In this document: positions 1-64,000 of the stretch, piece by piece
Layout of the letters: each line of letters opens with the position of its first letter
Position numbering within the stretch: position 1 is the stretch's first letter
NCBI RefSeq assembly: GCF_044704955.1
Contig: NC_091989.1
Coordinates: 173,972,001 to 174,036,000, forward strand
Length of the DNA stretch: 64,000 nt
Source of the DNA: Pristiophorus japonicus
Taxonomy: Eukaryota
Direction of reading: 5' to 3'
The notes under the pieces: generated by a model
Told to the model about the DNA's origin: nothing
Database searches by the model: none
What the model saw: the letters and a program-made list of their open reading frames with translations, nothing else
Made by a program: the position numbers and the translations under genes

Positions 1-1344
1 TAACTATCGAACACAATTACAATAGTCGACTCCGTGAGGCCCTTGACAAGAATGGCTTCAAGGACAAGGTCTTTGTGGAAAGGCGCCTTGGGTTAGAATT
101 TGCACTGCATCTCCACCCGGTTTCTCGGCGGTATTGGTCGTTTTGGGTGAAAACTGGGTCAGTGGAAATTTACATTAAAAAAAAGAAAGAGAGTTCCACC
201 GGGGGTTTGGAAATACCACTGGGGAGCGGACCGCTGGCGTGTACCGTCCAAAAACCGCTATTGCCAGAGTTTTGACTCAGCAGTGACCCGTAGGCAAGTA
301 GAAAAAAAAACGCCTACGAGAAGCAGCGGGAACTGGGCGGTAGCCAAGTAGCCCTGCAAAATAAGATCAGTTCTTGGGCTTTTAATTATTATTTTAAAGT
401 TATTTTATAGTGTTCAAGTTGAAAAAAGGGTCCAGAGAATGTTTTCTGATTTTTTATTTTTTTGAAAAAATATTGTGTGTTTCCCCCCTCCGAGGCCCAA
501 CCCGCAGCCTCAGTCTAAATTTTAGTAATTACCGCTCATTTTGTATAAGAACCGCCCAATCGGCCCAAGATTGTGTTTTCCGCCGAGAATCGGGGTGTAA
601 GGTCCATTTTTTTTCCCGCCGGGTGAAGTATTTTCCTTTTTTGTGGAATTTTTCGCCCGCGGTAATTTTTAAATCTTGGCGGTAATCCGGCACTGGTGGA
701 TTTTGGGGAAATTCTAGCCACTTGTCTTTAGAGTCAGATAGGTTAATGGACATATGGAGACAGCTATTATAATTATGCTTGCTAGTTAATGCTCCCTGTC
801 TGGAAGACAGTCACAAAAGAGAGAAGATGGGAACAGATCATGAGATTGTAAAACGATAATTCAATCATCAGCAGAATGAGGCAAAGCTCAGACAGCCATC
901 AACAAGGAATGTGACTAATGCATATTGAAGAAAGATATCAGAAAGTTAACTTCCAGACCCCCTCGCCACATGGAGGAGACGACTTCAAGGAAGGAAGAAG
1001 AGAGGATGTCCAGTGAAATAGCCCACGTCATCGTCTTCTCGTCCTTGGTAGAATGGTATTTTAACCAAGTCATTATTGTCCAAGTGTGTATAATACATGC
1101 TGTTTGTAATGCATGTGTAACAAACTCTTCTAGTTTACGAAAACGAGTACCCTTGACGTTGTCATTTATGCCAGTCGAATCTAAGCAAATAAGGGCATTT
1201 AAAATCCCCTGCAGAGGGACAACCAATTGCAATTACCTGCTTGTAATAGAGCTCCACCTCATGGACTACTGTGGTAATGCAACTGCTGCTGTAAATACAA
1301 TAAAAGGCATGAAGCTATCTTGACTGTGCTTTAGTGATGTCACA
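1..1344 (+). mobile_element. Possible very old LTR-retrotransposon 3' end (degraded pol tail, PPT, LTR ~1007-1344), interrupted by the MITE at 90-720
   Basis: Purine tract AAGGAAGGAAGAAGAGAGGA is followed by TGT at 1007; AATAAA near 1299; ends ...GTCACA. Protein similarity is weak and broken. Confidence 0.3.
90..720. mobile_element. Non-autonomous DNA transposon (MITE, PIF/Harbinger-like)
   Basis: Imperfect TIRs GGGTTAGAATTT ... AAATTCTAGCCA; 3-bp TSD CTT at 87-89 and 721-723; no recognisable coding capacity. Confidence 0.7.
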
Positions 1345-1368
1345 AAAAAGATATCAGGGCCAAGATGT

Positions 1369-1704
1369 CAGGGCCAAGGAGAGGCGTGAGTTCGGGGCCC
1401 AGATGAAGCGAGGGCCCAGGAGCAGCACAGGCTAGCCCACACTGCGATATGTGCGCGCACTAGAGCTGGTCTCCAGTCGTCTTGGATAATCCTTGCCACT
1501 GGACCAAGACCTAGCTCTGTCAAGCCTGTGGGGTGGCTGGTGTGCAACGCCCACCACACATTAAACAAAATCCACGCGCAGGCATCTTCCATCCTTCAAG
1601 ATTTAGTTCGGGACCTGAAATATTAGGTCCTTCACTGAAACACCTGTGAACTTTTTGGCGTGGAAGCAAGTCATTCTCGACTCGAGGGACTGCCTATGAT
1701 GATG
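1369..1704 (+). mobile_element. Non-autonomous retroelement with RTE-type 3' tail
   Basis: Ends GAGGGACTGCCTATGATGATG, the same tail as the RTE LINE copies at 6934 and 37274; six copies in the window. Confidence 0.7.
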
Positions 1705-2072
1705 CTGCTCAATTTATGCTCTCTGGGTCACCAACTCAACAGACAGCAGTCGTAGTTTTTTCATCGATGAAAACCTCTTCTAATGTCAATACCCACCATA
1801 GATTTTAGATTAGAGAGAAAATGAATAAATTAGTCATATGGGGGGGTTGGTGAGGGGAAAAAATTAGCTTACACGCAAAATATCACAAAGACAATTTGTT
1901 GCATCTTTGTACTTTACAGCAGAGAGCACTGAATACCTTACGCAGGTTGGGAATCTTGACTGATCCACCCCAGGGACACTAACAAATTGCAGCATTCCTT
2001 ACAGCTACCTCAGCACTGAACTTGGGAGTTTCATGGTCTGTTTGATTTAGGACCACAATATACAGTATTTTA

Positions 2073-2400
2073 ATCGCTTCTCGGCCTTTTGGCTAAGATC
2101 ATGCGTAACTGACCTGACAGGGGAGTAACCATGACCAGAAAGTGGTTCTCCCTGGATCAGGAAGGTGGTTCTCCTATGCTTTTTGGAAATAGGAGGTGGG
2201 TAGGGGGCACACATCCACCTCCATGGCACGAACCTGGTATTGCAGTACTTCCAGGAACAGTGCAGTGGCTCTAGGCCTTTTGGCTAAGAGCATTGGCGCA
2301 GAGTGATCCTTGAATGGGCCCAAGGTGACCTCTGGCGTTTGTAATCTGACAAAGAATTGGAAAGATTGGCAACGAATAAATTTTTTTTTTAAATAAAAAA
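2073..2400 (+). mobile_element. U2/U1 snRNA-derived chimeric retroposon (SINEU-like)
   Basis: 2073-2101 match U2 nt 1-29 exactly; ~2106-2174 are two U1 5'/SL1-like segments; ~2176-2264 resemble the U2 3' half; ~2268-2292 is a second U2 SL1; AATAAA and A/T tail; 16-bp TSD AATATACAGTATTTTA at 2057-2072 and 2401-2416. Confidence 0.85.
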
Positions 2401-2992
2401 AATATACAGTATTTTAATTAAAATGATGGCATTTTACACTGAAGGATGTTTTTCTGCTCATTTCATATGCACCAGCAATGCCCAAGTGCCATCGATTGCT
2501 TCATTTCCCTTCCCCCTTTCCCATATCCTTTTAACTTTAACATTCACAAATATTTACCCACTCCCTTTTAAAAAAAAAACCTATTATGAATTCCACTGTT
2601 TCTGAAAGGATATTTCATGTCCCAACAACTCTCTGCAAACTATTTTTTTAACTCCCAATGTCTCCCTTTGTTCTAGTATCCTGAATTTATGCTCTCTGGG
2701 CCACCAACTCAACAGGCAGCAGAAAAAGATTTTTCACCATTCACCTTATGAAAACCCCTTCTAATATCAATACTATTTTAAATGAGAGAGAAAATGAATA
2801 AATAAGCCACATGGGGGGGGGGGGGGGGGGAAACACACACAATGAGCCAAATTACATTTTCTAACTTAAGTCACATAGAATGTACAGCACAGAAACAGGC
2901 TATTCAGCCCAACTGGTCCATGCTGGTGTTCATGCTCCACAGGAAGCTCCTCCCATCTCACCTCATCCAACCATATCTACATATCCTTCTAC

Positions 2993-3310
2993 AATAGCAA
3001 AATACTGCGGATGTTGGAACTCTGAAATAAAACCAGAAAATATTCAGCAGGGCAGTATCAGTTCTGACGAAAGGTCATCGACCTGAAACATTAACTCCAA
3101 TGTTCCCTTTAAACTGTGTGGCCGTGCAGAGCTCTGCAGCTCCCGCACAGCTGGCTCTTAAATAGGAAAAACCGTGCATGCGTGTTATTTTGAATGAGTA
3201 GCGCAGCACACAAAAAAATTAAAGGGAACATTGGTTAACTCTATTTCTCTTTCTCTCTCCACAAGTGTTGCCTGACCTGCTGAATATTTTCAGTATGCTC
3301 TGTTTTTACC
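2993..3310. repeat. Fold-back repeat, probably a Penelope-like element terminus, with a hammerhead core
   Basis: GCAAAATACTGCGGATG.TGGAA.TCTGAAATAAAA arm and its inverted counterpart; CTGACGA...GAAA core at 3064-3088; related copies at ~4600-4795 and ~53225-53480. Confidence 0.5.
3098..3233. mobile_element. hAT-type MITE
   Basis: TIRs CAATGTTCCCTTTAA / TTAAAGGGAACATTG; 8-bp TSD ATTAACTC / GTTAACTC; decayed relatives at ~19385-19510, ~26971-27117 and ~53296-53424. Confidence 0.75.
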
Positions 3311-3387
3311 GCTTCTATTCCTCTCTCTCTCTCTCTTTCGTGCTTATCTAACTTCCCTTTAAATGCATCCAAGAATAATATTTAAAT

Positions 3388-3776
3388 TGAGCCTATACTC
3401 TCTGGAGTTTAGAAGAAGAGAGGCGATCTTACTGAAACAAGATTCTGAAGGGGATTGACAGGGTAGATGCTGAGAGGTTGTTTTCCCTGGCTGGAGAGTC
3501 TAGAAATAGGGAGTATAGTCTCAGGACAAGGTCATTTAGGAGAGAGACGAGGAGAAATTTCTTCACTCACAGAGTTTGAATCTTTGGAATTCTCTATCCC
3601 AAAGGGCTGCGGATGCTGAGTCATTGAGTATATTCAGGGCTGAGATAGATTTTTGGACTTGAGGAATCAAGGGATATGGCAAAAAACTGAGTTAATGTAG
3701 ATCAGCCATGATCTTACTGAATGGCAGAGCAGGCTCGAAGGGCCATATGGCCTACTCCTGCTCTGAATTCTTAAGT
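3388..3776 (+). mobile_element. CR1 LINE 3' fragment
   Basis: YSLEFRR...-type ORF2 end and the GGCCTACTCCTGCTC 3' UTR shared with many copies. Confidence 0.75.
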
Positions 3777-4343
3777 TATTACTTAAAATTAAAAATGTTA
3801 AAAAATAAGAGCTTGCACACAAATATGTCAATAAACCAGATAGATCCATTAAATGCATCTAATAAAATTAAAAATGTTTAAAAATTATAGTTTGCACACA
3901 GATGAACACAAGGAGACACTAGCTTTCTAAGAAAGGAATAGAGAAAAAAAACTTGCATTTATATAGTATCTTTCATGACCACTGTTGTAATGTAGGAAAC
4001 ACGGCAGCCAATGTGCGCACAGGAAGCTCCCACAAACAACAATGTAATAATGACCAGATGATCTGTTTTTAGTTGTGTTGGTTGAGAGATAAATATTGGC
4101 CAGTACAACGGGGATATCTCCCCTGCTAGTCTCCGAATAGTGCCATTGGATCTTTTACGTCCACCCGAGGGTAGATGGGGCCTCAGTTTAACATCTCATC
4201 CGAAAGACAGCATCTCTGACAGTGCAGCATTCCCTTACTACTGACTGGAAACACTCAGTTTTAAAAAAAAAGCAAGGCCGTCAGTCAGCGAGTGTGCAAC
4301 GATTGGCTGGAGATGCTGTCAGTCAGCGAGTGCGCGCGCGGAT

Positions 4344-4344
<1 letters not shown>

Positions 4345-4375
<31 letters not shown>
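4345..4375. repeat. (CA)n microsatellite
   Basis: About 15 CA units, preceded by (CG)4. Confidence 0.95.
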
Positions 4376-4377
<2 letters not shown>

Positions 4378-4894
4378 CAGGCAAGACTAGGCGAGGCGTG
4401 AGCTCCTGTGGCCCAGAAAATTCTCTGTTTCGGCACCGGTCAGGTCCCGAGGGTGCAGGACCAGAGGTCCAGCCTGTAGTGCATTCCAGATCACAATGAC
4501 TCACTGCGTAAAACAGGTTTTTCCCCCTCATAATCGCCCTTGGTTCATCTGCCAAATCACCTTAAATCTGTGCCCTCTGGGAACAGTTTCTCTGTCATCT
4601 AAAACAAAAGCAAAATACTGCGGAGGCTGGAAATCTGAAATGAAAGCAGAAAATGCTGGAAAGACCCAGCAGATTAGGCAGCTTCTGTGGAAAGAGAAAA
4701 ACAGAGATACCATTTCGTCATCGACCTGAAACATCAACTTCGTTTTTCTCTCCCCAGATGCTGCAGTATTTCCAGCATTTTCTGTTTTTATTTCTCACTT
4801 ATCTACCCTATCTGGACCCCCCTCATGATTTTGAGCACCTCTTATCAAATCTCCTCTGACAGAGTTTCCATACAAATGTGTGCACAGACCAAGA

Positions 4895-5515
4895 AAGAAA
4901 GACTTGCATTTATAGAGTACCTTTCATAGCCACGGCAAGTCTCAAAACACTTTACAGCCAATGAAATACTTTGAGCATAGTCACTGTTGTAATGTGGGAA
5001 ACACGGCAGCAAGCTCCCACCAAACAGCAATGTGATAATGACCAGATAATCTGTTTTTGTTATAACACATGAAATAGGAACAGGATTCAGCCTCTCAAGC
5101 CTACTCCGCCATTCAATAAGATCATGGCTGATCTGATCATGGACTCAGCTCCACTTCCCGCCCGCTCCCCATAACCCCTTATCGTTTAAGAAACTGTCTA
5201 TTTCTGTCTTAAATTTATTCAATGTCCCCCAACTTCCACAGCTCTCCACAGAATTCCACAGATTTACAACCCTCAGAGAAGAAATTTCTCCTCATCTCTG
5301 TTTTAAATGCGTGACCCCTTATTCTAAGATCATGCTCTCGCGTTCTAGTCTCCCCCGTTGATTGAGGGATAAATATTGGCCAGGACACCGGGTATAACAC
5401 CCCTGCTCTTCATGACTTCATCTCTCTTCAAATAGGATCTTTTATGCCCACCAGAGAGGGCAGCCAGGGGCCTCGGTTTAACATCTCATCTGAAAGATGG
5501 CACCGCCGACAGTGC
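4895..5515 (-). mobile_element. Deu-domain tRNA-SINE (SacSINE1-like), interrupted by a CR1 3' fragment (~5065-5355)
   Basis: Reverse complement carries the GGTGCCATCTTTCAGATGAGATGTTAAACCGAGG Deu motif and an AAATGCAAGTCTTTCTTT tail. Confidence 0.7.
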
Positions 5516-5516
5516 A

Positions 5517-5801
5517 GACCGGCCAGCCCACACTGCGATCTATGGATAGTAGGAGCAGGCGGCGCACCAGGTCGGAGCTTGGTCTCCAGTCCTCTTGGTT
5601 AACCCTTGCCACTGGATCAAGATCTAGCTCTGCCAAGCCCGTGTGGTGGCTGGTGCGCAACGGCCGCCCCACGTTAAAACAATCCACGCACAGGCATCTT
5701 CCACCCTTCAACATGTAGTTCGGGATCTAGAATGTCAGGTCCCTCAATTGAAACACCTGTGAACTCGTCCCTTTTTGGTGTGGAAGGGAGTCATCCTCGA
5801 T
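5517..5801 (+). mobile_element. RTE-tailed non-autonomous element, partial
   Basis: Same body as 1369-1704. Confidence 0.65.
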
Positions 5802-5959
5802 GGGTACCCTGGGTACTGCACTGGAGTGTCAGCCTTATGTGCCCAAGTCTCTGGAGGTGGGACTTGAAGACAAGAGGGAGACACTGGTTTTCTAAGAAAG
5901 GGACAAGAGGGTGCGAGGGGCCAACCTGGGGATGGGTGGGCGAGTCAGCCGGCACCTAC

Positions 5960-6232
5960 CTGCACCCTGTGCGATTTGACCAGGTGCATGCCGAGAGCCG
6001 GCGTGTTCGGCAGGATCTTGCCACAGCCCGTCACCGTGCACAGGATGTTGGTCCTCACCGCCCGGCTCAGCTCGCTGACGGACGGCCGAATGATCTGGCA
6101 GCTCGGGACCTGTGCTGCTGCTGCTGCTGCGGCTGCGGCTGTTGTTGTTGTTGTCGGAGGTCGCGGTTCCTCCGGCTGCGGGTGAGACGGCTTGTCGCCC
6201 GATCGGCATCCTCCCGCCGCCGCAGCCGCCAT
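5960..6232 (-). CDS. ATMIN: ATM interactor (ASCIZ) coding exon 1, including first C2H2 zinc finger
   Basis: ATG at 6232 in AAGATGG context; ...IIRPSVSELSRAVRTNILCTVTGCGKILPNTPALGMHLVKSHRVQ matches the ATMIN N-terminus; phase-0 donor CAG|GTAGGT at 5960/5959; 273 nt; expected neighbour of CENPN. Confidence 0.95.
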
Positions 6233-6430
6233 CTTGCCGCTCCTCACACGCACCCAACACGTCCTCCCCTGCCGGCCGTCAATCACATTTAACCCTCCTC
6301 CCCTTCCTTCCCATTGGCCGCCTTCCGCCGATCGCCCCGCCCCCGTACCGCGGTGAACTCGTTAATTGGCTGATCGTCACGTCAATTAACTCGCTCATTG
6401 ACCCGCCCCACCCCGTCAGGTTGTCTTGAC
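6233..6430 (-). promoter_or_regulatory. ATMIN CpG-island promoter / 5' UTR
   Basis: CpG-rich; GC boxes CCCCGCCCC and CCCGCCCC; two CCAAT boxes (ATTGG near 6313 and 6365). Confidence 0.7.
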
Positions 6431-6933
6431 CTTATGGACTAACGTCCTTTAAAAATATACATTTTCAGATTGAGCCCACTTTAATTATTAAATCTGTTTT
6501 AATCTATATGGTCTTAAATATTGTCTATTCAAGCCATATTTATGAATTGAATTTGGAAGAATCTGGTTTTCCCTAAAGTTTTTTTTACTTTAACAAAGCC
6601 TTGTTTTGAATTCGTTGCTTTCACTACAAATCCCTTCCCTGCCCCGAGCAACACAACCACTCCAGCATAGTGATCATATATCACTGCGGGCATGCACAAA
6701 GGCAGAGAGATGTCAATCCTTGAAGAAAGAGAGAACTGGCATTTGTATCGCACCTTTCACAGCCTCATGATGTCCCAAAGTGCTTCAAATCGAAGTACTT
6801 TTGAAGTGTTGTAATGGAAGAAACGCAGTAGCTAATTTGCCATAGCAAGGTTCCACAAACAGCAAGGAGATGATCTGTTTTAGCCATGTTGGATGAGGGG
6901 AAAAAAATCAATTTATATAGCATCTTTCATGAC

Positions 6934-7865
6934 CATCATCATAGGCAGTCCCTCGGAATCAAGGAAGCCTTGCTTCCACTCCCTAAGTGAGCTCTTTGAT
7001 GGCTGAACAGTCCGATATGAGAGCCACAGACCATGTCACAGGTGGAACAGACATTCGTCGACAGAAGAGATCGGTGGGACTGGTTTGCCACGCGCTCCTT
7101 CCGCTGCCTGCGCTTGGCCTCTTCATGCGAGCTCAACGCCCTCCCGGATGCACTTTCTCCACCTCGGGTGGTCTTCGGCCAGGGTCTCCCAGGTGTCAGT
7201 GGTGATGTCGCACTTTACCAGGGAGGCTTTGAGGGTGTACTTATAACGTTTTCGCCTTTGGCTCGTTTACCACGAAGGAGCTCCGCATAAAGCATTTGCT
7301 TAGGGAGTCTCGTATCTGGCATGCGAACTGTGTGGCCTGCCCAGCGAAACTGATCGAGTGTGGTCAGTGCTGCAATACTGGGGATGTTAGCCTGGTCAAG
7401 GACACTGATGTTGGTCCGCCTGACCTCCCAGGGGATCCGCAGGATCTTGCGGAGACATCGTTGGTGATATATCTCCAGCAACTTGAGGTGCCTTCTATAC
7501 ATCGTCCATGCCTTAGATCCATACAGGAGGGTGGGTATTACTACAGCCCTGTAGACCATGAGCTTGGTGGTAGATTTGATGGCCTGGTCTTCAAACACTC
7601 TTTTCCTCAGACGGCCGAAGGCTGCACTGGAGGCGATGTTGAATCTCCGCATCAATGTCTGCCTTTGTTAATAAGAGGCTCCCGTGATATGGGAAATGGT
7701 CCACATTGTCGAGAGCCGTGAATCTTGATGACTGGGGGGGCAGTGCTGTGCGGCGGTGACAGGCTGGTGGAGGACCTATGTCTTACGGATGTTAAGCGTA
7801 AGGCCTATGCTTTCATATGCCTCAGTGAATACATTGACTATATGCTGGAGTTCAGCCTCTGAATG
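6934..7865 (-). mobile_element. RTE-clade LINE 3' fragment
   Basis: ORF 7215-7655 (TKLMVYRAVVIPTLLYGS..RWAGHTVRMPDTRLPKQ); C-terminal CSTCDMVC..H finger; (GAT)n tail. Confidence 0.85.
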
Positions 7866-8656
7866 ATCACCAGGCATCCCAAAGCACTTTACAGCCAATG
7901 AAATACTTTTTAAAGTGTAGTCACTGCTGTAATGTAGGAAATGCAGCCAATTCACATACAGCAAGCTCCCACAAACAGCAATGTGATAATGACCAGATAA
8001 TCAGTTTAAATGATGTGGATTGAGGGATAAATATTGCCCAGGACACTGGAGAGAACTCCCTTGCTCTTCTTCGAAATAGTGCCAAGGGTTCTTTTACATC
8101 CACCTGAGGGCAGAAGGGGCATCAGTTTAATGTCTTATCTGAAAGACAGCACCTCCAACAGTGCAGAGCTCCCTCTGGACCAAGGCTGACACCTAGTACA
8201 GTTTATTAACTTTTGTTCCTAACTGTAATTGTACAACACATTCTGTTGCACTCACCTGTAGACAACTTTTAAATGTCAGTCTGGTCCATTTCCAAACAAA
8301 CCTTATGATTTTTTGCCACTTACTTTTTTTTTTAAGTTGATGAAGCGGGACTGCCTGACCCTGACTCCAACTCTGCTCCAATTACAATGCTCTGCGCACC
8401 TGTTCCAAACAGTCCAATGGTCTCAACATAAGTACCTCAGCCGAACCTCCCTTTCTAAACCTATATGGACTCACGCTACAATTAAATTAGTTCATTTTCT
8501 GTTGGTTTAGTGGACATTTAAGTACAACTTTGAGATGGACATCAAATCTGTTAGGCTCATGGATTATCTGAGAGAATCGACATATCTGCACAAACAGGCA
8601 AACTTTAAAACCTCTATTCAGTTAGTGTCTCCTCCTTTTATTATATTAAACTTATA

Positions 8657-10146
8657 GTGATAATTAATCAAAATTCCCTGGATTCTGGGGAGGTCCCAGC
8701 AGATTGGAAAACTGAAAATGTAACACCCCTAATTAAAAAAGGAGGCAGACAAAAAGCAGGAAACTATAGACCAGTTAGCCTAACATATGTGGTTGGGAAA
8801 ATGTTGGAGTCCATTATTAAAGAAGTAGTAGCAGGACATTTGGAAAAGCATAATTCAGTCAGGCAGAGTCAGCATGGATTTATGAAGGGAAAGTCATGTT
8901 TGACAAATTTGCTGGAATTCTTTCAGGATGCAACGAACAGGGTGGATAAAGGAGAACCAGTGGATGTGGTGTATTTGGACTTCCAGAAGGCATTTGACAA
9001 GGTGCCACATAAAAGGTTACTGCACAAGATCAAAGTTCACAAGGTTGGGGGTAATATATTAGCATGGATAGAGGATTGGCTAACTAACAGAAAATGGAGA
9101 GTTGGGATAAATGGTTCATTCTCGGGTTGGCAATCAGTAACTAGTGGTGTGCCGCAGGGATCAGTGCTGGGACCCCAACTATTTACAATCTATATTAACG
9201 ACTTGGAAGAAGGGACCGAGTGTAACGTAGTCAAGTTTGCTGACGATACAAAGATGGGAGGAAAAGCAATGTGTGAGGACACAGAAAACCTGCAAAAGGA
9301 CATAGACAGGCTAAGTGAGTGCGCAAAAAATTGGCAGATGGAGTATAATGTTGGAAAGTGTGAGGTTCTGCACTTTGGCAGAAAAAAATCGAAGCACAAG
9401 GTATTGTTTAAATGGAGAAAAATTGCAAAGTGCTGCAGTATAGCAGGGGTCCTGGTGCATGAAACACAAAAGATTAGTATACAGGTACAGCAAGTGATCA
9501 GGCAGGCCAATGGAATCTTGGCCTTTATTGCAAAGTGGATGGAGTATAAAAGCAGGGAAGTCTTGCTACAATTATATAGGGTATTGGTGAGGCCACATCT
9601 GGAATACTGCATACAATTTTGATTTCCATATTTAAGAAAGGATATACTTGCTTTGGAGGCAATTCAGAGAAGGTTCACTGGGTTGATTCTGGAGACGAGG
9701 GGGTTGACTTATGAAGAAAGATTGAGTAGGTTGGTCCTCTACTGATTGGAATTCAGAAGAATGAGAGGCGGTCGTATCGAAACGTATAAGATTATGAGGG
9801 GGTTTTACAAGGCGGCTGCAGAGAGGATGTTTCCACTGATAGGGGAGACTAGAACTATGGGGCATAACCTTAGAATAAGGGACCGCCCATTTAAAACTGA
9901 GATGAGGAAGAATTTCTTCTCAGAGGATTGTAAATCTGTGGAATTCGCTGCCTCAGAGAGCTGTGAAAGCTGGGTCATTGAATAAATTTAAGAAAGAGAT
10001 AGACAGTTTCTTAACCGATAAGGGAATAAGGTGTTATGGGGAGTGGTTAGGGAAGTGGACGTGAGTCCATGATCGGATCAGCCACGATCGTATTAAATAG
10101 CGGAGCAGGTTCGAGGGCCGTATGGCCTACTGCTGCTTATGTTCTT
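8657..10146 (+). mobile_element. CR1 LINE, RT region to 3' end, degenerate
   Basis: YRPVSLT, QHGF, YLDFQKAFDKVPH, GVPQGSVLGP and FADD motifs. Confidence 0.92.
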
Positions 10147-10346
10147 TACCAATCCAGTTGTGAGACATATACTTTGTCTTATTTTTAGCTCTTATTTTAA
10201 ACCATGTATTAGGCACCTACAACTGAATTCTCTCATTTTTGGTAAGCAAGAAAATATTAAAATAAATTGCTGCAGTTACAACAGAGCTGTCAACAAGCCC
10301 CTGAACCTGATGGCTGACATCCTAGGGTTTTGAAAGAGGTGGCTAT

Positions 10347-10898
10347 TGTAATGTATTTGCTTCATGGGTTGTTTGCTTAAGAATTCATAGCAACACATTG
10401 CTATTAAGAACTAGTTGGTTTATTAACAAAGGTTTAACAATCATACTACACATTACCAGTTCACCCACTAGGCTCACTACTGCATACCTCATCGTGGATG
10501 ATCGAGACCCAACTGACTGGGGTTTTATTGAGTCTGTGAACATCACATGACTGGCCAAGCCACCAACAATGCAACTCTTTTAAAGGAGACAAATAAACAT
10601 TAGGTCAAGTGACCCCCGATCTGGGGGACACGGCAAACATTTTCGAGGCCCTTTTTTTGTTTTTTTGGGCACTAAAATCAAAATTTTTTTCCAAGTGCCC
10701 CCTATAAAAGGGGAGGGGGACACTAAAAACACCAGCAATTAAAACAAATTAAACTTTAAAACATAAAATCAAATTAAAATTTTGTTGCCGGGGGTGATGA
10801 TGCACTCCAGTCCCTCCGGCGCCCACCTCTCACGGAAGGCCGCCCATCAACAATGCAACGCAACACCCGTGAGCATACTCACAGGTGCCGACATTACA
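10347..10898 (-). mobile_element. Solo LTR (contains a Tx1-like insertion)
   Basis: Perfect 8-bp terminal inverted repeat TGTAATGT...ACATTACA; two minus-strand AATAAA; interrupts CR1. Confidence 0.6.
10576..10847 (-). mobile_element. 5'-truncated L1/Tx1-clade LINE 3' end
   Basis: 12-bp TSD CAACAATGCAAC at 10564-10575 and 10848-10859; minus strand encodes AAFRERWAPEGLECIITP, recalled as a Tx1-like ORF2 C-terminus, followed by a T-rich 3' UTR. Confidence 0.6.
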
Positions 10899-13800
10899 GC
10901 TCGAGTACGCATTGGTAGTCCACTTCCAAAATTACATAGATTCGAGAAAGGTTCCCGCAGATTGCAAGTTAGCAAATGTAAAAAAAGACTTGGATTTATA
11001 TAGCACCTTTCATGACCACCGGATGTCTCAAAGCGCTTTACAGCCAAAGGAGTATTTTTTTGGAGTGTAGACACTGTTGTATTGTAACCCCACTATTTAA
11101 GAAAGGAGGGAAGACTGAAAACAGGGAAGTACAGACCAGTTAGCCTAACATTAGTAGTAGGGAAATGCTAGAATCTATTATTAAGGACATGGTAACAGGG
11201 CACTTAGAAAATAATATGATTGGGCAGTCAACACAGATGTATGAAAGGGTAATCACATTTGACAAATCAGTTTTTTGAGGTTGTAATTAGCAGAAAGATG
11301 AGGGAGAGCCAGTGGATGTGGATTTTTGAAAGGCATTCAATAAGGTGCCACATAAGAGATTGAACAAAATTAGGACTCATGGGATTGGAGGTAATATACT
11401 AGCATGGATTAAGGATTGATTAATGGACAAAAAACAGTAGGAATAAACGGGTCATTTTGGGGTTGGCAGACTGTAACTAGTAGGGTACCACAAGTATCAG
11501 TGCTTGGGCCTCAGCTATTCACAATATATATCAATGATTTGGATGAGGGGACCAAATGTAATATATCCAGGTTTGCTAATGATGCAAAGCTAGGTGGGAA
11601 TGTAAGTTGGGAGGAGAATGCAAAGAGACTTCAAGGGGATATAGACAGGTTAAGTGAGTGAACAAGAACATTGCAAATGGAATATAATGTAGAGAAATGC
11701 AAAGTTATCCACTTTGGTAGGAAAAATAGAAAAATCAGTATTTTGTAAACTGTGAGAGATTGGGAAATGTTGGTGTTCAGAAGGACCTGGGTGTTTTGTA
11801 CACGAATCAAAGTTAACATGCAGGTACAGCAAGCAATTAAGAAAGAAAATGGTATGTTGGCCTTTATTACAAGAAATTTTGAATACAAGAATAAAGATAT
11901 CTTACTGCAATTATATAGGCCCCTAGTGAGACCTGGAGTATTGTGTACAGTTTGGGTCTCCTTGCCATAGAGGGAGTGCAATGAAGGCTCACCAGACGGA
12001 TTCCTGGGATGGGGGAATTGTCCCATGAGGAGAGATTGAATAGACTAGGCTGAAATTCTCTTGAGTTTAGAAAAATGAGGTGATCTCATTGAAACATACA
12101 AAATTCTTACAGGGCTTGACAGGGTAGATGCAGGGAGGATGTTTCCCCTGGCTGGGAGTCTGGAACCAGGGGTTACAGTCTCAGAATAAGAGGTCAGCCA
12201 TTTAGGACTGAGATGAGGAGACATTTCTTCACTCAGAGGGTGATAAATCTTTGGAATTCTCTACCCCAGAGGGCTGTAGCAGCTTAGTCTTTGAGTATAT
12301 TCAAGACAGAGATAGATTTTTGAATATGAAGGGAATCAAGGGATATGGGGATAGTGCAGGAAAATAGAATTGAGGTAGAAGATCAGCCACAATCTTACTG
12401 AATGGCAGAGCAGGCTCGAAGGGCTGAATGGCCTATTCCTGCTCCTAATTCTTATAACATTAAGGTGAATGTTAGGGTCAATAACAGTGAAAACTGCTGG
12501 CAGATGTATATAAACGTGGAACTGTGTTTATTTATTTTAAAAAGAGTGAGCTGCATCAAAATAAATCACTGGTAAACCAATACAAGTTAATTCAAATGAG
12601 TGAAACTTGCCCGTAGCGTCCCGACCTTTTGCCAAATTTTAAAATCAGTCAGGGTAAAGAGGTGAAAGAAATGCGGCATCAGGCAAACCCAATTGATGCC
12701 AACAATGTACATGTTTGACATAATTATATTTCATTTTTTTATCAAAAATAATTTCAGATGTGCATAAAGTAGAACTCTGAACAAAGATGTTTATTAAATG
12801 ACAGAACACATCACAACCAAACTATTTACAAATATCTTTTTACAATTATTCCCCAATGTCATGTCTACCAACATTCTGCTGCTATTTGAAGTGATTCTGA
12901 CCGCTGCATATTCTTATGAGAACAGACACCTGATTTAAAAAAAATTGACAACCTGTTGCCCATTTGGATTAAGATTTACTTATTTTGGTTTAAAATATAT
13001 AACCTATTTTAATGCATCTCATTTTGAAATTAAATAAAGCTTAGTCTCTAGTTCTGATCACAAGTAAAACAGTTAAAGTAAAATTGTAAATGTGGACCAT
13101 TGCCCAACGTGGATCTACCTTGAAGTGTCACAATAAAATGTGACCTGTGCATTCACAGCGCCCCTGCCCAGATGGTTCTGTTGGCAAAGATATTGCCCAG
13201 TCTAGAACTGACCAATGGAAACAGGTGCTAGGCACAATTTCTGGTCAGTCCTGTGTTAGCCAATCTCAAACAGATGGCAATAGGGAATTCCAACTGATCT
13301 CAGCATTCCAGGAGTTTAAAAAAATAAGACCCGCTAGATTGTGTATGTATATATATTATATACACACACACACACACGTGAACGTTGAATGATGCTTGGG
13401 TGTGAAGTCTCCCCCATTGAATAACCAGTCTACATAAAAAATAGGAGCAGGAGTAGGCCATTTGGCCCCTTGAGCCTGCTCCACCCTTCTATGAGATCAT
13501 GGCTCATCTCCTACCTCAACTCCACTTTCCTGCACACATCCCTTGATTCTCTTAATATCCAATGATTCCCTCATTTGATGAATGACTGCTTGGATGAGGT
13601 ATCAAAAGGTTGCTGGCAACTCTGGAAGCAAACCCCAGTATAAGTCACCAGCTTTTGCAGTGGGGCAGGAAAAAAAATAACTGTTCCTCTCTTTCCTCCT
13701 TTAAGACGCTTCTTAAAACCTACCTCTTTGGCCAAGCTTTTGGTAACCTGCCCTAATTTCTTCATGTGGCTTGGTGTCAAATTTTGCTTTATAATCACGC

Positions 13801-15231
13801 CTGTGAAACGCCTCGGGGCATTTTACTATATTAAATGCACTATACAAATTGTTGTTGAACTGTACAATATATGGGGTTTATAAACACAAACAAACCAAGT
13901 AGAGATCAGAAGTAACCACAAAAATTTATTACACACATGTAAACAAAACTTTTAAACAACTTTATATTGTGCAAATGCATGTCAAGCACATCCAGAGCAA
14001 GATTCCCAATTTCACAAGCAAGACTGGACTGCAATTCAGCCCCATCAAAATTGGAATGTCAGTCCTGCTCCAACAAATCTCCTTTGGACTGCATGTAGAA
14101 ACCTTTAATGAGGTGATTATAATGAGGCTATATTATTCATCCAGTTAGATCTTCGTCATTAGTGACTTGGATAGCCCAATATCTAAACAGGTTTCCGCAT
14201 CAAGTAATTGAGGCATGGAGACCAGCAAGGCTCGGGTTCAATTCCCCAGTCTGTGCCGAGTTAGTATTTTCAGTCCGGGTGATACAATTTATCTCCGCAC
14301 CCCAAGGATTCGAAAGGAAAATTGGTTAAGAGTTTCCATTTCTGATTGCTATCCACTAAGTGAACATATGTGGATTGTATTGGGCTCACCGTCAAGTCTC
14401 GCATGAATTTACACTTGGGTGGAGCACTGGAGGGCACAGGGACACCCACAGGACAAAAGCTCAAACTCAAAAGTGTTTGCACGGTTTCAGTTTTAAACTG
14501 AGCTCAAGAAATGCAAGACAGTGCATTGAATTATTTCATACAGAAAACATCTCCTGGTGGAACAGGACTGGAAACAGCAGACTCGAGTACTGATTATTGG
14601 TTGTGGAGATCCAGTACCTTGAAGTAATTCAGATATTTGAAACTAGATCCAAAAATCAAGTAAAACGCAAGATTTCAGATAACGAAAGGGGAGCAGTGAC
14701 CTATATGGGCTAAGAGCAAATGAATACGATGGAAAAATTTCACACATATGCAGTTTTCTTGCTAAGAAATTCTACCTTAAACCAGAGCTTACAGGTTAAA
14801 AACTGGTGGAGCTGGACCACTTTAGCACCCCAATCTCCCCTCACCCCAAAATGAAACTTAGCTACATGCTTCGCTTCGGCAGGCATGTAGGATGACCCTG
14901 CTTGCAGCAGAATGTTAATTATGCCCAATGATCTAATAGTCTGCTAAATTCTCATTACTTCCCTGCCTAAAATGGGAGCAATCATTGGCAAAAAAAAAAA
15001 TACAACCTGGCAAGTGCAAGTCAAACTTGTTTACTAAGTGAAATAAAGTCCAAATGATAGTCAAAGCAGGGATTTAAACAAAAAGCCTCCCTAAACTTGA
15101 CACACAGTCATTGTAGAGAGCCTGGCTTTTTTGGCAATTAAGGAATTAGTGGGCCTTGTTTCAAAAAGATCTGCAACTATAATATTGCAAGAGTAAGAGA
15201 AGATATACCCCCCCACCCTAAAAAACACAAT

Positions 15232-15389
15232 GGCCTAGAAATTAGTCTCGACCCTGTATCGGATTGGCCCGGCCGCCGGTTATACACAGCACCTGATATT
15301 CAGGTCCACTGCAGTCAATGGAATTGAACATCAGTCACTGCATATCACAGCCGGCCGATGCAATACATCCAGAGACGAACTTCTAGGCC
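15232..15389. mobile_element. 158-bp hairpin MITE (Harbinger-like)
   Basis: TIRs GGCCTAGAA / TTCTAGGCC; 3-bp TSD AAT; interior largely self-complementary. Confidence 0.75.
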
Positions 15390-16814
15390 AATAGGTTTTC
15401 TTATGAAAATAAAAATACATACAATCTTCCAAAAAATATAAGAAAAGGTAGCTATTTTCTTGAACTTTACGGCTGACTTAATTCTTTCCAACCAAAGATT
15501 AGAAATAGACATTTATTATTTAACATTACATTACATCCCACTGGTTAAATACAGGAAGCTGACAGTATGCATGCTAACCCACTAACTTGGGCTTACATTA
15601 AAAGGTAAAGTTCACTGTAATGAAGCTTTGGTTGGATATCCCAAAATTATTTTATGTGCAACATTACCCGATTACGTTTCAATTTTTAAATATAAAACTG
15701 GACTGATTGTCAGAACTTAGAATTTCACAATATTGTAGTATACAAGGTGTGCCTGTTGGGGGAGAAATCAGATCTTAATGGGAAATTGATGGGAAAAGTA
15801 GACTTTTGGTATTCCTAAAGACCAACAGTAACAAAAGTAAAATCAGACAATTGCAGGAGGAGGAGCAAAGAAAGGGAAGTGAAGAATATTTTAAAAGCAA
15901 AAAGGGAGAAAAAGTACAACCTTCCTTTCTAGCCGTTTCTAAGAGGCAATTTGCTAAATGTCTAGAATAATTAGGAGTTTAAAATCCCTTGCATTTCTTT
16001 AAAAAAAAAATGTGTGGTTGGCAAAGCAGACTAGTGAAGCATAATTTTGATCAACTGGCGTCAGCAAGGGGTTGCCATGGGGTGAGACATTTGCTTTCTC
16101 AATGCTATTGCAAGAAAAAACTGCAATAGCACCATATTTCCATCTTTTGCAAGCCAAGATTGCAGGGATTGGGGGTGTTTCAGTATATGCAGGGAACCTC
16201 CCACACAGAAAAATGTTCGAAAACCAATGCTTTAAAGTTAATTTCAGAGCTGGATCAAGTATTCGGAGATATCACGACCTTTGTGGGGGTGGGGGAGGAA
16301 AGAGAGAGGGAGAGAAAATAACCAAATTTGTTAGTGAATTCTTTAACTCGTTGGTAGGTTATGGTTCCATGGATGCCACACTCTTTCGGCTGCATAGACC
16401 AATGGCTGTTATGTACCTTTAAGTCCAGACAAATAGTGTCAACAGGATATAACACCGCAAGGGGCAGCACAGCCGACCAAGCTCAATTCCCCCACTCCTG
16501 TAAAAGGAGAACCGAAAAATAGTAAGAAAAAAAATAAAATTATTCCTTTCCAATGTATAAACTCCCTATCCCCACAGGACATTATGCCAAAGGATATTTT
16601 TTTTTTTAAATTTAGAGGAATACGTGAACTGCTTCTCCTGAATAATTAAGATTGAAAGGTCAAGAAATAATGTCAACAATGCCACACCATTCACATTGTG
16701 CAAAATTTTGGTCAGCAGACATGGGGGAAATCTAAAGCTACATTACAGCACAGAAGAGGCAAGTTTTCCACAGGAAACATACAAGCATTTACAGAATGTC
16801 CTTGGACTATGGAG

Positions 16815-16927
16815 TCAAGGGACTGGCGTATCATGCCAGGCAGCCCTTTTGTCTGTTATTTTGAAATAGTTCTTCCCCTTTTCTGGAATACTGCTGAACA
16901 TGGTTGAAATGGGAACGTCAGCAATCC
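16815..16927 (-). CDS. CENPN: Centromere protein N, last coding exon (GIADVPISTMFSSIPEKGKNYFKITDKRAAWHDTPVP*)
   Basis: Acceptor tttttag|G; phase consistent; homologous to human GIADAPLSPLLTCIPNKRMNYFKIRDK; TGA at 16817-16815. Confidence 0.92.
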
Positions 16928-17330
16928 CTAAAAAAAAACACAAAAATTGCCATGGTTATTATACCAGCAGAATTACTGCTACAAGTCTTCCATTACCAAA
17001 CCTTCACTTTAGATATTCTACAAACTTTTGCCTTGTCACATTCAACCTGAACAAGCCAAACGTAGCAAATTAGAAGTGAGCTTTGCACCAATTTTAAAAT
17101 CTAGAGAGACTCATTAACAAGTAGCAACTCAATAAAAGATCAGCAATAGAGCATCACTGATGCATAGCAGGTATTTTTTGTGAGAAATTCACAAATGAGG
17201 GTACTGGACATTTTCACGATAAAACTAGACTCTATATTTATGATTCTATACTAGTGATTATTGTAGGGATGACAGGAAAAATATAATAGGCAGACACAAG
17301 GCAATGAATAGGAGCACAGGATATACCTAC

Positions 17331-17457
17331 CTAATGCTGGCAGTGCTCTCAACGATTCAAGAATATTTGGACTGGAAAATTTTGCAATACATCGGAACGG
17401 TTTTTTTCTGTCTGATAAAATCCCCATGTTGTGTTCATCCTTAAAGACCGTTTGTAA
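17331..17457 (-). CDS. CENPN: CENP-N coding exon 9 (LQTVFKDEHN...FRCIAKFSSPNILESLRALPAL)
   Basis: 127 nt; AG/GT boundaries; KFSSP motif. Confidence 0.93.
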
Positions 17458-18501
17458 CTGACCAGAAAAATACATTAGGTATTATAGTAAGTGATACAGT
17501 AACAATTGGCAAATGAACAGCAGTACTAAAATATCTTAAATCGATAAATCCTTTTCAGATTGAAACGGACTATTTCTGTTTTTTTTCATTTATAAAAGCT
17601 TTCCTCCAGACTGCACTAGAGGTGGAAATGAATCAGTCAGGGATTCCTACTCCTCATCACCCGTCAGTAATCCCTGCTGGAAACACATGTGGACAGAATT
17701 GACTGCGATGGTCCCCGTGGATGAATGGTTTGCCGCCAAGGATTACACCCAAATGCTCAACTGCACCCCAGCAAGAAATAAATGTCATCAGTGAAGTCGG
17801 GAAAAGAGAATAATAGAATGATTCTGTGTCGGTTGTTTGATCCAATTAGTCCCGCTCCCCTGCCCTTTCCAATAGCCATGCAAGTTTGCCGACCTTCCAG
17901 TATTTATCCAACTCCCTTTTGAAAGTTATTATTGAATCTGCTTCCACCACCCTTTCAGGCAGTGCATTCCAGATCACAACATCGCGCTGCATTAAAAAAA
18001 AATTCATCTCATCTCTGGTACTTTTGCCAATTACCTTAAAACCTTACCAGAAAGCGGACAAAAAAATAAAGTGGTGGTGGTGTTGGTCGAGGAATAAATG
18101 CTGGCCAAGACACTGGTAGACTCCCCTGGTCCTCTTCAAATTATGCCATGAGATCTTTTACCCTCCACCTGAACAGGTAGAGGAGACCTCAATTTAATGA
18201 CTCATTTGAAAGACAGCATCTCAGGCTGTCAATACTGCCCTGCATTGAAGAGTCAGATTATTTGCTCAAGCCCTGTTGGGCCAAATGGCCTAATTCTGTG
18301 CTGTAAATGCTATGTAAAAAATGAGCGCCATCACTGACTGAGCCAAGCTGACAATCTCTAGAAATTATATTCTACAAAGTATATTATACAGCAGAAGGTT
18401 ACATGGTTTTCCAATTGAGAAAGACTCACAGCCAAGCAATATATTGAAGGTCATAGTATATCAAATCAAAGCGAGACACTGCAGTGTCGTTCAATACACA
18501 C

Positions 18502-18611
18502 CCTGTAGTGAACTTCCTCCAGTTTTGGTAATGACCCCTCTCCAAATGCTGCCAATGATAATCTTTTGACATCTTCTTTCTCTTTGAGATTTTCTACAGT
18601 GATTCTCTGAT
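18502..18611 (-). CDS. CENPN: CENP-N coding exon 8 (DQRITVENLKEKEDVKRLSLAAFGEGSLPKLEEVHYR)
   Basis: 110 nt; polypyrimidine acceptor; homologous to DSRIIHENIVEKERV..FGDYPQPQLE. Confidence 0.9.
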
Positions 18612-18842
18612 CTTGATTGGAGGGAAAAAGAGAAGGAAATGCTTAGATGAATATATAAACGTTAGTCAACATTCTGTCCAGATTAGAGACCAAGTGAATC
18701 ATTTCTGCTATTCAGCAGAACACTATATACAAACCAGTTTTATCAGAGGAGCAACAAGCAGACTAGTTAAGAGCTGAAGTCCAATCTTGCTAAATGTTTG
18801 TTTTAAAAAGTCAATGGAAGCCCACTATGCTGGACAGCTGCA

Positions 18843-19335
18843 AGAAAGAAAAACTTGCTTTTATATAGCGCCTTTCACAACCATCGGACGGCTCAAAGCG
18901 CTTTACAGCCAATGAAGTACTTTTTGAAGTGTAGTCACAGTTGTAATGTGGGAAACGTGGCAGCCAATTTGCACACAGCAAATTGCACAATCCCACAAAC
19001 AGCAATGTGATAATGACCAGATAATCTGTTTTTATGTTATGTTGATTGAGAGATAAATATTGGCCAGGACACCAGGGATAACTCCCCCACACTTCTTCGA
19101 AATAATGCCGTGGAATTTTTTAAGTCCAGCCGACATTTAAAGCCTCATCTGAAAGACAGCACCTCAGACAGTGCAGCGTTCCCTCAGTACTGCTTCTCCA
19201 ACAATGCAGCATTCCCTCAGTACTGCACTGGAGTGTCAGCCTAAAGTTTTTGCTCAAGTCTCTGGAGTGGGACTTGAACCCACAACCTTCTGACTCAGAG
19301 GAGAGTGTAGTACACACAGAGCCACTAGCTGGCAC
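18843..19335 (-). mobile_element. Full-length Deu-domain tRNA-SINE (SacSINE1-like)
   Basis: tRNA-like head with B box (GGTTCAAGTCC), Deu core and TCTT-rich tail. Confidence 0.85.
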
Positions 19336-20031
19336 TCAAATGTGGGGCCACTGCAAAAAAGAAAATCATCACACGCCTCCTACCCAATGTTCCCCATAAT
19401 CTTTTTTTGGCTGTGCAATCCTGTGAACGGACTGTGTTGCCCACACAAAATTTTGCACATGTGCAAAATGTCCCATTGTGAAGCTGGCAAGCGACCCGTG
19501 TGGAACAGTAACATAGCTTCTAACCAATAACTTGTGTGGATGGATGTGCAGCATTCCACTGTTGCGTATACTTGATCTGTTTCGTCATAGATATATGGTA
19601 TATAAAATTAACCCAAAGCTCAAGCTTGTCAGGAAGAGCATTTAATAAATTTACTGCCAGACTAAAAACTTCCATCCCCCAACGGCCAATAAACAGAGAT
19701 TCTGCATAAAATAAATCTGTTGTTTACATGGCTAAAACTCTCCTCCACCACCTTCCCCAAAGAAAGCTTTTCCACAACAAAATCGCAGGACTTATTGCAA
19801 TCAAGAATGAGGGTAAGGACACCTACAAATACAGAATTATAAACAAGCAACTCCTGCCCCAAAAAGTGTCAAACCTAAATACAACATTTTGAGCAATAGT
19901 AAAATGCTACCACTGCCTCCAGTGCAAAGCACTTCTCAAATGGCAAACCATCACATTCTACTTAAATCATTAGATTGCTGTCACAACATACGTGATTGTA
20001 ACTGTGTTGAAATAATAAAATAAAACATTAC

Positions 20032-20089
20032 CAGATTCCTGGCTGGTGTTTAGCGGTTGTAAAGATTTTCTGTGATGTGTAGAAAGTGC
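20032..20089 (-). CDS. CENPN: CENP-N coding exon 7 (ALSTHHRKSLQPLNTSQES)
   Basis: 58 nt; tttcag| and |gtaatg; restores frame between exons 6 and 8. Confidence 0.8.
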
Positions 20090-20703
20090 CTGAAATTAAA
20101 ATAAATTAGAAGATAAAGCTCCAACATCCCAAATGCAACCACACCTTTATTTAAATAGCAACATTAACATAGAACAACTTCCCAAGATGCTTCACAGAGG
20201 AAGAAAGGTACAAATGCCAACTCCTTGTGGGAGAGATGACCAAAACATTGGTCGATGAGTTGGGTTTTGAAAAATCTTTTAAAGGCAGAAAGGGAGAGTT
20301 CTGGAGAATAGGGGCAAGACAGCTGAGAGTTTGCCAGTGGTGGTGGGAGGAAATGACGAGATATGGGAACTTGGCGGACAAATGTGATTAGGACTATTTT
20401 CTCACGCGGACAGTAAATACTGACAGACACTAAGGCAACAGGTCTGTTGGACTGTGGCTCTAACTGGAGGATGTAATAGCTGGCATCCTCCCTAATCTTG
20501 GACACTATGGTCACTGCTCCAGAGCAGAAATCAGTGCAATCCAAGACTACACGTGCAACGCTTGACTCACATCGGATAATTGGGTGGGAAAGGGAAAAAG
20601 GCACAACATTAACTTCCAAGTAATCAATCCAGCTCAAAGTCAAGGGACAGAGTCTGGTTTGCAATAAAAGTTTTACTGAGGGGAAAAGAATGCTTTGTGT
20701 TAC

Positions 20704-20805
20704 CGGATTAAATCGTTTAAGAGCGATGTCTCGGAGGGAGTCCAAGCAACGGCCCCGAAGATCCATCTCTTTGAGCATGTTATGCTCAGTAGCAACAACC
20801 AGTGC
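20704..20805 (-). CDS. CENPN: CENP-N coding exon 6 (ALVVATEHNMLKEMDLRGRCLDSLRDIALKRFNP)
   Basis: 102 nt; homologous to ALTIASKHHQIVKMDLRSRYLDSLKAIVFKQYNQ. Confidence 0.93.
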
Positions 20806-20896
20806 CTGTAAAGCAAATGCAGCCAAATTAGAAACTTCCATTTTTAACACCGGTTCCTAGTAATAAGCACAAACCAAATTCTAAGCAAGGAGTGAC

Positions 20897-21612
20897 ACAT
20901 AGAAACATAGAAAATAGGTGCAGGAGTAAGCCATTCGAACCTGCACCACCATTCAATATCGTGGCCGATCATTCCCTCAGTACCCCGTTCCTGCTTTCTC
21001 TCCATACCCCTTGATCCCTTTAGCCTTAAGGGCCATATCCAACTCCCTCTTGAATATATCCAATGAACTGGCATCAACAACTCTGCGGTAGGGAATTCCA
21101 CAGGTTAACAACTCAGTGAATTAGTTTCTCCTCATCTCAGTCCTAAATGCCTTACCCCTTATCCTTAGATTATGTCCTCTGGTTCGGGAACATTCTTCCT
21201 GCATCTAACCTGTCCAGTCCCGTCAGAATTTTATATGTTTCTATGAGTTCCCATCTCATCCTTCTAAACTCCAGTGAATACAGGCCCAGTCGATCCAGTC
21301 TCTCCTCATACGTCAGTCCTGCCATCCCGGGAATCAGTCTGGTGAACCTTCCCTCAATAGCAAGAATGTCCTTCCTCAGATTAGGAGACCAAAACTGAAC
21401 ACAATCTTCCAGGTGAGGCCTCACTAAGGTCCTGTACAACTGCAGTAAGACCTCCCTGCTCCTATACTCAAATCCCCTAGCTATGAAGGCCAACATTTGC
21501 CTTCTTTACTGCCTGCTGTACCTGCATGCCAACTTTCAATGACTGATGTACCATGACACCCAGGTCTCGTTGCACCTCCCCTTTTCCTAATCTGCCGCCA
21601 TTCAGATAATAT
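20897..21612 (-). mobile_element. CR1 LINE 3' fragment
   Basis: ORF 21170-21496 LYRTLVRPHLE; TTCTATGT tail. Confidence 0.85.
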
Positions 21613-22122
21613 ACTCAAACTGTTTAATGCAGTCCAGCCAAACTCATGCCAAAGTTACATGGAAAGTAGAATACTGGAGTTTAGTTGTTTGAAAAGATTA
21701 ACCTTTATTTTTTAAAAAAAAAAGCTGAGTTGGAGCTCCTTCAACTTAAAAAAAAAAATAATAAAAAATTCATACCCACAGGGAGAGCACACAAATCAGT
21801 TCAACAAATGGGTTAGGAACAAACAGTAAAAGTAGGAACCTTTTCAGCAAGTGCACTTGTAACCAATTCAAATCCAATTCTTGGATCATACACAAGCAAT
21901 ACAGGAAGAACCAAGGCAAACCTTTTCAGTCCAGGGCCCGTTGGAAGGCCACAAGAGGGTGCAATTCTTTTTCATCCATTGACTTATTTGCCCGATATTT
22001 CTATTGCAGTATACCAATTAACATTTTCTGCAATTTTCGCACTGCATTTCCAATACTACCTTTTAGAATATTAATCAGGGTCCCCAGGTGTGTCAGTATT
22101 TGCAGTAGGCTCCCCCCACATA

Positions 22123-22437
22123 TCATCATAGGCAGAAGCGAGGATGTCTTGCTTCCACACCAAAAAGTTCACGGGTGCTTCAATGAAGGACCTAATATTC
22201 CAGATCCCGAACTACATCTTGATGTGTGGAAATACCTGTGCATGGATTTTTTGTGTGTGTGATGGCCGTTGCACACCAGCCACCACATGGGCTTGACAAA
22301 GCTAGGTCTTGGTCCAGTGGCAAGGATTACCCAAGATGACTGGAGACCGGCTCAGCTGCACGGACCTAATGCGCGCACATATCGCAGTGTGGGCTGGCCC
22401 ATGCTGCCCCTGGGCCCTCGCCTCTCCTGGGCCCCGG
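22123..22437 (-). mobile_element. RTE-tailed non-autonomous element
   Basis: Reverse complement of the 1369-1704 family. Confidence 0.65.
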
Positions 22438-25089
22438 TTACAGATGGTAGAGGAAACTAGGGGATCACACAACTCAAGTAGTTGGAGATAAGGAATAATA
22501 AGGGGAAAAAAGTCACTGGTGGGTGTAGTCTATAGGCCCTCTAACAGTAGCAACTCTATTGGTCGGAGCAGAAACCAGGAAATAGTGGAGGCTTGTAAAG
22601 GGAACAATAATCATGGGTGATTTTAACCTCCATATCGATTGGACAAATCAAATTGGTCAGGGGAGCCTTCATAGAGTGCATAATGGACGGGCTCCTTGAG
22701 CAGTATGTAACAGAGCCAACCAGGGGGCAGGCTATCTTAGATCTGGTCCTGTGTAATGAGACAGGATTAATAAGCAATCTCCGAGTAAAGGATCCCCTTG
22801 GTATGAGTGATCATAACATGGTTGAATTTCAAATTCAGATGGAGGGTGAGAAAGTTGGATCTCAAACTAGCGAACTAAGCTTAAATAAAAGGAGACTATG
22901 AAGGTATGAGGGCAGAGTTGGCTAAAGTGGACTGGGAAAATAGATTAAAGCGTAGGACGGTTGACGAACAGTGGCGTACATTTAAGGAGATATTTCACAA
23001 CTCTCAAGAAAAATATATTCTAATGAGGAGGAAAGGGTGTAAGAGAAAAGATAGCCATCCGTGGCTAACTAAAGAAATAAAGGACAGTATCCAATTAAAA
23101 ACAAGGGCATACAAAGTGGCCAAAACTAGTGGGAGGACAGAAGATTGGGAAGCTTGTAAAAGCCAGCAAAGAATGACTAAAAAAATGATTAAGAAAGGGA
23201 AGATAGACTATGAAAGTAAACTAGCACAAAATATAAAAACAGATAGCAAGAGTTTCTATATGAAAAGGAAGATTGGCGAAAGTAAATGTTGGTCCCTTAG
23301 AGAACGAGACTGGGGAATTTGTAATGGGGAACATGGAGATGGCAAAAACTCTGAACAAATATTTTGTATCAGTCTTTACGCTATCAGTCAGACACTAACA
23401 ATATCCCAACAGTGGATAGTCAAGGGGCTCTTGGGGGGGGGGGGGGGGGGTAAAGAGGAACTTAACACAATCACTAATGAGGTGGTACTCAGTAAGATAA
23501 TAGAACTAAAGGCGGATAAATCCCCTGGACCTGATCGCTTGCATCCTAGGGTCTTGAGAAGTAGCAGCAGGGATTGTGGATGAATTGGTTGTAATTTACC
23601 AAAATTCCCTGGATTCTCAGGAGGTCCCAGCAGATTGGAAACTGCAAATGTAATGCCCCTATTTAAAAAAAGGAGTCAGGCAAAAAGCAAGAAACTATAG
23701 ACCAGTTAGCCTAACATCTGTGGTTGGGAAAATGTTGGAGTCCATTATTAAAGAAGCAGTAGCAGGACATTTGGAAAAGCATAATTCGGTCAGGCAGAGT
23801 CAGCATGGATTTATGAAGGGGAAGTCATGTTTGACAAATTTGCTGGAATTCTTTCAGGATGTAACGAACAGGGTGGATAAAGGGGAACCAGTGGTTGTGG
23901 TGTATTTGGACTTCCAGAAGGCATTTGACAAGGTGCCACATAAAAGGGTACTGCATAAGATAAAAGTTCATGGAGTTGGCAGCAATGTATTAGCATGGAT
24001 AGAGGATTGGCTAACTAACAGAAAACAGTCGGGATAAATGGTTCATTCTCGGGTTGGCAATCAGTAACTAGTGGGGTGCCACAGGGATCAGTGCTGGGAC
24101 CCCAACTATTTACAATCTATATTAACGACTTGGAAGAAAGGACAGAGTGTAACGTAGCCAAGTTTGCTGACGATACAAAGATGGGAGGAAAAGCAATGCA
24201 TGAGGACACAAAAATCTGCAAAAGGACAGACAAGCTAAGTGAGTGGGCAAAAATTTGGCAGATGGAGTATAATGTTGGAAAGTGTGAGGTCATGCACTTT
24301 GGCAGAGAAAAAAAAATCAAAGAGCAAGTTATTATTTAAATGGAGAAAGATTGCAAAGTGCTGCAGTACAGCGGAACCTGGGGGTACTTGTGCATGAAAC
24401 ACAAAAGGTTAGTATGCAGGTACAGCAAGTCATCAGGAAGCCAGTGGAATCTTGGCCTTTATTGCAAAGGGGATGGAGTATAAAAGCAGGGAAGTCTTGC
24501 TACAGTTATACAGGGTATTGGTGAGGCCACACCTGGAATACTGCGTGCAGTTTTGGTTTCCATATTTACAAAAGGATATACTTGCTTTGGAGGCAGTTCA
24601 GTGAAGGTTCATTAGATTGATTCTGGAGATGAAGGGCTTGACTTATGAGGAAAGGTTGAGTAGGTTGGGCCTTGACTCATTGGAATTCAGAAGAATGAGA
24701 GGTGATCTTATCGAAACTTATAAGATTATGAGGGGGCTTGACAAGGTGGATGCAGAGAGGATGTTTCCACTGATAGGCGAGATTAGAACTAGGGGGCATA
24801 ATAGAATAAGGGGCCACCCATTTAAAACTGAGATGAGGAGGAATATCTTCTCTGAGGGTTGTTAATCTGTGGAATTTGCTGCCTCAGAGAGCTGTGGAAG
24901 ATGGGACATTGAATAAATTTAAGACAGAGATAGACAGTTTCTTAACCGATAAGGGAATAAGGGGTTATGGGGAGCAGACAGGGAAGTGGAGCTGAGTCCA
25001 TGATCGGATCAGCCATGATCGTATTAAATGGCGGAGCAGGCTCGAGAGGCCGTATGGCCTACTCCTGCTCCTATTTCTTATGTTCTTAT
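22438..25089 (+). mobile_element. CR1 LINE, end of endonuclease through RT to 3' tail
   Basis: LDLVLCNE..SDHNMVEF (APE end), KSPGPD, YLDFQKAFDKVPH, FADD; TTCTTATG tail. Confidence 0.92.
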
Positions 25090-25421
25090 AAGTACCTACA
25101 CTATACTTAGTTTTTAACCTTTTGAAATAAGAAACCAGCTAGTTCAGTGAAGGAACAAAGATCCATAATGACCTAACTTGAGCTCAATGGGCTGTTCCTA
25201 TAGTTTAAGTTATATTCTTTGGGAGACGAGTTTAAAAATAAAACTTTAGAAAACTGCATGAACTGGCTTACTGGCAGAGATGGGTAGAGGCAAGGGCAGA
25301 AATGGTACAGTATAGGATTTGTTTTTTTTTAAAAAAGGGGCAGGGGAGGGGGTGGAAATGGAAAACACAACAGTCTACTGACCAACATAATGCAGATAAA
25401 ATCAAAGCAGTGCCTTTTTAC

Positions 25422-25592
25422 CTGAGAAATAAACACTCTGTACTGTGCAGCAAGATTAGACATGAAGACATAAGGAGTCTGCGGGTAGTACACTGCGTAT
25501 GTTGCCCTTAGCTGGTTAGGTGGGGAGTGCCGTTTGCCCCAAGCGATTCGGATCCAAACTGCTTCCCCACGTTGTAAAATGTTGACTGTGAC
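25422..25592 (-). CDS. CENPN: CENP-N coding exon 5 (VTVNILQRGEAVWIRIAWG...YYPQTPYVF...SQ)
   Basis: 171 nt; diagnostic AVWIRIAWG and QTPY motifs; not in the supplied ORF track. Confidence 0.96.
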
Positions 25593-26123
25593 CTATGGGA
25601 GGAAAAATAAATTGTAATTCAAATTAAAATATAGTTAACAGCACTATTTAAAATCAATGGAGATGTTACAAAAATGACAGTCTGCAATACGCCAGTGAGC
25701 ACAGCATAAACCTAAATGGATAGGGGCCAACAGCTTGCTGGAGTGAAACAAGATCGAAGTTCATAGGACATTGTAAGAGCTTGTGCTTTGTAAAAGGAAA
25801 GCGACAATTTAACCCATCTGTTATAGCTTCACCCAGTCATCCACTTGTTCCAGGATCTTGGGTTATTCAATGCATCTGCAAACAACCCAGAACATTGGAC
25901 AGAAGTTTGATTTGACAATAATGCTAGTTAGGAAGTTTTATTTTTTTAAATGCTGGAATTACACATTGAACTGAAAGTTCTGATGAACCCCACAGGTTTT
26001 TAAAAATTACTGACAGACCTGCTGTGTACCGCCAGCATTTCCTCTTTATATTTTGAAGGTTTCTGGCAGTTACTTCTCCCCGACCATTGTCTCAGTTTTA
26101 ATTTCATCATGCAAATGTGCATT

Positions 26124-26686
26124 GGGCTGGATTTTTGCGAAAATGGTAGTTTTACGGCAAAATTATCGTTTTCGCTGCACCACCATTCTTCGGCCTAACT
26201 TTTGGCATTTACTGAATCAGTAAAATAGGCGTTGCATGAGGATTCACGGCGCAAACCGCGAGTTTCGGCAACTTTAGTCCAGGGCCGGTAGCGTTGCAAG
26301 AGAGGTCTTTGGGTGGGGGGGGGGGGGTGGGGGAATTTCCCTCCCCAAAAAACATTCACAAGACTCTCAGAAAATACTTACCTATATCGCTGCAAAATAA
26401 TTTAAAAATAAAAATGTTAACGTGCCTTTTTGTAGGCCTTCATACTTACCGCTGCTGGCAGGGCTGTACCGACAGGTTTGACCCGGTCGGTATTCTGGGT
26501 GCGGCAGAAGGGTTGGGAGTGTGCTGAAAGTAGGACGCAAACGCAATTTGCATCGTTGCACGTCGGCGCACCTCTCCCCGGCGGTACGTGGAAGCACCGC
26601 CACAAAGAGGTCGATGATCGGGTTTTCACCGCGGAGGGTCAAATCGCGGCAAAAACCCAGTCGCAAACACGGCAAAAATCCAGCCC
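26124..26686. mobile_element. MITE (Harbinger-like)
   Basis: Perfect 15-bp TIRs GGGCTGGATTTTTGC / GCAAAAATCCAGCCC; GC-rich arms with AT-rich centre, like 90-720. Confidence 0.75.
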
Positions 26687-27242
26687 CATCGGCTTGGTTC
26701 AGTTGGGAGCACTCAGATGGATCAAAAGATCATAGATGAAGTCCCACCCAGGATTTAACATAAAACCTAGAAACTTCCATGCAGCACTGTCCCTGGAGTT
26801 GAGGAGAATGCTTTTAAGATTCCATGCCACTATTTGAAGTGCAGGATGTAGTGTCTGCCCTCAACTAACAATCAAAAAATGATGTTGATTAGTCATTCAC
26901 CTTTTTGCTCTTTCTGGGATGGTTACTGATGCATAATGGACACCGAGTTTGACTGCATAACAGTGACCACCAATGTTCCCTCCAAGTTGCGTGGCCGCGC
27001 AGCTATTTGCCGGTTCCGCACAGCCTGGGACCAGCTTTCTTAATGTTAAGTTGCGCAAACTGTGAATTGGCCATGCAGCCCCTTAAAAAGGGTGGCGCAA
27101 CCAAAAACAAGACATTGGTCACATTTCCCAAATTACAACAGTGACTGCACCCGAAAAATACTTAATTGGCTGTAAAGCGCTTTGAGTCATCCGGTGGTCG
27201 TGAAAGGCGCTACATAAATGCAAGTCTTTTTTTATATATAAC

Positions 27243-27610
27243 ATTGTGGATATGTTACTGGACTAGTAATCCAGAGGTCTGGACTAATGATCCATAGGAG
27301 CTCAAATCTCACCACAGCAGCTGGGGAATTTAAATTTTCAATTAAATAAATCTGGAATAAAACATTAGTATCAGTAATTGTGACCATGAAACTACCAGAT
27401 TGTCATAAAAATCCATCTGGTTCACTAATGCCCTTTAGGGAAAGAAGTCTGCCGTCCTTACCCAATTTGGCCTATACGTGACTCTAGAACCACAGCAATG
27501 TGGTGGACTCTTAACTGAAATGGCAGCTCACCACCACCGTCTCAAGGGCAATTAGGAATGGGCAATAAATGCTGGCCTTCACAGTGACACACACATCCAG
27601 TGAAAGAATT
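27243..27610 (+). mobile_element. Second SINE family with tail shared with the LINE at 49222-50730
   Basis: Tail GGGCAATTAGGAATGGGCAATAAATGCTGGCCT also seen near 50670. Confidence 0.55.
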
Positions 27611-27629
27611 TTTAAAAACATCTCAAAAA

Positions 27630-28392
27630 CAAGTGCTTTACAAAGAGAAAAGACTAAGTGTAGTCACTGTTGTAATGTAGGGAAACGCAGTAGTCAATTT
27701 ACACACAGCAAGCTCCCACAAACCGTGGGATTATGTGATAATGACCAGATAACGATTGAGGGATAAATATTGACCAGGACACCGGGGACATACAAGATTC
27801 ATAGAAACATATAAGATTCTGACGGGACTGGACAGGTTAGACGCGGTTAGAATGTTCCCGATGTTGGGGAAGTCCAGAACCAGGGGACACAGTCCAACGA
27901 TAAGGGGTAGGCCATTTAGGACTGAGAGGAGGAGAAACTTCTTCATGCAGAGAGTTGTTAACCTGTGGAATTCCCTGCCGCAGAGAGTTATTGATGCCAG
28001 TTCATTGGATATATTCAAGAGAGATCCCCTTACGGCTAAGGGGATCAAGAGGTATGGAGAGAAAGCAGGAAAGGGGTACTGAGGGAATAATCAACCATGA
28101 TCTTATTGAATGGTGGTGCAGCCTCGAAGGGGCGAATGGCCTACTCCTGCACCTATTTTCTATGTTTCTATGTAATTCCCCTGCTCTTTTTCGGAAAGTG
28201 CCATGGGATTTTTTACGTCCATCTGAGGGAGCAGACGAGGCCTCAATTTAACACCTCATCCGAAAGATGGCACCTCCAACACTGCACTGGAGGATCAGCC
28301 TAGATTTTTGCGCTCAAATCGCTGGAGTGGGACTTCATCCCACAACCTTCTGACTCAGGAGAGAGTGCTACCAACTGAGCCACAGCTGACAC
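27630..28392 (-). mobile_element. SacSINE1-like SINE interrupted by a plus-strand CR1 3' fragment (~27792-28172)
   Basis: SINE halves are collinear across the CR1 piece. Confidence 0.75.
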
Positions 28393-28516
28393 GCTTTGAC
28401 AATGTAATAATATAAATTTATATAGTCTCTTAACATTGCACTTGCTAAAACATATCCAAAATTGTGTTCTGGCTGAGGGAGGTAAAGACAGTTATTCCTC
28501 AATTTTTGCAACTTAC

Positions 28517-28596
28517 ATTTCTGATGAGCATTTTAAGATTTCTTTCAAATGTTTTTCTGAAGTCTCCAAAATCAAATAAGTTTGCTTCCTTGCCAC
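28517..28596 (-). CDS. CENPN: CENP-N coding exon 4 (GGKEANLFDFGDFRKTFERNLKMLIRN)
   Basis: 80 nt; ttttcag| and |gtaagt; homologous to EDVDLFDMKQFKNSFKKILQRALKN. Confidence 0.92.
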
Positions 28597-28706
28597 CTGA
28601 AAAGTAATTAAGCAATTTTGAATCAGCATACTGCAACAGAAAGGAAGCAGATACTAAATGCTGTGAATTGAAGTGGGCATAGCAAAGTGAAGGATGATTT
28701 ACGTAC

Positions 28707-28766
28707 CTTTTGAGCTAAACATTTGATAGGAATTCCATTTTCTCTTCTGAGGGTTCGCACTATTAT
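28707..28766 (-). CDS. CENPN: CENP-N coding exon 3 (YNSANPQKRKWNSYQMFSSK)
   Basis: 60 nt, phase 1-1; W..YQM conserved. Confidence 0.88.
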
Positions 28767-29339
28767 CTGAAGACGGATACCGTTCAGAAAATAAAACACA
28801 ACTTAAACATCTTGTGAACAGAATCGGAGAAAGTTGAAATTTTGGGTTGTAATGCTATCGTCTCGTCAGGTGCTCATGGCCTGTGTAATTCCTGCATTTT
28901 CTGTTTAGATTTTAGATTTCCAGCATCCAGTGTTCCTGGATTCTCTGGCCATATTGATTAAAGTTACTAGTTCTTTGCAGATGAATAGTCCCACTCTACC
29001 AACAAGTTTCTCATCAAATTTCACAAAGAGATGTAGCACCTTGACGATGAATGGTATTCAATCGTTCTGCTAAAATATAGCAATCATTGGCTTGTAGACA
29101 TCCATTTTTGCATAACATACAAGCCATACAAAATGAAACAAGTTTAATGAATTAAGCTGGAAATATAATAAATCTTATGATCGCCAGCATGTCTGCCTGA
29201 CCTCAGGTTTGGCCAACAACTATTCTGAATGTAAGTTAGCATCAAATTCTATACCAATTTCTATTACATTCTTACAAAACACATTATACAGAGCAAGCAT
29301 ATTAATCATTCTTTGTTACTTCCATTCGTATACAATTAC

Positions 29340-29995
29340 AGGCAGATTAGGAAAAGGGGAGGTGCAACGAGATCTGGGTGTCATGGTTCATCAGTCATCG
29401 AAAGTTGGCATGCAGGTACAGCAGGCGGCGAAGAAGGCAAATTGTATGTTGGCCTTCATAGCTAGGGGATTTGAGTATAGGAGCAGGGAGGTCTTACTGC
29501 AGTTGTACAGGGCCTTGGTGAGGCCTCACCTGGAATATTGTGTTCAGTTTTGGTCTCCTAATCTGAGGAAAGACGTTCTTGCTATTGAGGGAGTGCAGCG
29601 AAGGTTCATCAGACTGATTCTCGGGATGGCTGGACTGACACATGAGGAGAGATTGGACCAACTGGGCCTTTATACATTGGAGTTTAGAAGGATGAGAGGG
29701 GATCTCAGAAACATACAACATTCTGATGGGGCAGGACATTTAGGACTGAGATGAGGAGAAACTTCTTCACAGAGTTGTTAACCTGTGGAATTCCCTGCCG
29801 CAGAGTTGTTGATACCAGTTCATTGGATATATTCAAGAGGGAGTTAGATATGGCCCTTGCGGCTAAAGGGATCAAGGGGTATGGAGAGAAAGCAGGAAAG
29901 GGGTACTGAGGTGAATGATCAGCCATGATCTTATTGAATGATGGTGCAGGCTCGAAGGGCCGAATGGCCTACTCCTGCACCTATTTTCTATGTTT
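29340..29995 (+). mobile_element. CR1 LINE 3' fragment
   Basis: DLGVMV..LYRALVRPHLEYCVQFWSP. Confidence 0.85.
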
Positions 29996-31204
29996 CGATT
30001 AACAACGGTCACAAAAGCTAAAACCTCAAGATTGCAACCTTCATTTCACAAACCTTTCAACATGAACAACAAACAGATTCAATGTCTTTTTCTATTAATG
30101 TGAAGCTTTCTTAGATACTTCCCCCACTCATGTTTCTTTTTTACCTGCTAGTATTACCCCCGCCCGCCCAACCCACCCAAAAATGTGGACGCTTCTTGAT
30201 GGAGTGATGCTCCATGGGCAATGCCAGTTATCCTGGAAGATATACTCTCAAGAGCTCATTTGTGAGGCTAAATAGTGAATGTTGACAGGCTATTTAACAT
30301 CAACGCCACCTTCCTGAACCCAGCTCAGCGCTAAAGCCAATTGTGGTATCCAAATTACAAAAGGTGAAATCAGCCAGCTGCAAAAAGAGACTCAGGAGTG
30401 AATGTGAAGCCTACTGATCTAAATGGTTCTTCAACTCAAGTCTTAACCAGCCATTGGGTGATTTATTCGCGTTCTAACACGTCAAATGGTTTAAACATTT
30501 ACATAAACTAACTAGTAATATCAAAACTATAAAAACAAAATTCAAAATTGGAACGCTGAATGTCAAGATCCTTTCGAAAACTACAATTGGATTCTTCACC
30601 TATTTGGATTCTGTGCTTATTCCTCCATTAAACAATTAACATTTCTTTTGATAACATTTCAAACAGAATGCAAAGCTAGCATCTTGCATGAGTGCGAAGC
30701 AGAAACAGATCCCCGTATGTTAATAAGTATAGAAAGGTCTGATCGCGACTGTTAAATTTAATCATTGAATAGAATCACAGAAATTTACGGCACAGGAGGT
30801 CATTCGGCCCATTATGTCTGTGCCGGCCGAAAAAGAGCTATCCTGCCTAATCCCACTTTCCAGCTCTTGGTCCATAGCAGATTATGGTTCTTCAAGTGCA
30901 TATCCAAGTACTTTTTAAATGTGATGAGAGCTTCTACGTATACAACCCTTCCAGGCAGTGAGTTCCAGACTCCCAACACACTCGGTGAAAAAGGCTCTTC
31001 AACTCAATCCTTCTACCAATTACTTTAAATCTATGCCCCCTGGTTATCGAGCTCACTGCTAAAGGAAATAGGTCCTTCCTATCCATTCTATCTAGGCCCC
31101 TTAATAACAATAATCTAGAATTTAATAGTAAAAGTTCTGCTGCAAATTGGTTACAAAAAAAAAAGCCATTCCTAATGTGCAATGAAAAAGATAGCAATAC
31201 TTAC

Positions 31205-31250
31205 AAATAATCTCTAAATCTGCTACTTGTTTTAGGGTTACTCCATTGTC
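31205..31250 (-). CDS. CENPN: CENP-N coding exon 2 (DNGVTLKQVADLEII)
   Basis: 46 nt; ttctag| and |gtaagt; frame-consistent. Confidence 0.85.
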
Positions 31251-32655
31251 CTAGAATAAATTTTAACAAATGCATCAATAAACATTTTTTAAAAAGCTAT
31301 AAAATGTTCAAAGCCATCGAAAAACAGCAGCAAACTATTCTGTTCTGTAAACCAAAGAAGTTAGCATGCAATATTGTGTCACCATAAAATGTACATGCGC
31401 TCGCTTAAAAAGAAACAGCACTTTTCAATATTTTATAAATGGGCAAATTCAAAATGCTGGTTCTAAAATATTCAAATGTATTCTCTGCCAAAAGTGCAGT
31501 CAAGGTTTCCTGAAGAGACTGCTAAGGGGTTCCTTCCACTGAGAAGAGGAGAAAATCAAAACACGAGTTAATGCCAGAGAAGCCATGTATTGATGAGGAG
31601 ATTAACAAGGCACACAAATTAATTTGGTTAAATAGATCCTTTGCTCCAGACTCAGCGGTTCAATTTTTATTCTCTCTTGTACAAAAGTTATGCTTTTGCA
31701 ACAAGCCTCAACAGTGGCAATTTCCATTCGTACTCATTCTTTGACCTGTTGTCTTGACTATGATCACAAGGAATCCTGGAGTGCAGAATGGATTTGAGAG
31801 GTGGGAACGCAAAAACTCCACATCATCACACTGGCCTGTACTCCCAGTTTAAAAGCAAGTCAAATTGAACATAAACAAAAGCACATTTCAGCTTCAACTC
31901 ATCTTACTAATGGTTTTAGGTTATCTAGAATACATTTTTAATTGTCTTCTCTTCTCTGCTGAAGGTAGTGCCTCATAGTAGGGCACAAGTTAGCAGCCCG
32001 CTGTTAACTGCAACCAATGGCCATCCTCAATGTCTGGTAGGCCATTTTACCATGGGAGAATACAACAATTAAACCTGATCCTTGTCTCACCCAATACAAT
32101 CAAGAACAGGACCCTTAATTAGTTTTTCTGTTCCTCACTCAGAGAGCAAGTTCAACTACAGTGTGTCCTTGCCACTGCTCTTGCAGGCAGCAACTATCTC
32201 ATCACAGATAAGGGATTGTTCTTGTCTGGATAAGTCAACACCACACAGTACAACAAATTTGCATCCAGAACCACTAAAGAAATGCTTGCAAAACAATTTT
32301 CAATGTTTGATAATACAGCACTGCACATCAGAGTGGTAAATTCCCTATTATCCACAGCATGTTTCAAAACTCAAGCCATTCCATTAAGAGAGGGGCCATG
32401 CACACAAGCCATTCTTGGTCACTCTTGTGCATCTCCCAACAACTAATCCTGGGCAGCATTGCTGGAATCAATTTCTTGGGAAAGGCGTGAAGAATGAGAT
32501 GTCAAAAAATAAAATACACAACTACTGTAATCGGCCCATGTTTGGTTAGGAAAGGCTAAAGGACAATTACAGAAATCCCTGCTATCTCTTACTTATAAAA
32601 TCGGATGCTAATTTATCAGTCGCCCACGAGTCATTTTGTAAACATTGTACAATAC

Positions 32656-32823
32656 CTTACAAAGTTCAACCAACTGCAAAATCAGTTCTTTGCGTGTATT
32701 TTTGTGGAAGCTCACTCTCTGTAGTTCTCTTTTGGATAGAAAATCCCAGGCCTTCAGCAACTTGGGGAAATCAACCATTCGAATCCACGAAAGCACCTTA
32801 ATCAGGTATTCAATCCCATCCAT
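32656..32823 (-). CDS. CENPN: CENP-N first coding exon (MDGIEYLIKV...LKAWDFLS...LVELCK)
   Basis: LKAWDFLS identical to human; acceptor 10 nt upstream of ATG (exon starts 32833); donor AAG|GTATT. Confidence 0.95.
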
Positions 32824-34792
32824 CTCCAGGCACCTTTATAATAGTACATTAAAAAAACATTACTGAAATTGTATTGTGGAGGAGAAAACAAACAATAGGC
32901 CTTAAGGTGTCAGTCGTGGCTAAGTGGCAGCACTCTCACCTCGGAGTTAAGAGCTTGTGTGTCAAATGCTATTCTATTAGCTATTGAAAGTTAAAACCAC
33001 ACATTTAAATCATAAACTAGCGAGGGGGGTATGGATGACTGATAAACTGTGCAACTATTGATAACCTGCTACACCAGAATCGAGTGGTCCAACTATGACA
33101 CAGCCTTTCCAAGGAGACAGTGGAAGCAGATAGTTCTGATTAATTCAAATTAGATAAGATTTCTTTCAGAAAATATATATTTTGGATACAGTACAAGTAA
33201 TTTGAGACAGGAAGTACATCATGCTTGGGAGGAACAGGTGACTTTGGACCCCAATGCTCTCCATCACTGGAGTTTTCCTCACACCATGTCTGGGTTTGTT
33301 TTAGACTATGATAGAAATCGATTAGTATGATTTGTCAATAACTCCATTATCATTGTAGCATGTGACAACTAGAATAGTAAATGGGGGGGGGGGGGGGGGG
33401 GGTAAGAACATAAGAAATAGGAGAGAGTAGGCCATATGGCCCCTCGAGCCTGCTCCGCCATTTAATACGATCATGGCTGATCCGATCATGGCTGGGTGGA
33501 ATTCCAGACAAGAGGGCTCAACATTAAAATTAGAGCTAGGCCAGGGGTGATGTCAAGAAACACTTCCTTCACACAAAGGGTACTGGAAATCTGGAACTCT
33601 CTCTCCCAACAAATTGAGTCTAGTGAATTGAGATTGATAGATTTTTGTTAGGTAAGGGTATTAAGAGATATAGGTATCCCACTGGGAACCTGCCTAAAGT
33701 ATGCCCATATAACCCAACTGCAGAAAAATCAGCACAAGTCATGGGTCAGGTGCAAAGTCCATCTGATCAACTGCAGGTTGGGATTCCACCAGTGAAAACC
33801 ACAGCCTATTTTAGCTACCTGGAGCTACATGTATACTCAAAAGGCACAGTTAAGAAGATATCCTTGTTATAATTACATTTCCTAAAGCATATATAATGGA
33901 CTGACTATATCATTCAGTAACTTTCTCTTCTCTCAGGAGACAAATATGTTTAACATTAACATTTCTCAATGTCTCAAGTAGGCAGAGTCATGTGTGCCCC
34001 TGTACTTTTCTCTGCTTCAAATATTTATTAAATTTCTCCTTAAAAGATGCCATGCTCTCTGCTTCAAACACTCCTTGTGGCAAAGCATTCCATACTCCAA
34101 CTCTTTGCATAAAGAAATTTCACCAACCTCACTCAATGATATGAATACCCCTCATCACTAACTCCCCAACCAGAGGAAATAGTATTTTCCTCTTAATTAT
34201 CAAAACACTTCATAATTTTAAAACCCCTTAAATCTTCCTTTAGCCTTCTCTGCTCCAGTGGAAATAGTCTCAACAGCTCATGTTTCTCCTCATAACTATA
34301 GCTGGAAGTCATTCCAGCCATCATGTCTGCACTAGCCAAAGAGCTATCCAGTCTAATCCCATGTTCCAGTTCTTGGTTTGCAGCTTTGTAGATTACAGCA
34401 CTTCAAGTGCATATCCAAGTACTTTTTAAATGTGCTGAACATTTCTTGCCTCTACCATCCTTTCAGGCACTGATTTACAGCCCCCCACCACCCTCTCAGT
34501 GAAAAAGGTTCTCCTCAACCCTGCTCTGAACCTTCCACCAATTACTTTGTTCCAAAGCACCACACAGCCACTGAAATGTTCTTGGTGCAGTACCTGCTCT
34601 AATGTAGAGAAACCTAACAGCATTTGCACACAGAAAGCTCCCACAAACAGAAATGTAATAATGACCAGATAAATCATTTTACCAATGTTAGTTTATAGAT
34701 AAATATTGTCCCAAACATCAGAGAGTACACCCTGGATCTTCTTCACATGGGACCTTTCACCAGAGAGAGCAGACAAGACCTCGGTTTAACAT

Positions 34793-35484
34793 TGAAGGTT
34801 GGCATGCAGGTGCAGCAGGCGGTTAAGAAAGCAAATGGCATGTTGGCCTTCATAGCAAGGGGATTTGAGTACAGGGGCAGGGAGGTGTTGCTACAGTTGT
34901 ACAGGGCATTGGTGAGGCCACACCTGGAGTATTGTGTACAGTTTTGGTCTCCTAACCTGAGGAAGGACATTCTTGCTATTGGAGGGAGTGCAGCGAAGGT
35001 TCACCAGACTGATTCCCGGGATGGCGGGACTGACCTATCAAGAAAGACTGGATCAACTGGGCTTGTATTCACTGGAGTTCAGAAGAATGAGAGGGGACCT
35101 CATAGAAACATATAAAATTCTGACGGGGTTAGACAGGTTAGATGCAGTAAGAATGTTCCCAATGTTGGGGAAGTCCAGAACCAGGGGTCACAGTCTAAGG
35201 ATAAGGGGTAAGCCATTTAGGACCGAGATGCGGAGGAACTTCTTCACCTAGAGAGTGGTGAACCTGTGGAATTCTCTACCACAGAAAGTTGTTGAGGCCA
35301 ATTCACTAAATATATTCAAAAAGGAGTTAGATGAGGTCCTTACTGCTAGGGGGATCAAGGGGTATGGCGAGAAAGCAGGAATGGGGTACTGAAGTTGAAT
35401 GTTCAGCCATGAACTCATTGAATGGCGGTGCAGGCTAGAAGGGCCGAATGGCCTACTCCTGCACCTATTTTCTATGTTTCTATG
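34793..35484 (+). mobile_element. Young CR1 3' fragment inserted in a SacSINE1-like SINE
   Basis: TAACATT duplicated on both sides; nearly identical to 49684-50346. Confidence 0.85.
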
Positions 35485-36313
35485 TAACATTTCTTTCAAA
35501 AGACAGCACCTCCGGCAGTGCAGCACTGTCAGCCTACATCAAGTGCTCAAATCTCTGGAGCAAGTCTTGAACCTTCTAACTCAGCGGCGAGGGTGCTGCC
35601 AACCGAGCACAGCTGACACCTTATAAAAGATATAAAATCAGTGATGCACTATATACAAAGATAACCAACACTATGAGACACCTTTATGTTACAAAATAAG
35701 CGGGCAGCACTCTCAGCTCAGTCAGGTGATGAGTGCAGAGACTCCACTCCAGCGACTGGTGCACAACTACCGAGACTGACACTCCCAGTGCAGTGCTGAG
35801 GGGGTGCCACACTGTCAGAGGTGCCGTCTTTCAGATGGGACGTTAAAACTATCCGTCTGCCCACTCAGATATAAAAAAAAAATCCTGAATAGTGGGAACT
35901 AGTCAAGAAAGGGAGGATGGGGGAACAGTGACCCTCGGAATTCTGGGACACAACATTTTATCCCTGAAATCAACATCACTAAAACAAAAAACAGATGATC
36001 TGGTCATTGTTGTGGGATCTTGCTGTGCGCATATTGGAAAGGGGCTTTGGGGACGTCCTGTGGTGGTGAAAGGCGCTATAGAAATGCAAGTCTCGACAGA
36101 TGTCACAAATCTCCACAACAGGTCGGCCCTGGGGAGTTTTCCCGTGACAAGGACCAGGAGAGGCTGAGGATTTAAAAATATATTTTGACCTGCAATAAGT
36201 TTAAAGCGTGCCAAGGGAAAAACAAACAGTGCCGAAGACTGGAATTTATCGCCATCGCCGCCGCCCGCGGGCTGTATTGTCTGTCACGACAACCCGGGAG
36301 CACAGTGCCTTAC

Positions 36314-36400
36314 CTCACAACGCGCGCCCCGAACCACCCGGCCCCGCCAAAAGCCTTTATTTAAAAACAGCCAATCAGCGGCGCGGCCGTTAGCCTGGCC
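36314..36400 (-). promoter_or_regulatory. CENPN promoter and short non-coding first exon
   Basis: CpG-rich; donor GAG|GTAAGG at 36314/36313; E2F-like TTTTGGCGGG (36343-36352); CHR-like TTTAAA (36360-36365); CCAAT (36371-36375). Confidence 0.65.
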
Positions 36401-36681
36401 CCTGCGCCCCTCCTCCCAGCACAGCGCCACCCGCCTTGGCGAGGCGGGAATGCAGCTGCCTGCTGCAAAACTTAACAATGAAACAGAAAATTGCAGCAGA
36501 TACTCAGCATCTTGTTGGGGCAGCACCTATCTCTGAGTGGTGGTGAGGATCAAAGACTTGTCATTTTTTTCTGTGTGTGTGTGTGTGTATTTGTCCCTGG
36601 GATATCACCCATCCCTGATTGCCCTTGAGAAGGTGGCGGTGAGCCGCCTTCTTGAACCGCTGCAGTCCGTGTGGTGAAGGA

Positions 36682-37274
36682 CCATGTACAGCAGACGCCT
36701 CAAGTCGCTGGGGAAACGACACCAACGATGTCTCCGCAAGATCCTGCAAATCCCCTGGGAGAACAGACGCACCAACGTTAGCGTCCTCGACCAGGCTAAC
36801 ATTCTCAGCATTGAAGCACTGACCACACTCGATCAGCTCCACTGGGCAGGCCACGTAGTCCGCATGCCAGACACGAGACTCCCAAAGCAAGCGTTATACT
36901 CGGAACTCCTTCACGGAAAATCAGCCAAAGGTCGGCGGCGGAAATGTTTTAAGGACACCCTCAAAGCCTCCTTGATAAAGTGCAACATCCCCACTGACAC
37001 CTGGGAGTCCCTGGCCAAAGACTGCCCTAAGTGGAAGAAGTGCATCTGGGAGGGTGCTGAGCATCTCAAGTCTCGTCGCCGAGAGCATGCAGAAACCAAG
37101 CGCAGGCAGCGGAAAGAGCATGCAGCAAACCAGTCCCAACCAACCTTTCCCTCAATGACTGCCTGTCCCACCTGAGACAGGGACTATGGCTCTCGTATTG
37201 GACTGTACAGTCACCTAAGAACTCATTTTTAGAGGGAAAGCAAGTCTTGCTTCCGAGGGACTGCCTATGATGAT
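36682..37274 (+). mobile_element. RTE LINE 3' fragment
   Basis: ORF 36684-37175 WAGHVVRMPDTRLPKQALYSEL; GACTGCCTATGATGAT tail. Confidence 0.85.
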
Positions 37275-38370
37275 ATGATGATTAAGGTACTCCCACAGTG
37301 CTGTCAGGGAGGGAGTTCCAGGATTTTGACCCAGCAACGATGAAGGAACGGCCGATATATTTCCAAGTCGGGATGGTTTGTAACTTGGAGGGGAACTTGG
37401 AGGTGATGGTGTTCCCATGCACCTGCTGCTCTTGTCCTTCTGGGTAGTAAAGGTCGTGGGTTTTGGAGGTGCTGTCGAAGAAGCCTTGGCGAGTTGCTAC
37501 AGTGCACCTTGTAGGCTTACATCAAGTGTCAAGGTCGCGATGTGTTTGATTCTTTTTTCCCCTCTCCGAGCAGCCATTTCTTCTTCCTTTTTGGCTCCTT
37601 CTCCTCCATCGTGTGACATTGGCACTGAAGGTGCCGTCGTTCATTTCCACTCGCTCGGCTGTCCTCTGCCATCTCACTCTGGCGAAGAAGCCTAAAAGTG
37701 CGCAGGTAGTGACATTGGCCAGTCGGTAGGTAACGTTGACGGCGGCCCAAAGACCCCACAGTTTACAGAAGACCTTTTTCGCAGGCTGCCATCGATGAAA
37801 GAAAAATGTTTTTTAATCAACAGAAAATAAAGCAATTAACTGAGACTGGTTACCTCATGCAAGTCTTTCTATTTGAATTTAAAACATTTTTAAAATCTCA
37901 TAATACTCCTACGAAACGTCTTGGGATGTTAAAAGCCCTATAGAAATACAAGTTGTTGTTGTTGTTGAAAATCTAATAAGCTTGAAGTAAAGTCTCCATT
38001 GATTATTTGTTAAAGAGCAAATGTAATCCTATATATAAATAAATAGTAAAAATTCTATTTATATAGTGCTTTTAACGTAGTAAAACATCCCAAGGCGTTT
38101 TACAGGAGTGTTATCAAACAAAATTTGACATTGAGCCACATAAGGAGGGGTCTTAGTACCTCCCTCCTTCTGTGGCTCGGGGTCCTATTTTGTTTTGATT
38201 CGCTACTGTGAAGTATCTTCGAGCGTTTTACTACATTAAAGGCCGTTAAATGTTTTACCTCATTAAAGACGCTACAAAAAACTCTAAATGCTGGTAATGT
38301 ACGACCAGTGGATCACTATCTGATAAGGAAGATAGGCTTAATATAGGATCACATAAAATTGTTTCTTTCG

Positions 38371-38825
38371 TAAAGAAAGACTTGCATTTACATAGTGCCT
38401 TTCACGACCACTGGACGTCTCAAAGTGTTTACAGCCAATGAAGTACTTTTGGAGTTTAGTCACTGTTGTAATGTGAGAAAAGCAGCAGCCAATTTGCACA
38501 CAGCAAGCTCCCACAAACAACAATGTGATAATGACCAGATAATCTGTTTTTTTTTAGTGATGTTGATTGAGGGATAAATATTGACCAGGACACCGGGGAT
38601 AACGCCCCTGCTCTTCTTCGAAATAGTGCCGTGGGATCTTTTATGTCCATCTAAGAGAGCAGATGGGGCCTTGGTTTAACATCTCATCCAAAAGATGGCA
38701 CCTCCTACAGTGCAGCACTGGAGTGACAGCCTTGATTTTTGTGCTCAAGTTCCTGGAGTGGGACTTGAACCCACAACCTTCTGACTCAGAGGTGAGAGTG
38801 CTACCCACTGAGCCGCAGCTGACAC
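38371..38825 (-). mobile_element. Full-length SacSINE1-like SINE
   Basis: A/B-box head, Deu core and tail; further copies near 3945, 7864, 35700, 39080, 44120 and 55800. Confidence 0.85.
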
Positions 38826-39654
38826 TTAGATGCTGATTTTTAGTACGCTTTACTACGTTAAAGGCACTATATAAATGCAAGTTGCTGTTGATTGAACTAC
38901 AGTGCATTTACAGCATTTACTTTTATATTTTTGGAGTTCCAGCGTTGACTGTTTTTCTTTTTATCTCTGGTGAAAAGAACCCTATTTTAATTGCAGTGAC
39001 AAAGAGTTATGCTTACACAACATATCTTAAATTTCTAGCTGTAGGACTTAGTGGCAGAGAAAGCATTTTCAGGAAAAAAAAAGGAAACAAATTTGTACGG
39101 CCAATTTGTGCACAAGCAAGCTCGCAATATAACGACCAGATAAGCTGTTTTTTGTTATGCTGATAGAGGGATAAATATTGGCCAGGACACCAGGGATAAC
39201 TCCCCTGTTCTTCTTCAAAATAGTGCCATGGGATCTTTTACATCCACTTCAGAGGGCCTCGGTTTAACGTCTCATCCAAAAGACAGCACCTCCGACAGTG
39301 CAGCGTTTCCTCGGAACTGTAGTATCAGCTAGATTTTTGTGTGCTCAAGTCCTTGGAGTGGGACCTGAACCCATAGCCTTCCCCCACGTCAGAGGTGAGA
39401 GTGCCACCCACTGAGCCACAGCTGATACTGTATGATAAAGCAGAATAATAACATTTAAATGTACCTGAGAAAAGGTCTTGCAAATGCAGAAAATCTAAAA
39501 TAGAACTGGCAACACGTTGTAGGTCAGTCAGCATCTGAAAGATTGGTGCTACAGAAAGGTCTCACTCATCATCAGAAATCAGAGAAAGGCAGACCTGAAA
39601 AGTTTATTTTTCTATCATTTACAGATGCAAATTAACCTGTTAGACATTTTAATA

Positions 39655-41975
39655 ACAACTTGTAATTATAAATTGCCTTTAATGCAGTAAATCGTCCCAA
39701 CCCACTTCACAGGAGTGGTTATTAAACAAAATTTGGCACCCAGCCACATAAGGAGATATTTGGGCAGATGACCAAAAGCTTGGATAAAGAGGTAGATTTT
39801 AAGGGGCAACTTAAAGGAGCAAGGAGAGGTAGAGAGGCGGAGAGGTTTAGGCAGGAAATTCCAGAGTCGAAGGCTTTGGCAGCTGAAGGCACAGCCACCA
39901 ATGGTGGAGCGATTATAATCAGGGATGCTCAGGAGGGCAGATTTAGAGGAGTGCAGATATCTCAGATGGTTGTGGAGCTGGAGGAGATTACAGAGTTAGG
40001 GAGGGGCAAGACCCATGGAGGGATTTGAAAACAAGGATGAGAATTTTTAAATCGAGGCGTTGCTTAACCGGAGCCAATATAGGTCAGCGGCATAGGGGTG
40101 ATGGGTGAGCGGGACTTGGGGCGAGTTAGGACGTGGGCTGCCGAGTTTTGGATCACCTCTATTTTACGTAGGGTAGAATGTGGGAGGCCAGCCAGGGTGC
40201 ATTGGAATAGTTAAGTCTAGAGGTAATCAAGGCATGGATGAGGGCTTCAGCAGCAGATGAGCTGAGGCAAGCGCGGAGACGGGCGATATAAAGGTGGAAA
40301 TAGGCGGTCTTAGTTTTGCTGCGAATTTGTGGTCGAAAGCTCATCTCAAGGTCAAATATGACACCAAGATTGTGAACAGTCTGGTTCAGCCTCAGACAGA
40401 AGTTGGGGAGAGGGTTGGAGTCAGTGGCTAGGGAGCAGAGTTTGTGGCGGGGACCGAAAACAATGGCTTCGGTTTTCCCAATATTCAATTGGAGAAAATT
40501 TCTGCTCATCCAGAACTGGATGTCGGAGAAGCAGTCTGACAATTTAGAGACCGTGTTGAGAGAAGTGGTAGTGAGGTAGAGCTGGGTGTCATCAGTGTAC
40601 ATGTGGAAACTGACGCTGTGTTTCTGGATGATGTCGCCAAAGGTCAACATGTAGATGAGAAATAGAAGGGAGCCAAGGATAGATCCTTGGGGGACACCAG
40701 AGGTAACGATGCGGGGGCAGGAAGAGAAGCCGTTGCAGGTGATTCTCTGGCTACAATTAGATCGATAAGAATGGAACCAGGCGAATGCAGTCCCACCCAG
40801 CTGGACGACGGTGGAGAGGCGTGGGAGAAGGATAGAGTGGTCAACCCTGTCAAAGGTTGCAGACAAGTCAAGAAGGACAAAGAGGGATAGTTTGCCTTTT
40901 TCACAGTCACAAAGGATTTCATTTGTGACTTTGATGAGAGCCGTTTCGGTATTGTGGCGTGCACGGAAACCGGATTGGAGGGATTCAAACATGGAATTGC
41001 GGGAAAGATGGGCACGGATTTGGGAGGTGACAACACATTCAAGGACTTTGACGAGGAAAGGGAGGTTGGAGATGGGGCGGTAGTTTGCAAGGATGGAGGG
41101 ATCACGGGTTGTTTTTTTGAGGAGAGGGATGATGACGGCAGATTTGAGGGAGAGAGGGACAGCACCTGAGGAGAGCAAACCGCTATCAATGTCAGCTAGC
41201 ATGGGAGCCAGAAAAGGAAGTTTGGTGGTCAGCAGTTTGGTGAGAATAGGGAATAGGCAAAGGAGCGGCAAGAGACTGTAGAGGGACGTGATCGGGGCCC
41301 AGGAGAGGCGTGAGTTTGGGGGCAGCACGGGCCAGCCCACACTGCGATATGTGTGCACACTAGGTCTGTGCAGCAGAGCAGGTCTCCAGTTGTCTTGGGT
41401 AATCCTTGCCACTGGACCAAGACCTTGCTCTGTCAAGCCCGTGTGGTGGTTGGTGTGCAACGGCCATCACACATTAAAAAAGTCCACGCACAGGCATCTT
41501 CCACCCTTCAGGATGTAGTTCAGGACCTGGAATATTAGGTCCTTCATTGAAACACCTGTGAACTCATCCTTTTTTGGTGTGGAAGTAAGTAAGTCACCCG
41601 CATGTCGAGGGACTGCCTACGATGATGATGGGAATAGGGTCATGGGGGAAGCAGGAAGTCTCATGGACAGGATGAGCTCAGAAAGGTCATGAGGAGAGAT
41701 TGGAGAGAAACTGGAGAAAGAAGATGTAAGGTCAGGGCTAGGGCAGGGAGCTTCCTTCGAGGAAGTTTGGCCCAGGAAGGGAAGAGGCAGAGGCGGCCAA
41801 ACGGATGGTCTCAATCTTAGAGACAAAGAAGTCCATGAGCTCCTCACACTTTTTGTCGGAGGTGAGGGTGGAGGAGACTGGGGTGAGGGCTTTAAAAAGA
41901 TGGTTAGCAGTGGAGAATAGAAGCCGGGCTTTATCTTTACATTCTAGAATGATTCTGGAAAAGTGAGCAATACAG
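39655..41975 (-). mobile_element. L2-clade LINE (RT to 3' end)
   Basis: ORF 40159-41460: NYRPISNLPFL, QSGFR, LLDLSATFD, GVPQGSILG, YTDDTQLY; (GTT)n-type tail. Confidence 0.9.
41258..41629 (+). mobile_element. RTE-tailed non-autonomous element inserted in L2
   Basis: 9-bp TSD GGGAATAGG (41249-41257 and 41630-41638); (GAT)3 tail. Confidence 0.8.
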
Positions 41976-42429
41976 GAAACAAAATGATCATTTGAGAAGT
42001 TTTTCAGTAGTTTTATTATAATTTGCAACTGATTGTTTGTGCCCCTTTGTGCTTCAAGTGATTAAGCTCTGGAATTCCTTCCCTCAATCTCTCCGCCTCG
42101 CTATCTCTCTTTCCTCCTTTAAGATGCTCCTCTTTGATCAAGCCTTTGGTCATCTGCCCTAATTATGTGGCTCGGTGTCAAATTTTGTTTGATAACACTC
42201 CTGGGACATTTTACTACGTTAAAGGTGCTATATAAACACAAGTTGTTGTTGTAAGTGTTTCTGATTGAGGATTTAATAAGAACGTAAGAAATAGGAGCAG
42301 GAGTAGGCCCCTCAAGCCTCCTGCGCCATTCAATAAGATCATGGCTGGTTGATCATCCTAAGTGAACGCTTTTTCATTGATGTGCCTGCCCCTTTAAATC
42401 CCCAATGCTTGCCCATTGAATGCTCTAGC

Positions 42430-42649
42430 AAGGCACATGACGTCATTCCCACCAGCTCCCGCCTCCCCTCTTGGCTGATTGGTGCTTTGAGGGTGCACCC
42501 GCCCCTTTCTTGCTCACCTATTGGAGGCTGTCATTTGACAGACAATGGAAAGCCATTACCTGAATGGCCCATCCGCTTGTCGATCATAAGCAAAATGTTA
42601 CTTCCGGCCCTGAATTACACAAGGTTCTGAGAGCAGCTGGAGACAGAAG
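42430..42649 (+). promoter_or_regulatory. CMC2 promoter and non-coding exon 1
   Basis: CRE TGACGTCA (~42438); CCAAT boxes (GATTGG, TATTGG); GC boxes; ETS ACTTCCGG (~42600); donor AAG|GTGAGT at 42649/42650. Confidence 0.65.
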
Positions 42650-43184
42650 GTGAGTTATTGGAGAGGCAATGGACTAAACCCTGGGATTTAGAAGTAAATT
42701 TATCGTAAAATGCCAAGAGTTATTAATAAAATGCAAATGTTGAAGCAATACACCTGGAATTATAGGTGTAAATGTATAAATTAATGTCTTCCCCCTTGTG
42801 TGACCCTGAGCTCCTGTTCAGTGCCTCAGGAGACTTTATGCAGTTGTTAACTTTTTATTTATCTCCTTGCTACTCAAGGGTTATTGCTGGTGCATCATAT
42901 CTGTCACATTTGCCTATGTAACAACAATCACTACCTTTACTCAGTGGTAGCACTCTTCACCTCTTGTCTCAGAAGGTTGTGTGTTTAAGTCTCAAACACA
43001 TTCAAATTCGACACTGGAGTATGTATTGGGTAGAGTATCTGCTTTAGGCGCAGTCGTGAAACTGGGTGCAAATTGTACTGGTTTTACAAAGTGAAGTTAT
43101 GGTTCAAGTTTCTGACCAAGCTCATCTTTGATTAATCACAAATGTAAAATCTTCTATGAACCGGCGCAATCGGTCAATATTTCC

Positions 43185-43832
43185 ACCTCCGTAACATTGC
43201 CCGTCTCTGCCCCTGCCTCAGCTCATCTGCTGCTGAAACCCTCATTCATGCCTTTGTTACCTCCTAGACTTGACTATTCCAACACACGCCTGGTTGGCCT
43301 CCCACATTCTACCCTACATAAACTTGAGATCATCCAAAACTCTGCTGCCCATGTCCTAACTCCCACCAAGTCCTGCTCGCCCATCACCCCTGTGCTTGCA
43401 GTGGCCCCCAGTTAAGCAACGCCTCGATTTCAAAATTCTCATCCTTGTTTACAAATCTTTCCATGGCTTCACCCCTCCTTCTCTGTAATCTCCTCTAGTC
43501 CCACAACCCCCCCGCCCCCCCGAGATTTCTGCGCTCCTCTGATTCTGTCCTCCTTGAGCATCCCTGATTATAATCGCTCAACCATCAGTGGCCGTGCCTC
43601 CTGTTGCCTCAGCCCCAAGCTCTGAAATTCCCTGCTTAAACCTCTCCGCCTCTCTACCCCCCCCTTGCCTCCATTAAGACGCTGTTTAAAACCTACCTCT
43701 TTTCTGCCCTAATTATTTCTTATGTGGCTCGGTGTTAAATTTATTTGTTTTGTCTTAAAAAAACTCCTGCGACGCGCCTTGGGACGTTTTACTACGTTAA
43801 AGGTGCTACATAAATACAAGTTGTTGTTGTCA
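43185..43832 (+). mobile_element. L2 LINE 3' fragment
   Basis: RLDYSN..IQNSAA..ITPVL; tail TTTTACTACGTTAAAGGTGCTA...GTTGTTGTTG; similar minus-strand pieces at ~53993-54650 and ~56720-57072. Confidence 0.8.
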
Positions 43833-44933
43833 ATGTAATTTTTTTTGTGCATTAAATAATATTCCTTGAGGTAATTGAGAGCGGTAACCTGGTGCAGTTT
43901 TATTAATCCAGCTGAAAATGGATTTATCAGAAAAATAAGTATTTTTAATAAGAGTGTCGAGTCCACCACTTAAAAATGATTTTTTTAAACCACCGTTAAA
44001 GATCACGGAAACTCGATTTACACCTGCGTTTAAAATTCCACGATCTTTTGCAATGGTTTGGCCGATTTCACGTATTTTGCGCTGATAATACTAGTGGAAA
44101 CTCTACCTCGTAATCAAGGCCGAGGGAGTGCTGCACTGTCGGAGGTACCGTTTTTCAGATGCGAATGTGAAACGGAGGCCCCCCTCTGCTGTCTCGGGTG
44201 GATGCAAAAGATTCCACAATACTATTTCGAAGCAGAGCAGGGGAGTTACCCTCGGTGTCCTGGCCAATATTTATCCCTCAACCAGCACCTAAATCAGATT
44301 ATCTGGCCTTTATCACATTGCTGTTTGTGGGAGCTTGCAGTGCGCAAATTGGTTGCCGCATTTCCCACTTTACAACAGTGACTACACTTCAGAAGCACTT
44401 TCTAGGCTGTAAAGTGTTTTGGGATGTCCAGAGGTTGCTATATAAATGCAAGTTGTTCAGAAGTAATGAATCCTGTGAAACTTTGAGCTGTATAAATGAT
44501 CGTATTACTGGCAGATCTCCGGTGGCATTGCCCATGGTGAGTTGGAGGAATGTTCGATGCATGACGGGAAGAAAGCATGCACTGCATGTAAGAATTCTAA
44601 TGTATTATGTTATAATAAATATCCCAAATTGACCATCAAGAAAAGAGAAAGCGCTGTGAGTGGGATGATTTATTTTCTTTTAAAGGAGCAACTGAAGTTG
44701 AAGCAAAAGTCTGTTTGTCATTCTGTCATCTGTCATCAATCTGTCTTGTCTTAGTTGTGAGTGGAATTTGCTCATTGTGGTGTAAACTTGAGCAATTCTG
44801 CTGATATTCTGCTGATATGTAGCATGTGCTGATCTGTATCTAATAAACCTGACTTTCAGAGGCAAGTTTTTACCCCTGACATCAGCATTGAGGATCTGCT
44901 TGCAGATTAGCAAAGAATAAACGACAAGCGGAC

Positions 44934-45014
44934 ATGCACCCAGATCTGTCTCCACACTTGCATACAGAGGAGTGCAACATTGTCATTGAACGTCTCAAAC
45001 AGTGCCATAGAGAA
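44934..45014 (+). CDS. CMC2: COX assembly mitochondrial protein 2, first coding exon ([27 protein letters not shown])
   Basis: [14 protein letters not shown] identical to the human N-terminus; first CX9C; 81 nt; donor GTGAGT. Confidence 0.96.
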
Positions 45015-47965
45015 GTGAGTATGAATTAAAATGGTGCACTTACTTTCAGTTCTGATATGCTGTGTAGTATATTCTAATGAATTTCTGGGCACTGTTGCTG
45101 ATCCAATTTTGGGAAGGTTAATTCCAAATTTTGTACTGTTGTCTTTTTTCCTACTGGCGCACTGAGCCTTTCTCGTGATCACACAGATGCCCTGTGCTGT
45201 TGTCGTCATCATCATCATAGGCAGTCCCTTGGAATCAAGGAAGACTTGCTTCCACTCTTAATATGAGTCCTTAGGTGGCTGAACAGTCCAATGCGGGAAT
45301 TAGTCTGTCACAGGTGGGACAGACAGTCGTTGAGAGAAAGAGAGGGTGGGACTGGTTTGCCACGTGCTCTTCCCGCTGCCTGTGCTTGGTATCTGCATGC
45401 TCTCGGCGATGAGACTTGAGGTGCTCAGCGCCCTCCCGGATGCTCTTCCTCCACTTTGGCCAGTGCTGTTATATTCACAGTGTAACACTGGGATAATCTG
45501 GGGAAAGGCAACAGACATCTTTTGCTTTGCCGAATGTAGCACAGGTGACGATTCACGAAGTTGGTTCCTAGGGCAGGACTGTGTAACCGTGCGTAGAATC
45601 ATTAGAATGGTTACAGCATAGTAGGAGGCCATTTGGCCGATCGAGCCCGTGCAGCTCTCTGCAAGAGCACTTCAGCTGTTTTCCCCCCCTCACCCCCCTC
45701 TGCCTCTCCCCTGGCCCTTTCCTTGTAGCCCTGCAAATGATTTTCCTTCAGGTACTTATCCAGTTCCCTTTTTGAAAGTCACGATTGAATCCGTCTCTAC
45801 CACCCTTTCAGGCAGTGCATTCCAGATCCAAACATTCGCTGCGTTTATATTTAAAAAAAAAAAGTTTTTCCTCATGTCGCCTTTGGTTCTTCTGCCAATC
45901 TGTGTCCTCTGGTTCTCGACTCTTCCGCCAATGGGAGCAGTTTCTCCCTCCTCTCTCTGTGGACCCCTCACGATTTTGAACACTCTATCAAATCTCCTCT
46001 CAACCTTTTCTGCTTCAAGGAGAACAACCCCAGCTTTTCCTGTCTATCCATGTAACCGACGTGTCTCATTCCTGGAACCAATTTTGTAAATCTTTTCTGC
46101 ACTCTAGGAAGGCTGTGAAGGCCTTCAGTGCGTTGGCTAGATTTGGACACAATACTCCAGTTGAGGTCGGACCAGTGTTTTATAAAGGCTAGTTGTGCCA
46201 AACCCTGGAACGGTCTGATTTTGGTTGATGTCCATATTTTCTCTCGTACTCCATTTCTAATTGTGGGTGTGACATCAACAAACTGCAGTTTATCAAGGTG
46301 AATAGAGCAATGAGGATCAGAAGCGACAATGTGACGGCAATCTGATTCTAACACACTGCTGCTAATGCAACGTCCATTAGAGCCAATACTTGGACCTTGA
46401 TTGTTAAGACCGGGGATTCTTTATATTTTGAGTTTTACCCCCTTAATATTAATCATAAAATCATAGAAATTTACAGCACGGAAGGAGGCCATTTCAGCCC
46501 ATCGTGTCTGTGCTGGCCGACCGACTAAGAGCTATCCAGCCTAATCCCCACTTTCCAACTCTTGATCCGTAGCCCTGTAGGTTGCGGCACTTCAAGTGCA
46601 CATCCAGGTACGTTTTAAATGTGGTGAAGGTTTCTGCCTCTACCACCCTTTTCAGGCAGTGAGTTCCAGACCCCCACCACCCTGTGGGTGAAAACAACTT
46701 CCCCTCAAATCCACTCTAAACCTCGTACCAATTACTTTAAATCTATGCCCCTGGTTATTGACCCCTCTACTAAGGGAAATGAGTCCTCAATTCTATGCAC
46801 CTCAATAAGATGTCTGCGCTCCTCAAATTCTGGCCTCTTGAACATCCGTCTTATAACCGCTCAACCATTGATGGCTGTACCTTTAGTTGTTTGGGCCCTA
46901 AGCTCTGGAACTCCCTCCCTAAACCTCTGCGCCTCTCTACCTCTTTCCTCCTTAAAACCTACCTCTTTAAACAAGCTTTTGGTCAGCTACCTTAATTATT
47001 TCTTTTGTGGCTCAGTGTCAAATTTATCTGCTTTGTCTTGTAACACTGTTGTGAAGTGTCTTGGGACGTTTTACTACGTTAAAGGTGCTATATAAATAAA
47101 AGTTATTATAATAAGGTCTCCCCTCAGTGACCTCTGTTCCAAAGAAAACAACCCCAGCCTATCCAATCTTTCCTCCATAGCTAAAATTCTTCAGTCCAGG
47201 CAACATCCTCTTAAATCTCCTCTGTACCCTCTCTAGTGCATCCTTCCTGTAATGTGATGACCAGAACTGCACACACTACTCTAGCTGTGCCCTAACTAGT
47301 GTTGTTTACAGTTCAAGCATAACCTCCCTGGTCTTGTATTCTATACCTTGGCTAATAAAGGCAAGTATTCCATATGCCTTCTTAACCACTTTATCTACCT
47401 GGCCTGGAGTTTCAGTCTAGATTTTTGTGCTCCAGTCTCTAGAGTGGAACTTGAACCCACAACCTTCTGACCCAGAGACGAGAATGTTGCCTCCTGAGCC
47501 ACAGCTGACTGAGCATGAGTAGGCCAATCAGCCCCTTTGTTTATTTGAAATTCTCAAATGCATGAAACAAACCATATTGCTCCAGGCTGGTATGTTTTTT
47601 TTTGTTAAATTCACTCCCAGCTGACTGCCTTTGCTGCTTCTCATTATGAATTAATCTATTCTGTATCTTTCCTGAAAATGTAATGTTTAACAGCAAGGCT
47701 CTCAGTTATACAACTAAACAATGTAGGAACAAAAATAGAATAGGGTTTATACTGAAGCTTGAAATGCATGGGAACAAGAATTCAGGCCCTCGAGCCTGCT
47801 CCACTATTCTATTACATGATCTGCAGCTTGACTCCATTCACCTGCCTTGGCTCCATATCCCTCGATACCATTGGCTAACAAAAATCTATTGATCTCTGTC
47901 TTGAAAGCTCCAATTGACTTCCAGCACCCACAGCTTTTCGGAGGAGAGAGTCGCAGATTTTTCCT

Positions 47966-48178
47966 TGTTACGTATGTAAACATTGTAACTGTGTAAAATT
48001 TGCCACCAGAGGGTGCAACTGTTGGAGGCCCAAGAGTCACCTGCACACCTCGTGCAAGTGAGTAAAAAAGGTTGTCTGCCATGCTGTTTAGGCACTCTGG
48101 AGTTGTATTAAAGAGACTAAGGTCACATCAGTTTTAACTCACAGTATTCAGCCTTGTGGAGTTCTTCCATACTTAGCA
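47966..48178 (+). mobile_element. Solo LTR related to the 58448 element
   Basis: TG...CA ends; shares CCACCAGAGGGTGCAACTG, CACTCTGGAGTT and AAGGTCAC motifs; TSD imperfect. Confidence 0.65.
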
Positions 48179-48474
48179 CTTCTATTCTACTATGTGTGGA
48201 AAAAGTGCTTCCTCATTTCATTCATAACTGGCCGAGCTCAAGTTTAAAAGTTATGTCCTCTTGTTCTTGATTCCCACAGCAGAGGAAATAGTTTCTCTCT
48301 ATCTACCCTAGTGAATCCTTAAACACTTGGATCAGATCCCCCCCACCCCGCCTCCCCCAACATTCTGAACTTATTGGAAAATTCCCCCCCTAACCCCCAG
48401 CCCATCTTGCCAACCAACCATCTCTTGAAGTTGCCGTCCGTTCCCAGCTGATCTTTTTCTCCCTAACATCTATC

Positions 48475-48980
48475 CATCATAGGCAGTCTCTCGAAGTGAG
48501 GATGACTTGCTTCCACGCCAAAAAAGGATGAGTTCACAGGTGTTTCAATGAAGGACCTAATATTCCAGATCCCGAACTACATCATGAAGGGTGGAAGATG
48601 CCTGTGCGTGGATTTTTTTTAATGTGGAGTGGCCGTTGTTCACCAGCCACCACACGGGCTTGACAGAGCTAGATCTTGGTCCAGTGGCGAGGGTTAACCA
48701 AGACGACTTGGGAGCAGCGTGGAGGCCCGACCTGCGTGAGAACACCAGCGACAGGTCGGGGTCATAAAAGGAGCGGTGTGGGGGCATACTACTTCAGGGA
48801 GCAGGAGGGCGACGGCAGCGAAGAGTGATGTCATCAAGGTCCAGGTCAGTGATTGACGTGTGGGCAGATACAGCAGGAGGGGCGAAGGAGCGGCGAGAGA
48901 CTGCAGCGAGGCGTGAGTTCGGGGCCAGCCCACACTGCGATATGTGTGCACACTAGGTCCGTGCAGCAGAGCAAGTCTCC
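48475..48980 (-). mobile_element. RTE-tailed element with 5' inversion
   Basis: 48475-48708 is the 3' part on minus; 48709-48980 is the 5' part on plus; flanked by CCTAACATCTA / CCTAATATCTA. Confidence 0.75.
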
Positions 48981-49221
48981 TAATATCTACACTTTGAGTG
49001 ATGGAATGACCTAGGAACCACCAGGAGAGCTCGGATATCCACATCTAACCTTTGACTGCTGAGCTGCTTCCTCGCGACCAAATACATATCTTCAGCCTGA
49101 CACAAGGCATTAATATCTTGCACCAAGACTACCAATGTAAGCATGGCATTAAATCGGTATAATTTTTAGTACCTGGACCAGAACGTAGACACACAATATA
49201 ATTGATTTAATTGCTAATCCA

Positions 49222-50730
49222 TTCGCAACTCCTTGGATAGTGAAGCAGTCCGTGCCCGCATGCAGCAAGACCTGGACAACATTCAGGCTTGGGCTGGTAA
49301 GTGGCAAGTAACATTTGTGCCACACAAGTGGCAGGCAATGACCATCTCCAACAAGAGAGTCTAATCCCTGCTCCTTCACATTCAACTGCATTACCATCAC
49401 CAAATCCCCCACCATCAGCATCCTGGGGGTCTCCGTTGACCAGAAACTTAACTGGACCAGCCAGATAAATACTGTGGCTATAAGAGCCGGTCAGAGGCTG
49501 GGTATTCTGCAGTGAGTGACTCACCTCTTGACTCTCCCAAGCCTTTCCATCATCTACAAGGCACAAGTCAAGCGTGCGAATGAATACTCTACTTGCCTGG
49601 ATGAGTGCAGCTCCAACAACACTCGAGTAGTTCGACACCTTCCAGGACAAAGCAACCCGCTTGATTGGCTCCCCATCCACCACCTAAGAAAGCAAATGGC
49701 ATGTTGGCCTTCATAGCGAGGGGATTTGAGTCCAGGGGCAGGGAGGTGTTGCTATAGTTGTACAGGGCCTTGGTGAGGCCACACCTGGAGTATTGTGTAC
49801 AGTTTTGGTCTCCTAAGCTGAGGAAGGATATTCTTGCTATTGAGGGAGTGCAGCGAAGGTTCACCAGACTGATTCCTGGGATGGTGGGACTGACCTATCA
49901 AGAAAGACTGGATCAACTGGGCTTGTATTCACTGGAGTTCAGAAGAATGAGAGGGGACCTCATAGAAACGTTTAAAATTCTGACGGGTTTAGACAGGTTA
50001 GATGCAGGAAGAATGTTCTCAATGTTGGGGAAGTCCAGAACCAGGGGGTCATAGTCTAAGGATAAGGGGTAAGCCATTTAGGACCGAGATGAGAAGAAAC
50101 TTCTTCACCCAGAGAGTGGTGAACCTGTGGAATTCTCTACCACAGAAAGTTGTTGAGGCCAATTCACTAAATATATTCAAAAAGGAGTTAGATGAGGTCC
50201 TTACTGCTAGGGGGATCAAGGGGTATGGCGAGAAAGCAGGAATGGGGTATTAAAGTTGCATGTTCAGCCATGAACTCATTGAATGGCGGTGCAGGCTAGA
50301 AGGGCCGAATGGCCTACTCCTGCACCTATTATCTATGTTTCTATGTTATTACTGCCTCCACCACCGACGCACCGTGGCTGCAGTATGTACCATCTACAAG
50401 ATGCTTTGCAGCAACTTGCCAAGGCTTCTTCTACAGCACCTCTTAAACTCATGACCCTACCTTCTAGAAGGACAAGGGCAGCAGGCGCATGGGAACACCA
50501 CCACCTCCATGTTCCCCTCCAAATTACACACCACCCTGACTTGGAAATATATCGCCGTTCCTTCATTGTCACTGGGTCAAAATCCTGGAACTCCCTAACA
50601 GCACTGTGGGAGTACCTTCACCACACGGACTGCAGCGGTTCAAGAAGGTGGCTCACCACCACCTTAAGGGTAATTGGGGATGGGCAATAAATACTGGTCT
50701 TGCCAGCGATGCCCACATCCAGGAACCAAT
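49222..50730 (+). mobile_element. Older CR1-group LINE 3' fragment with a young CR1 (49684-50346) inserted
   Basis: QQDLDNIQAW..W and IYKAQV motifs outside; LVRPHLEYCVQFWSP inside. Confidence 0.7.
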
Positions 50731-50923
50731 TAAAAAAAAATATATATATATTTTCATTAAAAAAAGTATTTCAATGCAATGTAGGAGGACTTTAATGTGC
50801 CATGACAAGTAATACAGTCTCATCAGCTAGTTACAACAGTCTTGTCAAAGTGAGGTTACTCCCTCGTGCTAGTGCAGTGTGACCAATGTTGTAACTTACT
50901 GGGTATCTTTTCACTTCCAACAG

Positions 50924-50995
50924 CACAGCTTCATGAAGTTTATGGGGAAATGTAATGACTTTGACCGAGAGATGAGGCACTGTTTGAAAGCGGAG
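50924..50995 (+). CDS. CMC2: CMC2 second coding exon ([24 protein letters not shown])
   Basis: 72 nt; caacag| and |gtaagc; second CX9C. Confidence 0.95.
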
Positions 50996-52240
50996 GTAAG
51001 CTGGTCTTAAAGCTGGTAAATCTTGCTGTTTGCTTGTTGTTGGTACAGTACCATTTTTTAATGTTTTTTTTCACTCTTTGTTTTTCATTGTTTACGCAAA
51101 CGCAGATGTCCTCTTGTAGGCTTGTGCCCGTGAGGGTTGTTTAATCCCTGTCACTGGGCAACTTGTGCCTTGCCCCGCTGCCTGTCTGAAGATTGCCAAC
51201 TCCCCTCCGTCATCTCTAAGCTGTGACCGGCAGGCCGATTATTTACAACAACAACTTGTATTTATATAGCGCCTTTGATGTAGTAAAACGTCCCAAGGCA
51301 CGTCACAGGTGTGTCATAAAACAAAATTTGACGCAGAGTCACATAAGAAGGAATTAGGGCAGGTGACCAAAAAGGAGGCTGGGGCGTGTGTGTGTGTTTG
51401 TGTGTGTGTGTGTTTCCACGTTCTACCGTACGATCAGAGCAATCAATCTGTATCAATAAGTCTACAGCAAACCTAGACATGATGCACGCTAAACCCTGGT
51501 GGTGGAGAGCCTTTGGGATCTTAAACAAAATTAACCAATTAACGCAAGGGTTTCCTTTTTTAAAGATTCTATTTTTAGTATAGTTTAGATTCCCGTGCTA
51601 ATTTTGCTCCCCTCCCTTCTCTGCTGCGGGAGTTGACACCTCGTTGGGGCGTGGTTTATCGGCTACCTTCGGGTAGTCGGCTCACCGGGAAAACCCAGGC
51701 AGGTGAAAATAAGTGAACGGGAATGTTGGTAGTTCACCTCGAGTGCCTGTTGTGCAACCCTGGAATGTGATGTGCACCAGGCCTTTTGGCATCACCGCCC
51801 TCGCCTGACATTTGCACATTTCCAGCAGGGGGTGGGGGGGGTCACAGGATCGGGAACCTTTGCACAATTTTTACCCCCCCCCCCCCCCCCCCACCACACT
51901 ATTTGAGGTCACTCAACAAAAAAAAAAGGGGATCAAACCTAGAACCTTCCCATTCTGTACGTCTGAGCTACTCGCTGGATAAGAATGAAATCATCATCAT
52001 AGACAGTCCCCTGGAATCGAGGAAGACTTGCTTCCACTCTAAAAATGAGTTCTTGGGTGGCTGAACAGTCCAATACGAGAATCACAGGTGGGACACAAGA
52101 CTTGCATTTATATAGCACCTTTCACGACCACCAGACATCTCGACGTGCTTTACAGCCAATTAAGTACCTTTGGAGTGTAGTCACTGTTGTAATGTGGGAA
52201 ACGCAGCAGTCAATTTGCGCACAAGCAAGCTGATGAGGAC

Positions 52241-52493
52241 TGGTATGTATGTATGTATGTATGTATGTATGTATAATGTATGTACTGTAACACTAGACCA
52301 CTGAATGTACCTTCACCCTGTGTACACCAGAGGGTGCTGCTGCTGGAGACCTAAGGGTCACCTGTACACTGTAGGTAACCCAGTATAAAAGGGAGCTCAC
52401 CTCTTGGTGTCCTCACTCTAAGGTCACTACAGTTCAAGTACTATACCTTTACCTTTTTATGGAGTCGTTATTAGAGTGCTTGCATATACTACA
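52241..52493 (+). mobile_element. Solo LTR with internal (TATG)n
   Basis: TG...CA; perfect 5-bp TSD AGGAC (52236-52240 and 52494-52498); TATAAAA box. Confidence 0.85.
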
Positions 52494-52596
52494 AGGACCA
52501 TTTTTCCTGCTTTCTCATCAGAGTTTGCTCTCGGAGCAGCCCCGACTCGCTCAGTAACTGTTTCTAAAGCTGCTTCTTTTCCTCCCCACCCTTCAG

Positions 52597-52671
52597 CGGA
52601 AAGCCAAGCGAGACAAAAGCCGAGAACACGCAGCCAAGATGCAACACCGAATTAACGAGTCGTCCGAGTAA
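52597..52671 (+). CDS. CMC2: CMC2 last coding exon (RKAKRDKSREHAAKMQHRINESSE*)
   Basis: Strong polypyrimidine acceptor; KSREH conserved; TAA at 52669-52671; candidate polyA signal AATAAA at 53185-53190. Confidence 0.9.
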   Translation, partial: RKAKRDKSREHAAKMQHRINESSE

Positions 52672-54892
52672 CCTTCCTTTCAGTGGCCGGGGGGCGGGGG
52701 GGCGGTGGGGAAACCATGAACTGCTCTCTCAAACCCGGGTGTGGCAGCCTGGAGCTTTACAGAACCCCACACCAGCTGTGTTAATTTTTTTTTTTGCCCT
52801 TTTCGTTTCCGTGCTGGTGAAATTATTCTAATTTTTGATATTTATACGCGACAATCGGGTTTGTCGTCCGTTAATGGATCATTACAAGACCTACGAACTA
52901 CTGATCTTTTAAACTCTGCAAACTTTGCAATGAAATGTAAGATCTTGTGTTGTGTGTTTTTTTTTCACCCTTAAGCCAGAAATGAGTTCTGGTCTTCCAT
53001 GGAGCAGCAGCTTGGTGGCAGAGCATTCCTACGGTGACACCTGCTGGACACTGGGTGTATTGCAGTGCAAGTGAGATGACAATTTGTTTAAAACTTTAGC
53101 AACTCTTTCGAGATGAAAACCATCAGCAGCGTATCGCTATTGTTTGAAGTTTTGACAGGTAATAAGTTTGGGGGGTTTCCGCAAAATAAAATTAACGCTT
53201 TACTGCCGCCCTTTAACCTATCTTAAATAAAAGCAAAACACTGCGGATGCTGGAAATCAGGAATAAAAACAGAAAATCCTGAAAATATTACCCAGCAACG
53301 TTTGCCAGTTTTCCCTGCCAGTCCCGCACAGCCCCGTTCCAGTTTTTCCAAGGTTAAATTTTGTGCAAATAAGGCCCTTAAAGGGGCCACGCACCCAACC
53401 AAAAAAATTAGGGGGGAAGCATTGCTCAGCGGGTCAGACAGCATCTGTGAGTAAGAAACAGAGTTAACGTTTCAGGTCTGATCTTTTGTATGAAATTTAA
53501 AAAAAATCCATTTTGCACAAGAACAACCTAAATCAGTACATGAACTGTGCCATGGAATGGAACAAGAGGAGGCTATTCAGTCCCTCGAGCCTGTTCCACC
53601 ATTCAATTAGGTATTGGCTGATCTGTATCCTAACTCCATTTACGCGCCTTGGCTCTATAACCCTTGCCTCACAAAACTCTTATATCGGTTTTGAAATTTT
53701 CAATGAACCTTGGCCTCAACAGCCTTTTGGGGGGAAAGGAAGTCCCAGATATACATTACCCTTTGTATGAAGAAGTGCTTCCTAACATCACCCCTGAAGA
53801 GTGGAGCTCTAATTTTAATGATTAATTATGCCCCCTTGTTCTGGACTTTTTTTGTTTGTATTATGGGATGTGGACAGCGCTGGCCAGGCCTGCATTTGCT
53901 AGTCCACCAGAGGAAATTGTTTCTATCTACCCTATCAAATCCTTTACTCATCTTAAACACCTCCACTAGATTACCCCTTAATCTTCTACTTTCAACAACA
54001 AAAACTTGTATTTATATAGTGCCTTCAACGTAGTAAAATATCCCAAGGTGCTTCACAGGAGTATTATAAAACAAAATATTTTACACTCAGCCACACAAGG
54101 AGAAATTGGGACAGGTGACCAAAAGCTTGGTCAAAGAGGTAGGTTTTAAGGCGCGTCTTAAAAGGAGGAAAGAGAGGTAGAGAGGTTCAGGCAGGGAGTT
54201 CCAGAGCTTGGGGCCTAGGCAACAGAAGATACGGCCACCGATGGTTGAGCGATTATAATAAGGAATGTTTAAAAGGGCGGAATTAGAGGAGCACAGACAT
54301 CTCGGGCGGGGGGGGGTGGTTGTGGGGCTGGAGGAGATTACAGAGATAGGGAGGGGCGAGGCGTTTGAAAATAAGGATGAGAATTTTGAAATCGAGGCGT
54401 TGCTTAACCGTAACCCAATGTAGACCAGCGAGCACAGGGGTGATGGGTGAGCGGGAGCGAGTTAGGACACGGGTAGCCGAGTTTAAGGGTGACAAGTTTC
54501 ATAGGGTAGAATGTGGGAGGCCAGCCAGGAGTGCTTTGGAATAGTCAAGTCTAAAGGTAACAAAGGCATGGATGAGGGCTTCAGCAGCAGGTGAGCTGAG
54601 GCAGGGGCGGAGACAGGTGATGTTGCGGAGGTGGAAATATGCGGTCTTAATTATTCTGTGGAAATGTGATCGGTTTAGATCACATCATTCAGATCACCCG
54701 TTAACCTGCTCTCACAGAATCTACGGGTCTATTCAACCTGTCTGCATAATTTAACCCTTTTAACCCCGGCACCTAAAGTGGCAGCTTTAATTTGTGGGAA
54801 GCACTTACTGTGCAGGCTGAGTTCTTGATCACGATTGTGCCACCTGGTGGAGGATATATGTGATGAGCCTCTTAACATCGTAGTATTAGTAT

Positions 54893-55300
54893 TAGGCAGT
54901 CCGTCGTATTGAGGATGATCCGCTTCCACACCAAAAAGGGATGAGTTCACAGGTGTTTCGATGAGGACCTGGTATTCCAGGTCCTGAACTACATGATGAA
55001 GGGTGGAAGATGCCTGTGCGTGGATTTTTTTTTAACGTGGGGTGGCCGTTGCACACCAGCCACCACACGGGCTTGACAGAGCTAGGTCTTGGTCCAGTGG
55101 CAAGGGTTAACCAGGACGACTGGAGACCAAGCTCTCCTGCACGGACCTATTGTGCACACACAATCCTACTGTCCATAGATCGCAGTGTGGGCTGGCCCGT
55201 GCTTCCCCTGGGCCCTTGCCTCTTCTGGGCCTCGGGCCCTCGCCTCTTCTGGGCCCTGATCTCTCCCCGCTCCTCCGCCACAATCATTCACCGCATCTCC
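54893..55300 (-). mobile_element. RTE-tailed non-autonomous element
   Basis: Same family as 1369-1704. Confidence 0.65.
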
Positions 55301-56298
55301 GCGACAGTACAGTGACTGCATCGTACCCAGTTATAGCATGAAGGCAGACAGCACTGGGACTGGCTTTACATCGAGTCTAGTTATGTACTGTGGTAATGGT
55401 CTGAAGTGCAGCAAGCAGTGGAACAGGCTACTGTTAAAGGAGAGTAAAAGAACTTGCATTTGTATCACACCTTCACAATCATGAAGGGTTTTTTGATAGA
55501 TCAAATAAGGAGAAACTGTTTCCAGAGGTTTGAGGTAATGGGCAAAAGTACCAGAGGCGACATGAGGCAAACACTTTTTATGCAGCGAGTGGCTAGGAAG
55601 GATTGGAAGTTTTACGATCTGGAGCGCACTGCCTGAAAGGGTGATGGAAGCAGATTCAATAGTAACTTTCAAAAGGAAATTCAATAAATACCTAAAGGGG
55701 GACAAAGTGCCGGGCTGTGGGGAAAGAGCGGGTGATTAGGACTAATTGGATAGCTCTTTCAAATGGGCCAAATGGCCTCCCTCTGGGCTGTACGATTCTG
55801 TGTCTGTGTCAAAGCACTTCATAGCTAACAAATGATTTGTGAAGTGTAGTCTCTGTATTTAGGAAAATGTAGCAACCAATTTGAGCGCAGCAAAGTTTCT
55901 CAAACAGCAGCGAGATAAATGACCAGTTAATCTGTGTTGATTGAGGGATGAATGGTGGTCAGGGCGCTGGGAGAACTCCTCGCTGCTGACATGGGATCTT
56001 TCACATCCACCTGAGCAGGCAGACGGGATTTTGGCTCAACATCTCATCCAGAAGGCGGCACCTCCAATGCAGTGCTCCCTCAGCACAGTACTGAAGTGAC
56101 CGCATACATCCTGACCGCGCAGTCTAGGACCGCGAGGATGGGAGCAGCAAAGGAGACCGGTGAAAGTAGAATAAAATAGACCTGAAATCTCGGCACGTTC
56201 ATAAATAAAGTACCAATGACATCCTTTTAAAATGCTCAACTAAATTAATTTCAATAACGACCACAATGTTTGAATTTTAAAAAACACTAAACATTGTG

Positions 56299-56501
56299 TG
56301 ATGTATAGGATAAGGAGTCAGACTAGATACTGCAAGCACAAAGTAAATGTGACTAGTCCTTTATTACAGGTCTCAGAGTGCCTCCCCAGCCTGTGAGGCC
56401 TCCTTATGTACAGGTGCTCCCAAGGGATTGTGGGATCTCTTGGGACTCCAGGGGATAAACCCTCTGGTGGTTAGACATGGTAATTACAGGTTTACATAGC
56501 G
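56299..56501 (-). mobile_element. Solo LTR
   Basis: Near-TSD TTGTG/TCGTG; minus strand has CCACCAGAGGG, CACTCTGAG and AATAAA in the same order as the other LTRs. Confidence 0.55.
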
Positions 56502-57394
56502 TCGTGGGTAAGGCCAGCATCTATTGGCCCAATCCAGATTGCCCTTAACTAAGTGGCTCGCTAGGCCATTTCAGAGAGCTGTTAAGAGTCAATTACTGTG
56601 GGTCTGGAGTCACTTGTAGCCCAGATTTCCTGTGCCGAAGGACATTAGTGAACCAGATGGGTTTTTAATGACAATCTGATAGTTTCATGGTCACCATTAC
56701 GGATGAAGATGTTGCGTTTTCAACAACAACTTGCATTTATATAGTGCCTTTAACATAGTAAAACATCCCAAGGCGCTTCACACGAGTGTTAGCAAACAAA
56801 ATTTGACACGAATCACGTAAGGAGATATTGGGACACGTGGCCAAGAGGTTGGTCAAAGAGGTGTTAAAAAGCGTCTTGAAGGAGGAGAGCGAGGCGGAGA
56901 GCTTCGGGGAGGAAATTCCAGAGCTTGGGGCCGGGGCAGCTGAAAGCATAGTCGGCAATGGTGGAGCGATTAAAATTGAGTTGGTGCAAGAAGCTGGGCA
57001 TTGGAGGAGCGCAGATATCTGGAAGGATAGTAGGTTTTGGAGGAGGTTACAGAGATAGGGAGGGGCGAGGCCAGATGTTAGTCTTTAATGCCTCCAGTTG
57101 ATGTAGAAATGCAGGTGGGTTTACTCGATTACGATGACAATATTAACTTTGGGTGACGTGATTAAGGTTGCTGCTTGGTGATCAGAGTGGGACTGGCTGT
57201 TTTCCCTCCCTCACCCGGGGCCATGATGCTAATTGCAATGCCTTCACTGTTGCTCCGACTGAGACCCGATTACCTAGCAAAGACCATGAACCGGATCGAG
57301 AACCTGCTTAGTAGAGCTCAGCTATGCACTTGTGCAAATGTGAGATGTATTAATAATAATTAAACAAAATTTAAAATGGAAAAATGTCCCGACA

Positions 57395-58125
57395 TAGAAT
57401 CATAGAAATTTACAGCACGGCAGGAGATAATTTCGGCCCACTGTGTCTGCGCCGGCCGACCAAGAGCTATCCAGCCTAATCCCACTTTCTAGCTTTTGGT
57501 CCATAGCCCTGTAGTCCACGGCACTTCCAGTATTTTTTAAATGTGGTGAGGCTTTCTGCCTCTACCACCCTTTCAGGCAGTGAGTTCCAGACCCCCACCA
57601 CCCTCTGGGTGAAGACATTTCCCCTCATATCTCCTCCAAACTTCCGCCCCCCCCCCCCCAATCTATGTCCCCTGGTTGTTGACCCCTCTGCCAAGGGAAA
57701 CACGTCCTTCCAATCCACTGCGTCCAGGCCCCGCATAATTTTATACACTTCAATCAGGTCTCTCCTCAGCCTCCTCTGTTCAGAAGAAAACAGACCCAGC
57801 ATCTCCAATCTTTTCTCTCAGCCAAAATTCTCCAGTCCAGGCAACATTCTTGTACATCTCCTCTGCACCCTTTCCAGTGCAAGTACATCTTTCCTGTAAT
57901 GTGACCAGAACTGCACACAGTACTCCAGCTGCAGCCTAACCAGTGTTTTATACAATTGAAGCATAACCTCCTTGCTCTTGTATTCCATGCCTCGACGAAT
58001 AAAGGCAAGTATTCCATATACCTTTGTAACCACCTAATCTACTTGGCCTGCTACCTTCAGGGATCTGTGGACTTGCACTCCAAGATCCCTTTGTTCCTTT
58101 ATATTTTTCAGTGTCGTACCATTTA
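57395..58125 (-). mobile_element. CR1-type LINE 3' fragment
   Basis: LYKTLVRLQLEYCVQFWS, FTQRVVGVWNSLPE; related pieces at ~45595-46190 and ~46455-47405. Confidence 0.8.
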
Positions 58126-58447
58126 ATGGCTTGGAGTTCAGCCTCTGAATGTGCGCAGATGCAAGCGTCGTCCACGTACTGTAGTTCGATGACAGAGGAT
58201 GGGGCAACCTTAGAGGTGACGAAGGTTGAACAGATTCCCATTGGTTCATTCTATACTTTAGTTCCACTCCAGTGGGGAGCTTGTTGAGCGTGAGATGGAG
58301 CATTGCAACAAGGAAGATCAAGAAGAGTGTTGGCGCGATGATGCAGCCCTGCTTGACCCCAGTCCGCACGTGGATTGGGTCTCTGGTGGATCTGTTGGTC
58401 AGGATCAAGGCTTGCATGTCATCGTGGAGCAGGCGGAAGATGGTGAA
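58126..58447 (-). mobile_element. RTE LINE RT fragment (continues at 61832-61883 beyond the LTR element)
   Basis: GVKQGCIIAPTLF and LQYVDD; FGCLQKFVT|IFRLLHDDMQA rejoins across the LTR insertion. Confidence 0.85.
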
Positions 58448-58784
58448 TGTTAGATATGCAGACTATAGATATACTCTCTGTGTAGTCATTGTATAGTTGC
58501 ATAAGATGGAGACTTGTTTACCTGATGTACTATCAATAAGGTTTACACTGTGTATATACAGGCTGGCATGACTAGAGGGTGCAACTGGTGGAGACCGGCG
58601 TTTTCTTCCCTGGTGGCAGAGGCTGTATAAAAGGGGAGCCACCATGCGGATGTCTCACTCTGGAGTTACGAATAAAGGACCAAGGTCACTACAGCTTGAC
58701 TACAACTCATTGCCTTGTGGAATCATTCATAGGTACATTACAGACATAATAACTGGCGACGCGAATATGGACTTTCACCCTATT

Positions 58785-59621
58785 ATGGCTGCCTTTGGCA
58801 CACTAAAAGACTTTGCAGAGGGTGATGATTGGGATGCTTTCATGGAAAGGCTCAAGCTATATTATGTGGCAAACAACTTGGCAGGGGAGACGGATACATT
58901 GGCGGAGAAGTGCAAGGCTATACTGCTGACCAGTTGTGGTCCCGAGGTCCACCACCTCGTCAGGGACTTGCTAGCACCCACGAAGGCCAAGGATAAGACA
59001 TACAATGAGCTGACTGAACTAATTTGCGACCAACTAAAACCAAAAGAGAGCATCTTCACGGCCAGGCACAGATTCTACACTCACCGCAGACCTGAGGGCC
59101 AGGAGATTTCAAAATATGCTGCCGACCTCAGGAGACTTGTGGCACCGTGTGATTTTGGCACGCACCTCAACGAAGCATTGCGAGACATCTTTGTTATGGG
59201 AATTGGCCACGAGGGCCTCCTTCACAAGCTATTACCTGCTGACACCACAGTCAACCTGCAGAAAGCCATCAGCATCAGTCAGGCGTTCATGATCTCGACC
59301 TGCAGCACCAAGCAATTTATTTATCCTGTGGACTCAAACCCAGCAAGTACTGTACACAGAATGGTGTCTTTCTTTCACAGGCAAGACTGTAGAATGTGGC
59401 TCTGCCCAGGGCAGAGAGCAAAACCTCAGGGTTCTAGAACTCAGAGTCCGCCGAGGGGTGCTAATCAAGTAGCATCATGCTGGCGTTGTGGAGGAAACCA
59501 TAGGGCTCACCTGTGTCGGTTTACTGAGTATATATGCAAAGCCTGTAACACGAAGGGCCACTTCCAGCATATGTGTAAAAAAAAATACGAATCACCATCT
59601 AGCAGAGGAACCGGTAGATGA
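58785..59621 (+). pseudogene. Retrotransposon Gag with two zinc knuckles
   Basis: MAAFGTLKDF..DW..F.ERL; ARHRFYTHRRPEGQ..YAADLRRL..CDF; CWRCGGNHRAHLC and CKACNTKGHFQHMC. Confidence 0.85.
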
Positions 59622-60378
59622 CTTTGAATCCAGCGGGGAGTATGATGATTTGGCCAGAGAAGCAGCTCAGCCCCAAGAAGAAGTGCATGGATTGTATACC
59701 TGCACCACCAATTGTCCTCTAGGGAAAATGGAAGTCGAAATAAACAGAATTCCAGTCTTCATGGAAGTGAACATGGGGGCGAGCCAGTCAGTGATGAGCC
59801 AGGATGTCTTTGAGAGGCTATGGAATGAAAAACGACCTGAGCTGGTTCCAGTACAGGAAAATTTGCGCACCTACACCAAGGAGCTGATCCCAGTCCTTGG
59901 TAGTGCGGATGTAAGTGTAATCCATAATGGCGTGGTGCACAAGTTACCTCTGTGGATTGTTGCAGGTGATGGTCCAACGCTACTCGGAAGAAGGTGGATG
60001 GGGAAGATCCACTGGAAATGGGAAGACCTCTTCACTCCAGCAATTGATCTCCCCCGTGCTCAGAGGCAGAGCAAAACCTCACCTTCGCTTGGGCTAGGCA
60101 CCAGAGAACAGACCAGTGCAACACCTGAGGCACAGACCGTCCATCACGACTACGTGGCAATAATCCGACCGAAACGACCTAAAAGTACCTTCCCGGCTCC
60201 AGTGGCAGGACTCCTGGGGAGGAAGATCAAATTCACAGGCACTCTTCCAGCTTTTGTGGCAGAATCGCGGGAGAGAAGAACGAAGGCAGTCAACCTCGAG
60301 GACAGAGGCAAGGTGGCATCACTGCTGCAGCGAGGTGCAGCGTGGCTGGAAAAAAAGATGGCCGCGGCCATATCATGA
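59590..60378 (+). pseudogene. Inactivated retropepsin plus unrecognised C-terminal extension
   Basis: MEVNMGASQSV (decayed DTG) and PTLLGRRWM motifs; out of frame with gag at an A-run. Confidence 0.75.
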
Positions 60379-61924
60379 GGTGCAACGCTGAGGGACCAAC
60401 ACGTGGTGACTAACAAAGGATTTCATTGGGGTAAAGCCAGCAGGATTCTCTTGAAGGAGACCTGCAACCAACTGAACTTAAAGAGACATTGTATGCATGG
60501 CAATCAATGTAACGAATCGATTAAGAATGTAAAGAACAAAATGTCGGGAATAGAGTGTCCCTAAAAGTAGCAAGCGAGTGAATTCGGGAGGGTACAGGCG
60601 CTGATCCTGATACCCTGCCCCAGGTCTATACCACACTGCAGGCACCCGATGGCACTATTCGCCACGGACCTGGAAATGAAACCGCCGCCAATACGCGCAG
60701 TCGGCCGCCGTTGCCCACCACTCGGTTGGAGATGGCGCAGCCCCCAGACCCAGTCCCTACCTCGGCCATGTCCAGGAGCGAAAGGTCAGAACCAACGAGT
60801 TCCCCAAACGGGACCTGGAACAGCCAGGTTCCCAGCACCGTTAGAGAGCAGGCAGAAGATTCTGCAGCCCTCAAAGGAGGACAGGGAGGCTTCACACATC
60901 TGTGGCTCTGCCCACCACTAGGCAACGGCAAAGGCCCTGAGTCCTGGCTAGGTGAGTGAACCAAGCCCACCCCACTAGCAGGGGGCTCAGCGCCGCCATC
61001 AGACGACTAGGACCCTGTCCGGTTGCTCTGGAACTAATGTCCTCGCATACCTGTACTGCTACCTCAGTACTGACCATGACTGAATCATGAATGCAGTCTA
61101 CCCAATCCTGGTGCACGACCGTAAAACGTAACGAATGTAAGTCACTGAACCAAGGTGTCACTATACTAATTGTAAAAAAAAATTTTTTTTCTTCCTTTTA
61201 CTTGCATTGTGTCTGATCCTGTATGTTAATGTAACAGGCCAGCTGCATGATCTCGCTGTAGGGGTTGGGGGGGAAATGGATGTATGTAGCCATGGACACA
61301 CACATGGTTCACACCCAGAATTCACTGGAACCTCCACTGCATCATCGAACCATCCAAACTGTTAACCATTACCCAACGTTGTGGCAAAAGGACTTGGGGG
61401 TTAACAGGGAGAGAGCCAAGCCAAAGCACAGCCAAGGTGCAAGGGCTATTGGCATTTAAGACTGGGGAGAGCTAAGCCAGAGCACATAGTGCAAAGGTAA
61501 TTGGCACAAAGGACTTGGGGAGAGTGATGATATATATGCAGATTATAGATGTACTCTTTGTGTAGTCACTGTATAGTTGCATAAGATAGAGACTTGTTTA
61601 CCTGATGTACTATCAATAAGGTTTACACTGTGTAGATACATGCTGGCACCACTAGAGGGTGCAACTGATGGAGACCAAGGTTTCCTGCCCTGGTGGCAGG
61701 GGCTGTATAAAAGGGTAGCCACCATGAAGCTGCCTCACTCTGGAATGACGAATAATGGACCAAGGTCACTACAGCTTGAGTACAACACATTGCCTCATGG
61801 AGTCATTCATAGGTACATTACAGACATAATAGTGACAAACTTTTGGAGGCAGCCGAAACGGAGGACACTTCACAGTCCCTCATGCTCTACTCTGAACTCC
61901 TACATGGAGTTCTACATCACAGCA

Positions 61925-63655
61925 ATGGGAGGTCGAGGCCCATCAAAAGGCCGCGTAGTTCGGGAGGAGCCAGCTGGTACAGGGTCAAAAAATAAAAAAA
62001 AAATCGAAATCAAAGTGTGAAGTCACAGCCAAGCAGATACGTGATTGGCTGGCAGATTGGTGAGTATTTTTCTTTTTCTTTTCTGTAGGAAACCTTTGGC
62101 ATTGTTGTGAGTAGGATCTGCCAGTAAATATATGTGATCTTTATTATCTAAGGAGCGGCAGTTAATTAAATCGGCTGTTTGCTGAGTAGCGGCTGGGTGT
62201 GTTGTGCTAAGGTTTAGAGTTTAATTCTGCATGATAGTTCTGAGTGTAACTAGAGGGATGGCAGGGCAGCTCAGTCCTGTGGATTGCACATCCTGTGGCA
62301 TGTGGGAAGTCCCAGTTGCTTCGCGCAGCTGGGGTGACCATGTGTGCAGGAGGTGTCTCCAGCTGCACCAACTCGAGCTCCGTGTTTTGGAGCTTGAGCT
62401 GCAGCTAGGGTCACTGCGGTGCATCCGTGAGACTGGGAGCTACGTGGATAGCACGTCTCTCGAGGTGGTCACCCCATAGCTTAAGAGTGTGCAGGCAGGT
62501 AGGGTTTGGGTGACCCCTAGACAGAAGAGGAGGACTAGGCAGGTAGCGCAGGAGTCCACTGAGCCCATCTTGCTCTACAACCGGTATTCTGTTCTGAGTA
62601 CCGGTGAGGGCGATGGTGGCTCTGGGGAGTGTAGCCAGAGCCAAGTCCACGGCACCAACGGGTGGCTTAGCTGCACAGGGGTGGAGGAAAAAGAATGGAA
62701 GAGCTATAGTGGTAGGGGATTCAATAGTCAGGGGAGCAGACAGGCATTTCTGCGGCCGCAGACGTGACTCCAGGATGGTATGTTGCCTTCCTGGGCCAGG
62801 GTCAAGGATGTCACTGAGCGGCTGCAGGGCATTCTGGGGGGAGAGGTTGAACAGCCAGAGGTCGTGGTCCATATCGGTACCAACGACATAGGTAGGAAGA
62901 GGGATGAGGTCCTGCAGGCAGAGTTTAGGGAGCAAGGAGAGAGATTAAAAAGCAGGACCTCAAAGGTAGTAATCTCCGGATTACTCTCAGTGCCACGAGC
63001 TAGTGAGTACAGAAATAGGAGGATAGAGCAGATGAATACATGGCTGGAGAGATGGTGCAGGCGGGAGGGCTTTGGTATCCTGAGGCATTGGGACTGCTTC
63101 TGGGGGAGGTGGGACCTGTACAGGCCGGACGGGTTGCACCTCAACAGAGCCGGGACCAATATCCTCACGGGGGGGGGGGGGGGGGGGGGGGTGGGAGGGT
63201 GGGATTTGCTAGTGTTGTTGGGGAGGGTTTAAACTTGATTGGCAGGGGGATGGGAACCTGAAAAAAGATTCAGTAGGGAGGGGAGAAAAGTTGGAATTGG
63301 AAAGCAAAAATAAAGAAATTGAGTTTGAAGGAGAGAGGAAACAAGCAGGAAAAAAGGGTAAAAAAAAAATTAAAGGCACTTTGTCTAAATGTAGCATTTG
63401 TAACAAAATAGATGAGTTAACTGCACAAATTGAGACAAATGGGTATGATCTGATAGCCATTACATAGATGTGGTTGCAAGGTGACCAGGACTGGGAATTA
63501 AATATTCAGGGGTATTTGACAATCCGGCAGGACAGACAGAAAGGAAAATAAGGTGGGGTAGCTCTATTGATAAAGGATGGAATCACTGCAATAGTGAGAA
63601 ATGATATTGGCTCAAATGATAAGGATGTTGGAACAGTTTGGGTGGAGATAAGGAA
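61925..63655 (+). mobile_element. CR1 LINE 5' end: 5' UTR, ORF1 (zinc finger/leucine zipper + SGNH esterase), start of APE endonuclease
   Basis: CTSC..HVCRRC; VGDSIVRG, HIGTND and DGLHL esterase blocks; YDLIAIT..W..GD endonuclease start. Confidence 0.88.
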
Positions 63656-64000
63656 TGTACAGTGCCTTGATGAGGCTACACCTGGAATATTGTGTTCAGT
63701 TTTGGTCCCCGAATCTGAGGAAGGACGTTCTTGCTATTGAGGGAGTACAGCGAAGGTTCAGCAGATTGATTCCCGGGATGGCAGGACTGACATATGAGGA
63801 GAGTTCGGATCAACTGGGCTTGTATCCACTGGAGTTTAGAAGAATGAGAGGGTATCTCATAGAAACATATAAAATTCTGATGGGATTGGACAGGTTAGAG
63901 CCAGGAAGAATGTTCCCGTTGCTGGGGAGTTCCAGAACCAGGGGTCACAGTCTAAGAATAAGGGGTAAGCCATTTAGGACCGAGATGAGGAGAAACGTCT
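63656..64000 (+). mobile_element. CR1 3' region, truncated by window end
   Basis: HLEYCVQFWSPNLRKD. Confidence 0.8.

Follow-up and report, generated by a model that had tools for sequence, protein, structure and literature searches.

The question raised by this locus is what to make of a short stretch in which pieces of the U1 and U2 snRNAs stand in mosaic order between perfect target-site duplications: whether it is a passive processed pseudogene or a copy belonging to a mobile family and, if the latter, what moves such copies and from where they are transcribed. Here it is examined both within its window, that is, the whole 64,000-nucleotide stretch of Pristiophorus japonicus DNA that was analysed, and against the rest of the genome. 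The reading favoured, to which a probability of about 0.72 is given, is that the window copy is a dispersed member of a family that a LINE likely mobilises, with copies at position +1 of U2 genes likely acting as sources by way of the U2 promoter.

The element proper occupies 328 bp (2073-2400, on the forward strand, as are all features given below) and is bounded by identical 16-bp duplications, AATATACAGTATTTTA, at 2057-2072 and 2401-2416. Mapping its parts onto U1 and U2 genes of the same genome (reference sequences that are identical in 20/20 U2 loci and 16/20 U1 loci) recovered the order that had been proposed by a sequence-only reading, namely U2-U1-U1-U2-U2 followed by a non-snRNA tail. 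The head (2073-2107; 94% identical to host U2), which includes stem-loop I, is indeed the 5' end of U2, but it extends to nt 35 rather than to nt 29 as first described: there is no mismatch up to nt 29, and two changes occur within nt 30-35. It is followed by U1 nt 3-52 (2108-2156; 88% to host U1), with an altered 5' end and a stem-loop I whose loop has diverged, and by a second U1 piece, nt 28-47 (2155-2174; 95%), whose predicted pairing partner is the 5' end of the U1 segment, so that the hairpin becomes longer. Next comes the 3' half of U2 (2179-2265), comprising an Sm-site remnant (2179-2185), a perfected SL3 (2192-2222) and an SL4 with its loop at 2238-2250; here 2232-2265 corresponds to U2 153-186 (91%), and the preceding Sm/SL3 stretch is diverged. 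A second U2 stem-loop I (2268-2292) corresponds over 2270-2292 to U2 7-29 (91%), and to U2 7-38 in a sister family, termed B below. The tail common to the sister families (2293-2374) contains an outer stem (2296-2303/2330-2337) and an inner one (2308-2312/2321-2325), and the element ends in an A/T-rich remnant of a poly(A) tail (2375-2400). That end had been described as an AATAAA/A-rich tail; its A/T-richness stands, but AATAAA is not family-wide, being present in only 13/56 and 2/29 readable tails.

The five stems that had been named from the sequence are all present and predicted to form, and the element folds with z = -3.09 (0/100 shuffles fold equally well). Rfam recognises U2 with 65.3 bits (cut-off 46; E 1.8e-12) and U1 with 24.6 bits, which is under the U1 cut-off (E 5e-4); a scan of 1800-2700 at E ≤ 10 returned besides these only two chance snoRNA matches, and no tRNA, 7SL or 5S. 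Runs of T occur at 2087-2090, at 2180-2184 and also within the second stem-loop I. With internal runs of at least four T and no tRNA-, 7SL- or 5S-type promoter recognised by Rfam, the element does not look like a classical Pol III SINE. Within the tail, for which a U6 origin was considered, 2355-2366 matches host U6 28-39 at 11/12 bases (12/12 in another variant), a match with p ≤ 0.04 in 3/5 tails by simple shuffles applied post hoc. As for the surroundings, a local duplication (1708-1860 and 2681-2833, 76% identical) lies on either side of the element, and the remaining window is repeat-rich, with two reverse transcriptase fragments at 8609-9619 and 40162-41466; a scan of 11 of the 22 long frames in the window, made for host gene context, yielded two reverse transcriptase matches only.

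That the element belongs to a retroposon family, as had been proposed, is borne out by its 22-nt U2-U1 junction, which has 2,337 exact matches in the genome (control, 0). When the 5.9-Gb genome was searched, 2,304 candidates emerged, of which 40 were scored; each of the 40 matches near full length at 92-100%, and most of them, viewed by eye, have flanking duplications of their own. (Candidates from a first look with Rfam--224,200 for U2, 128,409 for U1 and 444,703 for U6--are not copy numbers and were disregarded.) A position-ordered set of 60 loci consists of the first 67 listed matches minus 2 already sampled and minus 5 merged neighbours; 4 of these have no readable tail, leaving 56 for analysis. 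By crude automatic calls, 39/56 of these dispersed loci carry a duplication of at least 8 bp (median 15 bp). This family, termed here family A, is a young, SINEU-like, multi-copy snRNA-mosaic SINE. It comprises three subfamilies: A1, which is the largest and includes the window copy; A2, whose head has 396 exact matches; and A3, in which U2 1-38 is intact (5/134 copies).

Two sister families, B and C, have the same tail as family A but a near-complete U2: U2 1-191 is followed by U2 7-38 (in B) or by about U2 2-30 (in C), and then by the tail. Their intact branch box together with the deletion junction has 367 exact matches, and the best 40 tail matches of sister family B/C are 98-100% alike; these motif-intact families, like subfamily A3, have transposed recently. 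At one locus (L021:1835-2135) an intact U1 1-44 head is joined to a copy of family B, so that the addition of a head is captured there; at another (L135) an inserted family-A copy is preceded by U2 about 12-53, repeated five times in tandem.

Because the inner U2 piece of family B ends at nt 38, which is the insertion point of the U2-targeting LINEs Keno (Tx1 clade) and Utopia (PMC4640811), the genome was searched for poly(A) abutting U2 nt 39 onward, a site that is described as Keno's target (PMC6136364). This yielded 86 matches (control, 0). Among 30 such loci that were viewed, several of which are segmental duplicates, the U2 sequence is preceded by a family-A tail in 18, by the 3' end of a LINE in 11 and by a family-C tail in 1. 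The targets at this site are B/C copies and also true U2 genes: within tandem U2 arrays, A2 copies start at U2 +1, with no break between them and the upstream DNA of the gene, and end in 18-110 nt of poly(A) followed by intact U2 39-191. A2 is found at +1 in two U2 gene types, the second of them at L148. The two types are about 95% alike and have different flanks (L031-L050 on C19 and C1003; L147-L160 on C9), and units of type 1, at about 770 bp, are short and contain GTT/GAT microsatellites. Behind the type-1 upstream sequence, 14 regions contain 57 intact units, 15 A2, 10 LINE and 1 edge unit, so that 25/82 classifiable U2 units are interrupted, a biased proportion inasmuch as these regions were picked for insertions; the array copies may go back to a small number of insertions that array turnover then multiplied. 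Where an insertion at the U2 site produced a duplication, this extends to U2 53 both for the SINE (L177) and for the LINE (L179, L184).

Outside the arrays, the U2 site is occupied in only 1/62 position-ordered A1 loci, and dispersed targets hardly resemble it, apart from an A at the nick; nor was the classic L1 target, TT/AAAA, seen at the dispersed loci. One site of another repeat is a secondary hot spot with repeated insertions (L011, L012, L093, L245, L291, L293, L302, L307, L311), and further sites were also hit recurrently (L196/L235/L312, L029/L236 and L010/L105/L273); by eye, a secondary site is common to the LINE and to family A/B copies (L273, L010, L105). Target immunity was considered as a cause of the changed heads and was rejected, since the LINE enters its own changed head (4/30) and the A2 head (1/30).

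The LINE that shares the site after U2 nt 38 is an intact 5.7-kb element of Tx1/Keno type with its own U2 1-44 head. Its reading frames are open: ORF1 (about 580 aa) contains two ZCCHC3-type RNA-binding domains and a zinc knuckle, and ORF2 (1,147 aa) contains APE, RT and zf-RVT domains. The LINE protein matches a zebrafish protein named transposon TX1 at 39%, a short stretch matches a Heterodontus protein at 81%, and its close protein matches BAD04856 and BAC82621 both lack a family name. Insertion before U2 nt 39, an AP endonuclease and reverse transcriptase, and Tx1-type ORFs together point to a Keno-type element. It is found within the arrays (L161-L163, L179, L182 and L184; C19, C1003 and C4309), where insertion into its own head produces tandem LINE runs, and it is also dispersed outside them. 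An origin of the SINE tail from the 3' UTR of this LINE was considered and set aside; the best local matches between the two are weak and none is convincing, so that the link to the LINE rests on shared targets.

Two loci illustrate how this LINE interacts with U2 genes. At L316 (C36), a full LINE with a 5' inversion is followed by poly(A), then by U2 39-171 and then by poly(A) again, all within one flanking duplication, which is shared with a family-C copy. This is a 3' transduction, in which the LINE was transcribed through the remainder of a U2 gene and then moved; a 5' inversion is characteristic of twin priming, a process mostly associated with L1. The LINE could, nevertheless, have an internal promoter of its own, and hence this locus does not prove use of the U2 promoter. 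At L315, a 5'-truncated copy with a tail of the window type has entered a LINE head at the same site, with the type-1 upstream sequence in front, and illustrates a route by which an element can acquire a new U2 head; the locus (on C14) is an orphan piece of U2 array, consisting of U2 remainder, spacer, upstream sequence and LINE, far from the main array.

Array copies also resemble dispersed ones closely. Among dispersed copies with an A2 head, 11/30 differ from an array copy by only 1-2 changes over 330-343 nt, and in these 11 the match to U2 begins at nt 1-16; the remaining 19/30 differ by 7-11 changes, for which other sources are needed. The life cycle suggested by these observations would run as follows. 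The LINE would act on family members through their poly(A), and copies landing at U2 +1 would be transcribed by the external U2 promoter and thus become source genes. Specifically, the U2 head would let a new cDNA join the homologous 5' part of its target, whereby the element would replace U2 at +1; Pol II would then make an RNA consisting of the element, its poly(A) and the U2 remainder; ORF2p would prime on the poly(A), with insertion mostly at loose, A-ending sites and duplications near 15 bp, the outcome being promoterless dispersed copies such as that in the window. Heads would be renewed through insertion into U2 genes and template switching to U1/U2 RNA. Family copies would in this way borrow the U2 promoter, though inspection by eye of the type-1 upstream DNA reveals no clear promoter motif. 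The partner LINE and homing to U2 genes--both missed by the sequence-only reading--would explain the U2 head.

That reading had instead proposed that selection stripped the splicing motifs while keeping hairpins on which U1-70K and U2B''/U2A' could dock, an alternative that is considered unlikely. In its favour, GTAGTA, ACTTACC and ATTTTTG are indeed all absent from 2057-2416, and this is not decay peculiar to one copy: 127/134 family-A copies lack GTAGTA in the head (7/134 keep it), and the U1 5' motif is changed in 123/134, the other 11 giving no match to the motif pattern. The branch-pairing box of U2, however, has been cut at the junction rather than removed, the head retaining G33 and, from the first half of the box, its final two bases. 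The LINE's own U2 head likewise has a changed branch box, and the motif-poor family outnumbers its motif-intact sisters about sixfold (2,337 versus 367 matches to exact patterns of unequal length), for which reason motif loss may be of some benefit. Yet the recent transposition of B, C and A3 indicates that the motifs did not have to be lost, and ATTTTTG is kept in 19/134 family-A copies, including A2, the U2-gene subfamily, which thus has an Sm core. The evidence from folding is similarly divided. After CpG changes were set aside, alleles shared by at least 4 copies break 0/23 predicted pairs, as against 14/47 for private alleles (p = 0.003; 177 3' modules and 94 5' hairpins, with alleles that are not independent because of loop replacements), so that stems are kept, as claimed, while loops change; covariation, on the other hand, was absent, RNAalifold finding two-sided changes at 0/21 consensus pairs among 20 rows chosen from 153 distinct 3' modules, in an alignment that misplaces the short B/C tail. 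(By eye, AAAG/CTTT in the B/C tail versus AGAG/CTCT in family A is a two-sided change.) SL3 is predicted to be more stable than that of host U2, and the predicted fold hides the U1 5' end within a stem. Folding thus looks constrained in the source genes, but hairpin-perfecting template switches could give the same allele picture. The U1 loop binds U1-70K, and U2 loop IV binds U2B''/U2A'. No listed variant of the U1 loop, however, equals the host loop, and this loop is among the most variable parts, containing all 8 shared alleles of its hairpin; the claim that a U1-70K docking hairpin is retained is therefore not supported. Loop IV is unchanged in 131/134 family-A copies, but it is altered in family C, and in the window copy, where it had been called intact, 2/13 bases differ from the host U2 gene. 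Docking of snRNP proteins is accordingly only partly plausible from these sequences, and loss of the splicing motifs is attributed not to any requirement but to an effect of the junction combined with drift under selection on folding only.

A further alternative, to which a similarly low probability is assigned, is that most copies arise by read-through from other flanking promoters or tandem neighbours, the copies in U2 arrays being mere passengers of the LINE's target preference. Consistent with this, no A1 source was found at U2 +1, a search for full-length A1 heads behind the two U2 upstream sequences that are known having given 0 matches. Moreover, 15/56 dispersed loci adjoin another family member, and flanking transcription was proposed for SINEU-2 by Kojima (2015; PMC4494074). 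Against it, dispersed copies start within the U2 head--9/60 A1 copies match U2 from nt 1--and none of the 60 A1 loci has either of the array upstream sequences, and the youngest A2 copies match an array copy. Much less probable still is that chimeric processed pseudogenes arose independently of one another and add up to this set of copies, or that the element has been domesticated as a host ncRNA gene. The repeated addition of heads, as at L021, is what such an origin might leave, but thousands of copies have the same junction and diagnostic bases, and copies situated in U2 genes disrupt these genes and have poly(A) of 18-110 nt; independent pseudogenes are refuted by the 2,337 identical junctions, which are not private to single copies. 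Mobilisation by the LINE, with sources at U2 +1, hence remains the preferred reading.

In the literature searched, SINEU is reported from crocodilians only, and the relevant part of Kojima (2015; PMC4494074) states that none was found outside them and leaves SINEU transcription open. No such family in cartilaginous fishes was found in the literature searched, including the pertinent part of PMC4758252, though Repbase or Dfam may hold one. Family A has a U1/U2-derived 5' region, a length under 500 bp with poly(A) and shared junctions, and the target preference of a Tx1-type LINE, as SINEU does, and so appears to extend SINEU-like elements beyond crocodilians. As far as the description in PMC4494074 goes, SINEU-1, -2 and -3 likewise have a poly(A) tail, internal T runs and tandem insertions sharing a duplication; together with Tx1-Mar they show repeated addition of U1/U2 heads and partial duplications; and their Tx1-type partner, a LINE with a U2 head, was inferred from shared targets, no LINE with the same 3' end being described there. 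They differ in that SINEU and Tx1-Mar target Mariner-N4, whereas the target here is U2 nt 38/39, and in that the host here is not a crocodilian; the likeness described is one of build. In addition, copies here stand at +1 of U2 genes, a candidate answer on transcription (PMC4494074). The partner LINE and Keno insert ahead of one and the same U2 sequence, and both have an AP endonuclease; unlike Keno and Utopia as characterised in the portions of PMC6136364 and PMC4640811 that concern them, the LINE here is also dispersed and has non-autonomous, snRNA-derived followers. The R2 SIDEs of Eickbush and Eickbush (2012; PMC3414825) are, in the section that treats them, comparable in being non-autonomous, in inserting into a multicopy RNA gene and, as would be the case here, in depending on transcription of their target; they are, however, LINEs shortened by internal deletion that have a ribozyme and retain the LINE 3' end, whereas the element here is made of snRNA pieces, has no matching LINE tail and spreads mostly outside the array.

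Tentatively, and with rather more doubt than belief, the system may be viewed as a parasitic snRNA: the SINE, together with its Keno-type LINE, would take over U2 genes at +1 and be produced by the Pol II machinery for snRNAs; its source subfamily would retain loop IV and the Sm core, entering snRNP biogenesis and so gaining stability, and spread would be traded off against the number of intact U2 genes. If this were true, it would amount to a SINE life cycle without an internal promoter that evolved apart from crocodilian SINEU. Independently of that view, the copies in U2 genes show a SINE damaging an essential spliceosomal gene array. At a practical level, thousands of SINE copies are to be found among the sequences annotated as U1/U2 in this genome. 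More generally, young copies at the start of U2 genes, a partner LINE and near-identical progeny make the question of SINEU transcription directly testable in this shark.
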